Origin: Escherichia phage vB_EcoM_G2469
Sequence record: MK327934.1
Strand: one strand, 5' to 3'
Length of the DNA stretch: 64,000 nucleotides
Below are positions 1-64,000 of the stretch, one piece after another (the first letter of the stretch is position 1; the number at the start of each line of letters is the position of its first letter). The notes beneath the pieces are model-generated. The model saw only the letters and a program-made list of their open reading frames with translations, was not told where the DNA came from and did not search any database. Position numbers and translations under genes: made by a program.

Positions 1-1154
1 GAACGACCTTGTGGAATCACCTTGTTCTGCTCTTTAAGGCTATTAAAAATAATAGCATCCCATGTTTTAATTGGGCTAAACACAGATTGAATCTGTATCT
101 TAGCATAATAACCCATGTCCAAGCTCAAGTTGATGAACTGACGCTTAGCATCAATTTGCAATACACGATACACGTCGATAATGTTATAAGAAATATATCG
201 TTGGTGATTGCTTTCACGAAGCTTAGAAATAGGGCCGTCATATTTCAGTTTACCAACGTTCAATTCAAATTCTGAAATGTAATCCAGAGAATACGACGGT
301 TGATTGGTAAAAGAGAATTTTTTGTAAAGGTCAATGTAATCAAGAACAGAGATACCGAACAATGTAATGATTTCACGAGAACCATACATGTTTTCGATAA
401 CTTTAACACGAGTTTTACGATGCGGTGATAAACGTTTCGCAGTAGATTCGCCAAAAATATTCTTGATTCGGTTATACACATATGGAATATCAAATGACTC
501 AACGTTCCATCCAGTCAAAATGACAGGAGTTTTCTGTTGCCAGAAGTTGAGATATTCCATCAACAATTCTTTTTCGTTATCGAACGGCATATAAATGATT
601 TTATCGATAATTTCAGATGGAACTTCATCACCACCTTGTTCTTGAAGCTTAGCCGCAATTTCGATAGACCATTCTTCTACATTACCATATGGAGAATTCA
701 ATAGATCAAATACGTAGAACCTGTCGTCAATTGAGTCATAATGGGTGATAGCATCAATCGGATGTTTTGCTTGTGACGGCTCAGGGAACCCGTCTGGAGA
801 TGTTACTTCGATGTCGAAGTTAGCCACACGAATTTTTGTATGGTCGTATTTGATTTCATAGTTATAAGTGTCAGACAAATACGCCAATTTGAAATCGTCC
901 ATGCCAAGTGCTTCAAGTCCGATATCTTCCATGCGTTTAATCCATTGGGAGGCATCACGCATATTAGCGAACAACTTACGAGTACACGGCTTACCGTAGA
1001 TATCGAAATATTTCGTAGCCTGACTTTCTGGACAATGAGCAAACAGTGATGGTTTATATTCTACTTCACGAGTACGTTCACGGCCATTAGAATCGATGTA
1101 ACGTTCAAAAATTGAATCACCAATCTGTTCAACCGTTAAGTAAAATTCTTTCAT
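1..1154 (-). CDS. 43: DNA polymerase gp43, N-terminal portion (gene continues beyond window start)
   Basis: Minus-strand ATG at 1152-1154 opens a frame translating MKEFYLTVEQIGDSIFERYIDSNGRERTREVEYKPSLF...; open to position 1; matches T4/RB69 gp43 N-terminus from memory. Confidence 0.9.
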   Translation of the reverse strand, partial: MKEFYLTVEQIGDSIFERYIDSNGRERTREVEYKPSLFAHCPESQATKYFDIYGKPCTRKLFANMRDASQWIKRMEDIGLEALGMDDFKLAYLSDTYNYEIKYDHTKIRVANFDIEVTSPDGFPEPSQAKHPIDAITHYDSIDDRFYVFDLLNSPYGNVEEWSIEIAAKLQEQGGDEVPSEIIDKIIYMPFDNEKELLMEYLNFWQQKTPVILTGWNVESFDIPYVYNRIKNIFGESTAKRLSPHRKTRVKVIENMYGSREIITLFGISVLDYIDLYKKFSFTNQPSYSLDYISEFELNVGKLKYDGPISKLRESNHQRYISYNIIDVYRVLQIDAKRQFINLSLDMGYYAKIQIQSVFSPIKTWDAIIFNSLKEQNKVIPQGR

Positions 1155-1211
1155 TTAATTTCCTTTAGACGAGTTATTGTCTTTTGTTTGTTGATGAACT
1201 TATTATACTCC

Positions 1212-1229
1212 AAATGGGACCGAAGTCCC
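1212..1229 (-). promoter_or_regulatory. RNA hairpin GGGAC-UUCG-GUCCC between regA stop and gene 43 RBS (stabiliser/terminator or part of gp43 translational operator)
   Basis: Plus atgggaccgaagtcccat is a perfect 7-bp stem with a UUCG tetraloop on the transcribed strand, about 45 nt upstream of the gene 43 start. Confidence 0.4.
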
Positions 1230-1235
1230 ATTGCT

Positions 1236-1604
1236 TTAATTACCAATTGTATATTTTGCTTTCAAAGTCCAGTCATCTTTCTGTTTAAAAGAGATAACAC
1301 GGAAGTTATTAGTCAGGCCAAACAGATCTTCACGAGCAGAGTCTTCAATAACAATCAATCCCCAGTCTTCAAGCAACTGAGCAATCGAATCACGTCGCTG
1401 ATAGTCTTCACCATCAATATCAACCTGACGTCCGTCCATACGCAGCATTTCTTTAAAGTGGACGATGTAATATTTACCTTGCTTTTGTAGGATATGACAG
1501 GACTGATAAAGAACTTTATCCTTGTTATTAGCGATGCCCATACGGGTCAGAGTCTCTTTGACTTTCAGAAAATCTTCGGGGTTCTTCAATTTAATTTCGA
1601 TCAT
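1236..1604 (-). CDS. regA: translational repressor RegA
   Basis: ORF 1236..1613; from M4 reads MIEIKLKNPEDFLKVKETLTRMGIANNKDKVLYQSCHIL..., 122 aa, position between 43 and 62 as in T4. Confidence 0.9.
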   Translation of the reverse strand: MIEIKLKNPEDFLKVKETLTRMGIANNKDKVLYQSCHILQKQGKYYIVHFKEMLRMDGRQVDIDGEDYQRRDSIAQLLEDWGLIVIEDSAREDLFGLTNNFRVISFKQKDDWTLKAKYTIGN

Positions 1605-1606
1605 TT

Positions 1607-2170
1607 TTACCATTCCAATGCTAATTTTTTAAATTGTTTTTGTTCTTTCACATTTTTTGTAACTTCTTTGAGAAACTCATCAGTGACCATGGCCTTCAGT
1701 TCTTTAAGGACTATTGGCAACTTGTTATTTTTTTCAAGGAGCCGCTTATACTCGGTAGCATCATTCATGTTGATTGTGTAATGTTTCATCAACAGTTTGA
1801 TAACTAGTAACTCTGAAGTGTCTTCAACTAGTTTAGCCCATTTAGAGAATCGACGACCACGCGGAATTGCAGCCATCATATAGTTGAAGTGCGCTTCATC
1901 ACTTAATTCAGAACCGACTAAGTTCATCATGTAAACAGCTGGCATACATTCCGGGAACTGGGATAATGAGTTCTCAACCATAAATTTTGAGTAGTCGACC
2001 TGAGCAATTGACGTAGATTTCTTTTCATTAATAGCATTAATGATTTTAAAGAATTCATTCTCAGGTTTTTCTTTAAACATGTCAGCACATTTTTGAATCG
2101 CATCAGCGTCGTTAGACTTCCATGCAATTTGGTGCTCGTTAAGTTGGACGTCATCATCAAATAAGTTCAT
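1607..2170 (-). CDS. 62: clamp loader small subunit gp62
   Basis: 187-aa ORF, same size and position as T4 gp62; start overlaps gene 44 stop. Confidence 0.85.
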
Positions 2171-2171
2171 A

Positions 2172-3134
2172 TTATTTCCAAGTCAGTTCGCAGGTCAGTT
2201 GAAGAAGCATATACATAACATGTAATTCAATATTACTTGCTAATCCATGAAACTTATTGTTTTCGCCTGCAATTTCATAAAGCGAAATAATACTTTTACC
2301 AGGTGCAACTTGGTCATAACATTCTGAAACTAATTTATCGATGAACCATGAATAATCTGCGGCATATTTTGGAGCTAATGCACGAAGTTGTTTGATATCT
2401 TTATTTTTCATTGCTTCTATGACATCATCTACCGTGCCACGATCATTGGTTACAATCGACAAAATACCTGCATCAAGAACACCTTTAGACGAGTACTGGT
2501 CTAATTGACCAATTGTACGTCGAAAGTCCGGGAAGTTCTTTTTAACCAGAGCTGCAACAACTTTCATATCAGCGATTTCGATATTTTCGTTCTTACAGAT
2601 TTCAACCATGCGATGAATCATTTTCTTCATCATTGAGATTTTATCTTCTTCGGTTGGACGTCCGAATTCGATAACTCGACAACGACTACGTAACGGTTCG
2701 ATAATTCCATCGATGTTGTTGGCAGTAATAATAATAGAACAGTTACTAGAGAATTCTTCCATGAATGTACGAAGGTGACGTTGTGATTCAGCGAGGCCAC
2801 TACGGTCAAATTCATCAATAACAATAACTTTAGGCTTGCCTTCCATTGAGACTGAACGAGCGAATGCAGTTAATGGACCACGCACAAAATCAATCTTACA
2901 ATCAGAACCGTTGACGAACATCATTTCGGCATTGATATCATTACATAATGCTTTTGCTACGGTTGTTTTACCGGTACCAGGAGATGGAGAGTGTAAAATA
3001 ATATGAGGAAGTTTTCCTTTAGATACTAAAGACTTGAATGTTTCATGGTCATACGCAGGCAGAATACATTCGTCAATGGAAGAAGGACGATATTTCTGTT
3101 CTAGAATGTGTTCTTTGGAATTGATAGTAATCAT
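2172..3134 (-). CDS. 44: clamp loader ATPase subunit gp44 (AAA+)
   Basis: 320-aa ORF with Walker [11 protein letters not shown] and Walker B VIVIDEFD; T4 gp44-like. Confidence 0.9.
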
Positions 3135-3209
3135 GTAATTTTCCTCATTATCATTAAACTGGAGGATTTCTCCTCCATAATCGTATCACAATAAACGTAA
3201 AGCTTTGAC

Positions 3210-3966
3210 TTAGAAGTCGTGAGTAGAATCGGCTTCCATCGCAATAACATAACTTACTTGAGAGCTTTCAAACTTGGCTGCAACTTTATCACCAGCTCCC
3301 CACAACATTACTTTATAGTTACCTGGCTGGATTTTCATATTAGCCATATTGATTACGAAGTTAAAGTTGTTAGAACCATCATAATCGGTAAGAGTCAAAG
3401 AATACTTAGGACGAGTTAGTCCAGAATCTTCAACTTTATTATAGCCATTGATAACAATTTTACCATCTTTATTTGTAATAGCAATTGTATCAATCTGAAG
3501 ACCACGTGAAACTCGAAGTAATTGTTGAAGGTCTTCGGCTTTAATTTCAGTAATCACAGAAGCCACCGGGAATTGAATTGGCTTATTAGGAAAAACAATG
3601 GTGCTCTTGTCAGCGGCAGGCCAATAAACTGTGGAACGTGTATCTGCAATTTTAATATTGCCATCAGTGTGCATTGAAATTTCAGCATCATCAGACACTA
3701 GACTCAAAATGCTTAAGAAGCTATTCAAATCATAAAGTGCTATCATCAGACACTAGACTCAAAATGCTTAAGAAGCTATTCAAATCATAAAGTGCTACGT
3801 CAAAATCAATTTCATCAGAGATATTTGCTTCCGCATAAGTGGTGCCATTAACTGCACGAGTCATAATAAATTTACCTTGACTCAGCAGAATGCCGGAGTT
3901 AATAGAGGCGAAGTTTTTCAGAATAGCGATAGTATCTTTAGACAGTTTCATTTTATTTCCTTTCAA
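3210..3966 (-). CDS. 45: sliding clamp gp45, reading frame interrupted by a 55-bp tandem duplication; read as two ORFs 3730..3966 and 3210..3746
   Basis: N-fragment MKLSKDTIAILKNFASINSGILL...LSLVSDDSTL* and C-fragment MIALYDLNSFLSILSLVSDDAEISMHTDGNIKIAD...; removing one repeat copy restores a continuous 233-codon gp45. Confidence 0.85.
3688..3797. repeat. perfect direct tandem duplication, 2 x 55 bp
   Basis: 3688-3742 and 3743-3797 are identical (tcatcagacactagactcaaaatgcttaagaagctattcaaatcataaagtgcta); boundary ambiguous by 1 bp. Confidence 0.9.
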
Positions 3967-3993
3967 GACAATTAGAAGTTTATAACAAATTTA

Positions 3994-4410
3994 TTATGCA
4001 GCAACAATCTGCTTTTTAATAGCTTCAGGCAGTGATTCAATATATTCTGGAATTTTAGAAGCAACAATTTCGCCAGCTGCAATTAGTTGTTCGTCGGCAT
4101 CAACACAGTAGAAATCTTCTAGACGCTCAGAACCGTCTTTATCAAGAACTATTTTTCCGCCAGCTTCAATAGAATCTTTATAGTGCTTACGCATCAGATG
4201 AATCCACATATCAGATACATCATTATCAATAAAACCATAAATCATAAAACGAGTTTCTTGTGGCAAAGATTGGAGTTTTTTAGCACTTGCGTCATCACAA
4301 TGCAGGACCCATGCTTTACGAACACGATTATGGTTATGTGGGTTAGCGTCAGTACGGATAGAAGTAACTTTCAGATCAGCAGCAGTGAAACCTTTAGCAG
4401 TAGTAAACAT
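3994..4410 (-). CDS. rpbA: probable RNA polymerase-binding protein RpbA
   Basis: 138-aa ORF directly upstream of gene 45, position as T4 rpbA; named by synteny. Confidence 0.55.
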   Translation of the reverse strand: MFTTAKGFTAADLKVTSIRTDANPHNHNRVRKAWVLHCDDASAKKLQSLPQETRFMIYGFIDNDVSDMWIHLMRKHYKDSIEAGGKIVLDKDGSERLEDFYCVDADEQLIAAGEIVASKIPEYIESLPEAIKKQIVAA

Positions 4411-4422
4411 ATTATTTCTCTC

Positions 4423-4614
4423 TTATTCGTAGAAGTCGGTAACTGTCCATGCGGAATTGCGATTAGACATTATTTTATTATACTCATCTTTAAAAGCAGA
4501 TTTGAGCATTTGTTCAGTAACAATATGTTCTTCACCTGAAAACGTATTGGTCAAAACATATTTTTTAATTTCAGGGACAACGAGAAGATGTTGTCCGGTT
4601 GAATACTCCGCCAT
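4423..4614 (-). CDS. hypothetical protein (position of T4 45.2)
   Basis: 63-aa ORF between rpbA and gene 46 region. Confidence 0.5.
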   Translation of the reverse strand: MAEYSTGQHLLVVPEIKKYVLTNTFSGEEHIVTEQMLKSAFKDEYNKIMSNRNSAWTVTDFYE

Positions 4615-4638
4615 TATAAATCTCCGAGATTAAAGCAA

Positions 4639-4646
4639 TATAAATA
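4639..4646 (+). promoter_or_regulatory. T4-type late promoter TATAAATA for the plus-strand HNH gene
   Basis: Exact TATAAATA on the plus strand about 45 nt upstream of ATG 4692. Confidence 0.55.
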
Positions 4647-4691
4647 GGTTTATCAATTTATCTGTTGCTGTATCAAATAAGGATTTAGTAA

Positions 4692-5408
4692 ATGAATTAT
4701 AACTCAATATACGAAAAGCTTATCACCAATGCTAAATCAAGAAGTTTAGATGGTTATACAGAACGTCATCACATTATACCACAATGTTTAGGTGGAAGTG
4801 ATGATGCTTTAAACTTAGTAGACTTAACACCGGAAGAACATTATTTGGCACATCAACTGTTGGTAAAAATCCATCCAGATAATGCCTCTTTAATATATGC
4901 CGCTCGTATGATGACCATATCATCTCCTAAAGCAGATAGAAGCAAAAACAAATTATTTGGATGGCTTCGACGTAAGAATCAAGAAGTTCAAAAGAACAAA
5001 GAATTCACTGCTGAAACCCGTAAGAAAATGTCTGAGTCTGCAAAAAATAAACCAAAGATTACATGTCCACACTGCGGTTTAACCGGCACTGAAGGAAACA
5101 TGAGACGTTGGCATTTTGATAACTGTAAACAAGGCCCTACGCCTAAAATAGTAAAACTTGATCAAGAAACAAAAGATAAAATAATTAAAACCATGGCCAC
5201 GAAAATTTGGAAAGAAGATTCTTGCCCGTTTTGTGGCTTAACTACTAAGTTATCGGCGTTAAAGCCACATATAAAATTCTGTAAATCAAATCCTAACAGA
5301 AAGAAAAAAGAGGACAAGAAAATTAAATGTCCTCATTGCGATAAAATAGGGATCCCTGCTAATATGCATCGTTGGCATTTTGATAACTGTAAACATAAGC
5401 CTCATTAA
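4692..5408 (+). CDS. HNH endonuclease with three C-terminal zinc-finger-like repeats (putative free-standing homing endonuclease)
   Basis: HNH core ERHHIIPQCLGGSDDALNLVDLTPEEHYLAHQLL; three repeats of CPHCG...NMRRWHFDNC; only substantial plus-strand gene in the early block; AAGGA RBS upstream. Confidence 0.8.
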   Translation: MNYNSIYEKLITNAKSRSLDGYTERHHIIPQCLGGSDDALNLVDLTPEEHYLAHQLLVKIHPDNASLIYAARMMTISSPKADRSKNKLFGWLRRKNQEVQKNKEFTAETRKKMSESAKNKPKITCPHCGLTGTEGNMRRWHFDNCKQGPTPKIVKLDQETKDKIIKTMATKIWKEDSCPFCGLTTKLSALKPHIKFCKSNPNRKKKEDKKIKCPHCDKIGIPANMHRWHFDNCKHKPH

Positions 5409-7093
5409 GAGGCTTTCATTACAGTAAATCGTCCAACTTTGCTCATTTGCAAATGTTGTCCATAAGCTTGTGGGTCATGGTCTCTGTGACTAATTATAAA
5501 CACGTTTGCATCGGTTAGAGAGTTAAGAATTGTTGAAATAGCTTTAATACCTTCAGAATCAGTCGCGGAATCCATGACTTCGTCCATAATTAATGTATTG
5601 ATTCTAACACCAGAGACCTTTTCAGCGATATCTCGCCATGTAAACAACAATGCGATATCGATACGTGCCTTTTCACCTTGACTAAATGAAGCATAACTGA
5701 ATTCTTCACGTCCACGTGATTTTATAGATTCATTGAATTCTTCGTCAATAGAAAACACGTAATCAGCTTCCATGATTTTAAGATAATGGTTAATCTGCTT
5801 GTTGAACAGAGGCACATATTTTTTAATGATAGCACCTTTAATACCAGAATCTTTTAACATATCTGTGATAATACCACGATGGTATTTTTCAAGAACGATA
5901 TCCGATTTTGTTTTAATGATTTTATCAAGTTCTTTTTGAAGCAAAGCTATCTCATCGGCATGGTCGATAAATTCCGCCGAGGCTTGTTCTATTGCAGCTT
6001 TAACTTTCTTAGCTTTATCAATAGTGGCAATCATTGCTTGTTTCTTGGTACGAATATCAGATGCAATGTCCTGTTTAGTCTTAACATTAGCTCTATATTC
6101 GTCCACTAGGACACTCAGATTATCTCTGTGACAGGTAAGTTGCTCGAATGAGTGATTACATTCATGAAGCTTATCGGTAATCTTAGAGACAATAGGATCA
6201 CCCTGGTGCAACTGTGATGCACAAGTAGGACATGTGCCGCCATCATGATACATCTTAATAACTTTGTTATATGAGTCAATTTTAGATTTAATCAAGAATG
6301 CTTCTTGTCCTATCTTGTTGAATGCCTCAGTAGGGTCTTCATCAAGAACGATATTAAGTAGTCGCTCATTAGCTTCTTCTATTTCTGCTTTTAATGAACG
6401 AGCTTCTTTGGCTAGGTCGTCATACATATTCTGTAGACGCGCTACATTATCACCAGATAATTTCTTTTGACGTTCGATATTCTCGTTATAAATCTTAATT
6501 TGTTGGATAACACCATCTTTCTTGGCATCGAGAACTTGTCCCTGGGAATTAAGTTCTCGAACTTGAGACTTATTGATTTTATCCATTTCAGCGAGTGTGC
6601 CGACTTCTAAAAGGTCTTCGACAAGTTTTCTACGAGCAGGGGTGCTAAGAGCCATGAAAGGGGTATACCCTGCCGTCCCAAGCACAACTATTTGTTTAAA
6701 AGACGCGTATGACATTCCGATGCTACGTTCAAATTCTTCTTGGAAGTCACGACTGCTGGCAGATTCATCGAGACGAACACCATCAACGGAGATTTCGAAA
6801 ATATTGGGCTTTTGGCCACGTCTAATGAAGTATTTTTTATCATCGAATTCCATCCAAAGCTCAACTAAGAGCTCTTTCTTGTTCGTGCTATTAATGATTT
6901 GTCCTTTCTTAACATCACGAAATGGTTTACCGAAAAGTCCGAAAGTAATGGCTTCTAACATCGTAGATTTACCACCGCCGTTTTTACCTGTGATTAAGGT
7001 CTTTTGGACTTTATCTAATTGGATATCGATAAAATTTTGCCCAACAGACATTATATTTTTATAACGAACACGATTTAATTTAAATGTTTTCAC
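5405..7093 (-). CDS. 46: recombination endonuclease subunit gp46 (SbcC/Rad50-like ATPase)
   Basis: 562-aa ORF, Walker A GKNGGGKST, long coiled-coil, C-terminal signature; apparent GTG start at 7091-7093 directly after an in-frame stop. Confidence 0.9.
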   Translation of the reverse strand: MKTFKLNRVRYKNIMSVGQNFIDIQLDKVQKTLITGKNGGGKSTMLEAITFGLFGKPFRDVKKGQIINSTNKKELLVELWMEFDDKKYFIRRGQKPNIFEISVDGVRLDESASSRDFQEEFERSIGMSYASFKQIVVLGTAGYTPFMALSTPARRKLVEDLLEVGTLAEMDKINKSQVRELNSQGQVLDAKKDGVIQQIKIYNENIERQKKLSGDNVARLQNMYDDLAKEARSLKAEIEEANERLLNIVLDEDPTEAFNKIGQEAFLIKSKIDSYNKVIKMYHDGGTCPTCASQLHQGDPIVSKITDKLHECNHSFEQLTCHRDNLSVLVDEYRANVKTKQDIASDIRTKKQAMIATIDKAKKVKAAIEQASAEFIDHADEIALLQKELDKIIKTKSDIVLEKYHRGIITDMLKDSGIKGAIIKKYVPLFNKQINHYLKIMEADYVFSIDEEFNESIKSRGREEFSYASFSQGEKARIDIALLFTWRDIAEKVSGVRINTLIMDEVMDSATDSEGIKAISTILNSLTDANVFIISHRDHDPQAYGQHLQMSKVGRFTVMKAS

Positions 7094-7950
7094 TTAAATT
7101 TTTCCTCATGAATTCAGAAACTAAAGCCTGTAAAGAACTTTGTATAGGATATCCTAAATTGACTAAATTTTTAGAAAAAGTCACATATTTAGGTTTGTTC
7201 ATTTTAACCCATTCAACGTAAAGCATATCAAAATTTTCCCAATGATATCCTTTTCTTCTAGATTTCAAATGAGTGTCTCTAACTTTAGGATTTTTCCAAC
7301 TGCGTGAAACTCCAGCCGATAATGATTCTCTATATTCGGCTGTTTTAGATATTTTACGACAAGCATCCAAATGTTTTTGTTTATTAATAGGGTCACTAAA
7401 CCACTTTTGGGTCATAATAGAGACGGTTTCTTTAAATTCCTTTGAACTTGTCATAATTCTGTGTTTCTTTAAATTTTCCGGATTTTTAAACCATGCTTTT
7501 AAAGCTTGACTAATCTTAATTCTATTATCCTGATTGGAATAGTATAATGTCATTTTTATAGAATTAACTTTACAAACATTTTCGAATTCTAAAGAATACG
7601 CCTCGGCTATATTATTTAGTTCATGCGTTGTACAATTTAAATTAAATCGCCCGGTATACATTCTTTGAAGCGCGTTAATCATCTTATGGTTGCCAGTTTT
7701 TGCCAAAATGCTATGTGCAATAAAATGGTTATAATGACTTAAATGACACAAGTTCCATTTACATGTTTTAAAATCTGGAAAAATAGATTTTGGTAGTATA
7801 TGGTGAACCTGAGTCAGTCCTTTTACTTTATTAGTGGAATTAGTTTTTATAAAGTTTAAATACTCATCAAGTCCTTCCCACGAAGGGAAGGAGGTTTTAA
7901 GAATTTTATAAATTTGAGTTTCATAATCAGTCTTCGTCATTATACGCATC
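7080..7950 (-). CDS. HNH-like endonuclease with C-terminal NUMOD-like repeats (putative homing endonuclease)
   Basis: Motif VHHILPKS...WNLCHLSHYNHFIAH; repeats WFKNPENLKKH / WFSDPINKQKH / WKNPKVRDTHLK; overlaps gene 46 start and the upstream ORF. Confidence 0.6.
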
Positions 7951-8184
7951 CTCAATACACGCTTCAGCCATTTTAAGAATAGAGCCGGGAGTATCGTTGT
8001 CCATTATATTAAAGCTAAATTCAATAGCCCAGTCGGTGCAGACATGAACTGCTTTAACTTCATTGCCTTCAACGCGTAATGGCTCAATCCAATACTTGAT
8101 AGTGTTCTCGAATCCATCATCATCTTTAACGTCCATTTCAACTTCAAGCCCAAGCCCAGCATTGTTAAATTCATCTAAAGTCAT
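7927..8184 (-). CDS. hypothetical acidic protein (position of T4 46.1)
   Basis: 85-aa ORF between gene 47 and the HNH-like gene. Confidence 0.5.
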   Translation of the reverse strand: MTLDEFNNAGLGLEVEMDVKDDDGFENTIKYWIEPLRVEGNEVKAVHVCTDWAIEFSFNIMDNDTPGSILKMAEACIEDAYNDED

Positions 8185-9200
8185 TGTGTTGCCTCAATAT
8201 AAAGTTCGTTGGAATATTTGACCAGCGCTTCTCTGTCTTCGTCTGAGATATCTGGAATCGCGTCAATATATTCTTTAATGATATCTTGAAGTGATTTAAT
8301 CTCGATTTCCTGGTCGTCATCAAATTCAACACTATTATCAACTTTAGAAACCATACGAAGAGAGTGAACTACTTTTTCAAGTTCAGATTCAAACTTAGTC
8401 AACTCTGAATCAATTTCTGATACTATAACACGTACGGCTAGATTAGTATAATCAGAATAATTGATTTTGCCTTTAAACGGATAAGTGATTCGTCGATGCC
8501 ATGTTGTTTCATTAGGAATAAATTCCATACGTTCAACATCAGTGTCAAATACCCAGAATCCGCGCGGGTCGTTCTCATCACCTGCAGTAAGGGTCCATGG
8601 TGTCCCAATATATTTGACGTTAGCAGCTTCAGAGATTGTGTGGAAGTGGCCGGACCAGACTTGTTTATAGGTCTTTAAGAAATCAGGTTCAAGCCCATGA
8701 GACTTCATCCCTTTATAGAAATAAAAGCCATTCAGTTCCCAGTGACCAACACAATACGCTGCAGAAGAAGTCTTGATGTGCTCTAAGATTTCACCTGTAT
8801 TTTCTTCACACATCCATGGAACGATATCAATCAGACATCCGTCAAAATCTACAGTAGTCGGATGCTCATAAATAGTAAAGTTTTCAAATTGAGTTAACAA
8901 TTCAGAAACAGTGTTAGGTGTTATTGTATTCTTAAACGCCATGTCATGGTTTCCTATCGTGACATGAACGTGAATGCCTGCTTTAGAAATCATATCAACG
9001 ATTTCACGATTGAATTCCATTGTACGATGTGTTATTGCTTTACGGACGTCAAACCAATCACCGTACTGAATCCAAGTTTTAATCCCGTGTTTCTTAGAGT
9101 ATTCAATTGCTTGTCGAATACCATCACGTTGAATATCTTGAACCCATGGGTCGTCTTGTTTGACTCCGATATGGAAGTCGCCTAAGTGCAAAATTTTCAT
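8181..9200 (-). CDS. 47: recombination endonuclease subunit gp47 (Mre11/SbcD-like phosphoesterase)
   Basis: 339-aa ORF, MKILHLGDFHIG...GDWFD...GNHD calcineurin-like motifs. Confidence 0.9.
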   Translation of the reverse strand: MKILHLGDFHIGVKQDDPWVQDIQRDGIRQAIEYSKKHGIKTWIQYGDWFDVRKAITHRTMEFNREIVDMISKAGIHVHVTIGNHDMAFKNTITPNTVSELLTQFENFTIYEHPTTVDFDGCLIDIVPWMCEENTGEILEHIKTSSAAYCVGHWELNGFYFYKGMKSHGLEPDFLKTYKQVWSGHFHTISEAANVKYIGTPWTLTAGDENDPRGFWVFDTDVERMEFIPNETTWHRRITYPFKGKINYSDYTNLAVRVIVSEIDSELTKFESELEKVVHSLRMVSKVDNSVEFDDDQEIEIKSLQDIIKEYIDAIPDISDEDREALVKYSNELYIEATQ

Positions 9201-9245
9201 ATTATTTCCTCATTAGTTAATTCATTCTATCATCCGTTTATAAAG

Positions 9246-9270
9246 CAAAAAAGGAACTCCGAAGAGTTCC
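9246..9270 (-). terminator. intrinsic terminator (minus strand)
   Basis: Plus aaaaaaggaactccgaagagttcc: stem GGAACUC/GAGUUCC with UUCG loop followed by a U-run on the minus strand. Confidence 0.6.
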
Positions 9271-9273
9271 TAT

Positions 9274-9447
9274 CCACATAGTACACCGTACAGAGGCTCA
9301 TTTGAACTTTTAAATCGAATGGGCTTGTACGTAATAGTTCCTTCGGCTTTAGCTTTATCATAAGACTCTTTAAAACGTCTCATTCTTTCTGCTTTGCCTT
9401 TACGGATTTTATCGAAATTTTCAGAAGTCGGGATGTTCGTCATGCAT
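9274..9447 (-). CDS. hypothetical small protein (57 aa)
   Basis: Hand translation MTNIPTSENFDKIRKGKAERMRRFKESYDKAKAEG...; ends just before the terminator; below the ORF-track cutoff. Confidence 0.35.
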
Positions 9448-9482
9448 AATCATCTCTCAGAAAATACCTAAACCGATTTCTC

Positions 9483-9704
9483 TCATCGTTTCCACCATTT
9501 CTTAACTTGAAATGAATCGACCCACACGAGTTGTTTTGGGTCTGCCTTTACAATAGGCGGACAAATTTCTGTAATAGAACCGTCGTGATATTCCTTTTCA
9601 GAAATTTTAACACAAAGAGGACCTCCCAATTTAAGGGTGAACCCTGCGTTCAGCCTCAGACGTTTAAACTTTGTTTGAACTAGCGCCATTAATGATGTCC
9701 TCAA
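9483..9704 (-). CDS. hypothetical protein
   Basis: 73-aa ORF. Confidence 0.4.
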   Translation of the reverse strand: MRTSLMALVQTKFKRLRLNAGFTLKLGGPLCVKISEKEYHDGSITEICPPIVKADPKQLVWVDSFQVKKWWKR

Positions 9705-9987
9705 TAGCCTGACGAGTAGTAACCCACTGGATTTTAATTAACTTGTCATTGTATGGTTGTCGTAGAATATCCCGAGATTTCTTAATAGCATATTCGTAAG
9801 CTTCGAAGTTGTTTTGAATTGCTGCTTCTTGAGCATGAGCATAAAGACGGTTTAGTTCAAAACGATTCTTTTTAAGAATCTTTTCGGATTTTTTACGTGC
9901 TTCAGCTTCATTTTTCTTTTGGATTTCTTGTAGCATTTTAGCTACTGCATCTTCTGCTTCTTTATTTTCAATAATCTCGGTAGTCAT
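9664..9987 (-). CDS. hypothetical protein
   Basis: 107-aa ORF, lysine/glutamate-rich. Confidence 0.45.
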   Translation of the reverse strand: MTTEIIENKEAEDAVAKMLQEIQKKNEAEARKKSEKILKKNRFELNRLYAHAQEAAIQNNFEAYEYAIKKSRDILRQPYNDKLIKIQWVTTRQAIEDIINGASSNKV

Positions 9988-9988
9988 A

Positions 9989-10198
9989 TTATCTCATTAA
10001 ATTAAAATAAAAACGTCCATCCTCTTCAATACAGAACTCATATTCAACTGGAGTCCCGTTTATCGAAAATGACACGTCATGTGGGTTCAAAGGGTCGATG
10101 TCAAAATTAATTTTAAATTCACGACCCAACAGTTTTACCAAATAAGGGATTGCTTCGTCAAAAGGTTCTTCTAAGTAGTTAGAGATGTCAATTGTCAT
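9989..10198 (-). CDS. hypothetical protein (start trimmed to an internal Met to avoid overlap with gene 55)
   Basis: ORF 9989..10282 overlaps the gp55 C-terminus; internal [13 protein letters not shown] start is more plausible. Confidence 0.4.
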
Positions 10199-10763
10199 CC
10201 TCATATAAAAAATCCAAACTAGGCGAATCGCTAACAACTTCCTTCTTTTCAGCCCCAGGAGCTTTATAAGCGGATTCTTCATAATGCGTCATTTTATCGT
10301 AGATGTCTTGAATAAACGTTTCATCTACCAACGCTACCATATCATCGTCATGACTGTCGTAGACATTATGAACGAAGTAACTATATTTCTTTGCAACTTC
10401 CTTACGTTCTTTTTTGATACGTTGGACAAAAGCATTAAAACAAGCTCGAGTTATGTATGCATGTGGGTTATTGTACTTAGTTTCGTCGAAATTATGAAGT
10501 CCCTTAATAGAGGCTTCAATCCCATCTGCAATCATCTCCTGCTTCCAAGACTGGGTATATCCTGAAAAGTTGAAACGTTTGGACAGGCCTTCGGCGATAA
10601 GCATAATTGCTAAACCGATGGTATCATTCTGACGAATAATTTTGTTTGGGTCTTTATTATTTAAGAGCTCCTTTTTCCACTCGATTATAGCGGCGAGAAG
10701 CTCTTTATTATTCACATAGTTATTTTTAGGTTTTTGTTCAGTCATAAGTACCTCTTGGCTCAA
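10188..10763 (-). CDS. 55: late-transcription sigma factor gp55
   Basis: 191-aa ORF ...[72 protein letters not shown]..., matches T4 gp55. Confidence 0.9.
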
Positions 10764-10817
10764 TTCATAGGTCTATTATATCATAATATTTAGAGACCTA
10801 TCTTAAAGCACGAGATA

Positions 10818-11086
10818 CTATCGGAGCAAACAATAAGCCTGAAACACTTTTTCCATTAAACGTTTGAACTCATGGATATCGATATAAAGCTCAGTAAGAC
10901 CGGCATTATAAAGAAAATCTAAAAAGTTCTCATGTGTTTCGTTATAGTCGCCTTCGTTTAATTGAGATACATGAGTTTCCCAAAAACCAACACCTTTAAC
11001 GAATGGAAATACGTGACTTTCATGTATTCGTCAACATAAAATTCGCCCAGCTTTTCTTCAGTTATACTGATTCGAGTTAATTTCAT
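10818..11086 (-). pseudogene. small gene split between two reading frames (frameshift, pseudogene or sequencing error)
   Basis: ATG at 11084-11086 (ATGA-coupled to upstream ORF) reads MKLTRISITEEKLGEFYVDEYMK... then stops after 42 codons; a second frame continues ...ETHENFLDFLYNAGLTELYIDIHEFKRLMEKVFQAYCLLR* to 10818. Confidence 0.3.
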
Positions 11087-11310
11087 TCTAGTTCCTTTGC
11101 TGCTTCAAGAGCAGCATCCAGCGAATCAAATTGGTCAACGAAATCAATATTCAACGCATCGTCAACCGTAGCATATAACCACCATTGTTTGAATTCGTAT
11201 TCTAGAATAAATCCAGGACCTTCAATCTGAGGAAGACCTAGACTATTTGTACCAACTTCGTAACCAGCTAGACGCAGGTCATTAATCAAAGTTTCTGTTA
11301 ATACGCTCAT
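11083..11310 (-). CDS. hypothetical protein
   Basis: 75-aa acidic ORF. Confidence 0.45.
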   Translation of the reverse strand: MSVLTETLINDLRLAGYEVGTNSLGLPQIEGPGFILEYEFKQWWLYATVDDALNIDFVDQFDSLDAALEAAKELE

Positions 11311-11687
11311 TTTACCGCCTTAACAATTTTAAGGTCAACGAATTTTTTCTTACGTTGATTTTTCATACGACGGATAGTCTTTTCAGAGATTTCATGTTTC
11401 TGATAAGCTTTAGATTCAACACCAAATGCAGCAACGTCAAATTCAGAAAGAATATATTGTACTAGAATTTCACGAATAGAATTACGTCCAATTTTCTGGT
11501 CGTGTTTTTGCATGATTTCATAAAGACGGAATTCCCACGCATCAAGAACTTGAGGAGTAACAATATTGCCAGATTCCAGAAGAGCAACAACTTTATCGAA
11601 AGCGAAAGAATTAACTACGTTTTTGATTTTAGTAGACATATTATTTTCCTCGGTTATTTTATTATCCAACGAGAGAATTATACTCAT
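11307..11687 (-). CDS. hypothetical protein
   Basis: 126-aa ORF. Confidence 0.5.
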   Translation of the reverse strand: MSIILSLDNKITEENNMSTKIKNVVNSFAFDKVVALLESGNIVTPQVLDAWEFRLYEIMQKHDQKIGRNSIREILVQYILSEFDVAAFGVESKAYQKHEISEKTIRRMKNQRKKKFVDLKIVKAVK

Positions 11688-11705
11688 CTCTCAAGAGTTT
11701 GTATA

Positions 11706-11945
11706 CTATTTTTTAAGCATGAAAAGTAAGTAATTTGTATCACGTGGAGTAATATCAACACCCATATCAAAGATGCCTTTATAGATTGGGTATTTGTTTT
11801 CGGTTGTATCGAAGCTGAAACTATTTCCATCACAACTAACAGTAATAGCATCTGTTAAAATGTCATACTCAATCCTAACAATTGAATCCCCAATTTTAAC
11901 GTCGAGGTGTTTTTTGAATTTGATAAAATCTAATTCTTGGGCCAT
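11706..11945 (-). CDS. hypothetical protein
   Basis: 79-aa ORF. Confidence 0.45.
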   Translation of the reverse strand: MAQELDFIKFKKHLDVKIGDSIVRIEYDILTDAITVSCDGNSFSFDTTENKYPIYKGIFDMGVDITPRDTNYLLFMLKK

Positions 11946-12008
11946 GATATTTTCCTCATTTTAAGACGATAGGAAGATAATAACATGTCTTCCTATCGTT
12001 GTACATTA

Positions 12009-12209
12009 TTAACCGAACTTTTTAGCGCCTTTCCAGCCTTCGTACATAACTGCACAAGTCAGTAGTACAGCGTGCTGGCATTCTTTGTATTTGTAAATCC
12101 AGAACCAGCGTAAGAAGTCTTCATCCTCAACGCCGTTGAGTTTCATATTGGCAAAGAATTCGGCACGTTCTTCACGAAGCTTTTGCGATAACATAGATTC
12201 AGGATTCAT
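12009..12209 (-). CDS. hypothetical protein
   Basis: 66-aa ORF. Confidence 0.4.
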   Translation of the reverse strand: MNPESMLSQKLREERAEFFANMKLNGVEDEDFLRWFWIYKYKECQHAVLLTCAVMYEGWKGAKKFG

Positions 12210-12340
12210 TTTGTGTTCCAGGCCCCATTTTCATCGATGAACTTAATCCAGTCATTTACAGACCATTTAGTTGTATCACCCTTTGGATTAACATTTAAAG
12301 TATATAATCCCTGCTTAAAAAGCATTCGTTTGATATTCAT
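12206..12340 (-). CDS. hypothetical small protein (start trimmed to internal Met)
   Basis: ORF 12206..12433; internal start MNIKRMLFKQ avoids overlap with the upstream ORF. Confidence 0.3.
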   Translation of the reverse strand: MNIKRMLFKQGLYTLNVNPKGDTTKWSVNDWIKFIDENGAWNTK

Positions 12341-12347
12341 AATTTCC

Positions 12348-12641
12348 TCAACTGTAACGATAACATTCGTTAGCTTTACGTTTGGCTTCAGTATGAGAAG
12401 TATTATAATCATACTCTTCTTTACTGTAAACATCTTTTTTCAACTTACGAACTTCTTTGCGGAGTTGTCGATTCATTTCGTTCTTGACTTCAGAATCAAC
12501 GCCTTTCATACGTTTCCATTTATCTGAGCGGAAGATGTTTTCAACCATGTCTTTGTGGCTAACACCGTCAGGAGCTTTACGCTTACCAAAATAGTCGTAA
12601 TCGCGAACTTTCAAATCTTTACGACGATATGTTTTACCCAT
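12348..12641 (-). CDS. hypothetical basic protein
   Basis: ORF 12348..12668, probable start MGKTYRRKDLK; lysine/arginine-rich. Confidence 0.4.
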   Translation of the reverse strand: MGKTYRRKDLKVRDYDYFGKRKAPDGVSHKDMVENIFRSDKWKRMKGVDSEVKNEMNRQLRKEVRKLKKDVYSKEEYDYNTSHTEAKRKANECYRYS

Positions 12642-12648
12642 AAGTACC

Positions 12649-12897
12649 TCAGAGGTTGATTGATACAACGCGTTTGATAAAATTCACTTCACTTACTGAA
12701 AGGTCTTTAAGACCGATTGATTCTAAACGCTGAGTAAGCGTCAACATCGGGATATAATCCCAATGAGTTTTAGTTGCTTGATAAGTACGAACTCCATTAG
12801 CAATTTCAACGTTCAAATCGGAAATGGTAATGAATATCGGACGCTCGTCATTAACTTTAAGGGTTAGAACAACTTTCTTTGAATCTAAACTAATCAT
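12649..12897 (-). CDS. hypothetical protein
   Basis: 82-aa ORF. Confidence 0.4.
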   Translation of the reverse strand: MISLDSKKVVLTLKVNDERPIFITISDLNVEIANGVRTYQATKTHWDYIPMLTLTQRLESIGLKDLSVSEVNFIKRVVSINL

Positions 12898-13076
12898 GAC
12901 TTAATTTCCTTCGCAATTGAACAGAAGATACCACGGTCACAAAGCATTTCACCAATTTCTGGATATTTGATTGAACGGTACCAAACATCCAGGCTTGAAA
13001 CTCTGGTTATCTGTATGGCATTACCATTGACAGAATAGTACTGGTCAACCTTAATTTCTTTATCTTCAATTGTCAT
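12894..13076 (-). CDS. hypothetical protein (start at internal ATG 13074-13076)
   Basis: MTIEDKEIKVDQYYSVNGNAIQITRV...; the longer ORF 12894..13238 has an implausible N-extension. Confidence 0.4.
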   Translation of the reverse strand: MTIEDKEIKVDQYYSVNGNAIQITRVSSLDVWYRSIKYPEIGEMLCDRGIFCSIAKEIKS

Positions 13077-13242
13077 TTTATTTTCCTCTATAGTAGATGG
13101 TTTAATCTTAACACATCTATTGAGGATGTAAACTGTTTTATGAAAATATTTTTTGATTTGAGAGGGGCACAAGGAGATAGTGAAGTGAAGATTCCAATGG
13201 ATTATATTAGAAATGAGATAAAGAAGACCAGGCGGCACCTGG

Positions 13243-13566
13243 TCAATCTTCTATGATATCAGAGTCATATCCTAATGAAATCAAGGACTTTTTAAACTCT
13301 GCAATATTCTTTTGTTTCTTATCATTTAAAAATATGACAGGATAACGAATATTAAGTGAAGTGAATCCTGCACGTTTAGCAAGAGATACGATTAAAGGAC
13401 GGTCATATTCAATCTTACCATTATTAGTGAGGACTTTATAAAATGTATAAGGAGCATTGAGATCCTTTAAAAGTTTTGTAACAGCATAACATCCTGGACA
13501 ACGTCCTACTTCTTCAGGAATGCCATAGATTTCAATCTTGTTCTTTAAGTTCGAGTTTTGTTCCAC
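13243..13566 (-). CDS. nrdH: glutaredoxin-like protein, probable NrdH (start uncertain, possibly non-ATG)
   Basis: KIEIYGIPEEVGRCPGCYAVTKLLKDL... contains a CxxC redox motif; sits upstream of nrdG/nrdD. Confidence 0.5.
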   Translation of the reverse strand: MEQNSNLKNKIEIYGIPEEVGRCPGCYAVTKLLKDLNAPYTFYKVLTNNGKIEYDRPLIVSLAKRAGFTSLNIRYPVIFLNDKKQKNIAEFKKSLISLGYDSDIIED

Positions 13567-13849
13567 GAGAAATAATTCCTTGGTAAGCCCAATAAGGAGG
13601 ATTAACAGAATCCTCGCCAGAGTTTTCTTCAGGAAAATAAACCTGGATAACAAATCCAGATTCATCAAAGGTAAAATAAACCGTAGGCAATTCACCTAAC
13701 AATTCGGCACGAGCATTAATTTCTTCTAGATCTCGTTCACGTCCAGCCCAAAAACTAGGATTTAGATTACATTCGTAAAAATAATAGTCATTACCGAACA
13801 TATCAAAACCATTCCAACTCTCTACTACATACCGCTCAAAACTAATCAT
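13532..13849 (-). CDS. hypothetical protein
   Basis: 105-aa ORF. Confidence 0.45.
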   Translation of the reverse strand: MISFERYVVESWNGFDMFGNDYYFYECNLNPSFWAGRERDLEEINARAELLGELPTVYFTFDESGFVIQVYFPEENSGEDSVNPPYWAYQGIISRGTKLELKEQD

Positions 13850-13851
13850 AA

Positions 13852-14067
13852 TTAAGCCTTTTTATCAAGAACAGAATTCAGTTTATTAGTAATTTTGTCC
13901 AAACGTTCATTGAATTCGCTGGAGGATAAACCCTTTTCTGGAGAAATTAAACTAATCACGAAAAATACACCAGTAAAAGGAATAAGAAAAATAGCTCCAA
14001 CTGCCATAAACAAAAAGAACGTTACAGTTGTAAGAAAATCAGCTAAACCTTTACGAAATTTGTACAT
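13852..14067 (-). CDS. hypothetical membrane protein
   Basis: 71-aa ORF with hydrophobic segment TVTFFLFMAVGAIFLIPFTGVFFVISLI. Confidence 0.45.
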   Translation of the reverse strand: MYKFRKGLADFLTTVTFFLFMAVGAIFLIPFTGVFFVISLISPEKGLSSSEFNERLDKITNKLNSVLDKKA

Positions 14068-14177
14068 ATTTACCCTTAATTAACTAAGCATTGATAATCA
14101 TTAAACTATATTGCGAATAAAATTCTGGACCAAAACGAAAAATCATATCATTTATAGTATCCATAATGTAATTCAAT

Positions 14178-14648
14178 TTAATCATGTTTCCACACCCCAT
14201 CGGTATTTGACCAAAGTCGCTGATTATCTGATCCTCGCCACAGCTTTTTAGTCGGAAGATTTTTCTCATACTTCCCATCAATAATAACATCAACATATTT
14301 AAGCATTTCTAGTTGTTTAATATCTTCAAACTTATATCCTGTCCACAACCAAATGCTTTTATTGGGATAAAGATTTTTTACTGTTTGAGCAATGCAATGA
14401 ATAACATCTCGGTTATCAGGATAGAGAGGGTCACCTCCGGTTATAGTTAATCCTTCTATATAATCATTATTCAAACATTCAATTAATTGTTCTAGTGTTT
14501 CACCAGTGAATGGAACACCATTTCTAGCATTCCATGTTGATTTATTATAACACCCTTCGCATTTATGCAAACAACCCGTAACGAAAAGAACGACCCTGCA
14601 TCCGGGGCCATTCACAAAATCGCAAGGATAAAATCTATCATAATTCAT
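14178..14648 (-). CDS. nrdG: anaerobic ribonucleotide reductase activating protein NrdG (radical SAM)
   Basis: 156-aa ORF, CxxxCxxC motif GCLHKCEGC; adjacent to nrdD. Confidence 0.9.
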   Translation of the reverse strand: MNYDRFYPCDFVNGPGCRVVLFVTGCLHKCEGCYNKSTWNARNGVPFTGETLEQLIECLNNDYIEGLTITGGDPLYPDNRDVIHCIAQTVKNLYPNKSIWLWTGYKFEDIKQLEMLKYVDVIIDGKYEKNLPTKKLWRGSDNQRLWSNTDGVWKHD

Positions 14649-16462
14649 TGGTGTTTAACCCTATGCATGATTTCTTTATTTTTACCGAGATTAAATCCGC
14701 GTTCGTTCGGATTTCCCAAATAACCGCATGTTCTTCTTATGGTGTTCATCTTTTTAGGATCAGTTTCTCCACAGATAGAACAAACAAATCCGTTTTCAGT
14801 AGGAGTCATTTCATGGGTACTTCCACATGTAAAACATTTATCTACTGGCATATTAACACCAAAATAATCTAAATGTTGTGCAGCATAATCCCAGACGGCC
14901 TCAAGTCCTTTTAAGTTATTTTTCATATCAGGAAGTTCAACATAAGAAATGTGACCACCTGTCGCAATGAAATGATATGGCGCTTCACGAGAAATCTTTT
15001 CAAACGGAGTAATATTTTCTTCTACTGAAACGTGGAAACTGTTAGTGTACCAGCCTTTATCGGTAACATCTTTTACACTTCCATATTTTTCTGTATCGAG
15101 TTTACAGAAGCGATAACAAAGGTTTTCAGCAGGAGTAGAATACAAACTAAAAGCAAAACCAGTTCTTTCAGACCACTGTTTAAGATGAGCATTCATTTTA
15201 GTTAAAATTTCTTGTCCAATATCACGACCGACAAGAATATTCAATTCGTGAATACCAATGTATCCTAAAGACACTGAACTTCTACCGTTTTTAAATAACT
15301 CAATTATGTCGTCATCAGGTTTAAGACGAACCCCGAATGCACCTTCTTGGTAAAGAATAGGAGCAACAGTTGCTTTAACACCCTTTAAAGAACTAATTCT
15401 ACACATCAAGGCTTCAAAACACAGATCCATTCGTTCATTAAACAATTCGATAAATTTCTGTTCATTGAACTGTGTTCCAATATAAGAATCTAATGCGATA
15501 CGAGGAAGATTCAGTGTTACAACACCAAGATTATTACGTCCATCAAGAATTTCATTACCGGTTGAATCTTTCCACACACTCAAAAAACTGCGGCAACCCA
15601 TTGGAGAAACAGGAATAGATGAGCCGGTGATAGCTTTATTGTTCTTAGCTGAAATAATATCAGGATACATTCTTTTGCTTGCACATTCTAACGCAAGTTG
15701 TTTAATATCATAGTTCGGATCATCTTTATAAAGATTAACACCTTCTTCAACAAACATAACAAGCTTAGGGAAAATAGGAGTTATCCCATCACGACCAAGA
15801 CCTTTAATACGATTTTTCAGAATTGCTTTCTGAATCATTCGTTCAGTCCAGTCAGTTCCCGTACCAAATGTAATTGTTACAAAAGGCGTTTGCCCGTTTG
15901 AACTAAAGAGAGTGTTTACTTCATATTCATAAGCTTGGAATGCATCGTATACATCTTTTTCTGTTTTAGATTGAGCATAATTCAACGCATCAGCGATTTG
16001 CCATTTTTCTGCATCCTCAATATGTTTTGCATAGGTGCGTTTAACATAAGGAGAAAGTACTTTATCTACATTAGCAAAAGTCGTTCCGCCGTATTGGTGG
16101 GAAGCAACTTGTGCAGTAATTTGTGCCATAATTGCAGTAGCAACACCAATCGATTTAGGCGTTTCAATTTGAGCATTGCCTAATTTAAATCCGTTCTCAA
16201 GCATCCCCTTTAAATCGACTAAACAGCAATTAGTAAATGGAAGAGCAGGGGAATAATCAATATCGTGGAAATGGATAATTCCGCTTTCATGTGCTTTCAT
16301 AATAAAAGACGGGACCATATTTTTGGCAATGTGTTTAGACACAATACCAGCCATAAGGTCCCGTTGAGTTGGAAAAACACGAGAATCTTTATTAGCATTC
16401 TCGTTTAAAAGGTCTTTATTAGTTTTATTAATCAGTCCTTCAATTTCTTTTTCAATTTTCAT
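14645..16462 (-). CDS. nrdD: anaerobic ribonucleoside-triphosphate reductase NrdD, uninterrupted (no intron)
   Basis: 605-aa continuous ORF ending ...RRTCGYLGNPNERGFNLGKNKEIMHRVKHQ (glycyl radical region). Confidence 0.9.
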   Translation of the reverse strand: MKIEKEIEGLINKTNKDLLNENANKDSRVFPTQRDLMAGIVSKHIAKNMVPSFIMKAHESGIIHFHDIDYSPALPFTNCCLVDLKGMLENGFKLGNAQIETPKSIGVATAIMAQITAQVASHQYGGTTFANVDKVLSPYVKRTYAKHIEDAEKWQIADALNYAQSKTEKDVYDAFQAYEYEVNTLFSSNGQTPFVTITFGTGTDWTERMIQKAILKNRIKGLGRDGITPIFPKLVMFVEEGVNLYKDDPNYDIKQLALECASKRMYPDIISAKNNKAITGSSIPVSPMGCRSFLSVWKDSTGNEILDGRNNLGVVTLNLPRIALDSYIGTQFNEQKFIELFNERMDLCFEALMCRISSLKGVKATVAPILYQEGAFGVRLKPDDDIIELFKNGRSSVSLGYIGIHELNILVGRDIGQEILTKMNAHLKQWSERTGFAFSLYSTPAENLCYRFCKLDTEKYGSVKDVTDKGWYTNSFHVSVEENITPFEKISREAPYHFIATGGHISYVELPDMKNNLKGLEAVWDYAAQHLDYFGVNMPVDKCFTCGSTHEMTPTENGFVCSICGETDPKKMNTIRRTCGYLGNPNERGFNLGKNKEIMHRVKHQ

Positions 16463-16932
16463 TTTAAACTCTTTCTAAGCTGCTTTTTGAATGAAGCTAT
16501 TAATTGTGTTTTAGTATCAGATTCATTATATTCAAATCCTCTTTGAAGCATCTCGGTCATCATTTCCTCTTTACCTAGTCTTGAGAACTCTTTAGTTTTG
16601 TCTGGAACAAAATTAGGATGGATATTATTAGCAGAATAATCTTGTTTCAAATAAGCAAGAAGAGCTTCAAGCCATTCGAGGTAGTCGACATCACGACCTT
16701 TAAGACCAGAACGGTTGAACTTATGCTTCATTTGGCCTTCTGCTGCGTTGCACAGAGAACAGAGTAACCCACGAACTCTACCGGCTTTTGGCCCGTTTAA
16801 TTCATGGTCGTGGTCAAGATGGTTACCTTGAACATCAGGGTCTAATTCACGGTGGCAAATAGGACACTTACCATTCTGTGCATCATAAAATTTTTGTTTT
16901 TCTTCTTTATATTTTGCGCCTGATAATAACAT
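16459..16932 (-). CDS. 49: endonuclease VII (Holliday junction resolvase) gp49
   Basis: 157 aa, MLLSGAKYKEEKQKFYDAQNGKCPICHRELDPDVQGNHLDHDHELNGPKAG..., matches T4 endo VII. Confidence 0.9.
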   Translation of the reverse strand: MLLSGAKYKEEKQKFYDAQNGKCPICHRELDPDVQGNHLDHDHELNGPKAGRVRGLLCSLCNAAEGQMKHKFNRSGLKGRDVDYLEWLEALLAYLKQDYSANNIHPNFVPDKTKEFSRLGKEEMMTEMLQRGFEYNESDTKTQLIASFKKQLRKSLK

Positions 16933-16967
16933 GATAAACCCTTACCTTAAATAGATAAGGGTATTTA

Positions 16968-17393
16968 TTAACTTAAACGTCTTTCTAAATATTCAATGTA
17001 TTCTGCGGCTGCTTGCATCAGGTTACCTTCATAGCCGTCGTTATTTTCTTGTCCGGCTAATTTAGCTAATGCATAAGAAATTCGTTCACCTTCGAATTCA
17101 CCAAGTTTACTACCTAGCACATCCGCAATATCAGCCGAATCAATTTCTTCGAGTTCATCTATTGAATGTGATTCCCAGAAGCACCAAAGAGAAGTATCAC
17201 GGTCATAGATGCAAAGTTTCTCACCAGTATTCAACATCACTTCAATAATGCCATGGTCGCCATAACCATCTTCGGTCGTAGTACCAATTACCTTGATGAT
17301 TGTATCTTTCTTTAATTCAGGAAACTTATCTTGGAGTTCTTCGTCATCTTTAACAATCTTGAACCACTTACCACGTGTGTCAGAAATATTCAT
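16968..17393 (-). CDS. hypothetical acidic protein (occupies the position of T4 pin)
   Basis: 141-aa ORF downstream of gene 49. Confidence 0.4.
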   Translation of the reverse strand: MNISDTRGKWFKIVKDDEELQDKFPELKKDTIIKVIGTTTEDGYGDHGIIEVMLNTGEKLCIYDRDTSLWCFWESHSIDELEEIDSADIADVLGSKLGEFEGERISYALAKLAGQENNDGYEGNLMQAAAEYIEYLERRLS

Positions 17394-17394
17394 A

Positions 17395-17592
17395 TCAATA
17401 TCCTCTATAAAAGTTGCGATGCGTGCGTTTCGCTTTGCGAAGCTGACGTTTAGTTGGTCGAACCGTAAATGGTCGTCCGGAGAAAAAATTTGGTTCAGTT
17501 TTAATCAACACATACCAATCGTGTTCGCCACTTTTTAATAAACGGTATAACAATTTAACTTGCATAATAATCTCTTCCCATTTCCAAATCAA
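17395..17592 (-). CDS. hypothetical protein
   Basis: 65-aa ORF. Confidence 0.35.
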   Translation of the reverse strand: MIWKWEEIIMQVKLLYRLLKSGEHDWYVLIKTEPNFFSGRPFTVRPTKRQLRKAKRTHRNFYRGY

Positions 17593-17693
17593 TCATATCG
17601 TTTACTGTAGGTTCATCATAACACGTTTCTTCGTCGTTGTAAACTGTTTCGACGTCTGGCTCGACAGTTTCCCATCGAGCCGAATACCATGGT

Positions 17694-18050
17694 TTAGCCC
17701 CGGAGTTTATTGAGCTCTTCATAATCAATCCAGGATTCTAGCCCTGACGGCAGATCACATTCAATGTTCCACAGAAGCTCTTCAATGGCTTGCAGGCGAT
17801 TATATTCTTCAACGGTAATGGTAACCATTGGTGCAACCGGTTCTGCCTTTTTAACCATCATATCGTTCATCAGGACGTAAAGGCCATCACGAACGACAGT
17901 GTCGTTCCAACCCCATGATTTGGCTTCGTAAGCTAATGATGAAGGGAGCACATTTAAAACTTCAATAATAGTTGGAGCATCAGGACCAAGTTCATTGGCA
18001 CAAACTTCGTATACATCTTGGAAATCTTTAAGATTTAATGAATATGTCAT
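17694..18050 (-). CDS. hypothetical protein
   Basis: 118-aa ORF. Confidence 0.45.
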   Translation of the reverse strand: MTYSLNLKDFQDVYEVCANELGPDAPTIIEVLNVLPSSLAYEAKSWGWNDTVVRDGLYVLMNDMMVKKAEPVAPMVTITVEEYNRLQAIEELLWNIECDLPSGLESWIDYEELNKLRG

Positions 18051-18310
18051 TTAAAATATTCTCGTAGTTGGTCAAAGCCACCGATCGAAGTTCCATCAGG
18101 AGCAAACACCTGAGGCATCGTCAATCCAACATGTGTTTCACGTCCAAGCTTAGCCAGAAGCTCAGCAATTTTTTCTTCATCGAATACACCTTTTTCTGGC
18201 ATAACATTAATGAATTCGAACGGCTGTTTCTTAACAGTCAGCAATCGTTTCGCATTATCACAATAAATGCATTTATGAATAGTAGAGTCATACCCGTACA
18301 CTTTAAACAT
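18047..18310 (-). CDS. nrdC: thioredoxin/glutaredoxin NrdC
   Basis: MFKVYGYDSTIHKCIYCDNAKRLLTVKKQPFEFINVMPEKGVF..., matches T4 NrdC; an alternative ATG lies at 18323-18325. Confidence 0.9.
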   Translation of the reverse strand: MFKVYGYDSTIHKCIYCDNAKRLLTVKKQPFEFINVMPEKGVFDEEKIAELLAKLGRETHVGLTMPQVFAPDGTSIGGFDQLREYFK

Positions 18311-18716
18311 TATTTTTCCTTTCATCGATTAAATATGCAATGCCAAATACAATACATGTAATAAAACCTGTGATACAGATAGAAACCAACAACACTGTAC
18401 CAAAGAACCAAATCAAGTTATCTTTAGTAGTTTGTTTGATATCCATCTCACGAATTTCTATAGCTATCGTATCACCTTTATTCAGAAGCGTATAAAACGA
18501 CGGTGATACACGCCTGTCAAAAACTCGTCCTTGCTCATCTTTATAGACTGCAATAAATTCTAATTTAGAATATTTTCCTGTAGATTGGCCTGAGATTAAT
18601 TCCACTACCTCCACAGGAATTACTTTAGTTTCCATGTAAGTATTCTGACTGTTCCAAATGAATGGAATAATAGCAAAAACTAAAGCTGCGATAAAACAAC
18701 GAAGGCTATATCTCAT
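18303..18716 (-). CDS. hypothetical membrane protein
   Basis: 137-aa ORF with N- and C-terminal hydrophobic helices. Confidence 0.5.
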   Translation of the reverse strand: MRYSLRCFIAALVFAIIPFIWNSQNTYMETKVIPVEVVELISGQSTGKYSKLEFIAVYKDEQGRVFDRRVSPSFYTLLNKGDTIAIEIREMDIKQTTKDNLIWFFGTVLLVSICITGFITCIVFGIAYLIDERKNNV

Positions 18717-19021
18717 TATAATGTTCTCTCAAATTTGTGGAAGCATTTACGGCATTTCAATTTCAAGTTATCAGTGGTCCAGTTAACCAGTTGGACTTGG
18801 ATAGTTCCACATTCCGGGCATGGATGTTTTGCTGCCGATTTGGCAGCATTTTCACGTCGTTCAACCATTTTCATTATTTCGTTCCATGCCGGAGGAACGA
18901 ACTCTTCTTCACCGTGGATTTTATCTCGCTGAACAAATTCAATCTTTGAACTATCGTCAATAAACTTAACCAAGCGGTGATTAGTGTTCATATCAATATC
19001 CTCTAGAAGACGTAGGTTCAT
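18716..19021 (-). CDS. hypothetical zinc-ribbon protein
   Basis: 101-aa ORF with CPECG...CRKC motifs. Confidence 0.5.
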   Translation of the reverse strand: MNLRLLEDIDMNTNHRLVKFIDDSSKIEFVQRDKIHGEEEFVPPAWNEIMKMVERRENAAKSAAKHPCPECGTIQVQLVNWTTDNLKLKCRKCFHKFERTL

Positions 19022-19971
19022 TATAACACCTCAATGGCATTTCGTAAACCGTCCGCTTTCGCATTCAGAGCTTTTAATGATTTAGTTTGTTCTGCAATTT
19101 GGGCTTCGACTTCTTTCAGACGAGATTTGAGATATTCGCGTTCTTCAGCCATGATATCGACCTTTTCTGCTTTAGGTTCTTTAATAGGCTTAGGTTTATA
19201 CGTATTAGGGTTCTTCAGCTTAATTCGGGTACGAGAACTGTATAACATTGAACCGTTATCTTCGGATTCGTCGAACGTTTCAACAACATCCATAGTCTCT
19301 AACAATGTAATAAGTTTATAAGACAACGAACGAATAGTTTTGTTGTGCTTATTAATTTCTTCGGCTTTCATGGTACCGAGATTACGTGAGTAATAATAAG
19401 GAACCTGGATATCAATTGATAATGATGCGTTACCATTACCGGTTGGTTTGAATACTGCAGTAACCCAATCTTTAACATGAACTTTATTTGTACGACCATC
19501 ACCGCCTGTGAATAATTTACGAGAATGTTTAAAAAGCATATTCACTTGTTTATTGAATTCACAAGCAAATTTATCAGCGAATTTAGTTTCAGGAATGGTA
19601 GATAACCAATCAGCCAAATGAGTCTTTTTAACATCATTAACAATAGTGAATTCAACCAAATCGGTTTTAGATGTCACAGATTTAATAAAGCTCGGCTTCA
19701 TAAAGTTTTTAATGTTATCGCGAGCTACAGTAGAAGATAATAAACGAGAACGTTTGAACCATTGAAGCAGTGTCCCTAATGAATGAGAATACGCATTCTG
19801 AGTATCTTTACAGATATGATTTTCTTGGCCTGTGTATGTACCAAAATCGCGAAGAATACCACTTACTACATCTCGGTGTGGAACATCAAATCCTAGTGCG
19901 CCAGTAGCGCGCTGAGCATGAACGTTAGCGATAAGGCCGGCAAAGTATTCAATGTAATGTGAACGTGTCAT
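19021..19971 (-). CDS. hypothetical protein with C-terminal coiled coil
   Basis: 316-aa ORF. Confidence 0.5.
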   Translation of the reverse strand: MTRSHYIEYFAGLIANVHAQRATGALGFDVPHRDVVSGILRDFGTYTGQENHICKDTQNAYSHSLGTLLQWFKRSRLLSSTVARDNIKNFMKPSFIKSVTSKTDLVEFTIVNDVKKTHLADWLSTIPETKFADKFACEFNKQVNMLFKHSRKLFTGGDGRTNKVHVKDWVTAVFKPTGNGNASLSIDIQVPYYYSRNLGTMKAEEINKHNKTIRSLSYKLITLLETMDVVETFDESEDNGSMLYSSRTRIKLKNPNTYKPKPIKEPKAEKVDIMAEEREYLKSRLKEVEAQIAEQTKSLKALNAKADGLRNAIEVL

Positions 19972-20028
19972 AATATTTTCCTCTCGTTAAGATAAATTCA
20001 TTATACTCCAACCATCCTTGGTTGTACA

Positions 20029-21024
20029 TCATTCCTTAAGAAGTTTTACTACTTGAATAAGATTAGCTCGTTCTGTTTTATTTTTACCATTTAAGCCTGC
20101 TAATCGTGAGATTTCATCGTCAGTCTGTTGAATAGTTACATTAAGTTCGTTAATCAAAGCTTCAAAGTATTTGATTTGCTCAGCATGTTTTGATTCAAAT
20201 TTCTGAACAGGAATAACGTCTTGGTTCAGTTCATCAATAAGGTCTTTAAGAGCATCTTCTTGGTTGATATCATATTCAACTTCTTTTATTTCTTCAACGA
20301 GCTCGTCTTTATATCTAACGTCTTTTAGTCCTGGAGCTGGTCCTGAAATCTCTTCTTTAAGAGTACAAACATACCCAATACGGTATCCAACGCCGTCTCG
20401 CTTGATATCAACTTCGTCGATAAATCCACAATGTTTAAGTCCAGAGCCGATTATGTCAAAATATCCTTGACGTCGTCCTTCAAACGTTACACGAACTACT
20501 AAGACGGTTTTGCCACCGACCTTTTGAAGCTCACATTTATAAAAGTTTGTTGAACCTGAATAACATGGATGAGTTTTAAAGTTCATCTGACGATCTAGGC
20601 CCATTTGTAAACGTGCTGTTACGGCCATAAACCGTGTTTGGTTCTCGTTAAGATGAGCAACAATCCATTTCAAAGGCATTTTACCCTGTTCACGGCCGAA
20701 CAAATCAGTACGTCCTAGATTACGCAGGATGTTGTTAGAGTTAATCATCGACAGAACGTTAAGTTTATTCAGCGCGCTGAAGATTCCATCAGCCATTGAT
20801 TTTCCATAACCTTTACACGCTTTAATAAGTGCTCGCGGCAGATTAGTATAGATTTCAGACGGCATATGAAAATCAAATTTACTAGTCAGTAATTGATGAA
20901 CTTGGATAGCAATTTGCTCATAATTAAGTGCTCTGCGATCGTTATGGTCTTTAAACCATACTTTAATCTGTGAAGCACATAAACCGTTAATTTCATGTTT
21001 TACCGCATCAGATGTAATGCTCAT
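20029..21024 (-). CDS. hypothetical protein
   Basis: 331-aa ORF. Confidence 0.5.
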   Translation of the reverse strand: MSITSDAVKHEINGLCASQIKVWFKDHNDRRALNYEQIAIQVHQLLTSKFDFHMPSEIYTNLPRALIKACKGYGKSMADGIFSALNKLNVLSMINSNNILRNLGRTDLFGREQGKMPLKWIVAHLNENQTRFMAVTARLQMGLDRQMNFKTHPCYSGSTNFYKCELQKVGGKTVLVVRVTFEGRRQGYFDIIGSGLKHCGFIDEVDIKRDGVGYRIGYVCTLKEEISGPAPGLKDVRYKDELVEEIKEVEYDINQEDALKDLIDELNQDVIPVQKFESKHAEQIKYFEALINELNVTIQQTDDEISRLAGLNGKNKTERANLIQVVKLLKE

Positions 21025-21086
21025 AACTATTTCCTCAGATTGAATTGGAACTCAAAACCATTATAACCCGTCCTTGGGTAAAGCGT

Positions 21087-21614
21087 TTATGCGTGAACCG
21101 TCTTTAAACGTTCTTCAAATTTCCGAAGAGTACTAATACGTTCTGCTTTCTGTTTTGTATAGTTTGCAATACGTTCTGAAGTGAGAGCGTATCGTTCGTT
21201 TACTGTTTCTTTCATGAAGTCAGGGATTTCACGAGAAGCTTTAATTTCATCAAACTTATCGAGTACTGCCTGGTCTTCAGCAATTAAATTTTCGTACATC
21301 TCGATATCTTTCTTGATGAAGTCGATATCTTCCTGGGTTACTTTGGATAAACGAGATGCTTTATCCTTTTTGTACTGCTCGTTAGTTTCACGAGACCAGA
21401 ATAATGTACGTTTTTTGTTAGTGTTTTTGTAGACTTCCACAATTCCAACTGAATCGATGATAACAATCCAATTCCAGCGAGATTTGAAAATCTGACCTCC
21501 ATCTACGGTAATCTCGTTACCATAAGCAACGTCATTAAAGAACTTGCTTTGTGCTTCAGATTTAAATTTACCGTCGTTATAATTTACCAGGTTGAAAATA
21601 TCTTTAGCGTTCAT
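21087..21614 (-). CDS. hypothetical protein
   Basis: 175-aa ORF; promoter-like cassette upstream at 21630-21670. Confidence 0.5.
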   Translation of the reverse strand: MNAKDIFNLVNYNDGKFKSEAQSKFFNDVAYGNEITVDGGQIFKSRWNWIVIIDSVGIVEVYKNTNKKRTLFWSRETNEQYKKDKASRLSKVTQEDIDFIKKDIEMYENLIAEDQAVLDKFDEIKASREIPDFMKETVNERYALTSERIANYTKQKAERISTLRKFEERLKTVHA

Positions 21615-21672
21615 GTTTTACCTCCAGTAGTTGATAGGTCTATAATAACATAACCATAGACCTTGTAAACAA

Positions 21673-21960
21673 CTAAAAGAAACTTTTTTCGGTATTTTTT
21701 CCACTGAACCAAACAGACTTCGGGATTTTTTGTAATTTTTCAGATTTAAGTTTCTCTTCCTGTTCTTTCTTATATACACCCTTGTCGTACTGGAGCATCT
21801 CTATGGCATTCTTTTGCAAACGATCTAAGGTAATTAAGGCTTTAGTTTTTCCTTTCAAGGAAGAGTCCTGGCGAACCTCCTCACTATATTGCATCGTAGA
21901 ACTAACCATACGATGAGCATACAGTTCGACTGCGGCTTTAATTTTTTGCATAAAATCCAT
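21673..21960 (-). CDS. hypothetical protein
   Basis: 95-aa ORF. Confidence 0.4.
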   Translation of the reverse strand: MDFMQKIKAAVELYAHRMVSSTMQYSEEVRQDSSLKGKTKALITLDRLQKNAIEMLQYDKGVYKKEQEEKLKSEKLQKIPKSVWFSGKNTEKSFF

Positions 21961-22097
21961 AACATATCCTCTTTGATTTGTACATCATTATTTTAAATAT
22001 TTCTATGCCCTCAGTAGGTTCCTGGTGTCCTTCTTTGAGGTAAGCCATATGATTATTCATCTTTATGGCTTTTGTTACCTCAGAACTTCCTATAAGC

Positions 22098-23099
22098 TTA
22101 TTTCAGTAAAGTTACTTCAGAGATTTCTTCCCAACCATCTTTATCAGTTGAAATAAAATCTGCTACATAAAGAGCGGTACGTAATGATACATTGCGAAGA
22201 CGAGATACATTAGCCTTCATCCAGGACAATGCTTTATACGTTTCTGCATCCGTCAGACCACGTTTCTGCATCATGTCAGTAGATAATATTACATCTTCAA
22301 CTCGAACCATAATCTCTTCATTAGAGTGTACTCCAAGGTCGAGATACACTGAACGAGATACTAAAGCTTGAAGGTGTGGAGCAAGTTTCGAACCGCGTTC
22401 TAACTCTTTATCGATATCAACGTTTGTAATGAAAACGATAGTACCTTCAAACTCAAATTCTTTATCAATACCCTTATCATCGAGATAAGATGACGCAGTG
22501 CTCCAACAAACTTTGCGTTTATCTCCGGTATCTAATGCTGCTTTAAGAAGGTTCAAGATGTCCATATCTGAGAATACGTCAACGTCGTCGATTAAGAGAA
22601 CGCTGTCTGCATCACGGTTGAGCCAAAGTTGTTCGTAAAGGCCAATACCAGAGATTTTACCATTAATGCTTTTGTATTTGATGAAACCATTATCATTAGC
22701 ATTATTAAGTGCTTTATCCAGAGAATACGTCTTACCAATACCAGCTGCACCTGAAATAATGAGTGAACGAATTTTGCCATCGATAATGCCATTCGTCATC
22801 ATGTTCATTACTTTAAAGCGTTTGTTGATACGAGTTTTCATATCTTCGGTGCTTTCAACAACTGCAACCGGTGACGTCTCAACTCCTTCCATTACGATGT
22901 CTGATTTGAAGACCCATACTCCACGTTCAGAACCATCAATCATAACGAAAATTTTACCATCACCTAAGTGGGAACATTCAGGATTAAGCTTTGCCGGGAA
23001 CCATGTCTTTGTGGCAACATAAGAACCAGAGATTTCGTTATTACGATAGATACCTTTTTTGATTTGAACGTTGAACATTTTATTCTCCAATTTACTCAT
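22098..23099 (-). CDS. P-loop (AAA-like) ATPase, function unknown
   Basis: 333-aa ORF with Walker A GAAGIGKT and Walker B LLIDDVD. Confidence 0.6.
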   Translation of the reverse strand: MSKLENKMFNVQIKKGIYRNNEISGSYVATKTWFPAKLNPECSHLGDGKIFVMIDGSERGVWVFKSDIVMEGVETSPVAVVESTEDMKTRINKRFKVMNMMTNGIIDGKIRSLIISGAAGIGKTYSLDKALNNANDNGFIKYKSINGKISGIGLYEQLWLNRDADSVLLIDDVDVFSDMDILNLLKAALDTGDKRKVCWSTASSYLDDKGIDKEFEFEGTIVFITNVDIDKELERGSKLAPHLQALVSRSVYLDLGVHSNEEIMVRVEDVILSTDMMQKRGLTDAETYKALSWMKANVSRLRNVSLRTALYVADFISTDKDGWEEISEVTLLK

Positions 23100-23104
23100 T
23101 TCGT

Positions 23105-23145
23105 TTCGATAGGTCTATAATAACATGTTTAAAGCAAAAGTAAAC
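23105..23145 (-). promoter_or_regulatory. candidate early/middle promoter (GTTTAC -35, MotA-box-like TTTGCTTTA, -10 TATTAT)
   Basis: Minus strand reads GTTTACTTTTGCTTTAAACATGTTATTATAGACC upstream of ATG 23097-23099. Confidence 0.4.
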
Positions 23146-23147
23146 AA

Positions 23148-23367
23148 TTATTTGCGACGAGATTTTTTGGTAAGAGGTTGAAAGAACACTGCTTTACCGG
23201 CTGGGGTTAAGGTGACTCGTAATGCATTACCGATTCCTAAGGATGCTTTAACTAGACCTTTAGCTTTCAGTTCACCGAATGCTTGACGTTGGTCTGCATC
23301 ACGAGTGTTAACCATAAGACCTTTATCACCGGCTTCACGAATCATTTCTAACATTTTGGTTTTCATT
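23148..23367 (-). CDS. hypothetical small basic protein
   Basis: Probable start MKTKMLEMIREAGDKG...; the longer track ORF starts at GTG inside the promoter region. Confidence 0.4.
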
Positions 23368-23454
23368 TTGTTCTCCTCTTGTTTTGATAGGTCTATAATA
23401 ACATATCCTAAAAGCATGTACACTACTTTTTAAAAATATTTTAACCCCCTAAAG

Positions 23455-23470
23455 GGACCCGAAGGTCCCC
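23455..23470 (-). terminator. post-ORF UUCG hairpin (terminator or stabiliser)
   Basis: gggacccgaaggtccc immediately after the stop of ORF 23475..23756. Confidence 0.4.
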
Positions 23471-23474
23471 ACAT

Positions 23475-23756
23475 TTACTTATCGCACTTAGCAACATAAT
23501 TAGGCATATCACAGAATACGGAGCGAGTAACTACTCGGCCCTTTGACCATGCTTCAGTTGCTTGTCCGGCCGTGCTATTAATATAGCTTGATCTGATATT
23601 CTCAATACCCTGAGAATGTGATGCATTTACCGAACCATTGGAAGGCCCAGAAGACTGGTTACCACCAGCTCCTGCACTACCGCCGGCTGGACCTGTGGTA
23701 GCACCAACAGAGAATGCCATCATTACTGCGAATAAACCAATTACTAATTTTTTCAT
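23475..23756 (-). CDS. secreted Gly/Ser-rich low-complexity protein
   Basis: Signal peptide MKKLVIGLFAVMMAFSVGA then GPAGGSAGAGGNQSSGPSNGS. Confidence 0.55.
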   Translation of the reverse strand: MKKLVIGLFAVMMAFSVGATTGPAGGSAGAGGNQSSGPSNGSVNASHSQGIENIRSSYINSTAGQATEAWSKGRVVTRSVFCDMPNYVAKCDK

Positions 23757-23787
23757 ATTTACCTCAAGTTAATGGTTATTTATCTAC

Positions 23788-24777
23788 TTATTTATAGTAA
23801 GAATTATGATTTTCGAGATAGACTTGTTCAAGGAAGTCATCCCAGAAACTCATATCTACTTTTTGTTGCATACCGTTCTTAGCGGCTTGTTCTGATGCTT
23901 GTTCAACTTGGTCAACGATATCTTCTAGGAATTCTTGTACAGTTTTAAACGTATGTTTACCAAGCTTAACATCAAGAATAAATGGAGCGTCCTGAAGTGG
24001 GTAAACCAGGTCGCCGGTTTTGTAAATTTCCAGTAGTTGAAGTCCACCACGACATGCATGACTCAATGCTTTCCAGTCAATACCTTCGTTAGCTTCTGCC
24101 TTACGAGCACGTTCACCATAGTTCTCTTCCAGTTTAACCAGGATGGCATTGAACTCTTTATTGGTTAACGTATCTTGGAATTTACGGTCTAACAGATTAT
24201 AGAATGTTTGCTTACCTGTTTTCTCGTTTTCGGTTTCAACCCACGAAGCAAATTCACCTACAGGCAGAACATTCTTCATATGTGATAAACGAATTACTGC
24301 ACCATTATCAAAGTATCGTCCCCATTCATTAGAACGTTTAAGGGCTTGACGAAGAACAGCCAGTCGAGAACCCTTGACACCGTATTTAGAAGCTTGCTTA
24401 CGGACATACCCTAAATAAGATTTCATGTTAGTGGTATAGAAACGAGACCTGTTATCTTGAATATACTTCCATACATCAGGCAAATCAGATTTAACTACTA
24501 GACTTTGTGGAGTGTGAAGCATGTCTAATGCGACGGTTTCACCATCCGCAGCTAGTTTAAAGAAATATTTGAGACTATACAACTCATGGTCCACGTCGTC
24601 TTTTGTGTTCTTAGAAGATGTGTTATTCGTGTTCTTGCTCATGTGTTCTTTAACGTTACCGGTCAAGATATCACGAGCATGAGGGACATAAATTTCTTTA
24701 AAATCGACGTCAGATTCAGGAGTAGACGTTCCATAAAGGTGGCTACCAAAGTAGCCTTTCATAATTGTTTTCATCAT
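23788..24777 (-). CDS. predicted nucleotidyltransferase (Pol-beta superfamily fold), function unknown
   Basis: 329 aa; N-terminal signature GSHLYGTSTPESDVDF (hG[GS]x9-13 DxD). Confidence 0.5.
   Translation of the reverse strand: MMKTIMKGYFGSHLYGTSTPESDVDFKEIYVPHARDILTGNVKEHMSKNTNNTSSKNTKDDVDHELYSLKYFFKLAADGETVALDMLHTPQSLVVKSDLPDVWKYIQDNRSRFYTTNMKSYLGYVRKQASKYGVKGSRLAVLRQALKRSNEWGRYFDNGAVIRLSHMKNVLPVGEFASWVETENEKTGKQTFYNLLDRKFQDTLTNKEFNAILVKLEENYGERARKAEANEGIDWKALSHACRGGLQLLEIYKTGDLVYPLQDAPFILDVKLGKHTFKTVQEFLEDIVDQVEQASEQAAKNGMQQKVDMSFWDDFLEQVYLENHNSYYK
23789..23796 (-). promoter_or_regulatory. T4-type late promoter TATAAATA (minus strand)
   Basis: Plus tatttata 33 nt upstream of ATG 23754-23756. 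Confidence 0.45.
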
Positions 24778-25247
24778 TTAGCCTTATATTCAAGAGTAGG
24801 ACAGACTTTTTCTTTACGAGCTTTAAGGTATTCGCCTATTAATGATTTCTTACATTCAATAGGCTCAAGTCCATTTTTAATTCGTTCTTGGTTTTGTGCA
24901 ATGAGCTCAATTTCTTTATAATATTTTCTGTCGTTATATTTGTCTAACAACCAAGACGGACCAATTACCAACCCGGTAGAAATAAAAGCCATGACTGCTA
25001 CAATTAAAACGCCTACACCAATTGAAGCTGGAACTAATGTCCATAGACTGCTAAAAACAAAGAATTTAGTTAAAATTTCATGGCCAATGATTGTGACTGC
25101 TGCTAAAATCGCAAATCCAATAATTGAAACAGCTAATACCGGGATTAGCGTTTTCCAAAAATAAGCACACAACGTTTTCGGACGATTCCATGTACTATTG
25201 AACGCGGCATAAATTTTAAAGTGCCAAGAGTTTTCATTGATAATCAT
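24774..25247 (-). CDS. hypothetical membrane protein
   Basis: 157-aa ORF with two or three hydrophobic segments. Confidence 0.5.
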   Translation of the reverse strand: MIINENSWHFKIYAAFNSTWNRPKTLCAYFWKTLIPVLAVSIIGFAILAAVTIIGHEILTKFFVFSSLWTLVPASIGVGVLIVAVMAFISTGLVIGPSWLLDKYNDRKYYKEIELIAQNQERIKNGLEPIECKKSLIGEYLKARKEKVCPTLEYKAK

Positions 25248-25256
25248 AATAATTCC

Positions 25257-25799
25257 TTATTTCAAAGTTGGGATAATAGAATCGAGATAAGCTTTAAGAG
25301 CAACTGCTTCATCTTTGTCTAATGTAATGATATGTTGACGAAGGTCATCAATTTGGCGAATAACTACGACATCACCGTCTTCATAAGAAGGATTAACGCC
25401 TAGGACTGTTGTATAGTCAGGGCGGTCCTGATTTGTAATAAAAGCATTACGGCATTTAGCCCATTGAAGTTTTGCCTTTTTGGCTGTTTCAGATTCCATT
25501 AATTCTTTCACCTTAGTGACGAATGTTTTCCAATTATTGATAGAAAGGCATTCATCTTCTGTTTCGATATTAACCCCACTATAAAGACCGTGATAAAAAC
25601 GAACTTGAAGGTCTTCATCAATGTTAATTACAGATGCATGGCCGGGCGGATTGAGTTTCAAAATCTTGTCCAGTTCCATAGGAAGAATAGTAACAGCATC
25701 ATCTTCTTGTGTCAGAACGTAAGCATAACCACGTTTTTCGATACATAAATCGCCAAACAACTCGGTTGTTTCAATTACAGTTTTCATATTATTCACCAA
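25257..25799 (-). CDS. hypothetical protein
   Basis: 180-aa ORF. Confidence 0.5.
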   Translation of the reverse strand: MVNNMKTVIETTELFGDLCIEKRGYAYVLTQEDDAVTILPMELDKILKLNPPGHASVINIDEDLQVRFYHGLYSGVNIETEDECLSINNWKTFVTKVKELMESETAKKAKLQWAKCRNAFITNQDRPDYTTVLGVNPSYEDGDVVVIRQIDDLRQHIITLDKDEAVALKAYLDSIIPTLK

Positions 25800-26094
25800 T
25801 TAAAGTTTCAACAAAATTCACCAAAGCATCCTGGCAAGCATCAACCTGATTTTCATAAAAGTCTCCGTTATCATTTACCGCGTGATAAGCTACATCATTC
25901 AAATCTGAATCGGCTTCACGTAGGTCACGGATAAGGTCCATCAATTTATTAGCTTGTTCACGGGTCATTTTACCATACTCGTTTCAATAAGATTCACTAT
26001 GCCGTTTACCATGTTATAAGTAAACATCGGATAATTGTATTGTATCACAACGTATACGATAAGCAAAAGTTTCATTTTGTTCTCCATTTGTTTT

Positions 26095-26133
26095 GATAGG
26101 ACTACTATAACATAGTCCTATCAAGATGTAAAC
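26095..26133 (-). promoter_or_regulatory. early-promoter cassette: GTTTAC -35, -10 inside the palindrome GATAGGACT-N10-AGTCCTATC
   Basis: Plus gataggactactataacatagtcctatcaagatgtaaac; small ORFs start at 26074 downstream. Confidence 0.45.
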
Positions 26134-26366
26134 TACCGATTATGTTTTAAATGTTGATAAAGTTCTTCAACTTGTTTAGGGTCCAAAACAATTAGGTCAT
26201 TTTCTTGGCGAAGATAAATCCATCCCTTATCTCCAGGACCATTTTTACAAAACATCACCACCATATCATCATCTTCAGCGCTTTCAGGTAAAAGTTCAAG
26301 TACACCGTCTTCAGATTTTCCAGTATAATCGTAAAGCATAATATCCTCACATAATCTCGTTAACAT
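26133..26366 (-). CDS. hypothetical protein
   Basis: 77-aa ORF. Confidence 0.45.
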   Translation of the reverse strand: MLTRLCEDIMLYDYTGKSEDGVLELLPESAEDDDMVVMFCKNGPGDKGWIYLRQENDLIVLDPKQVEELYQHLKHNR

Positions 26367-26526
26367 ACATTTGCAATTCGGTGTGGGCGTCAGCCATCTT
26401 TTTCATAGCTCTGTTAATGTCGATGTCTCCATCTTCGCAACCATGAGCATTTTCCCAATCAGATACCGCATTAGCGTACTCTTCAATCAAAAACATTAAC
26501 TTAGAAATTTTTTCTTTACGTGACAT
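26347..26526 (-). CDS. hypothetical small protein (start MSRKEKISKL)
   Basis: ATG at 26524-26526 preceded by a GAGGAGAA RBS; the longer track ORF begins inside the promoter. Confidence 0.4.
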   Translation of the reverse strand: MSRKEKISKLMFLIEEYANAVSDWENAHGCEDGDIDINRAMKKMADAHTELQMYVNEIM

Positions 26527-26593
26527 AACGTTCTCCTCTAGTAAGTAAGGTTTACTATAACACAACCTGAGGAGAAGTAAACTGATAGATGCC

Positions 26594-26621
26594 AAAAAGC
26601 CCCGACCTTTCGGAAGGGGCT
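26594..26621 (-). terminator. intrinsic terminator (minus strand)
   Basis: Plus aaaaagccccgacctttcggaaggggct: GC-rich stem with GAAA loop followed by a U-run on the minus strand. Confidence 0.65.
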
Positions 26622-26627
26622 AGTAAA

Positions 26628-26930
26628 TTAGATAGATGTAGGCTCTAATTTTATTTTCATGAACTCGGCAAATTGTCTGGCAGTTTTTATGCCTTGTTCA
26701 TGACATTCAAATGCATCATCACAGGGACTATTTTTGTAATGCTTTGCCATATACTTATAGAATTTTTCAGAATTCTCGACATTTTGAATTTCAAACAAAG
26801 TATATACGTTTTTAATCCCTGATTCCATAAAGTTATCAAAATATGGGTCGATATATGCAGTACCAACGATAGGAGTTGTTGCTGCAAAAAACCCCAGCAT
26901 CGCCATGACAGCTATCGCTCTTAAGGCCAT
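26628..26930 (-). CDS. secreted protein, function unknown
   Basis: 100 aa with signal peptide MALRAIAVMAMLGFFAATTPIVGTA. Confidence 0.5.
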   Translation of the reverse strand: MALRAIAVMAMLGFFAATTPIVGTAYIDPYFDNFMESGIKNVYTLFEIQNVENSEKFYKYMAKHYKNSPCDDAFECHEQGIKTARQFAEFMKIKLEPTSI

Positions 26931-26942
26931 ATAGGCCTCCTG

Positions 26943-27155
26943 TTAATTTTGGCCAGTATTTATTTTTCGCCTTTGGACGGCCTTAACATCTGTGAGGTAT
27001 TTTTCCAGCTTGCGCTTGCGTGTATAATCAGCTTTAGAACCAGTTTGACGGATATCCTCGTTTAAATGAGAAATAGAATGTCCTAATTCTCTTCGGATTT
27101 CATCCAATTGGGTTACAGTAAGATTACGAAGTTGTCTTTCGTTTAATTGCTGCAT
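26943..27155 (-). CDS. hypothetical protein
   Basis: 70-aa ORF. Confidence 0.4.
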
Positions 27156-27182
27156 ATATACCTCTTGGTTAGATATTAGTAT

Positions 27183-27764
27183 TTATAACAACCCTGTCAA
27201 ATCGTTCCAATGCTTCCGGCATAATGACACATATCTATCGGTATCACCAATTTCAATTTGACTGCCATCTGTAATTGGAAGTCCGTCTTCCGTGACTCTA
27301 GCTACCATTGTGGCCTTTTTACCGCAATGACAGACACCTTTAAGTTCAACAAGCTTATCGGCAATAGCCATTAATGCTTGAGAACCTTCAAATAGATTAC
27401 CTTTAAAATCTGTTCGTAGTCCATATGCCATTACCGGCACATTGTATACGTCAACAATACGACTAAGTTGATACACCTTTTCAGTAGTTAAGAACTGAGC
27501 TTCGTCAACAAATACGCAGTGAATATCCTTTTGTGCTGCAGCCCATTTATAGAATTCAAAGATATCCATGTCTTTTGTAATTATATTGGCGTCCTGACGA
27601 ATACCAATACGAGAGACTATTTCACCTTTTGAATCGCGAGTATCAATAGCCGGTTTAAGAACTAATACACCCATGCCACGTTCTTTATAGTTATGTGCGG
27701 CAGTAAGTAATGAAGCAGACTTACCAGCGTTCATAGCGGCATAGGTAAAAATTAAACTAGCCAT
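27183..27764 (-). CDS. tk: thymidine kinase
   Basis: 193 aa, P-loop YAAMNAGKS, C-terminal CHCGKKA...CRKH zinc motif. Confidence 0.9.
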   Translation of the reverse strand: MASLIFTYAAMNAGKSASLLTAAHNYKERGMGVLVLKPAIDTRDSKGEIVSRIGIRQDANIITKDMDIFEFYKWAAAQKDIHCVFVDEAQFLTTEKVYQLSRIVDVYNVPVMAYGLRTDFKGNLFEGSQALMAIADKLVELKGVCHCGKKATMVARVTEDGLPITDGSQIEIGDTDRYVSLCRKHWNDLTGLL

Positions 27765-27773
27765 AAGAGTCCC

Positions 27774-27956
27774 TTATAGTGAATTCACGTAGTCAATGAG
27801 TTCTTGTTCTTTCCTGTCAAATGATTCCAACAATGCTTGATATTCTTCGTCCGTCAAAGGAGCATATTCATCATACGCATTGGTGGCTGCTTGCTCATCC
27901 AATAGGTCATGGATAAGTTCAAACAGTTTAGTTTTCTCTTCTTTAGTCAATTTCAT
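27774..27956 (-). CDS. hypothetical acidic protein
   Basis: 60-aa ORF. Confidence 0.4.
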   Translation of the reverse strand: MKLTKEEKTKLFELIHDLLDEQAATNAYDEYAPLTDEEYQALLESFDRKEQELIDYVNSL

Positions 27957-28165
27957 TTAGGTTCACCTTCTTTAACGAAATCTGGGTAAGGGTAAAATCC
28001 TGAGTAAAACCCTTCACCTTTATGATTGCTACAACCTTTGTTCGAACAGTAACACCAATAATCAAAATCACAAGCCATTTCGTCATTGCATAAAGCAAAA
28101 ACTACAGGCCATTCGCATTTTTCGCATTTAGCACCTGTAAGAATTTTTGTTTGACTCATAGCCAT
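27953..28165 (-). CDS. hypothetical Cys-rich small protein
   Basis: 70-aa ORF with about 10 Cys (CEKCEWP...CSNKGCSNHKGEGF). Confidence 0.45.
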   Translation of the reverse strand: MAMSQTKILTGAKCEKCEWPVVFALCNDEMACDFDYWCYCSNKGCSNHKGEGFYSGFYPYPDFVKEGEPK

Positions 28166-28383
28166 GTCACCTTTAAGCAGTATTCTTCTACATGCTGTTT
28201 ACGACCTTTCTTATCAATAAAGGTATATTCAACGAATGTTCCGATGTAGTCTTTATCTACATCATGTGGACTATTAATTGGACATTTGGTACGACAAATG
28301 CGTTCCCATTGACGAATAATTACTGCCTTATTCTTTGGATCGTATGGATGTGGATAATGTATATTCATAATAACGGTTCCCAA
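28156..28383 (-). CDS. hypothetical protein
   Basis: 75-aa ORF. Confidence 0.4.
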   Translation of the reverse strand: MGTVIMNIHYPHPYDPKNKAVIIRQWERICRTKCPINSPHDVDKDYIGTFVEYTFIDKKGRKQHVEEYCLKVTWL

Positions 28384-28862
28384 TCAACAATCACAATTTC
28401 TAGTTTAGTAGAATACGTATCTAAAATCTCTTCGATGACATCCCAGTTTCCACCACCAATACCTGCACCAATTCTTGGCATATAAATTACAGGCTTTATT
28501 ATCTTATTCTTTCCGAATTCATTTAATTCTATTATACAATTCATTAAAGCAGAGTACTCAAAATTAGGTCCCGGCTCAAACTGTGTATAAAGATTAAAGC
28601 AATAAGCTTTATGGGTCTTAAAATATTTTTCATAAACCGAATAAGTCCCGAGTTTAGACTTGTCTCCGAATTCGGTTTGAAGTTTATCGGCTTCTAAAAT
28701 TTTTGGATAAGCCTTTGCTAATTGGCCTGCTACACCGGCGCCCATTGTATGAAAACAATTACACCCATGAGCAATATTATTACCTTTAGAAAACAGGGCG
28801 ACAATATCGCCCTTGATATAGTTTTTAATCACTTGCTGCAAGTCCTCTATTATAAGAGTCAA
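28365..28862 (-). CDS. macro-domain-like protein (predicted ADP-ribose binding/hydrolase)
   Basis: 165 aa; motifs IAHGCNCFHTMGAGVAGQLAKAYP and MPRIGAGIGGGNWDVIEEIL resemble macro domain signatures. Confidence 0.5.
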   Translation of the reverse strand: MTLIIEDLQQVIKNYIKGDIVALFSKGNNIAHGCNCFHTMGAGVAGQLAKAYPKILEADKLQTEFGDKSKLGTYSVYEKYFKTHKAYCFNLYTQFEPGPNFEYSALMNCIIELNEFGKNKIIKPVIYMPRIGAGIGGGNWDVIEEILDTYSTKLEIVIVDWEPLL

Positions 28863-29172
28863 CTAGACGGTCCACCATAGAATTGCATGCTGCCTTATCT
28901 TTAGGTTCCGCCACCGAGCATTCTAATATTTGCCATTTTTTATAGTATCTTTTAATTAAGGTAGACGCCTTGAACCTACTAGACGCCCCATCTTTTTCTC
29001 CGTCTTTATACGCGTATAACAATTTTTGTGAAAAATCTACTTTACACTCTTGACTTTTACCACAATAATCAGACGCCGTTCTGTTTGTATACTCCGTTAC
29101 ATCAGTATATGTAGTATTAGCAAGAGCGTTAAATGAAACCAAGCTAACTATTAAAGCCAACATTTTGGTCAT
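28825..29172 (-). CDS. secreted Cys-containing protein, function unknown
   Basis: Signal peptide MTKMLALIVSLVSFNALA; 115 aa. Confidence 0.5.
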   Translation of the reverse strand: MTKMLALIVSLVSFNALANTTYTDVTEYTNRTASDYCGKSQECKVDFSQKLLYAYKDGEKDGASSRFKASTLIKRYYKKWQILECSVAEPKDKAACNSMVDRLVDSYNRGLAASD

Positions 29173-29711
29173 TCTTTTATTTCCAGTAGTTTATTTGATT
29201 TAAGGTAATTAGCCTTTTCTAGGACTTCAGAAGCATATTTACTTCCAGCACTTGTCTTCCATCCCGCATTATATGAGGATATAGCTTTTCTTATATCCCC
29301 GTTATGTATATTTAACCAATAAGAAAATTCGATATAAGCCCATCTGGCCGAATTAGACCGCTTAGATAGCATTTTCTTAATTTGGGCATCAGTCATATTA
29401 TAACCAAGTTGGTTAATTCTTGCCCTCATTGTTGGTAGATAATTTTGGAACATTCCATACGCATGGTGACCTTTCTTATCTTTAAGATTAATACCGGCAG
29501 ATGATTCCTGCCATAGTATTGCGGCCATTATGTATCCAAGTCCTTTCTTATGCATATTTTCATGCGTTTTAAATTTTCCGTCCTTAGAAAACTGTTCCCC
29601 AAACTGATAAGCATAATTCAAGTTATCGAGTTGGACATTACTAAAAGTATGCTCGGAGCTATGTGCTGATAACGAAAGAGCAAATAGACCAGCGAGTAGT
29701 GCTTTTCTCAT
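29169..29711 (-). CDS. secreted lytic transglycosylase-like protein (SLT domain)
   Basis: Signal peptide MRKALLAGLFALSLSAHS; motifs WQESSAG, AYGMFQ, SYNAGW. Confidence 0.55.
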   Translation of the reverse strand: MRKALLAGLFALSLSAHSSEHTFSNVQLDNLNYAYQFGEQFSKDGKFKTHENMHKKGLGYIMAAILWQESSAGINLKDKKGHHAYGMFQNYLPTMRARINQLGYNMTDAQIKKMLSKRSNSARWAYIEFSYWLNIHNGDIRKAISSYNAGWKTSAGSKYASEVLEKANYLKSNKLLEIKE

Positions 29712-29719
29712 GTTTACCT

Positions 29720-30178
29720 CTAGATTTTAATCACTGCTTTAGAAGCTTTTCCTGGTAGTCGTTTACTGTTAATAATAGCCATTCTGCATTGAAGAGTCTT
29801 CATTTTGAATGCCGGATTTTCGCGACAAACTGTAAGTCCTAACCAAAGATTTCCATCAGTTATTTCTAAACGGCCTGGGCGATATTCGACACCTTCGACA
29901 AAATCTTCATCAACATCTGGACGTGCCGGCATTGATAAAAATTCTGTAACTTCTTTAACATGATTTTTTACTTTATGAAATAATTCAAAAACGTAATTCT
30001 CATCTATTTCTCTCTGGATGGCACGATCTAAGAGATGTTGAGAATACTTGATATGAAAGCCTGGTAGTCCAAGAGACTTTGCAGCATCTTTTATACCGGC
30101 ATTTATTTTGCGGAACTCCGTTTCAAAGATTCGACGGAGTTTATTACGGCGGATAAAAACTTCCGAATTGATAGTCAT
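29720..30178 (-). CDS. regB: site-specific RNA endonuclease RegB
   Basis: From ATG 30176-30178: MTINSEVFIRRNKLRRIFETEFRKINAGIK...PGRLEITDGNLWLG..., matches T4 RegB. Confidence 0.85.
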   Translation of the reverse strand: MTINSEVFIRRNKLRRIFETEFRKINAGIKDAAKSLGLPGFHIKYSQHLLDRAIQREIDENYVFELFHKVKNHVKEVTEFLSMPARPDVDEDFVEGVEYRPGRLEITDGNLWLGLTVCRENPAFKMKTLQCRMAIINSKRLPGKASKAVIKI

Positions 30179-30185
30179 TTTGATT

Positions 30186-30235
30186 TCTCCTCTAGTTGAC
30201 AAGTCTATAGTAACACAACTAGAGGAGAAGTAAAC
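30186..30235 (-). promoter_or_regulatory. regB promoter with 13-bp inverted repeat pairing the promoter spacer with the RBS
   Basis: -35 GTTTAC (plus 30230-30235); arms 30186-30198 and 30216-30228 are perfect reverse complements; the downstream arm contains the GAGGAGA RBS. Confidence 0.5.
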
Positions 30236-30239
30236 TACT

Positions 30240-30455
30240 TTATTGATAAAATGGAGTTAAAGCCCAAGATTCTTTAGATACTATATTGGCGAAATGCCTC
30301 ATCTCTTCAATTTGGCGACGACGCTGGTCAGCATAGTCTTCTTCGCCTTCTTCCTTACAATCTTCAAGGTCTTCTTCAAGATACTTTAAGTATTCACTAC
30401 AAATTTTGTTGACCTTTTCTTGGAAGTCCAATAACCCAGTAATAGTAGAAGCCAT
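30240..30455 (-). CDS. hypothetical acidic protein
   Basis: 71-aa ORF. Confidence 0.45.
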   Translation of the reverse strand: MASTITGLLDFQEKVNKICSEYLKYLEEDLEDCKEEGEEDYADQRRRQIEEMRHFANIVSKESWALTPFYQ

Positions 30456-30721
30456 TAGTATTTTTCCTCAGGTCGAAATACTGCACGACATGCCCACATA
30501 CTGGCTTCTTTTAGATGTTGCTTAGCGTACTTAAGAGCCTGCACTGCATCCATATCTTCTTTGGTTTGTTGCTCTGTTTCATTTTCTTTCAAGATATATG
30601 CTTCTTCAATCAGAGCATCAAACAACAATCCAAGACGGACTTCAGCATCTTTAATAGCGTTCACTTTACCAATTTTATCATCGGTATGCGGCTTGTAACC
30701 TTTAATATCTTCAATCGACAT
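30455..30721 (-). CDS. hypothetical protein (start at internal Met MSIEDIKGYKP)
   Basis: ORF 30455..30889 trimmed; 88 aa. Confidence 0.4.
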   Translation of the reverse strand: MSIEDIKGYKPHTDDKIGKVNAIKDAEVRLGLLFDALIEEAYILKENETEQQTKEDMDAVQALKYAKQHLKEASMWACRAVFRPEEKY

Positions 30722-30935
30722 AAGGAATTTCCTCATCTGTGGCAAGGTCATATTCGACCAATTGGATAGGCTCATTAATACCATATCCACGTACAGTGAT
30801 ATCAGTTGTCGGATAGTTTCCAGTAATATCACCCGTTCTAAATGCTTCAATGAATGATTGCTCGCCTGAGCAACTAAACCAGGCGGCAAAACATTTTAAA
30901 ACATCTTCAGACCCTTCTATAATCAATTTAGCCAT
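30711..30935 (-). CDS. hypothetical protein
   Basis: 74-aa ORF. Confidence 0.45.
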   Translation of the reverse strand: MAKLIIEGSEDVLKCFAAWFSCSGEQSFIEAFRTGDITGNYPTTDITVRGYGINEPIQLVEYDLATDEEIPYVD

Positions 30936-31297
30936 TATAGACTCTCAGTAAAGGTGCGAGCGATAACGTCACGCTGCTGTTCCGGAGTCAGAGAGTTAAA
31001 GCGAACTGCATAACCGGATACACGGATGGTCAGCTGCGGATATTTTTCCGGATGCTTAACTGCATCTTCCAGAGTTTCACGACGCAGAACGTTAACGTTC
31101 AGGTGTTGACCACCTTCAATTTTAACTTTAGGTTGATGTTCAATTTCAATTTCACGGGCATTCAAACCGTAGAAAATTTCCGGGTCTACAATAGCGTCTT
31201 CTTTAAAAGTCTTAGAGACAATAATCCGGGCTTGAGTACCATCTTCAAAATAAATAGTGCCTTTATGTGCACCTTCAAGAATTTGATATGCTTTCAT
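30935..31297 (-). CDS. autonomous glycyl radical cofactor (GrcA/YfiD-like; T4 Y06I-type)
   Basis: 120 aa; C-terminal [62 protein letters not shown] is a glycyl radical domain, near-identical to E. coli GrcA as recalled. Confidence 0.85.
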
Positions 31298-31303
31298 ATA
31301 ACC

Positions 31304-31612
31304 TCAGTTAGAAAATAAATTTATCCAAGTTTTTTCTTTAATCAAAAATGGGTCGGAATTAAACGCCATTAAACTTTGAGTGATTAATCCCTTAAATGGC
31401 CCATCAATAAATTCCATTTTGAAATGCGGAATACTAGTCATCAACCGTGCATTAGGAGCAGTACAAAGAACCTGCTGCCCTGCGAACGGTCCTTTAGTCA
31501 AACGGTATCGTTTAGGTTTAAAATGGTAAATCTCGTAATTTTCTACAAGAGCCATTTTATTGCATACTGGGCTGTTATAACAATATTCAAAAACTTCAAT
31601 AGTGGTCATCAT
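31304..31612 (-). CDS. hypothetical protein
   Basis: 102-aa ORF. Confidence 0.45.
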   Translation of the reverse strand: MMTTIEVFEYCYNSPVCNKMALVENYEIYHFKPKRYRLTKGPFAGQQVLCTAPNARLMTSIPHFKMEFIDGPFKGLITQSLMAFNSDPFLIKEKTWINLFSN

Positions 31613-32148
31613 TGCATTCCAATCACAAAAAATTGAGGACGAGCATTACCGCCGATGCAATATTTGCTTTTGCAACAGTGTTGGACTGTTTTAATATGTA
31701 CATTGTAAATCTTATCCATATCAGGAGCTTTAATAGGCTCGTCAATTATGTACAGAATACGAGAAAGCGTTAATCCACGGAATTTAGAACCTTCATTGCC
31801 AATAAAACTACGAACAGAATCAGTAAATAAACGGAATCGAATATCGTCGCTAGAATAACGAGAAAATTCTTTTTTAATGTTGCCGGCAGAAATTTTAGCA
31901 TAAGCTGAAGTATTAGAAAGAACAATAACTGTTCCACCATCATACAGCCAATTAACAGCAAAATTAGTTACTGCGGTCGATTTACCTGATTGTCTGCCGC
32001 CGTCTAAACGAAGTGTACAGTACTGCTTGAGTACGTCTTCAAATGGTGGGACATAACCGTTCTTACAAATTTCTTCTACTCTAGCATCAGAATGGTGTGT
32101 AAAAGCATTCATCAGGGATAGATAAGGACCAGTTAAAAATGTTCTCAT
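31609..32148 (-). CDS. hypothetical P-loop protein
   Basis: 179-aa ORF with GGRQSGKST Walker A-like motif. Confidence 0.5.
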   Translation of the reverse strand: MRTFLTGPYLSLMNAFTHHSDARVEEICKNGYVPPFEDVLKQYCTLRLDGGRQSGKSTAVTNFAVNWLYDGGTVIVLSNTSAYAKISAGNIKKEFSRYSSDDIRFRLFTDSVRSFIGNEGSKFRGLTLSRILYIIDEPIKAPDMDKIYNVHIKTVQHCCKSKYCIGGNARPQFFVIGMQ

Positions 32149-32261
32149 TTAGTTTCTCTTTTAGGTTGGGCCATTCCGTGGCGCATGAATTGTCCATTTC
32201 TGTATTTACCCCTCCAAGTAATTATGAATATACTATCACAATTCTAGGAGAAAGTAAACTG

Positions 32262-32564
32262 TTATTTACCTTTAATTACTTTAGCTGCTTCGATAGCCGC
32301 TTGCTGAAGGTCATCCATAGACATACCGAATTTAGAAGCAAAGTTATCAATTTTCTTTTCGACAGCATTCAAAGGCTTGGCCTGTTTACCTTCATTAGCG
32401 CCAGGAAGAGCGAGAATACGCTCTTTGTCAATATAAAGGCTTACAAGTTTCTTACGGTCTTTATCGGACAAATCATGAAATGAATGGGCCTTTTTATTTA
32501 TAGCGGCTTCTAATTTACCTGCACTCACTCGCGCTTCAGTAATAAATTCTTGATATGTTTTCAT
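32262..32564 (-). CDS. ipII: internal protein II-like (capsid-targeting sequence MKTYQEFITEA)
   Basis: 100 aa, N-terminal CTS, basic. Confidence 0.6.
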   Translation of the reverse strand: MKTYQEFITEARVSAGKLEAAINKKAHSFHDLSDKDRKKLVSLYIDKERILALPGANEGKQAKPLNAVEKKIDNFASKFGMSMDDLQQAAIEAAKVIKGK

Positions 32565-32605
32565 ATGTTTCCTTTAAATGTAAATAGGTCCGAGTATTAG
32601 CTTTA

Positions 32606-33184
32606 TTAGGAATTACGGGCTGCATTAGCAACGGCGTAAGCGTACTGAACATTAGCGTCTTTAAACGTGCCCTTAGTTGTATCTAGTTCTACCTTAAAAC
32701 CGCCTTTAGCCATAACATCGGCAAATTCTTTACGGAAAGCCATTGCATCAAGACCTTTCCATGATGATTTATGCTTGGCAAATTCAAGACCTGCGAAGTT
32801 GACAGCTTTAGCTAATTTATTATCAATGACCCATTTACCTGCTTTAGGCACAAACTTCGGACCTTTTTGTTTAGAGAACAGTTTTAAATTCCAGCGACGA
32901 AGGTCACTGTCGGCTTTAACAAAAGCTGCGTCTAAGTTACTAGCAACAACATCTTCAATATGAGCAAATTTAAGTCCGTCAACTTCAATATTTAGATCAT
33001 TACGCCAGCGTAGTCCTTCCCAAGCGAAGGCTTTAAAGTCGGAAGCCTTTGTAGCTAAGTACCGTTCAATAGGAGCTGTTTTAGGGTCAAAGCCGTTTCC
33101 GCCACGATAATTCCACTCGTCCTTATTAATGCCTTGAGCTTTTCCTGCAAAGGCTTCGGCGATAAATTCTTTATATGTTTTCAT
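32606..33184 (-). CDS. ipIII: internal protein III-like
   Basis: 192 aa, N-terminal MKTYKEFIAEA. Confidence 0.6.
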   Translation of the reverse strand: MKTYKEFIAEAFAGKAQGINKDEWNYRGGNGFDPKTAPIERYLATKASDFKAFAWEGLRWRNDLNIEVDGLKFAHIEDVVASNLDAAFVKADSDLRRWNLKLFSKQKGPKFVPKAGKWVIDNKLAKAVNFAGLEFAKHKSSWKGLDAMAFRKEFADVMAKGGFKVELDTTKGTFKDANVQYAYAVANAARNS

Positions 33185-33247
33185 TTTTGTTTCCTTGTTT
33201 GTTTTGATAGAGTAATTATACCATATTAATACTTAAGCGTAAACAAT

Positions 33248-33508
33248 TTAAGCTTTACCGCCAGAAATAATTCCGAAGTTGTTAAAATCGTATCCAATAT
33301 CGTCAACATCTACTTTAGGACTTACTACAACATAAGCAATTTCACTACGTTTTGCATAGGTGTTGATTTCTTTACCATCGCCACCTAAGAAAGAATACCC
33401 ATTACGTTTTAATGAGCCAAAGTCTTCGGCATCACCAATGAAAGCTTTAACTTTAAATTTAGGACCTTTGGCATCTGCTTCAGCGATAAATTCTTGATAC
33501 ATTTTCAT
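33248..33508 (-). CDS. internal-protein-like small protein
   Basis: 86 aa, N-terminal MKMYQEFIAEA. Confidence 0.5.
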   Translation of the reverse strand: MKMYQEFIAEADAKGPKFKVKAFIGDAEDFGSLKRNGYSFLGGDGKEINTYAKRSEIAYVVVSPKVDVDDIGYDFNNFGIISGGKA

Positions 33509-33514
33509 TTTTCC

Positions 33515-33928
33515 TTAGTAAATTGATTTACCATAGTATTTGTACCAAGTCGGACGTTGAGCAATTTTTTCATCTAAGCGTGCTTGACTTATCGCAATGG
33601 ACGCTTCAGACGGGACGTAATTATTACGAAATTCTATAGGAATGTCGGAAATATCCTGGACAGTCGTGTCCTTGATTTTGAAACCACGTTTCAAACATTC
33701 GGCTATTAGCTCGATTTGACGTAAACGTAAAAATTCGAGTTTGTCGTAAAAGAATGTTACGTGACCTGTGCCTAAGATAAATGTTGGAGAGATTTTAAAA
33801 TCCTTTACACGTTTACCGTTTTGAACATGTTTACGGACTGCACCAAATACGCGTGGTAATTCACGATACTCAGCCATAAGATGTTGGTCGGTCAGTTCAG
33901 AAACAAGTGTTAAATTGATACGGGTCAT
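33515..33928 (-). CDS. denV: endonuclease V (pyrimidine dimer DNA glycosylase) DenV
   Basis: [35 protein letters not shown]..., 137 aa, matches T4 DenV. Confidence 0.9.
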
Positions 33929-33931
33929 AAT

Positions 33932-33985
33932 TTCCTCCAAGTAGTTGATGAATGTATAGTATCAAAGTCCTTGGAGGAAGTAAAC
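33932..33985 (-). promoter_or_regulatory. denV promoter with 10-bp inverted repeat (TTCCTCCAAG/CTTGGAGGAA) linking spacer and RBS
   Basis: -35 GTTTAC (plus 33980-33985); arms 33932-33941 and 33970-33979. Confidence 0.5.
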
Positions 33986-33986
33986 A

Positions 33987-34268
33987 CTATTTTTCTGAAG
34001 CGCCTGAAATATATTTTTCAAGACGCTGTTTCATCAACGAGCCGTTCTTAGCGATTTCTTCCGGTTTATCGCACATACGCAACAATGCTTCAAGCTTAAC
34101 GATATCACTGGTGCGCTCAAATTTGCGAGTATCTATCTTACTAGCAAGTTCAGAAATACGTGCTAATAGACTTTCGGCTTCAACCAAAGCTGCACCTAGC
34201 TTAGTTGCAAATGTGTCAGTAGCTTCGTTAAGAATAGATTCTGATAAAAATTCACTATATGTTTTCAT
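33987..34268 (-). CDS. internal-protein-like small protein
   Basis: Start [11 protein letters not shown] (CTS-like); 93 aa. Confidence 0.45.
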
Positions 34269-34753
34269 ATATACGCTTTCCAAGTTCCTGTTTTAAATGT
34301 TGAGATTACGCGTTTCGCGCGATTAGGTGTCTGACGATACCATTTAGATTGGGCTAGATTTACTGCCGCTTCGTCCCAACGTTTCTGTTGAAGCATACGA
34401 AGAGAATTAGTAAAACCGGCGACGCCTGCTACACCCATTTGGAAGACCATATTGACCAATGCACAACGACGAACCGCATCTAAAGAATCATATACCGGTT
34501 TAAGTTTAGCATTACCCAAGATTCCGCGAACGGCTTTATCAACGTCTTCATTAAATAGCTTTTCAGCCTCATCAAGGGTAATTGTACCGTTGCATTTACG
34601 ACCGATCATTCTGTCAAGTTCAGCTTTAGCTACGGCTAAAGACGGGTTCTTTGTTACCAAATGGCCTATGCCAATCGTCCAAAAGCCTTCAGTGTCTTTG
34701 TATAAAGTCAGTCTAAGACCTTCGTCATTACGAAGCATTTCAAATATATTCAT
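34265..34753 (-). CDS. e: endolysin (T4 lysozyme)
   Basis: [32 protein letters not shown]..., matches T4 lysozyme. Confidence 0.95.
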
Positions 34754-34781
34754 AATACCTCCCACGTTTATAGGAGGTATT
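34754..34781 (-). promoter_or_regulatory. hairpin sequestering the gene e RBS (9-bp stem AATACCTCC/GGAGGTATT)
   Basis: Perfect inverted repeat immediately upstream of ATG 34751-34753; the downstream arm contains GGAGG; loop and upstream flank carry late-promoter-like TATAAA motifs. Confidence 0.55.
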
Positions 34782-34787
34782 TATTAC

Positions 34788-35246
34788 TTATAGGAGGGTA
34801 GTGAGCACCTTATATAATGATTTGCCCATTACATATTCCCATTGAGAAGGTTTAATTAAAGCGAATGCATCAAATTCAGGAATCTGTCGTCCGTCTGGGA
34901 ATGTATGATAGGAATTACAAACACTGTTTCTGAATTGCTCGTGCTCTACAGGGATGGTATATTGGAACAGATGAATATTCTTATTGTCTGAGTAATGATG
35001 TTCACCTAGGTCTTTCAGGAAGGCAGGGTCATATTGTGTAAACCCAGTTTCTTCTTCGCATTCACGAATAGCGGCTTCAATAGGAGATTCGCCAGGTTCG
35101 ACACGGCCTTTAGGAATATCCCACCGATGAGCTAAAGAACCTTTAGGACGAGAACCAGTTACACGGCCCATGAATAATTCTTTATCTTCGGTAAGGAAAA
35201 TAATACCAGCTGATAGTTCTTTCACTTTATTTTTCTTACTCATCAT
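34788..35246 (-). CDS. nudE: Nudix hydrolase NudE
   Basis: 152 aa, Nudix box GRVEPGESPIEAAIRECEEETG. Confidence 0.85.
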   Translation of the reverse strand: MMSKKNKVKELSAGIIFLTEDKELFMGRVTGSRPKGSLAHRWDIPKGRVEPGESPIEAAIRECEEETGFTQYDPAFLKDLGEHHYSDNKNIHLFQYTIPVEHEQFRNSVCNSYHTFPDGRQIPEFDAFALIKPSQWEYVMGKSLYKVLTTLL

Positions 35247-35487
35247 CTCGGTCCCATGATTTGGCCATTAATTCGGACATAAATTCTTCAATGCGCGTTT
35301 CTTTAGATGGACTTTCACTATTAGAGACCGCAAGTTTGTAATCTGCAATAGGACAGAACATATCAAGGTCCATATTAAGATCGTCTTTGATTTTTTCTTC
35401 TGACACATCTTTATCGTATGTGTACAGATAACTATCACATGATTCTGATTTAATGTAAATTGCTATACTCATCTCAAATTCCTGCAT
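35236..35487 (-). CDS. hypothetical acidic protein
   Basis: 83-aa ORF. Confidence 0.45.
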   Translation of the reverse strand: MQEFEMSIAIYIKSESCDSYLYTYDKDVSEEKIKDDLNMDLDMFCPIADYKLAVSNSESPSKETRIEEFMSELMAKSWDRDDE

Positions 35488-35867
35488 TCGGTAATAAAAC
35501 GTTCAACTTCATTATTCTTGGCCTTTATCTTGTCTTTACGTTCCTGTAAACTACTTTTAACAAGATTAATAATGATGCCTACAGTACCTCCACCAATAAT
35601 ACCACCAATAATACTTACGATAGTAGATGCTAATAAGATAGCGATAATATCTAGTATAGCAAAGGCACTTACTTTAGTACTAAAAAACCACACTGACGGT
35701 ACAAATATAATCCATCCTGTTATCCATTGGCACTTATTGAAAAACTTTTCAAGCTCAGCTTGAGTTGTTCGTATTACTTCATCGATAGGTTGATATCCAT
35801 TAATGTATCTGTTCACGATAATACCTGCTGGCTGGTTGATTTTAAATTCTTGGCAAATATGTTTCAC
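35469..35867 (-). CDS. hypothetical membrane protein
   Basis: 132 aa with hydrophobic, Gly-rich transmembrane segments. Confidence 0.5.
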   Translation of the reverse strand: MKHICQEFKINQPAGIIVNRYINGYQPIDEVIRTTQAELEKFFNKCQWITGWIIFVPSVWFFSTKVSAFAILDIIAILLASTIVSIIGGIIGGGTVGIIINLVKSSLQERKDKIKAKNNEVERFITECRNLR

Positions 35868-35948
35868 TAAGTAGGATGGACATCCTGTCCAATCTACTGA
35901 ATAATACGAAATACCTTCGTTGATTAGACCAATATGTTTTGTTAATCA

Positions 35949-36635
35949 TTACCAGCCTTCCATAGGGAATTCCAGATAAACTTGAGCGTTGACACGAATT
36001 TCATTGGTAATCTTTTTAACTCGGTCTGTATTACGAGATACACGTCCGAACCAACGCCATCCGTTACTAATTGCACGAGAACCAGTGTGCCATGTTTGCC
36101 AATCAAACTGAAGAAGAGTACGGTCTGGAGCTTCCCATTTCTCTAGTTCACCTTTTTCAATTTTTTCGAGGACTTCTTTGTGCCACTGACGATAGATAAG
36201 TTCGCCATCAGGAATCTGACTGAACTCTGCAGTTCCTGTTGCAAAATGAGTAGGACACACATCAGCGTTAACAAGACCAAGAATATGTTCAGACAAATAG
36301 CGAGGATTGTCATAATCTGGTTGTCCTGCTGTAATAAAGTGTTGACCGACTGGAATATCAGGGCGTGGTATGTCGTCATGGTGATATCCAGGAATAGCAG
36401 GATACCAACCAGGCATCAGCATGTGGACTCGTGAATCAAATACTACATCAGAGTCTTTCCAATCGTCAGGAAGATTTTGGATAAAGCTACGAGTAATTGG
36501 GCCGCCATTATCAAAAGCAAAATTCAAATCGCAGTTAAAGAACATAGGCTCGTTTTTAATCTGGTTGTTTTTAATCGCATGAGCAAAACCACCTACTGCA
36601 CGAGCTTGACTATTAAACACTTTAGAACTATTCAT
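35949..36635 (-). CDS. hypothetical protein
   Basis: 228-aa ORF. Confidence 0.5.
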   Translation of the reverse strand: MNSSKVFNSQARAVGGFAHAIKNNQIKNEPMFFNCDLNFAFDNGGPITRSFIQNLPDDWKDSDVVFDSRVHMLMPGWYPAIPGYHHDDIPRPDIPVGQHFITAGQPDYDNPRYLSEHILGLVNADVCPTHFATGTAEFSQIPDGELIYRQWHKEVLEKIEKGELEKWEAPDRTLLQFDWQTWHTGSRAISNGWRWFGRVSRNTDRVKKITNEIRVNAQVYLEFPMEGW

Positions 36636-36636
36636 A

Positions 36637-36942
36637 TTATTTTCCTCGACATTCTTTAATGAAATTTTCTAGATTGGTAGATTCAATAGCTTTTTTACGA
36701 GCTTCTGCGTGTTCTTCTTCTGACAATTTACATTTATAATTGACCCAGACATTATGGTCGAAACTAGTCGTGGCATATAATAACAAAGCTCCGACGAATA
36801 ATAAAAACGGTGATAAGAATACAAAACCAGGAACACCATCCATACTGTAAGCCTTTTGTAATACTGCAACAGAAAGAGTTGCGTAAAAAAGTGATGCAAA
36901 TATTGTTAAAAGACCAATTCGGTTGGTTTCGCCTAATTTCAT
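36637..36942 (-). CDS. hypothetical membrane protein
   Basis: 101 aa, two hydrophobic helices. Confidence 0.5.
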   Translation of the reverse strand: MKLGETNRIGLLTIFASLFYATLSVAVLQKAYSMDGVPGFVFLSPFLLFVGALLLYATTSFDHNVWVNYKCKLSEEEHAEARKKAIESTNLENFIKECRGK

Positions 36943-37012
36943 AATATTCTCCTCATGTTTTGGTAGGACTACTATAACATAGTCCTATAATTGTGTAAAC
37001 AGTTTTGCGAAA

Positions 37013-37969
37013 TTATTTGAAAGGTTTTACCATATGGAAATTTTGTTTGAAACGTTTGACGTAATCGTCATGTCCTAAGCTTTGGTACATACTTACTACT
37101 TTGCTGTAGTTTTCCCAGGCGTATTCACGGAACCAACCGGAGGTGATGCTTGTGCAGACTTTTTCTAATGCCATCATGAAACTGGCTTCAGGGTTAATTT
37201 TAAAGTCATTAGGAATCTGAGAACGTTCTAATGCTAGTACACATGATTCTTCATATACACCGGCCAATTTGACCATTTCTGGTAACGATTCGAACTTCTC
37301 GCGTGAGGTCATGACTTCAGAACCGTCTTTCATATAAAATGTATAAGCCGGACGGTCTGTTAGTGCAATGGCTTCATGAATAGTATCATGGTCATATGTA
37401 TAGATGTCATCTTTAAAGAACGCACTTTTAGAAGTGTCAAGAACCGGGTGAGCATAGTTCAAGGTTTCTTTCTGGCGTTTCAGCATAATTTCAGTAAGTT
37501 CATCGTTCAGTGTAACACCTTTACCACGAAGATACTGAATATGGTTCATAGTCTTTAAAAAGAATGGATTATTTTTCTTGAAACGATGAGACATCTTAAT
37601 TGCAAGGCACATCTCAGGAGTTGCCCAGTAAAACCCGTTCAAACGGTCTTTAGTCAAATTTTTCTTGGCGTATTTTAAAAGGTCATAAGAAGACGTGAAA
37701 TCTTCAGGAGTGAGTTCACCAACTAATTCACGGACATTAGTGATTGCCGGAACAATATATGCTTCAAAATGAGTTTCGCGTCCATTATGGAAGCATTTGA
37801 AAACTTGGACATCAGGGTTATCTTGGTGAACATATACACCCATCATTTGATTTTTGAATGCATTCCAAGAACATTGGTCCGCAATAAAGTCCCAATCACT
37901 ATTTTTGATAGCGCTAGAATCAATAAGACCGTGATAGTGAAGTGCACGAGAACCAATAACCAACATCAT
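37013..37969 (-). CDS. hypothetical protein
   Basis: 318-aa ORF. Confidence 0.5.
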   Translation of the reverse strand: MMLVIGSRALHYHGLIDSSAIKNSDWDFIADQCSWNAFKNQMMGVYVHQDNPDVQVFKCFHNGRETHFEAYIVPAITNVRELVGELTPEDFTSSYDLLKYAKKNLTKDRLNGFYWATPEMCLAIKMSHRFKKNNPFFLKTMNHIQYLRGKGVTLNDELTEIMLKRQKETLNYAHPVLDTSKSAFFKDDIYTYDHDTIHEAIALTDRPAYTFYMKDGSEVMTSREKFESLPEMVKLAGVYEESCVLALERSQIPNDFKINPEASFMMALEKVCTSITSGWFREYAWENYSKVVSMYQSLGHDDYVKRFKQNFHMVKPFK

Positions 37970-37997
37970 AATATTTTCCTCGGATTAATTCATTAAC

Positions 37998-38249
37998 TTA
38001 AATTTCACGACATGCGATATTATATTCATCCCAGAGGTCATCATGTGAAGCCTCTACCAAAGGAACGATTGTACCGTTTATGTCTTCATTATAAGGGCAA
38101 ATTGTACAGTGCGCATCTTCGAATCGGATGCCTTTGTGTTCAGATTTTTTATAACGCATATCGAATATCTTTGCAAACTTTTCACGAGTAATGGTTTTAC
38201 CAACCACTTTGGTTCCGATACTTTCGTAATAAATCATTGTGGACTCCAT
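37998..38249 (-). CDS. hypothetical protein
   Basis: 83-aa ORF. Confidence 0.45.
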   Translation of the reverse strand: MESTMIYYESIGTKVVGKTITREKFAKIFDMRYKKSEHKGIRFEDAHCTICPYNEDINGTIVPLVEASHDDLWDEYNIACREI

Positions 38250-38256
38250 TTGTTTT

Positions 38257-38295
38257 GATAGGACTACTATAACATAGCCCTATCTTGTTGTAAAC
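38257..38295 (-). promoter_or_regulatory. early-promoter cassette with palindrome around the -10
   Basis: Plus gataggactactataacatagccctatcttgttgtaaac. Confidence 0.4.
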
Positions 38296-38299
38296 TGTT

Positions 38300-38497
38300 T
38301 TAGCAAGAATAACTAGATGATACCCAGCCTTGAACAGTGATACTATTGTGGGATAATGAGATCGCGTCCTGGAGATTCAGACCTGCGTTATCTTCAATCC
38401 ATAATGTAACTTCTTCGCGTTCTTCTGTTGCAATTTGGAACAGGTTTTCCAGGGCAGCTACTGCCGTACGTACAGCACAATCTAATTCACGAGACAT
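38300..38497 (-). CDS. small protein, paralog family with C-terminal G-W-V-x-S-S-x-x-C
   Basis: 65 aa ending GWVSSSYSC. Confidence 0.45.
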   Translation of the reverse strand: MSRELDCAVRTAVAALENLFQIATEEREEVTLWIEDNAGLNLQDAISLSHNSITVQGWVSSSYSC

Positions 38498-38506
38498 ATG
38501 ATTTCC

Positions 38507-38779
38507 TTAACAAGTGTGAGAAGATGCAACCCAACCGCCATCTTCAAGGCTCAGGTTGTAGTCGTATTGGTAAACGTCGGCCCATTCAGCATAGCCGTTT
38601 TTTGTACAACGTTCAAGATCGGCTTTAAGATGTCCGGGTGAATGATAGGTTCCACCCATACCATAAGCTGGGTACAAGTCGAATGTTGTGTTTTGTTTAT
38701 CAGCAATTTCTTTGGCAGCCTCAATAGCTGCATAGATTTTTGCTACAGCTTCAGCCAGTTCGGTTTGTTCTTTAGACAT
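38507..38779 (-). CDS. small protein, same paralog family
   Basis: 90 aa ending GGWVASSHTC. Confidence 0.45.
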   Translation of the reverse strand: MSKEQTELAEAVAKIYAAIEAAKEIADKQNTTFDLYPAYGMGGTYHSPGHLKADLERCTKNGYAEWADVYQYDYNLSLEDGGWVASSHTC

Positions 38780-38788
38780 AATGATTCC

Positions 38789-39094
38789 TTAGCACAACGC
38801 TGAAGACGAAACCCAAGCACCTTCAGTAATAACGTAACCATTACCTTCACGCTTAACATCGCCACCATTATTTTCAATTTCATTTTTCATCCACTGGGAT
38901 ACGATTTCACCCTTAGGATAATAAGTACGACCGCTACCATAATCACCTACAGAAAATGATACGGCATATTGGTCTGCGATCTTTGTTGCTTCTTCTTCAA
39001 TACGTTCAGCTTGATTCAGAAGTTTATAAATTGCATCTGAAGCGGATTTGGCATCATTAAACTCTGGTACTTTAATTTCAATAATCTTACTCAT
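38789..39094 (-). CDS. small protein, same paralog family
   Basis: 101 aa ending GAWVSSSALC. Confidence 0.45.
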   Translation of the reverse strand: MSKIIEIKVPEFNDAKSASDAIYKLLNQAERIEEEATKIADQYAVSFSVGDYGSGRTYYPKGEIVSQWMKNEIENNGGDVKREGNGYVITEGAWVSSSALC

Positions 39095-39192
39095 TTTCTA
39101 CATTCCTTAATAAAGTTTTCTATTGTTTCATTTTCACGTCTAGCTAGGAGTTCATTATAACTAATCATTTGAGAAGCGTAAACAGCATAAAT

Positions 39193-39615
39193 TCAGTTCA
39201 GGCTTTTGCATCTTATTTCCTTAACGAATTCCATAGCTTCTTCATATTCATACTTTTTAACAGCTTCATCATACTGAGCTTTGGCTTTCGCGCACTGAAC
39301 TTTCCATTCACGAACTCGAGCTCTGTGATGACGGCCTTGGTACCAATATCCCACCAAGTTAATAGGCATTAATAAAAATGGCACAATAAACGACCCGGCT
39401 ATAATAAGTAAAAACACTGCATCAGACGATATAACTTCACTAGAATCTAAAACAGCTCCTATAATCATAAAGATTAAAAATGCTAAAGCTAAAATAGGGC
39501 CAAATAGTACTTCATTTGGGATTAATTTACGCTTGTATTCGTATGCCCAGGGCTTAATTGGCATGTACAGGGTTGGCTTTGACATATTCTCTACATTCCA
39601 TAATAAATTGCTCAA
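39193..39615 (-). CDS. hypothetical membrane protein
   Basis: 140 aa with hydrophobic core segments. Confidence 0.45.
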   Translation of the reverse strand: MSNLLWNVENMSKPTLYMPIKPWAYEYKRKLIPNEVLFGPILALAFLIFMIIGAVLDSSEVISSDAVFLLIIAGSFIVPFLLMPINLVGYWYQGRHHRARVREWKVQCAKAKAQYDEAVKKYEYEEAMEFVKEIRCKSLN

Positions 39616-40177
39616 GGATTAAATTGTTAGTGAAATTAGGACTAACAACCATAGTTTCATAAAGCGCATCAATAGCACTTAAAGCATCAACTCTTTTAAG
39701 CAAAGGCTTGCCTTCATACATAGTTTCAGAATCGATGATTAACGTAAAGTAATATTTTTTATTATCGACTAGAACTTCCGTATCGATATAAAACATATTA
39801 GACCTCAGAAGCTTATCTCTAAAACCATAATAATCTTCAGAGCGTTCGCTGATATATTCCCATTCAGTGTTTAAACAACAAACAGACCATGTAGGAGCAA
39901 CGAAATCAGTGAATCTAATATCATGGTCTGCAACTAGTTTAGCAATAGCTCCGATATCATGAATCATAATACCTGGGGCTAATAAAGATTTTCTGCTATG
40001 GCTAGCCGTTTTCTCAGTAGTCTCATAAGAAGACGACCAGTACCATTTACGTCCAGTTGCAACATATCGTAATGAATCAACTAAAGACGTAGGTGGATTT
40101 ACCTTATTTCGGAACTCTTCGAACATTGAGTCAATATCATTATTTTGGTTTCGCATGTTAACTCCTTTATTATCCAA
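39554..40177 (-). CDS. hypothetical protein
   Basis: 207-aa ORF. Confidence 0.45.
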   Translation of the reverse strand: MDNKGVNMRNQNNDIDSMFEEFRNKVNPPTSLVDSLRYVATGRKWYWSSSYETTEKTASHSRKSLLAPGIMIHDIGAIAKLVADHDIRFTDFVAPTWSVCCLNTEWEYISERSEDYYGFRDKLLRSNMFYIDTEVLVDNKKYYFTLIIDSETMYEGKPLLKRVDALSAIDALYETMVVSPNFTNNLILEQFIMECREYVKANPVHAN

Positions 40178-40205
40178 AAGGAGGACCGGAGTCCTCCGTA
40201 TTATT

Positions 40206-40814
40206 TTATTTCAAAGAGTTAATATATTCTTGTACATCAGCAGAAGTGGTTTCGACGCCAGCTGGAGTGCCATTGAACGTTTCAACACGAGTCAGAGTGT
40301 CTTCGATATCAACCTTAGTCAGTGCAGCGATTTCAATTACATCATCAGCCGTAGAGATACCAAGGGCATTGGCTGCTCGAGTTTCACGAATGTATTCGAG
40401 TTTGATTGCCAGATTCTGACGAGCATCATCAAGTTCAACCACCTTACGAGCAATTTCAATTCGCATAGCGGCGTACCCGTCAGCTTTTGTATTAAGTTGT
40501 TCGGCAGTTCGACGATACAGAAGACCAAGCTTAGCATGCATAGTAACATCTTGTCCTTCGGCCAGGAGCTTACGAATTTCACGTTCCTTAGAAGCGGCTT
40601 GCTTGTTCTTTTCATTAACAAGTTCGCGAATACGTTTTTCTTCATTAATAGATTTAACAGAAGCCGTTTTTAGTTCTTTGATTTGGGTAATCAACTTATC
40701 TGCAGCTGCGTTATACTGTTCTTCGACAGTCAGATTTTTAGCCATAGCAGTACCCAGTTTAGTGCGGATGAATTCAACAAGTTTCTTCAGTGTGTTCATA
40801 TTATTACCTTTCAA
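40206..40814 (-). CDS. hypothetical coiled-coil protein (weak PspA/IM30-like character)
   Basis: 202 aa, long predicted helical/coiled-coil region. Confidence 0.4.
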
Positions 40815-40869
40815 TTGGTGGTTTATTATCCAACGAGAGCATTATACTCTGCTCTCAAGAGTTTGTAAA

Positions 40870-41097
40870 TTATTTTTTAATCAAATTGACATAAAACTTG
40901 GCGTCTTCGGGGTGCATGCCTTCGCAGTATTCTTCAACCATGAACTTCTTAATAGCTTCATAAGGACCACTCAGATTAAGCTCAGTTGTCCAGAACTTGG
41001 AATCTTGGGCTGAATCGATACGAACTTCAGGGTGACGGTTGCGAATAACTTCTTCGGTGTATTCATAATCAACGACATCAATACTAACTGTAGCCAT
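40870..41097 (-). CDS. hypothetical protein
   Basis: 75-aa ORF. Confidence 0.45.
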   Translation of the reverse strand: MATVSIDVVDYEYTEEVIRNRHPEVRIDSAQDSKFWTTELNLSGPYEAIKKFMVEEYCEGMHPEDAKFYVNLIKK

Positions 41098-41376
41098 TTT
41101 GTTTTCCTCTTGATTTGATAGGACTACTATAACATAAACTTACTTAGATGTAAATTATTTCAACGTCACCTTTAGCTGCTTTATAACCTTCAGCCCAAGA
41201 TACAACAGAGTTTTTATCTGAGGATTCAAATTCAGGCATTGGACTTTCACCAATATTCACACAGTATGTTTCTTCATTTTCATCGAACCAAATAATTAAA
41301 GTAGTCATTTTGTTTACTCCTCTGTAGTTGATAAGTCTATAGTATCACCATCCTTGGTGCTTGTACATCATTATTT

Positions 41377-41682
41377 TTAATTTTTCCAACTTAACAACTT
41401 GTAGTGTCCTTCATTCATACGTGGTTTATCCCAAGAAATACTAATATATGATTCGCTGTCAATAGAAGTCGCCGGGTTTTTCTCTACCGTAAGACCTTCA
41501 CTTTCCAGCCATTCAATAGTATTTGCGCATAAATCAGAAGAACACCTAATCGGAAACCGGCAAGATTTTTCACCTTTAGCTGCAGTGTTATACATCTTTT
41601 CTAAAATACGCTTTTGCACGTTTTTAAAAATAGTTTCAGCAGATTCTTCAGATTTTTTATTCAGTTCAGTGTAAAGACTCAT
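41377..41682 (-). CDS. hypothetical protein
   Basis: 101-aa ORF. Confidence 0.45.
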   Translation of the reverse strand: MSLYTELNKKSEESAETIFKNVQKRILEKMYNTAAKGEKSCRFPIRCSSDLCANTIEWLESEGLTVEKNPATSIDSESYISISWDKPRMNEGHYKLLSWKN

Positions 41683-41770
41683 AATATTCTCCTCATGTTT
41701 TGATAGGTCTATAGTAACACATCTAGGGAAGAAGTAAACAACTTTTTCAGTAAGTTATAGACCCCCTAAA

Positions 41771-41786
41771 GGGGACCGAAGTCCCC
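41771..41786 (-). terminator. post-ORF UUCG hairpin (terminator or stabiliser)
   Basis: ggggaccgaagtcccc just after the stop of ORF 41792..42418. Confidence 0.4.
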
Positions 41787-41791
41787 ATTCT

Positions 41792-42418
41792 TTACTTACG
41801 AGTTTTTGCATACTGAGCAGCGTCAGCAGCCAAACGACCTGCCTGACGAAGTTTTTCTTTAATCGCATCGTGAAGTGGTTGAGTGTACTTCAAACCTTCG
41901 ATAGTCAAATAAAGACGATAAAGGTCCGGGGTATCAAGGTTGTTGATATGTTGGCCATTACGAAGAATATTGAATTCACGAACGAGTGAAGATGTATCGG
42001 ATTCAATATCACGAACAAGCGAAGATAGTTGTTTATATTTTTTTTCCAGACTAGAAGTATCAAACTTAAGAGCAGGAGCTTTAGGAGTTGCTTTTACTTC
42101 AGGCTTAGGCTCAGGTTTTGCTATTGCTTTAGGGGTCGCAGGTTTAGGAATGGAAGGAGTAGGTTTTACTTTAGGCGAACCCGATTTAGCAGAAACACCA
42201 CCACTAACAATATCTTTGAATGCTTTAGAAGCTCTGTAATATTCTTTTTGGCTGGAAGTGTCGATACCGTACATGGCTTGAACGTTTTTGAAAAACTCTG
42301 TACTAGTTTTTGTACCAGAAATAGCATCGTAAGCAGCTTGCCATTTCTCTTTTGTCATACGTACACCGGCTTCGGTGATTACTTCCGTTTCGGCTAAAAA
42401 TTCATTAAAAGTATACAT
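41792..42418 (-). CDS. internal-protein-like protein with Pro/Lys-rich linker
   Basis: 208 aa, N-terminal MYTFNEFLAETE (CTS-like); late promoter upstream. Confidence 0.5.
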   Translation of the reverse strand: MYTFNEFLAETEVITEAGVRMTKEKWQAAYDAISGTKTSTEFFKNVQAMYGIDTSSQKEYYRASKAFKDIVSGGVSAKSGSPKVKPTPSIPKPATPKAIAKPEPKPEVKATPKAPALKFDTSSLEKKYKQLSSLVRDIESDTSSLVREFNILRNGQHINNLDTPDLYRLYLTIEGLKYTQPLHDAIKEKLRQAGRLAADAAQYAKTRK

Positions 42419-42453
42419 CGATGGTCCTTAGAAAGTAGGTTTATTGTTTACTA

Positions 42454-42461
42454 TATTTATA
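42454..42461 (-). promoter_or_regulatory. T4-type late promoter TATAAATA (minus strand)
   Basis: Plus tatttata about 36 nt upstream of ATG 42416-42418. Confidence 0.5.
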
Positions 42462-42462
42462 C

Positions 42463-42491
42463 AAAAAAGCCCCAACCTTTCGGAAGGGGCT
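42463..42491 (-). terminator. intrinsic terminator (minus strand)
   Basis: Plus aaaaaagccccaacctttcggaaggggct; near-duplicate of the 26594-26621 terminator. Confidence 0.6.
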
Positions 42492-42531
42492 ATATACCTT
42501 GTCGGGGTTCCACCTGCTAAGGCAAGTGTTT

Positions 42532-42625
42532 GTACGAAACGCCGGGATTCGAACCCGGTTATTAAGTAGTTGACGCTACTCAATATTTTTAAAAGGCCAT
42601 ATCTCGACCATATCCGAACGTTCCG
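42532..42625 (-). ncRNA. tRNA-like element (canonical T-arm plus acceptor-like stem; degenerate tRNA or stable small RNA)
   Basis: Minus strand has CCGGG-TTCGAAT-CCCGG followed by CGTTTCG that can pair with CGGAACG about 85 nt upstream; D and anticodon arms do not fold canonically. Confidence 0.3.
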
Positions 42626-42793
42626 TCAAAAACGCTACTCGGCTTACGGCAAAGATATTTCCTCGAATCGATAATTCGGTGCGCCGTTTCTGCTGTGATA
42701 TAAGGGGGCATTAACAAAACATAAAGATTTATTAATGCCAGTCCTTACTCAGGGAACATCAGTCCGACGACTTACCGGTAGCGACCCGGCTTC

Positions 42794-43138
42794 TTATTTT
42801 GGCATATCATCAATTTGCTCTCGACGCCGACGCCATAGATTAATCGCTTCATAAACACATTCTGCGTTTGGTATATGACGGCAATAATATAATGATTCGC
42901 GTTTCTGGAATCGATGTTGCAATGGGATTTCGTTTAAAAGGTCTTTACGGTCAAAGTATTCAAAACTAGTTAACCTGGAACGGTTTTTAATGAACTTCCA
43001 ATGACCAAATTCATTTTGAACATAGATGTAATCTGCATGTTGGTATAACAAATTAATCAATCGGTCTGAAATAACTGTATCATGTTCGTTAAAATAAAAC
43101 GTTAAATCATGAACTACTAAGTAAACATTACCTTTCAT
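42794..43138 (-). CDS. hypothetical protein
   Basis: ORF 42794..43186 trimmed to internal start MKGNVYLVVHDL so it does not overlap tRNA-Arg. Confidence 0.4.
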   Translation of the reverse strand: MKGNVYLVVHDLTFYFNEHDTVISDRLINLLYQHADYIYVQNEFGHWKFIKNRSRLTSFEYFDRKDLLNEIPLQHRFQKRESLYYCRHIPNAECVYEAINLWRRRREQIDDMPK

Positions 43139-43156
43139 ATTTTCCTCACTTAAAAT

Positions 43157-43233
<77 letters not shown>

Positions 43234-43333
43234 ATGATGCGGCTTTGGGTGTTTCAGTGTTACTCGTTTGTAGGTTCTACTTTTAACCCTTATTCGAACA
43301 ACTTACCTACCTAAGAGCGTACTCACCGCGAAT

Positions 43334-43408
43334 TGGTGGCCCTGGCTGGTTTCGATCCAGCTACCTATCAGTTATGAGCTGACAGCTCTCCCATTGAGCT
43401 ACAGGGCC
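43334..43408 (-). tRNA. tRNA with CAU anticodon (Met, or Ile if C34 is modified)
   Basis: Hand fold GGCCCTG-TA-GCTC-AATGGGA-GAGC-T-GTCAG-CTCATAA-CTGAT-AGGTA-GCTGG-ATCGAAA-CCAGC-CAGGGCC-A-CCA. Confidence 0.7.
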
Positions 43409-43504
43409 TAAATAACTTTCTATTATGAAAGGCACTTGAGGGAGCACCTTTGGTAATAGAGGGTAGATTAATAATAACACATAATTCTTAAAGCAAATTA
43501 CGTT

Positions 43505-43795
43505 TTACCGTACCATATTAATGTAGTTATATTCAATGCAACGTAATTTCAAAGGGTTCTTGAAAATATCATATTCAAGAGGGCCTTTTTCTGTTTCAAT
43601 AAAGAAATCAAAGTTAACTGTGTTAAATTTAACGTCTTCACAGAGTAATTTAACTTGTGAAGATGAACGGTCGATATAAACCTTTTCAACCTCAAAGATA
43701 GTCAGAATACCGTAGTCATTAACCAGTGCTTTAGCTGCACGTTGGTCGCTTTCATATCCGTTCTCAATGGACGATACTTTAGCATAAAGAATCAT
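43505..43795 (-). CDS. hypothetical protein
   Basis: 96-aa ORF. Confidence 0.45.
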   Translation of the reverse strand: MILYAKVSSIENGYESDQRAAKALVNDYGILTIFEVEKVYIDRSSSQVKLLCEDVKFNTVNFDFFIETEKGPLEYDIFKNPLKLRCIEYNYINMVR

Positions 43796-44154
43796 GAATG
43801 TTCCACCATTTCAAAGGTATGAGCATCAACAATATGATACCAGTCAAAATTTTCTTCCGCGTTTTTATAAATTTCGCGAAGAGCTTCAACAGTTTTTCCT
43901 GTAGCAACAAGATCGTCAATACCACCAAGAGGATAACAGTAATAACCAGCAAACAGAAGGAAATTAATAGTTTCTGTAGGTTCTGGATGCAGAACACCGT
44001 TATCATCTACCACTTCAAAGAAAGTGTAAGAAGGAGTACAAGTTTTAATCCAAACCCATGCTTGGGCTGCTGAATCAAATGGTCTGCGTATCAAACGACA
44101 ATCAGGGTCTTTAGAAGGATTTGCGTCAAAATCTGCATATACATGATATTTCAT
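43792..44154 (-). CDS. hypothetical protein
   Basis: 120-aa ORF. Confidence 0.5.
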   Translation of the reverse strand: MKYHVYADFDANPSKDPDCRLIRRPFDSAAQAWVWIKTCTPSYTFFEVVDDNGVLHPEPTETINFLLFAGYYCYPLGGIDDLVATGKTVEALREIYKNAEENFDWYHIVDAHTFEMVEHS

Positions 44155-44361
44155 TTACTCACCTTTTGCAATTTTATCCATAACGATAGCGATTAAGCCG
44201 ATTAGAAATGCTACTACCAATGAGATAGAATTTTCTGTTGTTGTCAGTAGTCCACAAATGAATCCTACAAACATCGAAAAACTAAAAGCCATTGAAGCAA
44301 TTACTACAGCAACATTACGAATCAGTTCAGCGCGTTTCATTTTATTTCTCCATTTACTCAT
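44155..44361 (-). CDS. hypothetical membrane protein
   Basis: 68 aa, two hydrophobic helices. Confidence 0.45.
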   Translation of the reverse strand: MSKWRNKMKRAELIRNVAVVIASMAFSFSMFVGFICGLLTTTENSISLVVAFLIGLIAIVMDKIAKGE

Positions 44362-44409
44362 TTGTTTTGATAGGACTACTATAACATATCCCTATAGGCT
44401 TGTATACCT

Positions 44410-44673
44410 TTATTTCAAATATATTGCGTATTTTTTATAGCCACCAGGCTCGTGTCGAAGACCTTTATCATTCGCAAAACGTTGAATGTTATTGAACTGA
44501 TTTTCATCAAGTTCGGATGTGTCAAATACGAAAAAGTTTCGTTTGTTACCAAGCGTGATATGCGGAGTTAAGTCAATGTTATACAAATTAAGAATATCAG
44601 CAATAACCTGATTGACCGCTTTGTTAATTTTCACACCAGATGATTCTGAGATGAATTCGTTGAAAGTTTTCAT
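44410..44673 (-). CDS. internal-protein-like small protein
   Basis: Start MKTFNEFISES (CTS-like). Confidence 0.45.
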   Translation of the reverse strand: MKTFNEFISESSGVKINKAVNQVIADILNLYNIDLTPHITLGNKRNFFVFDTSELDENQFNNIQRFANDKGLRHEPGGYKKYAIYLK

Positions 44674-44696
44674 TTTAGGTTCCATTTGGTTGTTTT

Positions 44697-44735
44697 GATA
44701 GGACTACTATAACATAGTCCTATCGTGTTGTAAAT
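44697..44735 (-). promoter_or_regulatory. early-promoter cassette with perfect palindrome GATAGGACT-N10-AGTCCTATC
   Basis: Plus gataggactactataacatagtcctatcgtgttgtaaat. Confidence 0.45.
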
Positions 44736-45046
44736 TATTTTATGCCTTTAGAAGAAATGGTATTTTGGCGTTTAACCCCTGTTTGTGAAAAATCGTGGTT
44801 ATCGATTTGGTCGACTCGCATAACACCAAATGCAGATTTAATTTTAGCCTTTGAACCTTTTTTGATACTAATTATCATATAAGTATCATTTTTCTTATAT
44901 TCGAAATTTGTTACTTCAACGCCTTGATTAGAAATTGACTTAATAATAGCATTAGCGTATTCATCATCTAACGGACCGGTGGTGTTAATAATAAAATTTT
45001 TATCGGCTTTAGTAGCTTCAGCGATAAACTCTTGATAAGTTTTCAT
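44735..45046 (-). CDS. internal-protein-like protein (ipI position)
   Basis: 103 aa, N-terminal MKTYQEFIAEA. Confidence 0.5.
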   Translation of the reverse strand: MKTYQEFIAEATKADKNFIINTTGPLDDEYANAIIKSISNQGVEVTNFEYKKNDTYMIISIKKGSKAKIKSAFGVMRVDQIDNHDFSQTGVKRQNTISSKGIK

Positions 45047-45125
45047 TTGTTTTTTCCGTTTGGTTTGTGATTTGATATGATGATAGTATCACACCATCAT
45101 CCTTATGTAAACTGTTTTGTGAAAA

Positions 45126-45811
<686 letters not shown>

Positions 45812-45815
45812 TTTA

Positions 45816-46550
45816 TTACCTTAAGATTGTTTCAATTTTAGAATAAAGCTCTTCTAAAGAGCCGTCGTTTGTAATAACTAAATCGCCTTCTTCAATAGGC
45901 AACCCAGCTTCTGTAATATGTTTATCAGTGGATTCCGTACCAGAGCGAACAACATGAATAACTGTAGCACCCATCGCTCTAGCGGTTTCCATTTCATGGA
46001 CTTGACGTGTATCGGTTACAACATAGTAATCGAAATCACTTCCAATATAATCCATATAGTTTAATGCAAAAAGCTTAACCCAATACATACGGTCAAATAA
46101 ATTAACGACAACATCCGTACCGAGGGCTTGCATAAGACGGCGGATTGACCATGTGTCGTTGATATTATTTATAGCTTCACGCAGGGCTTCATATGGTTTA
46201 ATATCTAGATACGAATATCCACCTTCTAACGATGATAATACTTTAACATTATTAATTGGTAAATATTGACTTTGCAAATAAATTAGCGCTTCTTCCAATA
46301 ATTCAATAACATCCAACTTATTGATATTTAATGGCGTTTCACGGTCATATCCGATACCTTCAAAGTATTCGTATTTCAACTCTGTGAATACATCAGGATT
46401 TTCAGCATGCCTACGTCCCCAGGCTATTGCTAGAGCGTCTTTAATTGGATATGCTAATTGGTATTTTACGGATTTAAAGTTTGAATTGATGTAATCAGCA
46501 GTAGTGTCTTTACCACTACGTTTGATGCCACTTAAAAAGATTAGCTCCAT
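45816..46550 (-). CDS. 1: deoxynucleoside monophosphate kinase gp1
   Basis: 244 aa, P-loop GIKRSGKDT; ...RLMQALGTDVVVNLFDRMYWVKLFA... matches T4 gp1. Confidence 0.9.
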   Translation of the reverse strand: MELIFLSGIKRSGKDTTADYINSNFKSVKYQLAYPIKDALAIAWGRRHAENPDVFTELKYEYFEGIGYDRETPLNINKLDVIELLEEALIYLQSQYLPINNVKVLSSLEGGYSYLDIKPYEALREAINNINDTWSIRRLMQALGTDVVVNLFDRMYWVKLFALNYMDYIGSDFDYYVVTDTRQVHEMETARAMGATVIHVVRSGTESTDKHITEAGLPIEEGDLVITNDGSLEELYSKIETILR

Positions 46551-46603
46551 AGGTTTTCCTCATATAATTTATGAGTGATTATAACATACGGAGCTAGAAG
46601 CGA

Positions 46604-47194
46604 TTAACGCAAGGAAGGGTGTCTAGAAATGGATTTAGATTCGGCTGCTTGACGAGGCTGTTGAGATACAATGACTTCGCCATCTTTTTCTATCGTCATA
46701 TACGCATAGTGAATAGTTGCTACGCACGTAACGGCAGGGTCAGAGTCTTCGGTGTAACTAAATTCAATTTCACTCAAATCAGAAATCCATGGTTTATAGA
46801 AATTTGCCGTCAAAACTACTTCTGTCTTATTGTTGTTTAAAATGTGCAAAGTAACAAACTCAGGACCATCGGAGTGTGCAGTATTATGCCCAGTTATATA
46901 GTTATTAGTGCTGAGCATCCATTTATACATGTTCATCCAGGACGTCATGTCTTCATCAACTATAAATCGTACAACAAAAGGGTCATATTCAAATGTGGTG
47001 CCTGCACGCATTGCACGTCCTAACCCCATTGTGCCTGTCACAGTTTCAACAACAGGAATTCTCACACCTGGCAATGGTGCCGTTTGGGCATTGAGCACAA
47101 AACCTGAAGTTCGTGTACTATCTGGGATATCCACAACAAAGTTTGTTATATTTGTTTGGTTAAAAATCTGTCTCGTTGGACGAGTCATAAGCAC
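46604..47194 (-). CDS. 3: tail completion / sheath stabiliser protein gp3
   Basis: 196-aa ORF; position between genes 1 and 2 as in T4. Confidence 0.7.
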   Translation of the reverse strand: MLMTRPTRQIFNQTNITNFVVDIPDSTRTSGFVLNAQTAPLPGVRIPVVETVTGTMGLGRAMRAGTTFEYDPFVVRFIVDEDMTSWMNMYKWMLSTNNYITGHNTAHSDGPEFVTLHILNNNKTEVVLTANFYKPWISDLSEIEFSYTEDSDPAVTCVATIHYAYMTIEKDGEVIVSQQPRQAAESKSISRHPSLR

Positions 47195-47290
47195 CTCAAA
47201 AACGCTTTAATAAAAATGCAGTATAATGGTTTTAGGTCTCTTCCATTAATCTGGTTCAACAGAATATCAGAAGAACGGAAGAGAATAGAA

Positions 47291-48112
47291 TTAAGATTTC
47301 CAAACAGTATTCGCAGAGAAACGTTTTCCTTTTGACATAAACTGCTGAGTAGGTAACATGATTATGTTAGCCCAGTCTTTAGGAGCTATTTCTGTTATTG
47401 TTCCTCTAATGTGGCCTGGCAGGTATGCTTTAATCATTTTGTCAGCACCTTGAAATCCTTTCACCTTGCTCCAGTCTATCTTCAACTTTGTGTTATTAGT
47501 AATAGTAGTTGTGCTAGCATATTGCTTCAGCAATTCTTCAAGAAACTGTTGACGTGCTTTAGGCGGGATATAGTGCAAGTTTAACCCATACATCAAATTA
47601 TGTTTACCTAATCCTAAATAAATAATCAAAGGATATCTGTCCCAGTATGGCAGAGTATCTTTATGTTTAGCATCATACACGTAAGTATAAATTTTGCCTG
47701 GTGTAGGCTTGACTACTTTATGACCTTTTACACTTTTCTTAATTGTTTCAACAAACCACTTAGATGATTTGTTGTTTACTGCTGCGCCTTCATTTCTAAT
47801 CTTTTCTCGTATTGAACTGCGAAACGAGTTTATCATCAGAAGTTGACGTTCTTGCTTATTGAGTTTATTTTTAGGTTTAGATTCAAGCGTTTCAATTTTC
47901 TGTGCAGTCTTAATAGATGTTGCATATCTAGTCATTGCAGATGTAAACGACGAGTATTTTATTCCTTTTGATTCTGCAAATGCTTTTGCAGTGATTCCTT
48001 TCTCTTTAGCTTTCTTGTATTCTAATCCTATCTCAATCCATTTTCTTTCATTCATAGACTGAGCAATCTTAGGGGCTTGTACGCCTTCAGATATAATTTG
48101 GAATATGCTCAT
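47291..48112 (-). CDS. 2: DNA end protector protein gp2
   Basis: 273-aa ORF, size and position as T4 gp2. Confidence 0.75.
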
Positions 48113-48114
48113 AA

Positions 48115-48564
48115 TTACCCCTTGTATCCGAGTTTTCTAAGACCATCTTCGGTTAGAACTCGAAATTTTATATTTCTCTTTTCAGCAACGGCAGAAGCGG
48201 CTTTCCATTTGTCACAGTTCACAGACCACGTGTAGATTTCATTCATATAACGTTTCTTAGCCGCAGTTGTAAGATTCACCGGTTTAATAGGTGGCTGAGT
48301 TTCTTTCTTTGGTTTTATTTCTACAAAAAACTCTTGACCTGATGCATCTTTCATCCATATGTCCATATAGTATCGACGTTTCTTACCTTCAGCATTACAA
48401 AAATATGGAATTACTGCCGTTTCGCTGCCCCATGCAATAATTTCTGGATTTTTATCCAACCATTCGAAAAAGAATTTTTCCCAGTTTGAACGATACGTTA
48501 TTTTGGTATGGTCTCCACGGTATTTTTTTAAATTTTTTGGGACCCATTTACCAGAGTAGGCCAT
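48115..48564 (-). CDS. 4: head completion protein gp4
   Basis: Start [18 protein letters not shown] at ATG 48562-48564 with GGAGGA RBS; 150 aa as T4 gp4. Confidence 0.8.
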
Positions 48565-48575
48565 GTTGTCCTCCT

Positions 48576-48583
48576 TATAAATA
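48576..48583 (+). promoter_or_regulatory. T4-type late promoter TATAAATA for gene 53
   Basis: Exact TATAAATA about 43 nt upstream of the gene 53 start. Confidence 0.55.
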
Positions 48584-48590
48584 GTATTAT

Positions 48591-48598
48591 TATTTATA
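48591..48598 (-). promoter_or_regulatory. T4-type late promoter TATAAATA (minus strand) for gene 4
   Basis: Plus tatttata 27 nt upstream of gene 4 ATG; divergent from the gene 53 promoter. Confidence 0.55.
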
Positions 48599-48625
48599 CC
48601 AATTTCATATTGGAAGGAGACTATC

Positions 48626-49201
48626 TTGTTATTTACATTCTTCGACCCAATAGGATATAGTGCTAAAACAGTTAATAAGAATGCACCTACTATTCCTATG
48701 ACAGACATATTTCGTAACTATAAAGAGTACTTTAAGCGTGTGGCTGCCAATTATAGATTACGTTCTTATTACATTAAAGGCTCTCCACGTCCTGAAGAAC
48801 TAGCAAACATAATTTATGGCAACCCTCAATTATACTGGGTCCTTTTGATGTGCAATGATAACTACGACCCGTATTATGGTTGGATTACATCTCAGGAAGC
48901 AGCGTATCAAGCTTCTATTCAGAAATATGCTAATGCCGGTGGAGACCAAATTCTTTATCATATTAACGAGAACCGTGAGAAATTTTACAATTTGGTTTCA
49001 TATCCAGACGAGCCTTTAGTGTGGTACGATAAAGGTGATGAAGCTCGTAAGTATCCGCAATATAAAGGACCTTTAGCTGCAGTAGATACTTATGAAGCGG
49101 CTATATTGGATAATGAAAAACTTCGTAAAATAAAAATTGTTGCAAAAGAAGATATAAACTCGTTTATTACTGATTTGATTCGTGAGATGGAGATTGCATA
49201 A
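48626..49201 (+). CDS. 53: baseplate wedge protein gp53 (apparent TTG start)
   Basis: (M)LFTFFDPIGYSAKTVNKNAPTIPMTDIF... matches T4 gp53; no in-frame ATG before the conserved N-terminus; AAGGAGA RBS. Confidence 0.85.
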   Translation: MLFTFFDPIGYSAKTVNKNAPTIPMTDIFRNYKEYFKRVAANYRLRSYYIKGSPRPEELANIIYGNPQLYWVLLMCNDNYDPYYGWITSQEAAYQASIQKYANAGGDQILYHINENREKFYNLVSYPDEPLVWYDKGDEARKYPQYKGPLAAVDTYEAAILDNEKLRKIKIVAKEDINSFITDLIREMEIA

Positions 49202-50934
49202 TGGAAATGATTAGCAGTAGCCTTAATTGGTTCGTGGGTGTTGTCGAGGACAGAATGGACCCATTAAAACAAGGGCGAGTTCGAGTGCGAGTAGTTGGGC
49301 TTCATCCCGCGCAGAGAGTACAAGGCGATGTGCAGGGTATTCCTACAGAAAAACTTCCATGGATGACTGTTATTCAACCTATTACGTCTGCATCAATGTC
49401 AGGTATTGGTGGTTCTGTTACAGGTCCTGTTGAAGGAACTCGAGTATATGGTCATTTCTTAGACAAATGGAAAACAAACGGGATTGTACTTGGTACATAT
49501 GGCGGAATCGTACGTGAAAAGCCTAATAGACTTGAAGGTTTTTCAGACCCGACAGGCCAGTATCCGCGACGTTTAGGTAATGATACGAACGTATTAAACC
49601 AAGGTGGTGAAGCTGGTTATTATTCGAACTCTAACGTAATTCAAGATAACAACTTAGATTATGGTATAAACCCAGACGATACAGATTTAGCAAATATTCC
49701 AGAAGATGATGACCCTAATTTTACAATAACAGAAATGTTACGTCGTGACGAAGGTCTTCGTGATAAAGTGTATTGGGACCATCTCGGGTATCCTACCGTA
49801 GGTATTGGACACCTTATCGTAATGGAAAAGACCCGAGATATGTCTCGAATTAATAAATTGTTATCTGACCAAGTAGGGCGTGAAGTAACAGGAAATCCAG
49901 GGACTATTACATTAGAAGAAGCAACAGCGTTATTTGAGAAAGACCTTGCTAAGATGCAGAAAGACATTCGTTCTAATTCTAAAGTAGGTCCTGTTTATGC
50001 TAAAATGAACAGGTCTCGTCAAATGGCATTAGAAAACATGTGTTTCCAAATGGGCGTTGGTGGTGTAGCAAAATTCAATACTATGCTTAACGCAATGGCC
50101 ATAGGTGATTGGAAAACTGCATACAAATCTGGGCGCGATTCATTATGGTTCCAACAGACTAAAGGACGCGCTTCACGTGTAACAACAATTATTTTAACCG
50201 GTAACATGGAATCATACGGTGTTCCTGTTAAAACACCGCCTTCACCAGGAGTTGGTGCCGATTTAGTTACTAGAAATACCGATCCAGAAGACCCAGCTGG
50301 TCCTCCTGTTCCATTAGATTCACGCATCCTTTTTAAAGAACCTGAATCAAGTTATCGTGGTGAGTATCCATACGTTCATGCTATGGAAACAGAAAGTGGT
50401 CATATCCAAGAATTTGACGATACTCCAGGTAATGAACGTTATCGCTTAGTTCATCCAACAGGGTCATATGAGGAAGTTTCTCCGTCTGGGCGTCGTACTC
50501 GTAAAACTGTAGAAGACCTTTTTGACATCACTAATGGTGATGGGAACTTCTTGATTTCTGGCGATAAGCTTGTTAACGTTGGTGCTAATGAAATATATTA
50601 TAACATGGCAGACCGCCTCCATCAAATAGACGGCAATGACACAATCTTTATTCGTGGTAACCAATCTAAAACTGTTGAAGGCGATGGAACTCTTTACGTT
50701 AAGGGTAATATCAAAATAGTTGTTGATGGAAATGCAGATATTCTTGTTAAAGGTGATGCTAAAACTCAGGTCGAAGGGAATCATGATTACACCGTCAACG
50801 GAAACGTTAAATGGACTGTTAATGGTAATGTTGATATGACTGTTGCCGGTGATTGGGCAGAAACAATGTCTACAATGAGCTCAGTAGCTTCAGGACAATA
50901 CACTGTTGACGGATCTCGTATTGATATCGGGTAA
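49201..50934 (+). CDS. 5: baseplate hub/cell-puncturing protein with tail lysozyme domain gp5
   Basis: 577 aa, MEMISSSLNWFVGVVEDRMDPLKQGRVRVRVVGLHP..., lysozyme-like segment DEGLRDKVYWDHLGYPTVGIGHL, C-terminal repeats. Confidence 0.95.
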   Translation: MEMISSSLNWFVGVVEDRMDPLKQGRVRVRVVGLHPAQRVQGDVQGIPTEKLPWMTVIQPITSASMSGIGGSVTGPVEGTRVYGHFLDKWKTNGIVLGTYGGIVREKPNRLEGFSDPTGQYPRRLGNDTNVLNQGGEAGYYSNSNVIQDNNLDYGINPDDTDLANIPEDDDPNFTITEMLRRDEGLRDKVYWDHLGYPTVGIGHLIVMEKTRDMSRINKLLSDQVGREVTGNPGTITLEEATALFEKDLAKMQKDIRSNSKVGPVYAKMNRSRQMALENMCFQMGVGGVAKFNTMLNAMAIGDWKTAYKSGRDSLWFQQTKGRASRVTTIILTGNMESYGVPVKTPPSPGVGADLVTRNTDPEDPAGPPVPLDSRILFKEPESSYRGEYPYVHAMETESGHIQEFDDTPGNERYRLVHPTGSYEEVSPSGRRTRKTVEDLFDITNGDGNFLISGDKLVNVGANEIYYNMADRLHQIDGNDTIFIRGNQSKTVEGDGTLYVKGNIKIVVDGNADILVKGDAKTQVEGNHDYTVNGNVKWTVNGNVDMTVAGDWAETMSTMSSVASGQYTVDGSRIDIG

Positions 50935-50937
50935 TAT

Positions 50938-51453
50938 ATGGCACAAATACTTCCTTTAAATACCGACTTAGGAGAAGACATGGAAGGGGCGTCTATTGAC
51001 GTCCTTTTTACTCCACAGTTAGAAACAACCGAAACTTTAGTGTCAATAAATATAACAGATTATGAACCGACACAAGGCATTACGGTAGATGGTAATCGTT
51101 TATATGGAACATATGAAAGTGTGTTTAGCTTTTCTTCGGATGCATTGAAATACCGATTAAATGATGATTTTGAAACCGCATCTTCATGGGATGATTTACC
51201 AAAAGATGAATCCACACAGTTATATTTGTGGAGAGCTCCTCAGAATCTTCGTAAAGTGTTTAGTTATACGGTTGAAATGATTTATAACCACCAAGAAGAA
51301 AGTTCATCAGGCGGTTCTAGAAGTGACTCTGGTACAGAACCTCCACCGGCTCCAGTACAAAAAACTCTTACTAAAGTTTATACAAAAACTATAGTAGGAA
51401 ATTGGAGCAAATGGGCTCATCAATTACGAAACTATGTTTATGAGAGGCCGTGA
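50938..51453 (+). CDS. 5.1: baseplate-associated protein gp5.1
   Basis: 171-aa ORF directly after gene 5. Confidence 0.6.
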
Positions 51454-51455
51454 AA

Positions 51456-51749
51456 ATGTCTGGATTAAGTTACGACAAGTGCGTTACAACAGGTCATGAA
51501 GCATGGCCTCCTACTGTAATAAATGCTTCCCAATCTAAAGTGTTCACCGGCGGTATTCCTGTTCTTGTGGCAGGAGACCAAATAACACCTCATACAGAAA
51601 TTAAAAACCCATACGAGACTCATGGAGGTGTTACTGAACCTCGTACATCTAAAGTATACGTCACCGGTAAAAAGGCCGTTCAAATGGCTGACCCAATTTC
51701 ATGCGGGGATACTGTTTCTCAGGCCTCGTCAAAAGTCTTTATCAAATAG
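51456..51749 (+). CDS. 5.4: PAAR-like spike tip protein gp5.4
   Basis: [19 protein letters not shown]...; 97 aa. Confidence 0.75.
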
Positions 51750-51757
51750 GAATTAAA

Positions 51758-53731
51758 ATGGCAAACACTCCTGTAAATTATCAGTTAGTCAGAACAGCGA
51801 ATGCTATTCCCGAGATTTTTATCGGGGGCACATTTGCCGAAATCAAACAGAACATTATTGAATGGCTCAATGGGCAGAATGAATTTCTTGATTATGATTT
51901 TGAAGGTTCGCGTTTAAACGTATTGTGTGACCTTTTAGCATATAACACTCTTTACATCCAACAGTTTAGTAATAGCGCAGTGTATGAAAGTTTTATGCGC
52001 ACTGCAAACTTGCGTAGTTCTGTTGTACAAGCGGCTCAAGATAACGGATATCTGCCTTCATCTAAATCAGCAGCACAAACAGAAATTATGCTCACATGTA
52101 CGGATGCATTAAATAGAAACTATATCACCATTCCACGTGGCACTCGTTTCTTAGCATACGCTAAAGATACTTCTGTTAACCCGTATAACTTTGTTTCTAC
52201 TGAAGATGTCATTGTAGTTAAAGACAAAAATAACCAATATTTTCCACGTCTTCGATTAGCTCAAGGACGTATTGTTCGCACTGAATTAACATTTGATAGA
52301 TTAAAACCTATCATTATTCGTGATAAGAATATTGACCGTAATTTGGTTAAGTTGTATGTTGACGGAGCAGAATGGATTAACTGGACTCGTAAGTCGATGG
52401 TTCACGCTGGTTCTACGTCAACAATCTATTATATGCGTGAAACAGTTGATGGGAACACCGAATTTTATTTTGGTGAAGGCGAAATCTCTATTAACACATC
52501 AGAAGGTGCGTTAACATCTAACTATATTGGTGGCCTTAAACCTGTTCAGGGTTCTAAAATCGTAATTGAGTATATTTCTACTAATGGCGCAGATGCTAAC
52601 GGTGCTGTAGGATTTTCTTATGCTGATACATTAGCTAATATCACGGTAATCGATATTAATGAGAACCCTAGCAATAACCCAGACTTTGTCGGGGCTGATG
52701 GTGGCGGTGACCCTGAAGATATTGAACGTATTCGAGAATTAGGCACAATTAAACGCGAAACTCAACAACGTTGTGTAACCGCTTCCGACTATGACACATT
52801 CGTCTCTGAGCGGTTTGGTTCTATTATTCAAGCGGTTCAAACATTCACAGATTCATCTAAACCAGGGTACGCATATATTGCTGCTAAGCCTAAATCTGGA
52901 TTGTATTTGACTTCTGTTCAACGCGACGACATCAAAAACTATTTAAATGATTATAACTTAGGGACTATTACACCTGTTGTTATTTCGCCTGATTATTTGT
53001 TTATCAAAATGAATATCAAAGTTACATACGCGTTGAATAAACTTCAAGAATCAGAGCAATACCTTGAAGGGCAGATTATTAATAAAATAGACCGTTATTA
53101 TATTGAAGATGTAGAAATTTTTAACTCATCGTTTGCAAAATCTAAAATGCTAACTTATGTCGATGATGCAGATATTTCTATTATTGGTTCTTCGGCTACT
53201 ATTCAAATGGTTCGCGAAGTACAAAACTTTTATAAAACGCCTGAGGCCGGTATTAAATACAATAATCAGATTAAAGATAGATCGATGGAATCTAATATAT
53301 TCTCGTTTGATTCGCACAGACCTAATCCAGAAAATGCAAACGAAACTATTAAATATGGTGTTCGCATAGTATCTTCTGACCGTAATGACCGTGGCATAGG
53401 TCAAGTTATTATTGGTCCATTTGCAGACGGCGATGTTGTTGAAAACGAAAATATACAACCTTATACAGGTAATGATTTTAATAAACTTACTGTTACTGAC
53501 GGACGAAACAAATACTATTCAATTGGTGAAGTGAATTATCCTGCCGATTCGATTTATTGGAACATTGCTAAAATCGACCTCACTTCAGATCGTTTTGAAG
53601 TTCAAACAATTGAACTTTATTCCGACCCTGCAGATGATATTATTTTTACAAAGGATGGTTCTTTAATCGTATTCGAAAATGACTTACGTCCTCAGTACTT
53701 AACTATAGATTTGGAGCCTATTTCACAATGA
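51758..53731 (+). CDS. 6: baseplate wedge protein gp6
   Basis: Start MANTPVNYQLV after an AGGA RBS; about 658 aa. Confidence 0.9.
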   Translation: MANTPVNYQLVRTANAIPEIFIGGTFAEIKQNIIEWLNGQNEFLDYDFEGSRLNVLCDLLAYNTLYIQQFSNSAVYESFMRTANLRSSVVQAAQDNGYLPSSKSAAQTEIMLTCTDALNRNYITIPRGTRFLAYAKDTSVNPYNFVSTEDVIVVKDKNNQYFPRLRLAQGRIVRTELTFDRLKPIIIRDKNIDRNLVKLYVDGAEWINWTRKSMVHAGSTSTIYYMRETVDGNTEFYFGEGEISINTSEGALTSNYIGGLKPVQGSKIVIEYISTNGADANGAVGFSYADTLANITVIDINENPSNNPDFVGADGGGDPEDIERIRELGTIKRETQQRCVTASDYDTFVSERFGSIIQAVQTFTDSSKPGYAYIAAKPKSGLYLTSVQRDDIKNYLNDYNLGTITPVVISPDYLFIKMNIKVTYALNKLQESEQYLEGQIINKIDRYYIEDVEIFNSSFAKSKMLTYVDDADISIIGSSATIQMVREVQNFYKTPEAGIKYNNQIKDRSMESNIFSFDSHRPNPENANETIKYGVRIVSSDRNDRGIGQVIIGPFADGDVVENENIQPYTGNDFNKLTVTDGRNKYYSIGEVNYPADSIYWNIAKIDLTSDRFEVQTIELYSDPADDIIFTKDGSLIVFENDLRPQYLTIDLEPISQ

Positions 53732-56700
53732 CAGTAAAAGCGCCAGCAGTCACAAGTCTCAGAATATCCAAGTTGTCCGCTAACCAAGTTCAAATACGCT
53801 GGGATGACGTTGGTGCTAATTTCTACTATTTCGTAGAAATCGCTGAGACTAAAACGGCAGACGGGGGAATAATTCCCCCTGCCAGCTACAGATGGATAAA
53901 TTTAGGATATACTCCTAATAGCAACTGGTTCGAAAGTAGCTTAGACCCATTAACTTCTTATATTATTCGTGTATCAACTGCCGCCGAAGGCTTCGAGAGA
54001 TCTGATTGGGTATATACCGAAATATTTGAATCATTTCAGACTAACGCGTATACATTTCAACATATGATTGAAATGCAATTGGCTAACACTTTTATTAGAG
54101 AAAAATTTACAAATAACAACATGGCTTATGTCGATTTTAATAACGACACTATAATGGCAGCTCTAATGAATGAATCGTTCCAATTTAGCCCTGCTTATGC
54201 GGATATTTCATCTATTAAAAATTTCATTATTGGCGAAAATGAGTATCATGAAATTCAAGGTTCGATTCAACAGGTGTGTCATGATATAAACCGTGTTTAT
54301 TTGATGGAATCCGAAGGAATTCTTTATTTGTTTGAACGGTATCAGCCTGTGGTTAAAGTCTCTAATGATAAGGGACAAACCTGGAAATCGGTTAAATTGT
54401 TTAATGACCGTGTAGGGTACCCTGTATCAAGAACAGTGTATTACCAGACAGGTTATACCACGTATGTTCTTGGGTATGATAAATTATTTTACGGCCGTAA
54501 ATCAACTGACGTTCGTTGGTCTGCTGATGATGTGAGATTTAGTTCCCAAGATATAACATTTGCTAAAATCGGCGACCAGTTAAATTTAGGATATGATGTA
54601 GAAATATTTGGTAACTATGCATCATTACCTGCTAACGTATCACGTATTGCAGAAGCTATCGTTTGCAATGACGATTATGTATACGTTGCTGCTCGAGATA
54701 AAGTTCGTTTTATTAAAACTAGTAATGCCCCTATCGATTCAGACCCGTTATCTCCGACATATTCCGAACGTTTGTTTGAACAAGAAACATTTAACATCAC
54801 AGGTAACCCTAAGGCAGTTTGTTATAAAATGGATTCTGTCGGTGGTAAAATATTTGCACTGATTATCGGTGAAGTTGTTAATCTTAACGATGACCCGAGG
54901 ACCACTCCTATTGTTGATTCTGCTGATAAGGGTGTTTACGTTCTAGACCATGATGCTGGCACATTTAAACGTGTGTTTGGTAATACTGAAGAAGAACGTC
55001 GTCGTATTGAACCTGGGTACACCAGTATGTCTACTGATGGTGTTGAGTTATCTATTTCATCTAGTAATTTTAAATTTCTAGAATCTGATATTGTTGATGA
55101 CCCAAAAACACAAATCAAGTACGGTTTAATCGGTGCTGTTAAATATGAGTATCCTAGTGAATGGCTGGCTGATAAACATTATCATATGATGGCATTTATT
55201 TCAACTGAAGACTCTCAATGGGAATCGTTCACTCCCCAACCAATGGAATACTATGCTGAGCCATTCTTTAGTTATTCTAGAAAGTCTGGTACTCGTTGTT
55301 GGATTAATAACTCAGACAAAGCCGTTGTAATTTATTCTGATTTACTTTACACTAAGGTTATTGAGAATCATCCACTTAGTTCTTTAGACCGTGAAGTTCA
55401 TGAATATTGGAAGGATGGCGACTGTACAATAGTGATGCCTAACGTAGATTTCACCGGATTTAAAAAATATGCATCCGGCATGATTTTCTATAAATCATCA
55501 GGTGAGATTATTTCTTATTATGATTTTAGTTATCGTGTTAGAGATAATGTTTCTATAATTTGGAAGCCTACTAATATATTCTTAACAGCATCGTTACAAA
55601 ACCAAGAAAAAGATACCACATGGACTCCTGTAGAAGAGAACGGCATTGCGGACCCAGATTTACGACCATTGCTCACTACAATGATGCCGGAGTCTTATCT
55701 TTTAGATAATACAAACTTCGAAGCATTCTGCGAGGCTTATATTCAGTATCTTTCTGACGGCTATGGGACCCATTATAACAACCTTTTAAATCTTATTAAA
55801 AATCAATATCCGCGCGAAGAACATGCGTGGGAATACTTATGGTCTGAGATTTATAAACGAAACATTTACTTAAACGCCGAAAAACGCGATTTAGTGTCTC
55901 GTTTCTTTGAATCAAGAAGTTATGACTTCTATTCAACTAAAGGAACTGAAGCATCATATAAATTCTTGTTTAAAGTGCTTTATAACGAAGATGTTGAAAT
56001 TGAAATTGAATCTAGTTCCGGGACCGAATATGATATCATCATTGAATCTGATTCGTTGACAGAAGATTTGGTCGGACAAACCATATATACCGCGACAGGA
56101 CGTTGTAATGTGACGTATATCGAGAGAAGTTACTCTAAAGGTAAATTACAATGGACTGTAACAATTCACAACCTTTTAGGACGTTTAATCCAAGGTCAAG
56201 AAGTTAAAGCTGAAAGACTCCCGGGTTTTGAAGGTGAAATTGTTCGTGGTATTAAAGGTAAAGAGCTTTCTCAGAACAACATCGATTACATAAATCGTGG
56301 TAGAGCATACTACGTAATGAAGATTAAATCTAAACTTCCATCATCTCGTTGGAAATCAGACGTATTACGTTTTGTTCATCCGGTTGGATTTGGATTTATC
56401 GCAATTACCCTTCTCACAATGTTTATTAACACCGGATTAACACTTAAACATGTTGAAACCATTATTAATAAATACAAAAACTATAAGTGGGATTCTGGAT
56501 TACCGACTAAATATGCAGACCGAGTGGCTAAATTAGACCCACAAGGAAATGTTGAGTTTAACCCTATTACAGGTGAAGCGATATACGAAATAGGCCCTAT
56601 GGCTGGTCAAGATTATCCATTGCCTGAAGATTATAACGCTGAAAACAATAACTCCATATTTCAAGGTCAACTTCCATCGGAACGACGTAAACTGATGAGC

Positions 56701-56826
56701 CCATTATTTGATGCGTCCGGAACAACATTCTCTAGATTTAGAGATTTGGTTGAACAACGGTTAATCGATAATGTAGGAAATCCAAGAGACCCCGTGAATC
56801 CACCACAGGTTAAATTAGATGAATGA
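53728..56826 (+). CDS. 7: baseplate wedge initiator gp7
   Basis: 1032-aa ORF, same length and position as T4 gp7. Confidence 0.9.
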   Translation: MTVKAPAVTSLRISKLSANQVQIRWDDVGANFYYFVEIAETKTADGGIIPPASYRWINLGYTPNSNWFESSLDPLTSYIIRVSTAAEGFERSDWVYTEIFESFQTNAYTFQHMIEMQLANTFIREKFTNNNMAYVDFNNDTIMAALMNESFQFSPAYADISSIKNFIIGENEYHEIQGSIQQVCHDINRVYLMESEGILYLFERYQPVVKVSNDKGQTWKSVKLFNDRVGYPVSRTVYYQTGYTTYVLGYDKLFYGRKSTDVRWSADDVRFSSQDITFAKIGDQLNLGYDVEIFGNYASLPANVSRIAEAIVCNDDYVYVAARDKVRFIKTSNAPIDSDPLSPTYSERLFEQETFNITGNPKAVCYKMDSVGGKIFALIIGEVVNLNDDPRTTPIVDSADKGVYVLDHDAGTFKRVFGNTEEERRRIEPGYTSMSTDGVELSISSSNFKFLESDIVDDPKTQIKYGLIGAVKYEYPSEWLADKHYHMMAFISTEDSQWESFTPQPMEYYAEPFFSYSRKSGTRCWINNSDKAVVIYSDLLYTKVIENHPLSSLDREVHEYWKDGDCTIVMPNVDFTGFKKYASGMIFYKSSGEIISYYDFSYRVRDNVSIIWKPTNIFLTASLQNQEKDTTWTPVEENGIADPDLRPLLTTMMPESYLLDNTNFEAFCEAYIQYLSDGYGTHYNNLLNLIKNQYPREEHAWEYLWSEIYKRNIYLNAEKRDLVSRFFESRSYDFYSTKGTEASYKFLFKVLYNEDVEIEIESSSGTEYDIIIESDSLTEDLVGQTIYTATGRCNVTYIERSYSKGKLQWTVTIHNLLGRLIQGQEVKAERLPGFEGEIVRGIKGKELSQNNIDYINRGRAYYVMKIKSKLPSSRWKSDVLRFVHPVGFGFIAITLLTMFINTGLTLKHVETIINKYKNYKWDSGLPTKYADRVAKLDPQGNVEFNPITGEAIYEIGPMAGQDYPLPEDYNAENNNSIFQGQLPSERRKLMSPLFDASGTTFSRFRDLVEQRLIDNVGNPRDPVNPPQVKLDE

Positions 56827-57823
56827 TTCAAGTGTTATCTATCGTGCAATAGTTACATCAAAATTTAGAACAGAAAAAATGCTGAATTTTTATAATTCAG
56901 TTGGGGATGGAGATGATAAGAACTCCATTTATATTACGTTTGGACGTTCAGAGCCTTGGGCGTCAAATGAAAATGAGGTGGGCTTCGCCCCACCTTATCC
57001 TACAGATTCTGTTCTTGGTGTTACTGATATGTGGACCCATATGATGGGCACCGTTAAAGTTTTACCTTCAATGTTAGATTCTGTTATTCCTAGACGTGAT
57101 TGGGGAGATGTGCGATATCCAGACCCTTACACGTTTAGAATTAACGATATAGTCGCATGTAATACTGCTCCGTACAACGCGACAGAAGTTGGAGCCGGTT
57201 GGTTAATTTACCGTTGTTTAGATGTCCCTGACGTAGGGCTCTGTTCAATAGAATCTTTAGATAATAAAGATGAATGTCTTAAATTGGGTGGTAAATGGAC
57301 TCCGTCTGTTCGTTCTATGTCTCCTCCTGAAGGCAGAGGCGATGCTAATGGGGTTATCGAAACCGGTGATGGATATATTTGGGAATATCTTTATGAGATT
57401 CCTGCCGATGTGTCAATTAACCGTTGCACTAACGAATATCTTGTAGTTCCATGGCCGGAAGAAATTAAAGAAGACCCTACGCGTTGGGGATACGAAAATA
57501 ACTTAACTTGGCAACAAGATGACTATGGCTTGATTTATCGTGTTAAAGCTAATACGATGCGGTTTAAAGCATATTTTGATTCTGTTTATTTCCCTGAGGC
57601 AGCTTTGCCTGGTAACAAGGGTTTTAGACAGATATCAATTATCGCAAACCCGTTAGAAGCTAAGAAAAATCCAAATGACCTTAATGTTAAAGCAGAAAAG
57701 GATTATTACGACCCTAGAGACCTGCAACGTCATTCTGGTGAAATGATTTATATGGAAAACCGACCACCTGTTATTATGGCAATGGACCAAACAGAAGAAA
57801 TTAACATTTTGTTTATGTTTTAA
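56819..57823 (+). CDS. 8: baseplate wedge protein gp8
   Basis: 334-aa ORF, as T4 gp8. Confidence 0.9.
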   Translation: MNDSSVIYRAIVTSKFRTEKMLNFYNSVGDGDDKNSIYITFGRSEPWASNENEVGFAPPYPTDSVLGVTDMWTHMMGTVKVLPSMLDSVIPRRDWGDVRYPDPYTFRINDIVACNTAPYNATEVGAGWLIYRCLDVPDVGLCSIESLDNKDECLKLGGKWTPSVRSMSPPEGRGDANGVIETGDGYIWEYLYEIPADVSINRCTNEYLVVPWPEEIKEDPTRWGYENNLTWQQDDYGLIYRVKANTMRFKAYFDSVYFPEAALPGNKGFRQISIIANPLEAKKNPNDLNVKAEKDYYDPRDLQRHSGEMIYMENRPPVIMAMDQTEEINILFMF

Positions 57824-57826
57824 TTA

Positions 57827-57850
57827 GGGAGCCTTCGGGCTCCCAATTTT
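57827..57850 (+). terminator. intrinsic terminator after gene 8
   Basis: gggagccttcgggctccc (7-bp stem, UUCG loop) followed by aattttg. Confidence 0.65.
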
Positions 57851-57853
57851 GTA
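57846..57853 (+). promoter_or_regulatory. T4-type late promoter TATAAATA for gene 9
   Basis: Exact TATAAATA about 43 nt upstream of ATG 57896. Confidence 0.6.
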
Positions 57854-57895
57854 TCTATAAATAGAATATAATATCGGACAACAAAAGGCAGAATT

Positions 57896-58768
57896 ATGGC
57901 ATTTTTTAAGCAAACTCCTAAACAATTAATCGATACTGGCGAAATTGGTAATGCCTCAACAGGTGATATCTTATTCGACGGTGGTAATAAAATAAATGAC
58001 GATATCAACGCTATTTACAATGCATTTGGCGATCAACGTAAAATGGCCGTAGCAGATGGAACCGGACCTACAGGTCAAACTATTCATGCCACAGGATATT
58101 ATCAAAAAGGAAAGGCTGTTGATTATCAAACTCCTATTAAACCCGGCACCATGCATGATATTGATGCTTCTGATGGTGGTGTGATTGTTATTATTGACCG
58201 TCCTGAATTAGGTGACTCGGTAGAATTCATAAACTCTAATGGGTCTATTTCTGTTAACAATCCTTTAAGTATCCAAGTAACTGATGGTTCAATTAAAGGT
58301 GTTCTTAATAATCTTGTTATTTCCACCCCTTATACCCATGTTGTTCTTCGTTGTGTTGAACTTAATGGGCCGACTTCAGTATGGAATTATTCTACTGATA
58401 GCATGTTTGGGCAGAAAGAATCTCCTGTCGATGGAACTTGGAGTCTTACAGGAAACACAGTTTCTATTCCTCTGTTTTATCGCACGGATTATAACATGGC
58501 TAAATTGCTTGTTACATGCCAATCCGCTGACGGTAGAAAAATAAAAACATGCGAAATAAATATTCTAATAGATACAATTAACTCAGAAGTTCTTTCTACC
58601 GAATTTGCAGTAATGCGAGTTGGTAATGTAGATGAAACCGACGAGATTGCTAATATTAGCTTTAGTATTATTAACAACTTTGCTACTATGACGATTACAT
58701 CAGATATTATTGGATTACGTGCAGCAGTTAAAATTATCTCAACTCAGAAAATTGGGGTCGCTCAATAA
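57896..58768 (+). CDS. 9: baseplate wedge / long tail fiber socket protein gp9
   Basis: 290-aa ORF, as T4 gp9. Confidence 0.9.
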   Translation: MAFFKQTPKQLIDTGEIGNASTGDILFDGGNKINDDINAIYNAFGDQRKMAVADGTGPTGQTIHATGYYQKGKAVDYQTPIKPGTMHDIDASDGGVIVIIDRPELGDSVEFINSNGSISVNNPLSIQVTDGSIKGVLNNLVISTPYTHVVLRCVELNGPTSVWNYSTDSMFGQKESPVDGTWSLTGNTVSIPLFYRTDYNMAKLLVTCQSADGRKIKTCEINILIDTINSEVLSTEFAVMRVGNVDETDEIANISFSIINNFATMTITSDIIGLRAAVKIISTQKIGVAQ

Positions 58769-60573
58769 TGAAACAAAATATTAAAATTGGTAACGTCGTT
58801 GATGACGGACAAGGCGATTACCTTCGTCGAGGTGGTGAAAAGATAAATGAGAACTTTGACGAAATCTATTATGAATTAGGTGATGGTGAAGTTCCTTATG
58901 CCGCTGGCGCATGGAAGACTTATGATGCGGCTGATGGTCTTAATCTTAAGGCTGCTTGGGGTAAATCTTATGCAATTAATACTACTTCTGGACGGGTTTC
59001 GGTAAATCTTCCTAAAGGGACAATTGCAGACTATAATAAAGTTATTCGTGCTCGTGACGTATTTGCAACTTGGAACATTAACCCTGTTACTTTAATTCCG
59101 GCAAACGGAGACACGATTAAAGGTTCTTCATCTCCGGTAGAAATTAACGTTCAGTTCTCTGATTTAGAATTAGTTTATTGTGCTCCTGGACGTTGGGAAT
59201 ACATCAAGAACAAACAAATTGACAAAATAGTTAGCTCTGACATTAGTAACGTTGCTCGTAGAGAATATCTGGTTGAAACCCAAGGTCAGACCGATTTCAT
59301 GGATGTTTTTAATGGAACCTCTTATAACGTTAACAACATTCGCGTAAAACATCGTGGCAACGAATTGTATTATGGCGATGTATTCAGTGATAATAGTGAT
59401 TTTGGTTCTCCAGGCGCTAATCCTGGTGAACTGGTTGCACTTGATGGATTTAATATTAGATTACGCCAACCATGTAATGTTGGGGACACTGTACAAATTG
59501 AGACATTCCTAGATGGTGTTTCTCAGTGGCGTAGTTCATATACTCGTCGCCAAGTTCGCATTTTAGATAGTAAATTGACTGCTAAAAAGTCTATTGATGG
59601 AAGTATTTACGTCACTGATTTGAGTACGTTCCGGTCTATTCCATTTACAGCATTTGGTATTAATCCTACAGAACCACCTAACCCGAATTCGTTAGAAGTT
59701 CGCTTCAATGGTATTCTCCAAGAATTAGCTGGTACTGTTGGAACTCCTATTTTCCGTTGTGAAGGTGTGGATGCTGATTCTGAAGAGTCATGCGCTAATC
59801 TCGGTGGGACATGGACCCAATCGTATACAGATTATGCGATTGAATATACTGATAATATCCCTAGCGCAATTCTGTTTGACCGTCAATTTGAAGACCAAGA
59901 CATTATTACCATCACATGGTTTAATAACGATTTAGGAACTCTTCTTGAAATGGAAGAAATCCTTGATGTCGCTGATGAGAAATATGTTTCTCAAGGGTCT
60001 AACATTGAAATTACTGGTGACGTTGCATTAACCGATTTCGATAAAATTGGATGGCCTAATGTAGAACCTGTTCCTAAGTATGAACGTGAATTCTCGACTA
60101 TCTCAGCAATATTTGATACAATTTATCCTGTTGGGACTATTTACGAAAATGCGGTTAACCCTAATAATCCGGCCACTTATTTAGGTTTTGGTTCGTGGAA
60201 AATTTGGGGACAAGGCAAAGTATTAGCAGGTTGGAATGACGACGCGTCGGATCCTAATTTTGCATTAAATAATAATGACCTTGACGTCAATGGTAACCCT
60301 ACTCATACCGCAGGTGGTACTGTTGGTGTAACAACCGTCACATTAGAAAATGCTGATTTACCGGCTACACAAACCGATGAAAAGGTTCTTATTTCTGATG
60401 ATAATGGTACAGTAATTATAGGCGGTTGCCAATATGACCCGGATGAAGAAGGTCCTATTTACACTAAATATCGTGAAGACCATGCAAAGACTAACGGATC
60501 TCATGTTCCAGCGCGTTCTATAACTAATATTCAGCCATCTATAACTGTATACCGTTGGGTAAGGATTGCATAA
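58768..60573 (+). CDS. 10: baseplate wedge protein gp10
   Basis: 601-aa ORF, as T4 gp10. Confidence 0.9.
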
Positions 60574-61232
60574 TGACTGTACTTAATACAAAGGCGGGAG
60601 TTATTTCCCGTCATGCTGATTTTTTGAATTACAGAAAAAATCCAGCTCAAATTGATGTTTTAAACAACCAAGCTGTAGGTTCCGTGACTATTTCTCAGTT
60701 AGCTCGTGGTTTTTATGACGCTAACGTAGAATCTGCAATAAATGATGTCCATAATATGGCACGAGCCGATATTGGTACTGTTGTCACAAACACTTCAGGC
60801 GTATCGCCTGAAGGTACAGCACAAGTTGATTATTGGACTTTTTCTGGTGATGTTCTCGACGATACTTTGGCCCCTGGAACGCCGGTCGTTATTAACGTAT
60901 TTGGACTTGCTGTTAAAGCAACAATCGGTATGACTGATAACGAATTAACGGCACAAGTTCGTATAGCTTTACAAGAAGCCATTGCTAATCAAATCGCTAT
61001 TTCTTCTTATAAAGACCATCCATCCGAAGGTAATAAACTTCAGGTGACATATTTAGATAACCAACGTCATGTGTTGCCAACATATGCTTCGTTTGGTGTA
61101 ACAATTTCGCAAGAAATTTTGTCTGAAGCAAAATCCGGATACGGAACATGGAATTTATTGGGTGCCCAAACGGTTACTCTTGATAACCATGATACTCCTA
61201 CCGTTTTCTACCACTTTGTGAGAGCCTCATGA
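60573..61232 (+). CDS. 11: baseplate wedge / short tail fiber attachment protein gp11
   Basis: Start MTVLNTKAG overlapping the gene 10 stop; 219 aa. Confidence 0.85.
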
Positions 61233-62812
61233 GTAATAACAATACATACCAACACGTTTCAAATGAATCTATTTACGTTGAATTCGACCCTACGGGGTCG
61301 AATTTTCCAGACACAGTCACTAATGTCCAAGCCGCATTAGCTGCCATTTCTCCTTCAGGTGTTAATGGCGTACCGGAAGCAACAACTACTACACCTGGAA
61401 TTATTCAAATAGCTACTCCACAAGAAGTTATTGATGGATTAGATAATAGTAAAGCTGTTACTCCAGCATCACTGAATGCTCGTCTACAATATCCTAATGC
61501 AACCGAAACTCAATATGGCTTAACTCGTTATGCTACTGAAGATGAAGCAGTAACAGGAACTATTGACGATGCATCAATTACTCCGCTTAAATTGAATCAA
61601 AAAATAGACGATGTATTTCAGACAAAAGTGTCAACAGAAGCAACAAATGGTGTAATTAAAATTTCAACTTCTGCTGCGGCATTAGCCGGTTCTGACGATA
61701 CAACGGCAATGACCCCGTTAAAAACGCAACAATTAGCAATTAAACTTATTTCGCAAATTGCTCCAAATAATAGTGACGCCACCGAATCTATTACCGGTGT
61801 TGTTCGTTTGGCTACAGTTGCTCAAGCGCAACAAGGCACCCTGCGTGAAGGCTATGCAATTTCACCTTATACCTTTATGAATTCAGTAGCATCAGAAACT
61901 AATAAAGGTGTCGTTAAACTAGGGACACAGACAGAAGTAAATAGTAACAACTCTTCAGTTGTAGTGACCGGCGCAACATTAAACGGACGTGGTGCTACAA
62001 CTTCTTTACGTGGAGTTGTTCGTTTAACTACACAAGTGGGTAGCCAATCAGGCGGTGATGGTTCTTCTGCCCTTGCTTGGAATGCTGATGTTATCCACCA
62101 ACGAGGCGGCCAAACTATTAATGGCACGCTTCGCATTAATAATACGTTGACGGTTGGTTCTGGTGGTGCTAATATAACTGGTAATGTCAATATGACTGGT
62201 GGTTATATTCAAGGCAATCGTATTGTGACTCAAAACGAATTAGACCGAATTCTTCCAGTTGGCGCTATTACAATGTGGGCTGCAGATAGTTTACCGAGTT
62301 CTGATTGGCGCTTCTGTCATGGCGGGACCGTTTCTGCTTCAGAATGTCCGGTATATGCTTCCAGAATTGGGACACGATATGGCGGTAGTTCTTCTAACCC
62401 GGGCTTGCCTGATATGCGTGGATTATTTGTTCGTGGCTCAGGTCGTGGCTCTCACTTAACAAATCCAAATGTTAATGGTAATGACCAGTTTGGTAAGCCT
62501 AGATTAGGTGTAGGTTGTACTGGTGGATATGTTGGTGAAGTACAGAAACAACAGATGTCTTATCATAAACACGCTGGCGGATTTGGTGAGCATGATGATT
62601 CTGGAGCATTCGGTAATACCCGTAGATCAAATTTTGTTGGTACACGTAAAGGACTTGACTGGGATAACCGTTCATACTTCACCAATGACGGATATGAAAT
62701 TGACCCGGCATCACAACGAAATTCCAAATATACATTAAATCGTCCTGAATTAATTGGAAATGAAACACGTCCGTGGAACATTTCTTTAAACTATATCATT
62801 AAGGTAAAATAA
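61229..62812 (+). CDS. 12: short tail fiber protein gp12
   Basis: 527-aa ORF, as T4 gp12. Confidence 0.9.
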
Positions 62813-64000
62813 TGGCTGATATAACTCTGGTAGATTTACCATATGTTGACGGCCCGCCAGACGCGGGTCAGAGTCGTATTGAATGGATTAAAAACGATGA
62901 AGAAATAACAGGTGCTGACACAAAATACGGTTCTGAAGGTGTAATGAACCGCCCTATTGTTGAAGTTCAACGTAACGTAGAAGCGTTAGATGTTAATATT
63001 AAAACTATAGCATCTTCTTTGAATACGGCCAATGAAGATATCAAAGCTATTCAAGGTATTTTAGATGTTTCTGGGGACGTTGATGCTCTTGCACAGATAG
63101 GCCAGAACACCCAAGATATTGATGTCATTAAAGTCACAGTTCAAACCCATGCTAGTGAATTGAATGATTTGAATGAACATATTGATGCGAATACTGATGA
63201 TATTGGTGTTTATAATCAGGAAACAGATTCAGTTTATAGAACGGTTCGTAACGACCTGCTTTGGATTAAAAACGAATTAGGACAATATACTGGCCAAGAT
63301 ATTAATGGGGTTCCTACTCCAGGAAATGATAGCACTGGTATGAAACGCCGTATTATGACTAATAGCTCCGTAATTGTTGACCATGGTGTTCGATTAACTG
63401 ATTTAGAAACTAAATTTGCTGATTCTGACGTCGGCTCTTTAACTATTGAAGTCGAACACTTGCGCGAAGAAATGGGGCCTCGTACTTCTTTCACTACTCC
63501 AGTGTTTAGTCGTCTTTCCAGTATTGATTTAACTTTGTCGCGTCAAAATGCTGACTTGGATGGCATTAAACAGTCTATTGGGTATCCTAATACGACTTCT
63601 ATTATTACTACAACTAATGCGAATAGTTCAGCAATAAACGACATTAATCTTGAGCTCAATCAATCCGGTGGTATTAAACCTCGTTTGACTACAGTAGAAA
63701 CTGCCATTGGCGCTGATGATTTGCCTACTACAATCCAAGGACGTATTAAACTCAATACTGATGCTATCGGAGCATTGAACACTGTTGTCGGCTCTGATTC
63801 TTCGTCAGGATTGCGTTTTAATGTGTCATGGTTAAATAACGTAGTTGGTGTTGACGCTTCAGGTGGGAAACCGGAACCAGACGGCTCTTTGCTTTATCGT
63901 ACTCGAGAGCTCGAAGGAACTATCGGTGGGCTGAGTAATGACATTCAGAACATTCAAACCGATGTTGGGACTAATTCCACAGGAATTAAGGGTTCTGTAA
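62812..64000 (+). CDS. wac: fibritin (whisker antigen control) Wac, N-terminal part (continues beyond window end)
   Basis: From ATG 62812: [43 protein letters not shown]..., matches T4 fibritin N-terminus; open to window end. Confidence 0.9.
   Translation, partial: MADITLVDLPYVDGPPDAGQSRIEWIKNDEEITGADTKYGSEGVMNRPIVEVQRNVEALDVNIKTIASSLNTANEDIKAIQGILDVSGDVDALAQIGQNTQDIDVIKVTVQTHASELNDLNEHIDANTDDIGVYNQETDSVYRTVRNDLLWIKNELGQYTGQDINGVPTPGNDSTGMKRRIMTNSSVIVDHGVRLTDLETKFADSDVGSLTIEVEHLREEMGPRTSFTTPVFSRLSSIDLTLSRQNADLDGIKQSIGYPNTTSIITTTNANSSAINDINLELNQSGGIKPRLTTVETAIGADDLPTTIQGRIKLNTDAIGALNTVVGSDSSSGLRFNVSWLNNVVGVDASGGKPEPDGSLLYRTRELEGTIGGLSNDIQNIQTDVGTNSTGIKGSV

Follow-up and report, generated by a model that had tools for sequence, protein, structure and literature searches.

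The window analysed here is a 64,000-nucleotide stretch of DNA from Escherichia phage vB_EcoM_G2469 (MK327934.1), and the locus of interest lies on its minus strand, along which coordinates of features are given 5′ to 3′, with the higher number first. In that direction it comprises tRNA-Met(CAU) (43408–43334), tRNA-Arg(UCU) (43233–43157), an ORF of 114 aa belonging to phrog_3355 (43138–42794), a homologue of T4 rnaD of approximately 120 nt (42797–42678), a homologue of T4 rnaC of 139 nt (42671–42533), a conserved 3′ trailer hairpin (CACUUGC-CUUA-GCAGGUG; 42528–42511), an intrinsic terminator (42491–42463) and, past the terminator, a gene whose product begins MYTFNEFLAE and resembles the targeting peptide of T4 internal head proteins. 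The two tRNAs, which provide the upstream context, were identified by both ARAGORN and Rfam and are separated by a 100-nt spacer, in which a folding test detected no significant fold. The trailer hairpin is a predicted fold. The terminator, with a GC stem, GAAA loop and U6 tract, was recognised by eye and by predicted folding; a simple terminator scan missed it because it contains an internal loop. An earlier reading of this DNA, made from its letters alone (the sequence-only reading), had placed an RNA region between a strong terminator and the tRNA cluster. The terminator is indeed present, but the region is separated from tRNA-Arg by the 114-aa ORF.

The same reading described the region as free of ORFs and as lacking a canonical tRNA fold, and both descriptions hold. 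The ORF listing contains no ORF of at least 60 aa in 42463–42790; short TTG-start ORFs occur at 42589–42717 (42 aa) and 42428–42583 (51 aa). Likewise, neither ARAGORN nor Rfam (at gathering thresholds and with E up to 10) called a tRNA in 42463–42790, the best Rfam match being a tRNA-Sec-like alignment at 42534–42626 that scored 17 bits (E = 3.1) against a gathering score of 47. When ARAGORN and Rfam were run on the window and three related loci, only genuine tRNAs were returned.

The region almost certainly contains the orthologues of T4 rnaD (species 2 RNA) and rnaC (species 1 RNA). RNA C and RNA D of T4 are small stable RNAs that have been described since the 1970s. The T4 record (AF158101) carries them as misc_RNA features, rnaD (71053–71171; labelled “small, stable RNA; species 2 RNA”) and rnaC (70908–71046; “species 1 RNA”), directly after tRNA-Arg. 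The rnaC of the window (42671–42533) is identical to T4 70908–71046 at 138 of 139 positions, and the rnaD of the window (42797–42678) shares 107 identical bases with T4 71053–71171 over lengths of 120 and 119 nt, respectively. Under the rnaC covariance model (R1) the window scores 161 bits and T4 scores 160 bits; under the rnaD model (R2) the scores are 126 and 115 bits, respectively. The sequence-only reading had suggested that the region could correspond to the stable non-tRNA species of T4, and this proposal is upheld by base-for-base alignment with rnaD and rnaC of AF158101 in the same order and with the same trailer. As in T4, rnaC is the last RNA of the tRNA unit: rnaD precedes it, and the trailer hairpin and terminator follow. 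Its predicted fold is the same in the two phages. The element itself is thus already known, as the species 1 and species 2 RNAs of T4.

The units differ in three respects. The T4 unit has eight tRNAs, whereas that of the present phage has two (Met and Arg); the ORF upstream of rnaD is absent from the T4 unit; and T4 rnaD begins two bases past the CCA of tRNA-Arg, whereas here it lies past the stop codon of the 114-aa ORF (DNA at the 5′ junction: ...GCGCACCA in T4 and ...GCGCACCG in the window). The rnaD of the window therefore does not start immediately after a tRNA 3′ CCA, and its conserved leader overlaps the stop of the ORF. Nevertheless, it shares with T4 rnaD the helices H1, P1, P2 and P3, in addition to the position immediately 5′ of rnaC. 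The tRNA-CCA junction is a feature of the context of many rnaD members and does not define the RNA itself.

BLAST found the region in more than 800 phage records, nearly all of them T4-like phages of enterobacteria, with at least 80% of the region covered in 679. The region of the window is 100% identical to that of Escherichia phage FL31, and the nearest relatives are Mosigvirus (RB69-like) phages. GenBank records often mislabel this region as a tRNA or as the CDS of a ‘hypothetical protein’. Neither RNA C nor RNA D matches any Rfam family.

Comparative secondary structures were modelled for both RNAs and are held with high confidence. RNA C is modelled, from the comparison of sequences, as a four-way cloverleaf with a tRNA-like top half. 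The cloverleaf was obtained with RNAalifold from seven rnaC sequences, and the rnaC of the window adopts the same cloverleaf when folded alone (MFE z = -4.56 relative to shuffles). From the 5′ end, a 7-bp acceptor (5′ strand CGAUUCG, 42670–42664) leads with no spacer into a 3-bp AGG/CCU stem, which is the base of a long, extended ‘D-arm’ carrying four more helices (42663–42594). This is followed by an A/U-rich linker of 7–10 nt, a 10-bp arm (42585–42560) with the 6-nt loop CGUCAA (42575–42570), a single nucleotide, the T-arm CCGGG-UUCGAAU-CCCGG (42558–42542), the 3′ strand of the acceptor (CGUUUCG, 42541–42535) and a 3′ UA ending at 42533. The 3′ end was placed by alignment with the T4 annotation, in which the 5′ end of rnaC lies one U ahead of the first acceptor pair. 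With a 7-bp acceptor stacked on a canonical 5-bp T-arm, the termini of RNA C would therefore make up a complete tRNA ‘top half’.

The RNA C model is supported by covariation throughout. In an alignment of 17 distinct rnaC sequences (MAFFT), 93.4% of cells were paired, compared with 38–47% when the partners were slid, and 31 of 53 pairs were changed on both sides, which none of 500 shuffles reached. In a set of 19 sequences from at least nine genera, the core helices were 92.5% paired; this set covers Tequatrovirus, Mosigvirus, Karamvirus, Kagamiyamavirus, Jiaodavirus, Marfavirus-type Klebsiella phages, Kanagawavirus, Gelderlandvirus and Moonvirus. The acceptor occurs as CGAUUCG/CGUUUCG (T4 type) and elsewhere as CGGUUCG/CGUUCCG, an A-U to G-C compensation, while the Jiaodavirus form CGGUAUG/CAUACCG makes seven perfect pairs. 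A tandem U.U occupies two of the seven acceptor positions in 18 of the 19 sequences. The T-arm, which the sequence-only reading had correctly identified as perfect, is 100% paired, and its middle stem pair varies between G-C, U-A, A-U and C-G. All ten pairs of the 10-bp arm are double-changed in at least one sequence, as are most of the 16 + 6 pairs of the extended ‘D-arm’. The inner length of this long arm is 64–67 nt in 19/19 sequences, even where its sequence has been replaced; in several genera its interior is unrelated in sequence, yet the arm keeps its length, its loop and the 5 bp that lie under the loop. Across genera, approximately 50 nt of the arm and both apical loops are near-invariant, and the length of rnaC is constant at 139–143 nt. 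In one lineage (L008/L022/L024) the T-loop is non-canonical (UGCAUGC). Past the acceptor, the DNA of most RNA C genes reads UACAA, and that of the Jiaodavirus and Marfa types reads UCCAA (N73 followed by CCA). Most members are without CCA, a point against RNA C mimicry of tRNA.

This terminal pairing replaces the acceptor put forward in the sequence-only reading. The two strands named there, CGGAACG (42625–42619) and CGTTTCG (42541–42535), are both present, at a distance of 92 nt, but do not pair with each other. Their pairing would place an A.C mismatch in EcS1, Karamvirus and others (CGAAACG, CGUUCCG), and it is the terminal pairing that covaries instead. CGGAACG belongs instead to the long arm, as the 3′ strand of its apical hairpin, where the G/A difference still pairs with U. 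A G3.U70 (tRNA-Ala-like) identity was dropped together with the pairing that carried it. The stem-loop previously drawn at 42661–42680 (UCG-AUU-CGA) proves to be the 5′ strand of the rnaC acceptor.

The two apical loops of RNA C are exact reverse complements. The loop of the long arm, UUGACG (42629–42624), is the exact complement of the CGUCAA loop of the 10-bp arm, and the loops are complementary in 19/19 rnaC sequences, in three alleles: that of the window, UUGCAG/CUGCAA in Jiaodavirus and UUGGCG/CGCCAA in the Klebsiella phage F48/Marfa group. Two of the six loop pairs are double-changed, and this covariation represents two independent lineage events. The Jiaodavirus form is no decaying copy, since 138 Klebsiella/Raoultella phage records retain it with at least 95% identity. 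Thus, a 6-bp kissing loop probably joins the two arms of RNA C, within one molecule or between molecules. Reasoning from the arm lengths, with approximately 19 bp out to a GUA bulge and 6 + 6 + 10 bp back, they may be compatible with closure within one molecule. The 6-nt ‘anticodon-like’ loop of the sequence-only reading is real, and its stem shows compensatory changes; however, as its partner would be the loop of the long arm, it is no anticodon loop.

RNA D is modelled, likewise by comparison, as a 5′ hairpin followed by a long irregular rod, which runs from P1 through P2 and P3 to a variable tip and contains conserved internal loops. The 5′ hairpin, H1 (GCCGG-GUCGCUA-CCGGU; 42790–42774), has four of its five pairs double-changed and is 100% paired in 20 sequences. 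The rod opens with P1, in which G-U-CGUCG (42771–42765) pairs with CGGCGC (42686–42681) and which is separated by an internal loop from P2. The 5′ strand of P2 (UGUU), a CCC junction and the 5′ strand of P3 (UGA-GUAAGG) occupy 42758–42743, opposite the 3′ strands of P3 (CCUUAU-A-UCA) and P2 (AGCA) at 42705–42691. Covariation supports all three rod helices: three of the four P2 pairs and four P3 pairs are double-changed, and P1 shows a G-C to A-U change in one member (L069) and a change from CGUCG/CGGCG to CGUCC/GGGCG in four weaker members found by covariance model search (L079, L080, L081 and L022). The tip is the variable apical hairpin P4 (42738–42708), drawn from the MFE structure; it corresponds to the stem-loop that had been noticed at 42707–42737, and other lineages carry different hairpins at this point. 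Over the 20 sequences, 96.7% of cells were paired, compared with 31–45% after sliding, and 12 of 23 pairs were double-changed, which none of 500 shuffles reached. Furthermore, the rnaD of the window folds alone into the same structure (MFE z = -3.69 relative to shuffles). Two other motifs were considered for RNA D and rejected. A hammerhead (CUGAUG...GAAAC) lacks the core A9 on inspection by eye, is unconserved and uses bases that belong to P2, and a tRNA-like ACCA 3′ end was discarded since the flank varies (ACC, ACA, AUC, AAC, C).

Comparison with known structured RNAs places RNA C near tRNA and outside it. With canonical tRNA (RF00005) it shares a 7-bp terminal acceptor on a 5-bp T-stem and a UUCGAAU T-loop that has the seven nucleotides and the U54 U55 C56 R57 A58 pattern of tRNA and, like tRNA genes, it is placed inside tRNA clusters. 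In contrast, the tRNA D-arm (3–4 bp, with a G18 G19 loop) is replaced by the multi-helix arm of 64–67 nt, the anticodon arm (5 bp with a 7-nt loop) is replaced by the 10-bp arm with its 6-nt loop, the variable region is a single nucleotide and the acceptor contains the tandem U.U. Moreover, the 3′ NCCA of tRNA does not appear in the window, where the DNA reads G-UACA, whereas Jiaodavirus and Marfavirus members encode U-CCA. RNA C is not a tRNA, because it departs from tRNA in the D-arm, the anticodon arm, CCA and the model score.

A tRNA-like acceptor/T-arm module joined to a body unlike that of tRNA is found in tmRNA, with its tRNA-like domain, and in bacterial YrlA, which is Y-RNA-like. However, tmRNA has a tag ORF and a series of pseudoknots, both of which RNA C lacks, and ARAGORN and Rfam were negative for tmRNA; the termini of YrlA form a Ro-binding stem, not an acceptor stem. 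No match to tmRNA or Y-RNA-like Rfam families was found even with E up to 10. In the pRNA of phi29, two mutually complementary loops covary among relatives, and their pairing joins separate molecules on the packaging motor. RNA C shares the covarying complementary loops but has a tRNA-like module, which pRNA does not, and matches pRNA neither in sequence nor under the Rfam model.

RNA C and RNA D are independent modules, found in nine or more genera of the Tevenvirinae; RNA D also reaches into the Vequintavirinae. rnaC is cleanly absent, with rnaD abutting the trailer hairpin, from five T4-like loci (L028 and L030–L033), and in EcS1, Karamvirus and Melville it is flanked on both sides by tRNAs at ordinary tRNA spacing. 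RNA D usually comes straight after a tRNA: in T4, Karamvirus, Jiaodavirus and Vequintavirinae it is immediately preceded by the CCA end of one, and the rnaD-like elements of Karamvirus, Jiaodavirus and others come after tRNA-Asn or tRNA-His. Phage A5-4, of the Vequintavirinae, carries rnaD twice, directly after tRNA-Met and tRNA-Tyr. rnaD is present in few Vequintavirinae, and this scarcity suggests transfer between co-infecting phages. Beyond phages, no host homologue or antisense target was found in 5,426 E. coli genomes, which gave four chance matches of 27 nt (E = 3); a pattern scan across bacterial species genomes yielded 11 matches attributable to chance, and model R1 scored none of them; and a metagenome scan gave T4-type copies only.

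Expression data are available for T4. Northern blotting detected late accumulation of RNAC and RNAD (PMC9697503), and a precursor of approximately 1.75 kb that carries the tRNAs and both RNAs ends past species I RNA (PMC2330249). RNAs C and D have been described as deriving from the tRNA region, with no role assigned to them (PMC3014915). No functional study of either RNA was found in the literature searched, a scope outside which the 1970s sequencing papers and the 2003 T4 genome review fall. In BW-1, a T4-like phage, three lines whose virulence on E. coli ECOR34 had risen from 0.17 to 0.98 had only one change in common, a convergent SNP that was mapped, imprecisely, to rnaD (PMC12685909).

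Deletions of the tRNA region of T4 are viable on laboratory hosts. Taken together with the natural loss of rnaC and the BW-1 SNP, these deletions point to a conditional, host-directed role. The account favoured here, which is regarded as the likelier one with some reservation, is that the region encodes T4-type stable RNAs cut from the tRNA unit; its more tentative part is that RNA C may be a tRNA mimic and that both RNAs may bind protein in trans.

Among the alternatives, the strongest is that RNA C and RNA D are cis-acting by-products, that is, structured spacers in the tRNA/mRNA precursor, or stabilisers of its 3′ end, which would steer processing or hold off 3′ exonucleases and be functionless after release. 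In the T4-type arrangement the RNAs do stand at the 3′ end of the unit, ahead of the trailer hairpin and terminator, and both are flanked by tRNA-type processing junctions; the precise loss of rnaC in some natural phages, with rnaD then joined to the trailer, would also suit dispensable spacers. However, in Karamvirus, EcS1, Melville and Jiaodavirus the RNAs are internal, between tRNAs that need no stabiliser, and the near-invariant arm and loops of RNA C, together with the fixed length of the arm, exceed what a spacer needs. Furthermore, the released RNAs are stable in T4 (PMC9697503), and a SNP mapped to rnaD altered host-specific virulence (PMC12685909). A purely cis-acting role is accordingly judged unlikely.

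A multimerising scaffold, in which RNA C would associate hand in hand like phi29 pRNA to form late structural dimers or rings, is more doubtful still. It would explain loops that are complementary to each other, not to themselves, and that covary, and it accords with the proximity of RNA C to internal head protein genes and with its late appearance in T4 (PMC9697503). The constant arms (approximately 19 bp out and 22 bp back), though, fit closure within one molecule equally well, and RNA C matches no Rfam family, pRNA included. RNA is not known to occur in T4 heads or in the T4 packaging motor, which also counts against a scaffold. A packaging role for RNA C is unsupported.

The sequence-only reading had also considered a decayed tRNA, and a pseudogene with random hairpins would account for a T-arm and acceptor-like stem that draw no tRNA call, for the weak tRNA-Sec-like match and for the tRNA labels that annotation pipelines sometimes assign to the region. 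This explanation is very improbable given that the element recurs in hundreds of phage records across at least nine genera, with compensatory changes that keep every helix and the loop-loop contact and with a constant length of rnaC. The indels and broken helices of neutral decay are not seen among the homologues, and the near-identity of rnaC between T4 and the present phage compares with 52–62% for dNMP kinase relatives in other T4-like contigs. That the region instead encodes small proteins, as its two TTG-start ORFs and the CDS features in many records might imply, is just as improbable, since stop-free stretches are similarly short in six frames, no frame is conserved, 1-nt indels shift the frame between homologues, the substitutions are pair covariations of the RNA type and the stable RNAs of T4 come from exactly matching coordinates.

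Under the favoured account of stable, tRNA-unit-derived RNAs, both would be transcribed within the tRNA transcription unit and then excised. Judging from its shape, the tRNA-like top half of RNA C could allow the host tRNA-processing machinery to free it, with RNase P acting on the 5′ side and an endonuclease followed by trimming on the 3′ side, while the trailer hairpin and terminator would be removed. The U that precedes the first acceptor pair at the annotated T4 5′ end, and a 3′ end of UA (UACA in the DNA) in place of NCCA in most lineages, count against cleavage by RNase P. The kissing loop would then close the body of RNA C into a compact, nuclease-resistant and non-decoding molecule. 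Acting in trans, RNA C might serve as a mimic or decoy of the acceptor/T-arm surface of tRNA, and RNA D might bind protein through its conserved internal loops. The probable target would be a host-specific factor (e.g., an enzyme directed at tRNA, for defence or for processing), given that some phages can dispense with these RNAs and that both bring an advantage under certain conditions. The trans-acting part of this scheme, whether mimic, decoy or protein binding, is offered tentatively, and the lineage with the UGCAUGC T-loop weakens a strict mimicry of the tRNA elbow.

A bolder version, considered unlikely, holds that RNA C represents a new class of tRNA mimic, with an intact top half on a body closed by the 6-bp kissing loop, acting as a decoy or adaptor or through multimers, and that RNA D is an independently mobile ‘tRNA-trailer’ module, common to Straboviridae and Vequintavirinae, that tunes host range. 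If true, some host factor, such as a defence nuclease, a transferase or a processing enzyme, would read the tRNA top half of the decoy or adaptor, and the two readings together would open a first way into the function of RNAs that have stood as orphans for approximately 50 years.

Several features described here may be new, namely (i) the terminal acceptor and covarying kissing loop of RNA C and (ii) the rod model of RNA D, both relative to a literature outside which the 1970s papers fall, (iii) the modular, cross-family distribution of both RNAs and (iv) their being missing from Rfam. Since both RNAs lie outside Rfam and are often mis-annotated, covariance models for them would improve phage annotation. 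The comparative folds of RNA C and RNA D are concrete, testable structures, and the convergent rnaD SNP of BW-1 suggests a role in host range that is relevant to phage therapy (PMC12685909).

The RNA genes of vB_EcoM_G2469 lie between two minus-strand genes, one downstream of the terminator (41792-42418; product beginning MYTFNEFLAE) and one upstream of the RNA region (44735-45046; product beginning MKTYQEFIAEA), the latter matching internal head protein phrog_2667. Both N-termini are similar to the peptide that targets T4 internal proteins to the capsid, which places the RNA genes among internal head protein genes, the same neighbourhood as in T4. The two phages differ in what precedes rnaD, the homologue of T4 species 2 RNA. 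A 114-aa ORF (phrog_3355; 42794-43138, minus strand) lies between tRNA-Arg and rnaD, and its UAA stop codon is contained in the conserved rnaD leader, (A)UAAGAAG. Thus, tRNA 3' processing, which generates the 5' end of rnaD in T4, cannot do so in vB_EcoM_G2469. Further upstream, a 100-nt spacer separating tRNA-Met from tRNA-Arg (43234-43333, minus strand) may be the remnant of a lost tRNA; its fold was not significant (z = -0.13). The T-loop-like GUUCGAAU is present in this spacer.

Related phage loci carry further putative structured elements around rnaD. In Enterobacter phage myPSH1140 (L066), the rnaD-like element and tRNA-Asp are separated by a third structured RNA candidate of ~143 nt (2576-2718), with a 13-bp closing stem (AAGUUUACUUUCG/CGAAAGUAAAUUU) and a fold z of -4.08; Rfam contains no family for it. 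The same candidate occurs in L004, L067 and L068, with a variant form in L069. In L015, L030 and L031, a mini element of ~65 nt was observed between the tRNA-Arg CCA and rnaD, comprising the hairpin GACUAU-UAU-AUAGUC followed by AAGCCGUCG...CCGGCGCAAC; it looks like a shortened tandem copy of rnaD, 5' of the full element.

Two rnaD-like copies (611-710 and 1502-1623) were found in Escherichia phage A5-4 (L003), a member of the Vequintavirinae that is not T4-like, directly 3' of tRNA-Met and tRNA-Tyr. One is close to the Karamvirus type and the other to a T4-like subtype, which suggests exchange between phage families.

The rnaC gene, homologous to T4 species 1 RNA, also varies. Copies in one lineage, L008 (5960-6099), L022 (2501-2640) and L024 (4203-4342), keep the T-stem unchanged but carry a non-canonical T-loop, UGCAUGC. 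In a 170-kb phage (L027, about 4100-3990, minus strand), two tandem GC-rich hairpins (GAGCGGGCGGUGCGCCCGGUA / GAGCGGAUGGUGCAUCCGGUA) follow rnaD instead of rnaC.

Mis-annotation of this DNA is systematic: public GenBank records label rnaC and rnaD as tRNA-Phe, tRNA-Met, tRNA-Lys, tRNA-Arg or 'hypothetical protein', and ARAGORN called part of rnaC a 95-nt 'tRNA-Met' (L017, 8491-8585). Covariance models for rnaC and rnaD would correct this. In five natural T4-like phages (L028 and L030-L033), rnaC is precisely missing and the conserved trailer hairpin is joined to rnaD; these phages are natural rnaC 'knock-outs', usable for comparison as they stand.
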